From positions 1 to 12,798 of the forward strand of contig LRSL01000032.1 of NCBI GenBank assembly GCA_001563335.1: a DNA stretch of 12,798 nucleotides, written 5' to 3'. The DNA is from Candidatus Thorarchaeota archaeon SMTZ1-45 (GTDB lineage Archaea > Asgardarchaeota > Thorarchaeia > Thorarchaeales > Thorarchaeaceae). Shown here one piece after another: positions 1 to 12,798 of the stretch (its first letter is position 1; the number at the start of each line of letters is the position of its first letter). Under the pieces are notes generated by a model. The model worked only from the letters and a program-made list of their open reading frames with translations, was not told the origin of the DNA and searched no databases. Position numbers and translations under genes: made by a program.

Positions 1-1
1 C

Positions 2-3000
2 ACTTTGGCTATTTGTGTTCAAGGATGTAATTCCGAAACTTGCTTGAGAACTTGAGTTGACGAAATACGTCCAGAGTCCCACTGAAACCTGTGACACAGT
101 CAAATCAAACCAGGAGTTCACGGCATCCCAAGTCATTGCTTGACCTGCGAGTGTGACCGTATCGCCAGCTCCTAGGAATGTGCTGTCGTACGCAAGCCAC
201 AGAGTAACTCGAATCTCAACGTTATCTCCGATATTTACTCGTGTGTCATCAGCTATAGTAGTCTGTACAAGTATCTGATCCCAAATAATTCCTATACTTT
301 GACTATTCGTATCCAATGCAGTAATTCCAAAACTTGCTTGAGTGCTTGAGTTGACAAAATATGTCAAGAGTCCCACTGATGCCTGTGAAACGGTAAGGTC
401 AAACCATGAGTTTCCAGAGTCCCAAGTCATTGCGGTCCCATCAAGGGTTACAGAGTCTCCCGCACCTAGGAATGTACTGTCATATGCTAACCACAGAGAC
501 ACTCGAACCTCGACATTCGTTCCAATATTGACTCGTGTATCATCAGCCACGGTTGTCTGGACCACAATCTGATCCCATATGATGTCAACAGTCTGGCTAT
601 TGATATCAAATACAGTTATTCCATAGGTTGTTTCTGTGCTTGAATTTACATAATATCTCCATAGACCCACAGATACTTGCGAAACTGTTAGCTCGAACCA
701 AGAGTTACCGCCATCCCACGTCATTGCCTGTCCTGCAAGCGTGACAGTATCCCCATTCCCAAGGGGTGTGCTGTCATACGCTAGCCAAAGAGTCACTCTA
801 ACCTCCGCATTGGCTCCAACATTGATTCGTGTATCGTCTGCCACTGTGGTCTGGACTATAATCTGGTCCCAAATGACATCCACACTCTGACCATTCAAAT
901 CTAGAGCAGTAACCCCAAAGTTAGTTTCAGTACTTGAGTTGACAAAATAGGTCCAAAGTCCTATAGAAGCCTGTGATACTGTCAGATCAAACCAGGAGTT
1001 CACGGAATCCCACGTCATTGCGGTTCCATCAAGTGTCACTGAATCTCCCGCACCTAGGAATGTGCTGTCATATGCCAACCACAGAGTGACTCGAACCTCG
1101 ACATTAGTTCCAATATTAACTCGGGTGTCATCAGCCATGGTTGTTTGAACGACAATTTCATCCCAGACCACACCAACACTTTGGCTGTTGGTATCAATTG
1201 CATTAATTCCGAAACCTGCTTGAGTGCTTGAGTTAACAAAGTATGTCCAGAGTCCAACTGATGCCTGTGACACAGTTAGGTCGAACCAAGAGTTACCGCT
1301 ATCCCAAGTCATCGCTTGACCTGCGAGTGTGACTGTATCGCTACTTCCCAGAAAGGTGCTATCATAAGCTAGCCATAGAGTCACATGTATCTCAACATTA
1401 TCACCAACGTTAACACGAGTATCATCTGCTACTGTTGTCTGTACAATAATCTGGTCCCATATGATATCTACACTCTGACTGTTTGTATCTAAAAGAGTGA
1501 TGCCATAAGTAGAATCAGAACTCGAGTTAACGAAGTACGTCCAGAGTCCAACTGAAGCCTGTGATACAGTCAGGTCAAACCAAGAGTTAATACTATCCCA
1601 AGTCATCGCTTGACCTGCGAGTGTAATCGTATCCCCACTCCCGAGAGGCGTGCTGTCATATGCCAGCCACAGGGTCACTCGAACCTCGACATTATCATTC
1701 ACATTGACTCGGGTGTCATCAGCCACGGTTGTTTGAACAACAATTCGATCCCAAATCACTCCAACACTCTGCCCATTCGTATCGAGTGTTGTAATCCCAA
1801 AGTTTGTTTCAGTACTTGAGTTGACAAAGTAAGTCCAAAGTCCCACTGAAGCCTGAGAAACCGTCAGATCAAACCATGAGTTCCCAGCATCCCAAGTCAT
1901 ACCCTGTCCTGCGAGAGTCACAGAATCTCCAGATCCCAAGAATGTGTTATCATAGGCAAGCCACAGAGTCACTCGAATCTCGACATTATCATTCATATTG
2001 ACTCGTGTGTCATCAGCTAAAGTGGTTTGTACAACAATTCGATCCCAAATGACATCTATGCTTTGACTATTTGTATCCAGAACAGTGATACCAAATATGG
2101 CTTCTGAGCTTGAATTGACATAATATCTCCAAAGTCCTACAGAAGCATGAGATACAGTCAAGTCAAACCAAGAGTTCCCACTATCCCAAGTCATTGCTTG
2201 ACCTGCAAGTGTGACAGTATCGCCACTTCCCAGAAATGTAGTATCATATGCCAGCCACAGAGTGACTCGAATCTCAACATTATCTCCCACATTGACTCGG
2301 GTGTCATCAGCCACTGTGGTCTGGACTACAATTTGGTCCCAAATGACATCTATGCTTTGACCATTTGTATCCAGAGCAGTTATTCCATAAGTAGAATCAG
2401 AACTCGAGTTGACGAAATATGTCCAGAGACCTACTGAAGCCTGTGATACAGTCAGGTCAAACCACGAGTTCACGGAGTCCCAGGCCATTGCAGTTCCATC
2501 AAGAGTCACAGAGTTTCCAGCTTCCAAGAATGTACTGTCATATGCCAGCCACAGAGTGACTCGAATCTCAACATTATCTCCCACATTGACTCGTGTGTCA
2601 TCAGCTATTGTCGTCTGAACGACAATCTGATCCCAGATCACTCCAATACTTTGGCTGTTGGTATCAATTGCAGTAATTCCAAAGCCTGTTTGAGTGCTTG
2701 AGTTGACATAATATGTCCAAAGACCGACTGATGCCTGTGATACTAAAAGATCAAACCAAAAGTTCCCACTATCCCAAGTCATCGCTTGACCTGCGAGTGT
2801 GACTGTATCGCCACTTCCCAGAAATGTAGTATCATAAGCAAGCCAAAGCGTAACACGTATCTCTGCATCAGCTCCAACATTGACTCGGGTGTCATCAGCC
2901 ACGGTTGTTTGAACGACAATACGATCCCAGATCACTCCAACACTCTGCCCATTTGTATCGAGTGTTGTAATTCCAAAGTTTGTTTCGGTACTTGAGTTGA

Positions 3001-5428
3001 CAAAGTAAGTCCATAGACCTACAGACGCTTGAGATACAGTTAAGTCAAACCAAGAGTTCCCTGCATCCCAGGTCATTGCTGTTCCATCAAGAGTCACTGA
3101 ATCTCCAGCTCCCAGGAATGTGTTGTCATATGCTAACCAGAGGGTCACTCGAACCTCGACATTATCGTCAACATTGACTCGTGTGTCATCAGCCACTGTG
3201 GTCTGCACGACAATCCGATCCCAAACAACACCAACACTCTGACTGTTAGTATCAATCGCTGTAATTCCAAAACTTGTTTGAGTACTTGAGTTAACGAAGT
3301 AAGTCCAGAGTCCTACTGATGCCTGTGAAACGGTAAGGTCAAACCAAGAGTTACCTGCATCCCACATCATAGCCTGTCCTGCAAGTGTGACAGTATCTCC
3401 ACTTCCAAGGGGCGTGCTGTCATACGCAAGCCATAGTGTCACTCGAACCTCAACGTTATCGTCAACATTGACTCGGGTGTCATCAGCTACCGTGGTCTGC
3501 ACGACAATCTGATCCCAGATGATATCTACATCTTGACCATTCGTATCCAAAGTAGTTATTCCATATATCGTTTCAGCACTCGAATTAACAAAATAAGTCC
3601 AAAGCCCCACTGAAGTTTGAGAAACCATCAGATCAAACCAAGAATTCCCAGAGTCCCATGTCATCGCTTGACCTGCGAGTGTGACAGTATCGCCACTTCC
3701 AAGTGGCGTGTTGTCATATGCTAACCAGAGGGTCACTCGAACCTCGACATTATCGTCAACATTGACTCGTGTGCTATCGGCAACCGTTGTTTGAACTACA
3801 ATCTGATCCCAGACCACACCAACACTTTGGCCATTCGTATCGAGTGTTGTAATCCCAAAGTTAGTTTCAATACTTGAGTTGACAAAGTAAGTCCAAAGCC
3901 CCACTGAAGCCTGAGAAACCGTCAGATCAAACCAAGAATTCCCAGAGTCCCATGTCATCGCTTGTCCTGCGAGAGTTACAGAATCACCAGCTCCTAGGAA
4001 TGTACTATCATAAGCAAGCCAGAGGGTCACTCGAACCTCAACATTGTTTCCGATATTCACTCGGGTGTCATCAGCAACTGTTGTTTGAACCATAATCTGG
4101 TCCCAAATGACATCTACACTTTGACCATTTGTATCTAGAACAGTGATACCATATGTCGACTCTGAGCTTGAATTGACAAAATATCTCCAAAGTCCTATTG
4201 AAGCCTGAGATACGCTAAGGTCAAACCAAGAATTGCCACCATCCCAAGTCATCACTTGTCCAGCAAGTGTGACTGTATCGCTACTCCCTAAAGGCGTACT
4301 GTCATATGCCAGCCAAAGTGTGACACGAATTTCGACAATATCACCCACATTCACTCGGGTATCATCAGCTGTGGTGGTTTGCACTATTATCTGATCCCAG
4401 ACCACACCAACACTTTGGCCATTCGTATCCAAAGCAGTTATTCCATAAGTAGAATCAGAACTCGAGTTGACGTGATATGTCCAGAGACCTACTGAAGCTT
4501 GCGACACTGTCAAATCAAACCAGGAGTTCACGGAGTCCCAAGTCATTGCTTGACCTGCAAGCGTGACGGTATCACCACTTCCCAGAAATGTAGTATCATA
4601 GGCAAGCCAAAGTGTAACACGTATCTCAACAGTATCTCCTATATTGACTCGTGTGTCGTCAGCGACTGTTGTTTGTACTACAATCTGATCCCAAACCACT
4701 CCAACACTCTGACTGTTGGTATCAATCGCAATAATACCGAAACTTGCTTGAGTGCTTGAGTTAACAAAGTAAGTCCAAAGCCCAACTGAAGCCTGAGAAA
4801 CCGTCAAATCAAACCAAGAGTTCACGGAGTCCCAAGTCATTGCTTGACCTGCGAGTGTGACTGTGTCCCCACTCCCAAGGGGCGTGCTGTCATATGCTAA
4901 CCATAGAGTGACACGAATCTCTGCATCAGCTCCGACACTTACTCGTGTATCGTCAGCTACTGTTGTCTGTACAACAATCTGGTCCCAAATAACATCGACA
5001 CTCTGACTATTCAAATCCAAGGCAGTAATTCCGAAATTAGTGTCAGTACTTGAATTAACAAAATAAGTCCAGAGCCCCACTGAGGCCTGAGAAACCGTTA
5101 GATCAAACCACGAATTCCCAGAGTCCCAAGTCATTGCAGTTCCGTCAAGAGTCACTGAATCTCCTGCACCTAGAGGACTGCTATCATATGCCAGCCAGAG
5201 GGTCACTCGAACCTCGACATTATCGTTAGCATTGACTCGGGTGTCATCTGCAACAGTCGTTTGGACAACAATCTGGTCCCATACGACATCCACACTCAGA
5301 CTGTTTGTGTCCAAAGATGTTATTCCGTAACTTGTTTGAGAACTTGAATTTACAAAATATGTCCAGAGCCCAACTGATGCCTGTGACACAGAGAGATCAA
5401 ACCAAGAGTTCACGGAGTCCCAAGTCAT
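2..5428 (-). CDS. Continuation of the giant repeat protein (rest of unit 8 through unit 26, >1800 codons), 3' end outside the window
   Basis: WD[Q/R/E] anchors recur at exact 294-bp spacing from 5275 to 277 with no net indel. Hand translation of 4697-5284 and of the left edge (...NSSSQASFGITSLNTNSQS) gives intact repeats. Its absence from the ORF track fits a frame with no stop inside the window. Repeat homology starts at 5508; the first in-frame ATG is 5426-5428. Confidence 0.88.
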   Translation of the reverse strand, partial: MTWDSVNSWFDLSVSQASVGLWTYFVNSSSQTSYGITSLDTNSLSVDVVWDQIVVQTTVADDTRVNANDNVEVRVTLWLAYDSSPLGAGDSVTLDGTAMTWDSGNSWFDLTVSQASVGLWTYFVNSSTDTNFGITALDLNSQSVDVIWDQIVVQTTVADDTRVSVGADAEIRVTLWLAYDSTPLGSGDTVTLAGQAMTWDSVNSWFDLTVSQASVGLWTYFVNSSTQASFGIIAIDTNSQSVGVVWDQIVVQTTVADDTRVNIGDTVEIRVTLWLAYDTTFLGSGDTVTLAGQAMTWDSVNSWFDLTVSQASVGLWTYHVNSSSDSTYGITALDTNGQSVGVVWDQIIVQTTTADDTRVNVGDIVEIRVTLWLAYDSTPLGSSDTVTLAGQVMTWDGGNSWFDLSVSQASIGLWRYFVNSSSESTYGITVLDTNGQSVDVIWDQIMVQTTVADDTRVNIGNNVEVRVTLWLAYDSTFLGAGDSVTLAGQAMTWDSGNSWFDLTVSQASVGLWTYFVNSSIETNFGITTLDTNGQSVGVVWDQIVVQTTVADSTRVNVDDNVEVRVTLWLAYDNTPLGSGDTVTLAGQAMTWDSGNSWFDLMVSQTSVGLWTYFVNSSAETIYGITTLDTNGQDVDIIWDQIVVQTTVADDTRVNVDDNVEVRVTLWLAYDSTPLGSGDTVTLAGQAMMWDAGNSWFDLTVSQASVGLWTYFVNSSTQTSFGITAIDTNSQSVGVVWDRIVVQTTVADDTRVNVDDNVEVRVTLWLAYDNTFLGAGDSVTLDGTAMTWDAGNSWFDLTVSQASVGLWTYFVNSSTETNFGITTLDTNGQSVGVIWDRIVVQTTVADDTRVNVGADAEIRVTLWLAYDTTFLGSGDTVTLAGQAMTWDSGNFWFDLLVSQASVGLWTYYVNSSTQTGFGITAIDTNSQSIGVIWDQIVVQTTIADDTRVNVGDNVEIRVTLWLAYDSTFLEAGNSVTLDGTAMAWDSVNSWFDLTVSQASVGLWTYFVNSSSDSTYGITALDTNGQSIDVIWDQIVVQTTVADDTRVNVGDNVEIRVTLWLAYDTTFLGSGDTVTLAGQAMTWDSGNSWFDLTVSHASVGLWRYYVNSSSEAIFGITVLDTNSQSIDVIWDRIVVQTTLADDTRVNMNDNVEIRVTLWLAYDNTFLGSGDSVTLAGQGMTWDAGNSWFDLTVSQASVGLWTYFVNSSTETNFGITTLDTNGQSVGVIWDRIVVQTTVADDTRVNVNDNVEVRVTLWLAYDSTPLGSGDTITLAGQAMTWDSINSWFDLTVSQASVGLWTYFVNSSSDSTYGITLLDTNSQSVDIIWDQIIVQTTVADDTRVNVGDNVEIHVTLWLAYDSTFLGSSDTVTLAGQAMTWDSGNSWFDLTVSQASVGLWTYFVNSSTQAGFGINAIDTNSQSVGVVWDEIVVQTTMADDTRVNIGTNVEVRVTLWLAYDSTFLGAGDSVTLDGTAMTWDSVNSWFDLTVSQASIGLWTYFVNSSTETNFGVTALDLNGQSVDVIWDQIIVQTTVADDTRINVGANAEVRVTLWLAYDSTPLGNGDTVTLAGQAMTWDGGNSWFELTVSQVSVGLWRYYVNSSTETTYGITVFDINSQTVDIIWDQIVVQTTVADDTRVNIGTNVEVRVSLWLAYDSTFLGAGDSVTLDGTAMTWDSGNSWFDLTVSQASVGLLTYFVNSSTQASFGITALDTNSQSIGIIWDQILVQTTIADDTRVNIGDNVEIRVTLWLAYDSTFLGAGDTVTLAGQAMTWDAVNSWFDLTVSQVSVGLWTYFVNSSSQASFGITSLNTNSQS

Positions 5429-8400
5429 TGCTTGACCTGCAAGCGTGACCGTATCACCACTTCCCAGAAATGTAGTATCATAGGCAAGCCAGAGTGTAAC
5501 ACGTATCTGATATCTACGCTTTGGCCATTTGTGTCTAAAGATGTAATTCCGAAACCTGCTTGAGTGCTTGAGTTAACAAAGTAAGTCCAGAGTCCCACTG
5601 AGGCCTGTGACACAGAGAGATTAAACCAAGAGTTCACAGAGTCCCAAGTCATCGCTTGTTCTGCGAGAGTCACAGTATCCCCTGATCCAAGAAAAGTACC
5701 ATCATAGGCAAGCCAGAGAGTCACACTAACCTCGACATTAGCTCCGACATTTACGCGTGTGCCATCAGCTACTGTTGTCTGTACAACGATCTGATCCCAG
5801 ATTACCCCAACATTTTGGCTATTGATGTCAATCGTACTAATTCCTAGACCTGCTTGAGTGCTTGAGTTAACAAAGTAAATCCATCGACCGACGGATGCCT
5901 GAGAAACTGTTAGTTCGAACCAAGAGTTTCCTCCATCCCAAGTCATCGCTTGGCCTGCGAGAGTCACAGAATCTCCAGATCCAAGAAAAGTACCATCGTA
6001 GGCAAGCCAGAGAGTGACTCTGACCTCGACATTAGCTCCAACATTTACCCTTGTGTCATCAGCTATGGTCGATTGAACGACAATCTGGTCCCAGATGACA
6101 TCTACGCTTTGACTGTTTGTGTCTAGGCTTGTAATTCCAAAGGCTGCAGCTGAACTTGAGTTAACGAAATAATTCCATCGACCGACTGATCCCTGTGAAA
6201 CGGTGAGGTTAAACCACGAGTTCACGGAGTCCCAAGTCATCACTTGTCCAGCAAGTGTGACTGTATCGCCACTCCCAAGATATGTACTATCATATGCCAA
6301 CCAAAGTGTAACACGTATCTCAACATTATTTCCCATATTTACTCGCGTATCATCAGCCACGGTCGATTGAACGATAATCTGGTCCCAAATGACATCCACG
6401 CTTTGACTGTTTAGAATAAAATCAGATATTCCGTAAGTTGCTTCCAAGGTGGAATTAACAAAATAGCTCCACAATCCTACAGACGCTTGAGAAACTGTAA
6501 GTTCGAACCAAGAGTTTCCAACATCCCAAGTCATCGCTTGGCCTGCAAGCGTGACTGTATCACCACTTCCCAGAAATGTAGTATCATAAGCGAGCCAAAG
6601 TGTAACACGTATCTCAACAGTATCTCCAACGTTAACTCTAGAGTCATCAGCTTCTGTTGTCTGAATGACAATCTGATCCCACACAACATCTACTGCTTGA
6701 CTATTAGTATCTAGAAGAGTGATTCCATACGTTGCATCGGAACTAGAGTTCACATAGTATGTCCAAAGACCAACTGAAGCTTGTGATACAGTCAGGTAAA
6801 ACCGAGAGTTGCCAGCGTCCCAAGTCATTGCTTGACCTGCAAGTGTGATGGTGTCGCCACTTCCCAGAAAGGTGCTATCATATGCCAACCACAGAGTCAC
6901 TCGAACCTCGACATTATCACCCACATTGACTCGAGTGTCATCAGCTTCTGTGGTCTGTACAACAATCTGATCCCAAACAACACCCACACTCTGGCTGTTT
7001 GTGTCCAAAGATGTAATTCCAAAACCTGCTTGACTGCTTGAGTTAACGAAGTAAATCCAGAGTCCAACTGATGCTTGAGAAACTGTAAGTTCGAACCAAG
7101 AATTTCCACCATCCCAAGTCATCGCTTGGCCTGCAAGTGTGACGGTGTCGCCACTTCCCAGAAATGTAGTATCATAAGCGAGCCAAAGTGTAACTCGTAT
7201 CTCAACAGTATCTCCGACATTGACTCGTGTATCATCAGCTAATGTAGTCTGAACGACGATCTGATCCCAAACAACACCCACACTCTGACTGTTTGTGTCC
7301 AAAGATGTAATTCCAAAACCTGCATGAGTGCTTGAGTTAACAAAGTAAGTCCAAAGTCCAACTGAAGCCTGTGACACAGAGAGATCAAACCAAGAGTTCA
7401 CAGAGTCCCAGGTCATAGCTGTTCCATCAAGAGTCACTGAATCTCCTAATCCTAAAGGAGTGCTGTCATATGCAAGCCAGAGAGTGACTCGTATCTCAAC
7501 ATTATCACTAACGTTGACTCGCGTGTCATCAGCTGCAGTGGTCTGTACGATAATCTGGTCCCAAATTACTTGTTGGGAGAGACCATTTTGGTCCACGATA
7601 GTGATTCCATGTGTTCCTCCAGAATAAATGACTGTGTTATAGGTGTTAGCAGTGACTGTTGCTTCAGAGTCTGTAATCCTCCACACACCTGAACCCTGAT
7701 GGGTCGCAAGTATAGAGGAAAGAGTGACAGTACCATCAGTGACTGGTGTATCGTCGGAGTCATAGTAAAGTGTGAAATCAATATTCACACTTGTTCCAAC
7801 ATCCACTCTGTTGTCGGTTACAGAATATGACTGAACTTGAACACGGTCAGCAATATATGTGTCAGTAACGCTGGTTGTGTAATAGAGGTCTGTGCCACCT
7901 GATCCTGCGCCTGCTTCGACTACTTTTATCGTGTATGTGTCCGGACCCACGACATCATCAGCATAGCAGGTGACATTGAATGCACCTGAGGTAAGAGTGA
8001 GGTCACTCCAAGGACCTGCGCTAGTTCCATACTCTGGAGCGGATACCCAGACATCGACTGCGGATGAGGAAGGATGATCATCCACAGAAGTATAGTATAT
8101 GACTGTACCAATAAACCAGAATAATCCATCAAGATCTCCCCTATTCACAGTCCCAGAGCCATCATCAATACTTGGTGTACCAGAATAGTCAAGCCGAGTT
8201 TCAACATCCCAAGTGACATCAGGACTATCATACCAATCATTGTCAATCTCAGCTTGTGCATCAATCACGTAACATCTTACATCCAAATCGCTTGAGTCGG
8301 GAAAGTCCCAGTCAATTGTGAAATTAAAGGTCGCATCGATATCATCTCCACTCCTAATTGCTGTTGAACCCCCCGTGTTCAATGCGACATATGTTCCTGC

Positions 8401-9663
8401 GTCGTATACTTCAGAGAATGTATTCGTATCCTCATCATATCTGAAAGCACAGTACTCTGTGGTGTTTGCGTCATCCCAAAGTTCAATCTCTAGATAGCCA
8501 ATATCCGCAAAGCCATTTTGGTCGCTCACAAAGACTGTAATCTGGTACTCCCTGTATTGAGCATACATGTTATCCGTGTCATCTGGGTTTACGAGGACTG
8601 GTGCCTGTCTATTTGTTGGAGTATAGACCGGAGTCCAAGTGTGGAGAAGTGTTGAATCAATCTCCCACAAACTTTGGCTCGAGTCACTCGTTTCAGATCC
8701 ACCCTTGAATCTCAAAGTGAGTGTGACAGAATCTAGCCAAGTTGAAACAGAAACATTGTTCCAAGTGTTAGGATCAAGGTCTGCGAACAGGTTTTCCCAG
8801 CCAGTCCCGTTCCAGACATCTACCTTGATGTCTTCTGCATCTAAGTCACCTGTGTAGATGCAGACAAACTCGTTTTCCTCAGAGTATGATGCGGATGTCC
8901 ACTGAACCTCTCTATCAAGCTCATAATTGACTGTTGCTGTTCTGTTGACTCCAATTCTAATGTGGTCCACATGGACCTCATCAACACCATCGACTTGACT
9001 ATAGACTAAATAGACTCTCAAGGCATTGACTTCTGCTTGTGTATGAAGCCCTAAACTTATGTTGTCGTAGTAATAGCTGGTGTGTTGACCAACAACTCCT
9101 ACAGAAGTGCCTGCTCCTGATCCAGTATAATCCACAAAGACTTCTGCTGAGTCATCTCCAGCCCCCGCTATGTTCATGCAGTAGATCGAAATGTTAACAC
9201 TGACAGTTCCTGTTATGGCTGTATTTTCGAATTCGAACCAGCCAATCTGATCGCTCGGCTGCTTTGTGTAGATATAATTGGTTGGCTCATCTTGAGCATC
9301 AAGATAGGGGGCAGTTCCAATAGTGGTCCATCCAGTCCAAGTGGAATCATTATTATTAGTGTCCAACCACTCAGAACCACCTGGGGTGCCAGTATCGTTC
9401 TCGGTGAGTGTGTCGTAGGTAGAATCAGGGGCTGACTGTTGATCCACGAAGTTAGAATGTGTCCCTATGTTGGTTGAACTGTCCACATCGCTTGTATTAG
9501 AATCTACAAAGTCCTCTATATTCCCTGCAGGAACTGCTTGATAATATGGCAAGAATGAATCAACATTAAGGGGAATCTCTATAGGGCTTTCCACATTCGA
9601 GCAGAAAGTCATGAAGAGAAGGAATATGCACATTAAAAAGATGCAACTTTTTCTTTTATTCAT
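5425..9663 (-). CDS. Giant secreted/cell-surface repeat protein, N-terminal part (1412 aa): signal peptide, beta-rich N-terminal domains, 1 diverged + 7 conserved 98-aa Ig-like repeats; ends prematurely after a frameshift
   Basis: ATG with GAGGGGG 7 nt upstream. N-terminus is MNKRK plus a hydrophobic stretch. Composition is S/T/D/V/G/W-rich. Repeats read WDQIVVQTT..DDTRVN..VE.RVTLWLAYD...MTWD..NSWF.LTVSQASVGLW.YFVNSS. The last ~27 aa (RYVLHSG...QVKQ) are repeat DNA read out of frame. Confidence 0.9.
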   Translation of the reverse strand: MNKRKSCIFLMCIFLLFMTFCSNVESPIEIPLNVDSFLPYYQAVPAGNIEDFVDSNTSDVDSSTNIGTHSNFVDQQSAPDSTYDTLTENDTGTPGGSEWLDTNNNDSTWTGWTTIGTAPYLDAQDEPTNYIYTKQPSDQIGWFEFENTAITGTVSVNISIYCMNIAGAGDDSAEVFVDYTGSGAGTSVGVVGQHTSYYYDNISLGLHTQAEVNALRVYLVYSQVDGVDEVHVDHIRIGVNRTATVNYELDREVQWTSASYSEENEFVCIYTGDLDAEDIKVDVWNGTGWENLFADLDPNTWNNVSVSTWLDSVTLTLRFKGGSETSDSSQSLWEIDSTLLHTWTPVYTPTNRQAPVLVNPDDTDNMYAQYREYQITVFVSDQNGFADIGYLEIELWDDANTTEYCAFRYDEDTNTFSEVYDAGTYVALNTGGSTAIRSGDDIDATFNFTIDWDFPDSSDLDVRCYVIDAQAEIDNDWYDSPDVTWDVETRLDYSGTPSIDDGSGTVNRGDLDGLFWFIGTVIYYTSVDDHPSSSAVDVWVSAPEYGTSAGPWSDLTLTSGAFNVTCYADDVVGPDTYTIKVVEAGAGSGGTDLYYTTSVTDTYIADRVQVQSYSVTDNRVDVGTSVNIDFTLYYDSDDTPVTDGTVTLSSILATHQGSGVWRITDSEATVTANTYNTVIYSGGTHGITIVDQNGLSQQVIWDQIIVQTTAADDTRVNVSDNVEIRVTLWLAYDSTPLGLGDSVTLDGTAMTWDSVNSWFDLSVSQASVGLWTYFVNSSTHAGFGITSLDTNSQSVGVVWDQIVVQTTLADDTRVNVGDTVEIRVTLWLAYDTTFLGSGDTVTLAGQAMTWDGGNSWFELTVSQASVGLWIYFVNSSSQAGFGITSLDTNSQSVGVVWDQIVVQTTEADDTRVNVGDNVEVRVTLWLAYDSTFLGSGDTITLAGQAMTWDAGNSRFYLTVSQASVGLWTYYVNSSSDATYGITLLDTNSQAVDVVWDQIVIQTTEADDSRVNVGDTVEIRVTLWLAYDTTFLGSGDTVTLAGQAMTWDVGNSWFELTVSQASVGLWSYFVNSTLEATYGISDFILNSQSVDVIWDQIIVQSTVADDTRVNMGNNVEIRVTLWLAYDSTYLGSGDTVTLAGQVMTWDSVNSWFNLTVSQGSVGRWNYFVNSSSAAAFGITSLDTNSQSVDVIWDQIVVQSTIADDTRVNVGANVEVRVTLWLAYDGTFLGSGDSVTLAGQAMTWDGGNSWFELTVSQASVGRWIYFVNSSTQAGLGISTIDINSQNVGVIWDQIVVQTTVADGTRVNVGANVEVSVTLWLAYDGTFLGSGDTVTLAEQAMTWDSVNSWFNLSVSQASVGLWTYFVNSSTQAGFGITSLDTNGQSVDIRYVLHSGLPMILHFWEVVIRSRLQVKQ
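5500..5516 (-). other. 70-bp frameshifting deletion junction in repeat unit 8 (between 5508 and 5509)
   Basis: Anchor spacing 5275 to 5793 is 518 = 2x294 - 70. The sequence acacgtatct|gatatctac joins two motifs that are 70 nt apart in intact units (compare 3441-3530). Confidence 0.93.
7567..7854 (-). repeat. Diverged 96-aa first unit of the array
   Basis: IADRVQVQSYSVTDNRVDVGTSVNIDFTLYYDSDDTP...HGITIVDQNGLSQQV aligns by eye with IWDQIVVQTTVADDTRVNVGDNVEIRVTLWLAYDSTP...FGITSLDTNSQSVDV. Confidence 0.8.
9589..9663 (-). other. Signal peptide or N-terminal membrane anchor of the giant protein
   Basis: MNKRKS (basic n-region) followed by CIFLMCIFLLFMTFC (hydrophobic h-region). The cleavage site is not obvious. 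Confidence 0.75.
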
Positions 9664-9670
9664 CTCATCT

Positions 9671-9677
9671 CCCCCTC
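9671..9677 (-). promoter_or_regulatory. Shine-Dalgarno-like site of the giant gene
   Basis: GAGGGGG lies 7 nt upstream of the ATG at 9663. Confidence 0.65.
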
Positions 9678-9721
9678 TGACATAATGTAAGTCTAAACAT
9701 CACTTGAGAAATTTTCATCTG

Positions 9722-9735
9722 CAAACCCGGGTTTG
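9722..9735. promoter_or_regulatory. Perfect 14-bp palindrome, candidate operator
   Basis: CAAACCCGGGTTTG is self-complementary and lies about 60 bp upstream of the giant gene start. Confidence 0.35.
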
Positions 9736-9949
9736 GTGGCTGATTCTCTTGACTATCTGCAGCTGAAATGGCTTACACCCCTCAAGCATCTCTACAGCAG
9801 CGATGAAATTGAAATCACTAACTCACCCTTGTTGCATATGGAGCCTTATTTGATTATTGATAAAATAGACAACAAATCCCTCTATATGTTGAAACAATGT
9901 TACCTCACGAATCATGGTCAACTTCGTCACTGAAACGATAATATTAACG

Positions 9950-9974
9950 AAAAAAAGGGTAGAGCTACGAAAAA
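9950..9974 (-). terminator. Candidate archaeal oligo-T terminator
   Basis: The minus strand reads TTTTTCGTAGCTCTACCCTTTTTTT (T5 and T7 tracts), 14-38 nt after the stop of the 108-aa gene. Confidence 0.5.
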
Positions 9975-9987
9975 TACCATTTGCAAT

Positions 9988-10314
9988 TTAATGTGAAACT
10001 TGTTGTTCTTCTTCTTCATTTTCTGTACGTACGTCAGCTAACCAAAGGGGAATAGCCAGATTCCGTCCATAACCAAGTGCAACCAGAATGATGCTAAGAA
10101 CGATAGAAACCAACAAAAGCACCACTGGGCTGTGGAAAGGTCTGCCATACCAACCCGTAATGCTGAATGGGACCTCCAAGCCAAAATACTTCCAAGTATG
10201 ATCCAAATCAAGCAAAGCACTAGTAACGCCACAAATCCCGAAGACAAGAAATGCACGAAAAAGAAACTCATCTCTACTCAATCCTTTTGAGGTGTCATTG
10301 GTAGTCATTTCCAT
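9988..10314 (-). CDS. Small membrane protein with DLDH...GRPFHS motif, resembling the core of YdjM-like membrane metal-dependent hydrolases
   Basis: 108 aa. Two hydrophobic helices flank LLDLDH and GRPFHS, similar to the PDxD...HRxxxHS signature. Acidic C-terminal tail. Confidence 0.7.
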   Translation of the reverse strand: MEMTTNDTSKGLSRDEFLFRAFLVFGICGVTSALLDLDHTWKYFGLEVPFSITGWYGRPFHSPVVLLLVSIVLSIILVALGYGRNLAIPLWLADVRTENEEEEQQVSH

Positions 10315-10340
10315 ACGCCTACCATCATGGCTCTGGAATC

Positions 10341-10375
10341 CTTTAAGCGTGTCTGCTTCTTTGAAAGATGTCTGC
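10341..10375 (-). promoter_or_regulatory. Candidate TATA box plus upstream repeat/palindrome site for the 108-aa gene
   Basis: CTTAAAG lies about 27-33 nt before the ATG at 10314. Just upstream is GCAGACA-TCTTTCAAAGA-A-GCAGACA. Confidence 0.3.
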
Positions 10376-10442
10376 CAGCTAATGGATATCAGGCCATTCT
10401 ATGACTTTTATTTCTTAACTTAAGTCCTTTTTGTTACCAAGA

Positions 10443-10778
10443 CTACTTTCTCTTTGCTTCTGCCCTCAGTCTGAGAATCCTTCGAAGGTCGATTAATGCG
10501 CCGATGAGAAAAAGTGTTGAGAGTGCAAGTAAGACTGCAATGACTATTAGATAGGATGGTGCGTAATATCGAACAAGCAAGGCAAATTGAAACATACTCG
10601 CTCCTATTGACATTAGAATGAGAAAACGAATTAGTAAAAGACATCGACCTCGATCGAATCTGTTCGGATGCACAGGTGGATTTGTATAATGTTTAATGTC
10701 AGAATGGAGGTAATCATCTATTAGTTCCTCACGTTTCTCATCTGTCACAGGTCTGCAGCCCCTTAGCATGAAGTCCAT
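10443..10778 (-). CDS. Hypothetical membrane protein with two TM helices
   Basis: 111 aa, with a charged N-terminus, two hydrophobic segments and a basic C-tail (RRILRLRAEAKRK). Co-oriented with its neighbours. The true start may be the GTG at 10748, which has AGGGG upstream. Confidence 0.65.
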   Translation of the reverse strand: MDFMLRGCRPVTDEKREELIDDYLHSDIKHYTNPPVHPNRFDRGRCLLLIRFLILMSIGASMFQFALLVRYYAPSYLIVIAVLLALSTLFLIGALIDLRRILRLRAEAKRK

Positions 10779-10901
10779 TCTGGCGTTTTTGTATCAACAT
10801 TCAACTATTATCCCGTAGAAAAGTATTGCTTGTTTGTGGGGAATCTCCTTGATTTCATCAATGGAACTGATTTGTGAATTACTTCCATTTGCTATGAATG
10901 G

Positions 10902-11948
10902 CTATCTATTCCGAATCTTTATGTCATATCCACATTTTTGACACTTCCCATTAGCATCAGTAGCAACATTTCTTGAGAACAGCCTTAGTCTTTCATAACA
11001 AAGAGTCCCACATACTGGGCATAGAGTATCTTCAAGCCCCTTTCTACCAACATTGCCAATGTACACAAACTCTAATCCTATCGTTTTAGCTTTCTCTCTA
11101 GCCTGTACGAGCACCTCGAGCGATGTCATGGGTTCTGTGTACTTGTAGCTAGGATAGTACCTATTCAGATGCCAAGGTGTCTTTGGTCCAGTACTATCCA
11201 CTATCCACCTTGCAATCGTTTCAAGACATTCCACGTCATCACTGAGTTCCGGAACAACCAGTGTTGTGAGTTCCACATGGACTCCACGGTCAATCATGTG
11301 TATGATGTTGTCCAATACTGGTTGGAGTGCAATCCCACAGATCTGTCGGACTTGAGGCTCACATCCTTTTACATCAACATTTGCAGCATCTAGACCTGCA
11401 TCGATCATGAGTTCAAGAGCCTCTTTTGTCATGTATCCGTTCGTGACGATTGTATTGTATAAACCACCTTCTCTCGCTAGTTTGAACACCTCAAGGTTCC
11501 ACTCTAGCATCAACGTCGCCGCTTCGCTAAAGGATATTGACACTCCCTCACTTCCCCTTGCCTGAGCCATATTGATGAACTGCTCAGGACTCACATACCG
11601 CGCCAACTCTGGAGTAGGTTTCTGCTTGGAAATGTCGAAGTTCTGACAGAAAGGACAAGAAGCATTACATCCCCAACTCCCCACGGTAAGCGCGGATGTG
11701 CCTGGCGCAAAATGGAAGAATGGTTTTTTCTCGATGGGATTATTACTGATAGATGAAACATTCCCATAGACTAAAGTCTTCACAGAGTTACCGATGTTTA
11801 ATCGTGTGCCGCATACCCCCAATTTCTGTTCACGAAGCAGACATCTATGAGCGCAAGTAAAGCATCGGATAGCATCATCTTCTCTAATCTGAAGAACACC
11901 TTCATGGACTACCTGCGGAATGAACTGATCTATTTGGATCTCTGTCAA
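10902..11948 (-). CDS. amrS: AmmeMemoRadiSam system radical SAM enzyme (PFL-activase-like)
   Basis: N-terminal CxxCxHxC...GxCxxR, PIEKKPFFHF.PG, radical SAM motif GCNASCPFCQN, VTNGY, DAANVDVKG, VELTTLVVP, GLEFVYIGNV, and C-terminal CPVCG...CQKCG. TTG start. Confidence 0.9.
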   Translation of the reverse strand: MTEIQIDQFIPQVVHEGVLQIREDDAIRCFTCAHRCLLREQKLGVCGTRLNIGNSVKTLVYGNVSSISNNPIEKKPFFHFAPGTSALTVGSWGCNASCPFCQNFDISKQKPTPELARYVSPEQFINMAQARGSEGVSISFSEAATLMLEWNLEVFKLAREGGLYNTIVTNGYMTKEALELMIDAGLDAANVDVKGCEPQVRQICGIALQPVLDNIIHMIDRGVHVELTTLVVPELSDDVECLETIARWIVDSTGPKTPWHLNRYYPSYKYTEPMTSLEVLVQAREKAKTIGLEFVYIGNVGRKGLEDTLCPVCGTLCYERLRLFSRNVATDANGKCQKCGYDIKIRNR

Positions 11949-11952
11949 TTTA

Positions 11953-11975
11953 GTCTACAATTATTGAGTGTAGAC
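11953..11975. promoter_or_regulatory. Inverted repeat immediately upstream of the amrS start
   Basis: GTCTACA-N9-TGTAGAC ends 4 nt from the TTG. A TATA-like CTATAA is at 11984-11989 on the minus strand. Confidence 0.35.
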
Positions 11976-12034
11976 CGCCCAGATTATAGAAGCTATTAAG
12001 GCAAATTCCTTTTCACATTCTCTAATCTCCTATT

Positions 12035-12798
12035 CTAACTTGAAATGGCAGGACGAATAAGGCTGCATGCTCCTTCATTGTAGACTCTCATTCTCCCTCC
12101 CTTGAAAGCTCCAATAAGAGTGATGTTAGCTTTCTGAGCAAATTTCACTCCTGCATCAGTGGAAACAGCGAAGGACACAAGCAACGGGATTGAAGTCCAA
12201 GCACATTTACTGACAATATCTGCTGTAAGCCGTCCTGAGCTTATCATCATGCACTCTGTCAAGTCGATATTCTCCTGGGCTGCTAGACCTATCGTCTTAT
12301 CTACTGCGTTATGCCGTCCAAGGTCCTCAGCCATTACATACTTTTCTTCACTCAAGCTATAGAGAAGTGCCCCATGTAATGCACCAGTTTGTTTTCGACC
12401 AACTTGTGCATCTCGTAATAATCCGGTCGTTTCATAGAGTTTATTGAGCCCGATCTCTATCCTCTTTGAAATTGTAGGAAGCCCTTCTGCAGTTCTGAGT
12501 TCTCTTAGCACCTCTGGAGCACTGCATTCAGTCCCAATGAACCTTCGAATCTGAGAGAAACCTTTTCGGGGCTGCGGCACCACTTCCTCTTTGACCTTGA
12601 TAGAACAACGGTGCCCAGAGCACCTCACCTCACTAACTTCTGCATATGATTTGATGATACCAGTAGACAGAAGGTACCCAATCGAGAGTTCTTTTTCTAG
12701 ACCTGGGCTGCAGACAAAAGCTGCAATGAACTCCTTATTCAATCTCACTTCTAATGCTGTTTCAATGGCAACGAAATCATCTTCACTGATGCTATCAT
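12035..12798 (-). CDS. fdhD: Formate dehydrogenase accessory sulfurtransferase FdhD, 5' end outside the window
   Basis: Motifs TGALHGA, EDLGRHNAVDKTIG, SSGRLTADIVSK and IGYLLSTGII. The frame stays open upstream of the listed GTG (DSISEDDFVAIETALEVRLN, matching the FdhD D.VA.E..L motif) to the window edge. Confidence 0.93.
   Translation of the reverse strand, partial: DSISEDDFVAIETALEVRLNKEFIAAFVCSPGLEKELSIGYLLSTGIIKSYAEVSEVRCSGHRCSIKVKEEVVPQPRKGFSQIRRFIGTECSAPEVLRELRTAEGLPTISKRIEIGLNKLYETTGLLRDAQVGRKQTGALHGALLYSLSEEKYVMAEDLGRHNAVDKTIGLAAQENIDLTECMMISSGRLTADIVSKCAWTSIPLLVSFAVSTDAGVKFAQKANITLIGAFKGGRMRVYNEGACSLIRPAISS

Follow-up and report, generated by a model that had tools for sequence, protein, structure and literature searches.

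The window that we analysed, a 12,798-nucleotide stretch that is the entire contig C32, probably holds the 5' part of a gene for a giant type-I membrane-anchored surface fibre or adhesin of a Thorarchaeota-type Asgard archaeon. This fibre is probably a long stalk that touches other cells or particles, with a putative adhesive function. The nearest named relatives of the protein are found in Candidatus Thorarchaeota MAGs, which agrees with the archaeal origin that an earlier reading, made from the sequence only, had proposed. We will examine the gene and its broken reading frame, then the repeats, the head and the anchor, together with the other explanations that the same observations allow.

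The gene and the break in its reading frame

The gene is on the minus strand, with its ATG at 9663 according to the ORF analysis of the window (Table 1). The translation starts with MNKRK followed by a hydrophobic core and, as had been read before, looks like a signal peptide; homologues carry an N-terminal hydrophobic segment of the same kind (Kyte-Doolittle scan). About 600 aa of non-repeat sequence come next, as described earlier, and then an array that is indeed unfinished at the window edge: it runs to base 1, and because the window spans all of its contig, the assembly truncates the gene. The sequence-only reading had treated the gene as a single ORF and had missed a frameshift. The assembly shows two ORFs, 5425..9663 (1412 aa, the last 27 residues of which are out of frame before the stop) and 2..5428 (1809 aa, open at its 3' end). 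The length of more than 3240 aa that was given for the window holds once 70 missing nucleotides are restored (3244 codons), but not for the gene as assembled (3220 codons).

Table 1. Features of the giant gene in the window, from its start codon to the contig end
Feature	Position	Strand	Evidence
Start codon and putative Sec-type signal peptide, aa 1-27	9583..9663	-	Basic n-region (KRK), hydrophobic core, polar c-region
Acidic Asp/Ser/Thr-rich N-terminal segment, aa 28-94, with ~40-aa motif	9382..9582	-	Motif match P0211
Jelly-roll beta-sandwich domain, MAM/CBM-like, aa ~95-242	8938..9381	-	AF2 pLDDT >90; VIA-align
Conserved ~100-aa beta-sandwich domain, aa 246-344	8632..8928	-	52-53% identity to P0211 repeats
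V-set-like Ig domain, aa 348-489, first half of module B	8197..8622	-	VIA-align nanobody/VH matches
Second beta domain of module B, aa 490-600, low-confidence model	7864..8196	-	pLDDT about 45-64
Diverged Ig-like unit, aa 601-695	7579..7863	-	Unit HMM 23 bits (aa 600-695)
Seven whole Trp-rich 98-aa units, upstream frame	5521..7578	-	HMM 161-179 bits; exact 294-nt spacing
Truncated unit, 224 nt, breakpoint 5508|5509	5297..5520	-	TRF period 224; frame change and stop 5425-5427
Eighteen whole Trp-rich 98-aa units, downstream frame, open at contig end	5..5296	-	HMM 176-186 bits; 1809 aa without stop
36-nt contig end identical to C91 end, in-frame continuation	1..36	-	End overlap; bridging relative contig L013

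The frame is lost in the truncated unit, which has 224 nt against the usual 294 nt and lacks 23 codons plus 1 nt at 5508|5509; this 70-nt loss changes the frame and leads to the stop at 5425-5427. If loss and stop were real, the gene would be a decaying pseudogene, or it would yield an anchorless 1412-aa protein, secreted or shed, and the array downstream would go untranslated. A second deletion-plus-frameshift junction in a paralogue (contig C66) goes in that direction, as does the fact that, among the public contigs listed, none bridges 5508|5509 in either form. We nevertheless find a real frameshift quite improbable. The downstream frame has no stop over 1809 aa (6207 aa with the next contig, C91), the dN/dS of the downstream units equals that of the upstream ones, and the arrays of relatives are uninterrupted (in one of them, 15 of 15 consecutive units are spaced by exactly 294 nt). 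In addition, contigs from four public runs (X1-X4) hold the undeleted continuation on both sides, departing from the window exactly at 5508 or 5509 and continuing as a normal unit. X1 and X2 diverge at 5508, their letters reading GDTV before EIRVTLW, while X3 and X4, identical to the window over 5509-5583, go on with letters reading VWDQIVIQTT. The best holder, X1, has a depth of 7.3, which resembles the neighbouring depth; joints from 4987 to 5509 are also seen in X1 and X4, and the 29-nt continuation was not found in this assembly at up to 2 mismatches. Since these public contigs leave the window at the breakpoint and read on as a normal unit, the break is probably an artefact, and the natural gene most likely lacks the frameshift seen in the assembly.

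An old array of Ig-like units

TRF detects the 294-nt (98-aa) tandem array in two stretches, 5528-7566 with 6.9 copies and 1-5491 with 18.7. A tblastn search with one unit gives 26 matches in the window, and the unit HMM, with per-unit E-values of about 1e-35 to 1e-40, far beyond chance, finds 7 + 18 whole units, one truncated and one diverged. The earlier estimate of at least 26 copies of a Trp-rich unit is borne out by the 25 whole units and the truncated one, to which the diverged one is added. Five Trp occupy fixed positions in each unit, and this residue makes up 5.0% of the array as compared with 1.4% in the long ORFs of the same genome; the pI of the array is about 4, and both Cys and Lys are absent from its 2450 aa, a composition in keeping with a surface protein.

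The array had been called near-perfect, which it is not: over 300 unit pairs, identity is 0.66-0.85 for DNA (mean 0.74) and 0.68-0.89 for protein (mean 0.79). Synonymous sites between units are saturated (pS 0.68, pN 0.125), and the median dN/dS is 0.08 (n=300; dS undefined in 61), so that every unit is individually held by purifying selection and the array is old. Despite this saturation, about 58 of the 98 positions are identical in at least 23 of the 25 units. An N-X-S/T sequon (N-S-S), present once per unit at position 81 in 25/25 units, is predicted to be N-glycosylated, and the near-invariant Asp residues D7, D18 and D38 may allow Ca2+ to stiffen the rod.

Could such an array be produced by the assembly, through the expansion or collapse of a few true repeats? 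The gene is found at contig ends and the assembly looks faulty at one junction at least (5508|5509), but we regard this explanation as scarcely credible, given that all the units are distinct in DNA, the top pairwise identity being 0.85, that many stretches of 4700-6300 are present, letter for letter, in public contigs, and that individual units can be paired, in order, with orthologues of their own in another MAG. Successive units of the relative L013 match the window units b13 (95% nt), b14, b15 (92%), b16 and b17 in the same order, to be compared with a median identity of 0.74 within the array; judged by these matches, the window units are position-specific orthologues of those of L013.

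Searches of the units and the protein in Pfam (including the Big families for the units), NCBIfam and PDB sequences gave no match, and the array is thus, as first supposed, not assignable to a named family. The AF2 model of three units is all-beta, with a pLDDT of 95.3, a pTM of 0.79 and no low-confidence linker; among the AF2 models of units, one of five is confident and the remaining ones have a pLDDT of 49-66. Foldseek gives 227 PDB matches to the three-unit model at E<=1e-3, with Hoc, FdeC, titin, SiiE, GhpA and MpIBP at the top. VIA-align over 48,161 chains, for which the stated background is Z 7-8, places FdeC first (4e9l, Z 10.4, 250 residues aligned), then invasin (1cwv, 9.6), Hoc (9.0), InvE (8.9), intimin (8.7) and SiiE (8.2). 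I-band fragments of titin are among the fold matches of both programs. The linkerless Ig-like rod that had been suggested is therefore what the models predict: the unit as a beta-sandwich, three units as an unbroken rod, and tandem Ig rods of adhesins as the nearest solved structures. The proposed length of about 100 nm also stands, as 90-100 nm would be reasonable for the part in the window when scaled from SiiE, which has 53 domains and measures 175 nm according to PMC6272769.

From the head to the membrane

The ~40-aa motif near the N-terminus is also found, repeated, in the Bathyarchaeota LamG-domain protein P0211. The AF2 model of the head has a low pLDDT at its start and exceeds 90 over the jelly-roll (aa ~95-242), for which VIA-align gives meprin MAM (7auw, Z 9.7, rmsd 3.5, 130 aligned) and, as further fold matches, the EphA2 ligand-binding domain, CBM29/32 and reelin. 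The V-set-like domain matches nanobodies and VH domains (Z 9.9, rmsd 2.9, 117 aligned), and matches to Fab fragments cover 321-573 of the head model, that is, both domains of module B. These scores of 9-10 are only slightly higher than the 7-8 given as background for VIA-align, and similarity of fold is no demonstration of binding. The domain at aa 246-344 has no Pfam match and is found again in relatives, and module B is found again inside contigs C91, C68, C95 and C66.

Beyond the window, an exact 36-nt end overlap joins C32 to C91 in frame, giving 6207 aa without a stop from the ATG of the second ORF. There are 31 end overlaps of 24-94 nt in this assembly, which indicates that they mark contig adjacency, and L013 passes from units like the last ones of the window into the post-array region of C91 (82%). 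Extending the contig in this way, as had been proposed, links the window to the 4409-aa open frame of C91. The array then grows from 26 to 34 units, the two contigs carry at least 68 unit-like domains, and the full protein would reach ~7,600 aa or more, perhaps close to 10,000 aa. C91 and C70 align collinearly with a 6620-aa homologue (62-79%); no C91-C70 overlap is present among the end overlaps of the assembly, and C70 is a candidate C-terminus assigned by collinearity only. As for the anchor, which had been expected further along the chain, three complete homologues (6620 aa, G012:C55; 4666 aa, G001:C8; 3643 aa, G031:C42) all combine a hydrophobic segment at the N-terminus with one TM helix and a cytoplasmic tail at the C-terminus, and the fragments C95, C70 and C66 of the same genome end likewise.

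In the fibre that we propose, the Sec-type signal peptide would direct export of the chain. The distal head would comprise the MAM/CBM-like jelly-roll, the conserved small beta-sandwich and the V-set-like Ig pair, and the 26 linkerless 98-aa Ig-like units (34 with the next contig) would build a semi-rigid rod some 90 nm long or longer. About 3,600 aa of diverged units with two further head-like modules would follow, and then an anchor as in the homologues and own-genome fragments, made of one TM helix, basic residues and a cytoplasmic tail of 115-190 aa. The most likely job of such a chain would be to hold binding modules far out from the cell, gripping partner cells, particles or polymers. 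Since head-like modules recur inside the continuation (C91), the earlier picture of a single head on its stalk is an oversimplification.

The constancy of 58 of the 98 positions exceeds what a mere spacer would need and fits lateral packing in a coat. The chain could then serve as a structural part of the envelope, forming a coat or canopy, either non-crystalline or similar to an S-layer, whose Ig-like units pack against neighbouring molecules, rather than a ligand-seeking adhesin. Selection is strong on nearly all unit residues, on both strand faces, and the sequon is conserved in every unit. Archaeal S-layer proteins are often Ig-like chains on a membrane anchor, such as the Pyrobaculum SLP (292 kDa, 19 Ig domains; preprint 10.64898/2026.08.21.746120), the Nitrosopumilus S-layer 8c8o is among the Foldseek matches of the head model, and a cultured Lokiarchaeon is described as having no ordered S-layer and "complex surface proteins" on its single membrane (PMC9834061). 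Against a coat, these proteins, of 3.6-6.6k aa and longer, are far above the known lattice formers, and their unit number differs between close relatives (L013 has 4 fewer). This genome has at least four paralogous giant genes, with differing heads and tails, and the sequence search found no relation to solved S-layer proteins. Moreover, the taxonomic range, whose mapping was foreseen in the sequence-only reading, is patchy inside a single taxonomic family: of 17 genera of the class that were searched, 9 have homologues, and these all belong to family f1, while an essential envelope protein would be expected everywhere. We thus hold the coat to be unlikely and retain the anchored adhesive fibre as the more probable reading.

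Genomic setting and comparison with known systems

The patchiness of the family among genera would also suit the cargo of a mobile element, like the Otus/Ephialtes tandem giant genes of the Heimdallarchaeum "aloposons". Two Thorarchaeota MAGs are reported to carry distant relatives of these genes, and Wu et al. 2022 (PMC8813620) describe tandem giant genes from Thorarchaeota as well as numerous unrelated giants across the Asgard archaea. The context features of aloposons (tRNA, ParA/MinD, integrase) are, however, not found here, which makes this origin very improbable: the window and the loci L003, L004 and L005 have no tRNA gene, no ParA/MinD or integrase was seen among the neighbour genes, and these are housekeeping genes (FdhD, AmmeMemoRadiSam radical SAM, acyl-CoA dehydrogenase, aconitase-family, isopropylmalate-dehydrogenase-family). 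The GC content is about 0.45 over the gene and 0.42 genome-wide. Proteins of more than 3000 aa have been listed for Asgard MAGs, Thorarchaeota included (PMC8813620, PMC11573180), with three Thorarchaeota proteins of at least 5000 aa in the "neglected giants" survey (PMC11573180); in the passages of these papers on giant genes we see no analysis of the domain family, fold, anchor or array of the present family, to which some of the proteins listed there may belong.

Like FdeC, invasin and intimin, the protein would be a stiff string of ~100-aa Ig-like domains that holds a binding tip off the cell. It differs from them in its predicted export, by a signal peptide at the N-terminus, in its predicted anchor, a TM helix at the C-terminus in place of an outer-membrane beta-barrel, in its domain count, which is about ten-fold higher, and in its host, an archaeon with a single membrane. 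SiiE, LapA, MpIBP and GhpA share with it dozens of tandem Ig-like domains and, as predicted for it, form a rod of about 100-200 nm with terminal binding modules. In SiiE, conserved Asp residues at the domain borders bind Ca2+ and thereby stiffen the rod, and the near-invariant Asp of our units could play a similar, putative, role. The topology is the opposite one, the N-terminus being distal and the anchor being the C-terminal TM helix and cytoplasmic tail, and no RTX or T1SS signal was found in the protein. The repeats differ too: in many bacterial adhesin arrays they are kept alike, whereas here they are old, have diverged in DNA and are saturated at synonymous sites.

As in titin, whose individual tandem Ig domains stay alike from species to species but differ from their neighbours, the units b13-b17 line up in order with those of L013; titin being an intracellular protein of eukaryotic muscle that is unrelated in sequence, this analogy is of evolutionary mode only. 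PySLP and the Nitrosopumilus SLP (10.64898/2026.08.21.746120; 8c8o) are, like our protein, archaeal, membrane-anchored, surface Ig-like chains. The present family has no sequence relation found to them, several paralogues per genome and a patchy distribution across genera, and, where PySLP is described as reaching 37 nm with its 19 Ig-like domains, C32 and C91 by themselves supply at least 68 that are unit-like.

The gene as assembled and its surroundings

The giant repeat protein is a real feature, and its gene runs past the end of the contig that carries it. The product of the minus-strand start codon opens with basic residues and then a hydrophobic core, a start that looks like a signal peptide, and continues through about 600 aa of non-repeat sequence (the head) into a tandem array with a period of 294 nt (98 aa) and 74-75% matches in TRF. 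Along this array, the HMM of the Trp-rich unit finds one diverged unit (aa 600-695), then 7 whole units, 1 truncated unit and 18 whole ones. The array extends to base 1, so the gene is cut by the contig end. Translation, TRF and HMM thus bear out the signal-peptide-like start, the unique part and the open array that the sequence-only reading had described, and the unit HMM bears out its count of at least 26 copies (25 whole and one truncated, plus the diverged one). That reading had, however, taken the whole for a single ORF, while the assembly holds two.

Features of the giant gene, its head and neighbors in the window, and of related contigs in the same MAG. Both VIA-align Z values of the head exceed the background stated for the tool by only a little.
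Feature	Position	Strand	Basis or remark
Giant-gene start (ATG)	9663	minus	ORF call
ORF 1	5425..9663	minus	1412 aa
ORF 2	2..5428	minus	1809 aa, 3' open
Array, upstream part	5528-7566	minus	TRF, 6.9 copies
Array, downstream part	1-5491	minus	TRF, 18.7 copies
Odd 224-nt period	5304-5726	minus	TRF
AmmeMemoRadiSam-system radical SAM enzyme and FdhD neighbors	10902-11948 and 12035-12796	minus	Pfam, NCBIfam
Head: jelly-roll	aa ~95-242	minus	VIA-align Z 9.7; MAM, EphA ligand-binding, CBM-like
Head: small beta-sandwich	aa 246-344	minus	head model
Head, module B: V-set-like Ig domain	aa 348-489	minus	VIA-align Z 9.9
Head, module B: second domain	after aa 489	minus	low-confidence model
C91	whole contig		one open frame, 4409 aa
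C68			one open frame, 1841 aa
C95			1292 aa including C-terminus
C70			1004 aa including C-terminus
C66 (L004), paralogue	3530-4927 and 4920-18965		466-aa N-terminal ORF and 4682-aa frame
C46			further N-terminus
C90 (L031), further N-terminus	1632-4361	minus	910-aa ORF
C90 (L031), overlapping frame	2-1753	minus	584 aa, open at contig edge
Type-1 tail	C95 (L003) 3230-3877; L029

The split lies in one unit that lacks 70 nt (23 codons plus 1 nt) at 5508|5509. We compared Logan contigs from four public metagenome runs of four studies (X1-X4) with the window over 4700-6300, parts of which have no contig cover in X3 and X4. The X3 and X4 contigs equal the window over 5509-5583, diverge from it exactly at 5509 and then give a normal-unit translation (VWDQIVIQTT), while those of X1 and X2 diverge exactly at 5508, where they read GDTV before EIRVTLW. 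Joints of 4987 to 5509 in X1 (depth 7.3) and X4 agree with an undeleted unit, and none of the contigs listed bridges 5508|5509 as assembled. When up to 2 mismatches are allowed, the 29-nt continuation is absent from this assembly; at 3 mismatches, it occurs within the window in three other units only, the nearest lying exactly one unit (294 nt) above the expected place. Given the undeleted public contigs, a stop-free downstream frame and the unbroken arrays of relatives (in L014, 15 of 15 units keep the exact spacing), the frameshift is very probably an assembly artefact or a minor variant. The complete C66 paralogue has a deletion-plus-frameshift junction of its own, its N-terminal ORF ending in the middle of a conserved domain of ~100 aa and its long frame starting at module B, which makes it the second suspect junction among the giant genes of this MAG. 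Gene calling in MAGs badly under-reports such genes, this one being spread over at least two, probably three, contigs and split by a likely false frameshift.

The array had also been called near-perfect, a description refuted by the 300 pairs that can be formed from the 25 whole units: identity is 0.66-0.85 in DNA (mean 0.74) and 0.68-0.89 in protein (mean 0.79). Synonymous sites are saturated (pS = 0.68, with dS undefined in 61 of the 300 pairs), pN is 0.125, the median dN/dS is 0.08, and about 58 of the 98 unit positions are identical in at least 23 of the 25 units. The diverged DNA, the saturated synonymous sites and the low dN/dS mean that each unit is old and individually kept by selection. 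An assembly expansion, which the sequence-only reading had named beforehand as what would overturn it, is thereby ruled out. This mode of repeat evolution, with old, position-specific units under strong selection, is unusual. A faint super-repeat of seven units runs through 5-5296: the 11 pairs of units spaced by seven have a DNA identity of 0.791, compared with 0.753 when all pairs of this part are taken. None of 10,000 random draws attains the higher value, which points to the duplication, long ago, of a block of seven units.

Two small ORFs that match no family lie on the same strand upstream of the giant gene, together with the FdhD and radical SAM genes, the latter scoring 253.8 bits to TIGR04337 (cut-off 220). 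In the related genome G001, the radical SAM orthologue (78%) is on the same contig as a complete 4666-aa homologue of the giant protein, ~34 kb apart. The last 94 nt of the window (12705-12798) are shared exactly with contig C61, 94 nt being the commonest overlap length in the assembly. Aloposons, as known from the accessible part of PMC8813620, carry the giant genes Otus and Ephialtes in tandem, with a tRNA integration site downstream and, upstream, a set of four genes that includes a ParA/MinD ATPase. The context here does not support an origin in a mobile element of this type: the neighbors are housekeeping or metabolic genes, neither ParA nor an integrase was found, and there is no tRNA in the window or in L003-L005, a partial test since these contigs are short. 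A promoter and terminator scan of 9500-10950 gave nothing above shuffled sequence, with bacterial models that are not applicable to archaea, and no RNA run is among the public runs listed as carrying window sequence. The source MAG (3.54 Mb in 119 contigs, 5.8% contamination) is 87.7% complete. It yielded no archaeal SSU rRNA, and its taxon is therefore taken from its named relatives.

Fold and kinship of the repeat unit

Three consecutive units were modeled with AF2 from an alignment of 20 three-unit windows of this genome. The best model (pLDDT 95.3, pTM 0.79) is all-beta, and its units are joined without a low-confidence linker; the remaining four are poor (49-66). Among PDB chains, Foldseek with this model finds 227 at E<=1e-3, and Hoc, FdeC, titin, SiiE, GhpA and the adhesin MpIBP come first. 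In VIA-align, run against 48,161 chains, the Z value is 10.4 for FdeC, 9.6 for invasin, 9.0 for Hoc, 8.9 for InvE, 8.7 for intimin and 8.2 for SiiE. The fold searches all agree and point to a tandem Ig-like rod, as predicted, and the linkerless rod proposed from the alternating beta pattern is supported.

The earlier statement that the array can be assigned to no named family also holds, since the Pfam, NCBIfam and PDB sequence profile searches are all without a usable match. Pfam gives nothing above cut-off on the ORFs, on one unit or on each of 58 units, where no family matches more than 2 of the 58, always below cut-off. The Ig-like families Big_1-Big_9, Big_3_5, Cadherin, PKD, FN3 and DUF7738 all leave the unit below the gathering threshold: Big_3_5 matches 1 of the 58 units (E 0.039), and DUF7738 gives only summed sub-threshold matches to diverged domains of ~82 aa in C91 and relatives, never to a window unit. 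NCBIfam does not match the array, and the best hit of the unit profile among PDB sequences is the S-layer protein SlpX (8aol, E 0.65), which is not usable. The ESM Atlas leads of the three-unit query are all below 0.9 and fall in archaeal clusters, a minority of whose members carry Big_3_5, MG4, CarboxypepD_reg or Big_7. Judged by sequence comparison, the units are an unnamed Ig-like domain family.

The closest named relatives come from Candidatus Thorarchaeota and Promethearchaeota MAGs, with 72-84% identity over three units. Among the first relatives drawn, the unit profile matches 15 of 18 genomes of the same genus and 0 of 12 outside it. Across the class, it is found in 53 of 87 genomes, including this one, and in 9 of 17 genera (52/85 in family f1, 0/1 in the other family), and in the phylum sample in 41 of 251 genomes (33/59 in f1; 7/191 over all other families, at E of only 1e-6 to 1e-10). 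Against 1.84 billion representative proteins, 905 clusters are matched at E<=1e-3, and 289 at the stricter E<=1e-30. Among long proteins, covered up to 5000 aa, 40 with a length of 3167-5000 aa reach E<=1e-20; the named ones are all "hypothetical protein", a few labeled Hermodarchaeota or Sifarchaeia. A 5.2-kb contig (L012, CAYOSZ010000191.1) from a MAG labeled uncultured Ignavibacteria bacterium has 84% protein identity over three units, and its DNA aligns at ~81% to the continuation on C91; its label is most likely a binning error.

Probable continuation, head and membrane anchor

The same units are found on further contigs of this MAG (C91, C68, C95, C66 and C70). The window and C91 have an exact 36-nt common end and join in frame, giving 6207 stop-free aa from the ATG of the second ORF and a total of about 7,620 aa, with the frame still open. 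The assembly contains 31 end overlaps of 24-94 nt, and such overlaps therefore mark contig adjacency. Independently of this, the units of a relative's contig, L013, match window units b13 (95%), b14, b15 (92%), b16 and b17 in order, and this contig then runs into the last four Trp-rich units and the post-array region of C91 (82%), with four units fewer than here. These three lines indicate that the window joins C91. In turn, C91 and C70 are collinear (62-79%) with the complete 6620-aa homologue G012:C55, whose N-terminus shares 57% identity with the head in the window; this makes the order C32 (the window contig), C91, gap, C70 likely. By extrapolation, the gap would be about 1,500 aa and the whole protein roughly 10,000 aa. 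A single gene of ~10,700 aa made of C32, C91, C68 and C95 was dropped, as the fragments match different homologues: C32, C91 and C70 match G012:C55, and C46, C68 and C95 match the 3643-aa G031:C42 and belong to a second gene like it. The overlapping ORFs of C90, the first with an N-terminal hydrophobic segment and the second with module B, are probably a fourth giant-gene N-terminus.

The AF2 model of the head (aa 28-600) has a pLDDT of 83. Its small beta-sandwich is 52-53% identical to repeats of the Bathyarchaeota LamG-domain protein P0211, which implies that parts of the head are common to other archaeal surface proteins, and a Nitrosopumilus SLP is only a weak fold match to the head model. 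Module B recurs in two further copies along C91. Relatives of the head, from Bathyarchaeota and unnamed metagenome proteins, co-occur with LamG, F5/8 type C, PKD, CARDB and archaeal pilin-type N-termini, and DUF2341 is found in some relatives of the family (the P0009, P0290, P0303, P0221, P0222 and P0225 set), with three N-terminal stretches in P0009.

The window's own C-terminus lies beyond the contig, and the evidence on this end comes from homologues and from fragments of this genome. The three complete homologues (6620, 4666 and 3643 aa) all have an N-terminal hydrophobic segment and one C-terminal TM helix, which in them and in the C-terminal fragments of this genome is followed by basic residues and a tail of 115-190 aa. 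With such a tail after the helix, no archaeosortase signal of the PGF-CTERM-like kind (TM helix and short basic stub at the end) is found. Complete members are thus predicted to be type-I membrane proteins whose cytoplasmic tail is conserved. The tails are of two types. Type 1, conserved between C95 and the 3643-aa homologue, has an acidic Glu/Pro-rich stretch and then two short LTKxELxxL-like helices; the C95 tail has no Pfam match, and a suspected HeH/SAP/Rho_N-like motif was not supported. Type 2 has no usable ESM Atlas match.

A putative surface rod and its known counterparts

We propose that the chain would use Sec for export and its C-terminal helix as an anchor, so that the rod would stand out from the single membrane and present at its tip the jelly-roll and V-set-like modules, which, with the further copies of module B, are candidate binding parts. 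The sequence-only reading had put the length at ~100 nm or more. Scaled from SiiE (175 nm for 53 domains, in the accessible part of PMC6272769), the window's 27 units would span about 90 nm, and the 68 unit-like domains on C32 and C91 would exceed 200 nm if extended. Over the 25 whole units (window 5-7578), the array has a pI of about 4 and no Lys or Cys in 2450 aa, and each unit has one conserved N-S-S sequon and near-invariant D7, D18 and D38; these features together fit a glycosylated extracellular protein, and the three Asp could bind Ca2+ at the domain borders, by analogy with SiiE. Since the array has no Lys, trypsin cuts it only at Arg, which hampers tryptic proteomics.

An adhesin or tether is the role that we find reasonably probable. 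The unusually complete conservation of the units would also suit a structural coat, for which multi-Ig archaeal S-layer proteins are a precedent (accessible part of preprint 10.64898/2026.08.21.746120), but the size of the protein, its paralogy, the varying number of units and the patchy distribution make that role rather unlikely. A much bolder version of the adhesin role is an adhesion receptor of about 8,000-10,000 aa that would begin in the window, and in which the Ig rod with its several lectin/V-set-like modules would connect, through the TM helix and a conserved helical cytoplasmic domain, to the Asgard cytoskeleton or signaling; we give it very little credence. If true, this single chain would be among the largest archaeal proteins, and a cadherin/integrin-like logic for holding syntrophic partners would exist in the lineage nearest eukaryotes.

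Giant Asgard proteins have already been listed, according to the accessible parts of PMC8813620 and PMC11573180. In the literature seen on giant or surface proteins of Thorarchaeota and Asgard archaea, neither this domain family nor its architecture or anchor is described; the figures and supplements of PMC8813620 may list members. The imaged Lokiarchaeon has unidentified "complex surface proteins" in place of an S-layer (PMC9834061, accessible part), and the present family provides concrete, testable candidates for structures of this kind in Thorarchaeia. Its interest lies mainly there, in its size and in its mode of repeat evolution.

With the giant T1SS/RTX adhesins LapA, SiiE and MpIBP, the protein has in common, as modeled, the long tandem array of Ig-like beta-sandwiches. 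Those adhesins lack an N-terminal signal peptide and carry RTX repeats or a T1SS signal at the C-terminus, whereas here the N-terminus is signal-like, the C-termini of the family are a TM helix and tail, and the Pfam scans find no RTX family. Because of this opposite topology, a different export route and the lack of a sequence match, the protein is a member of no tested family; it would work like the giant Ig-repeat adhesins.
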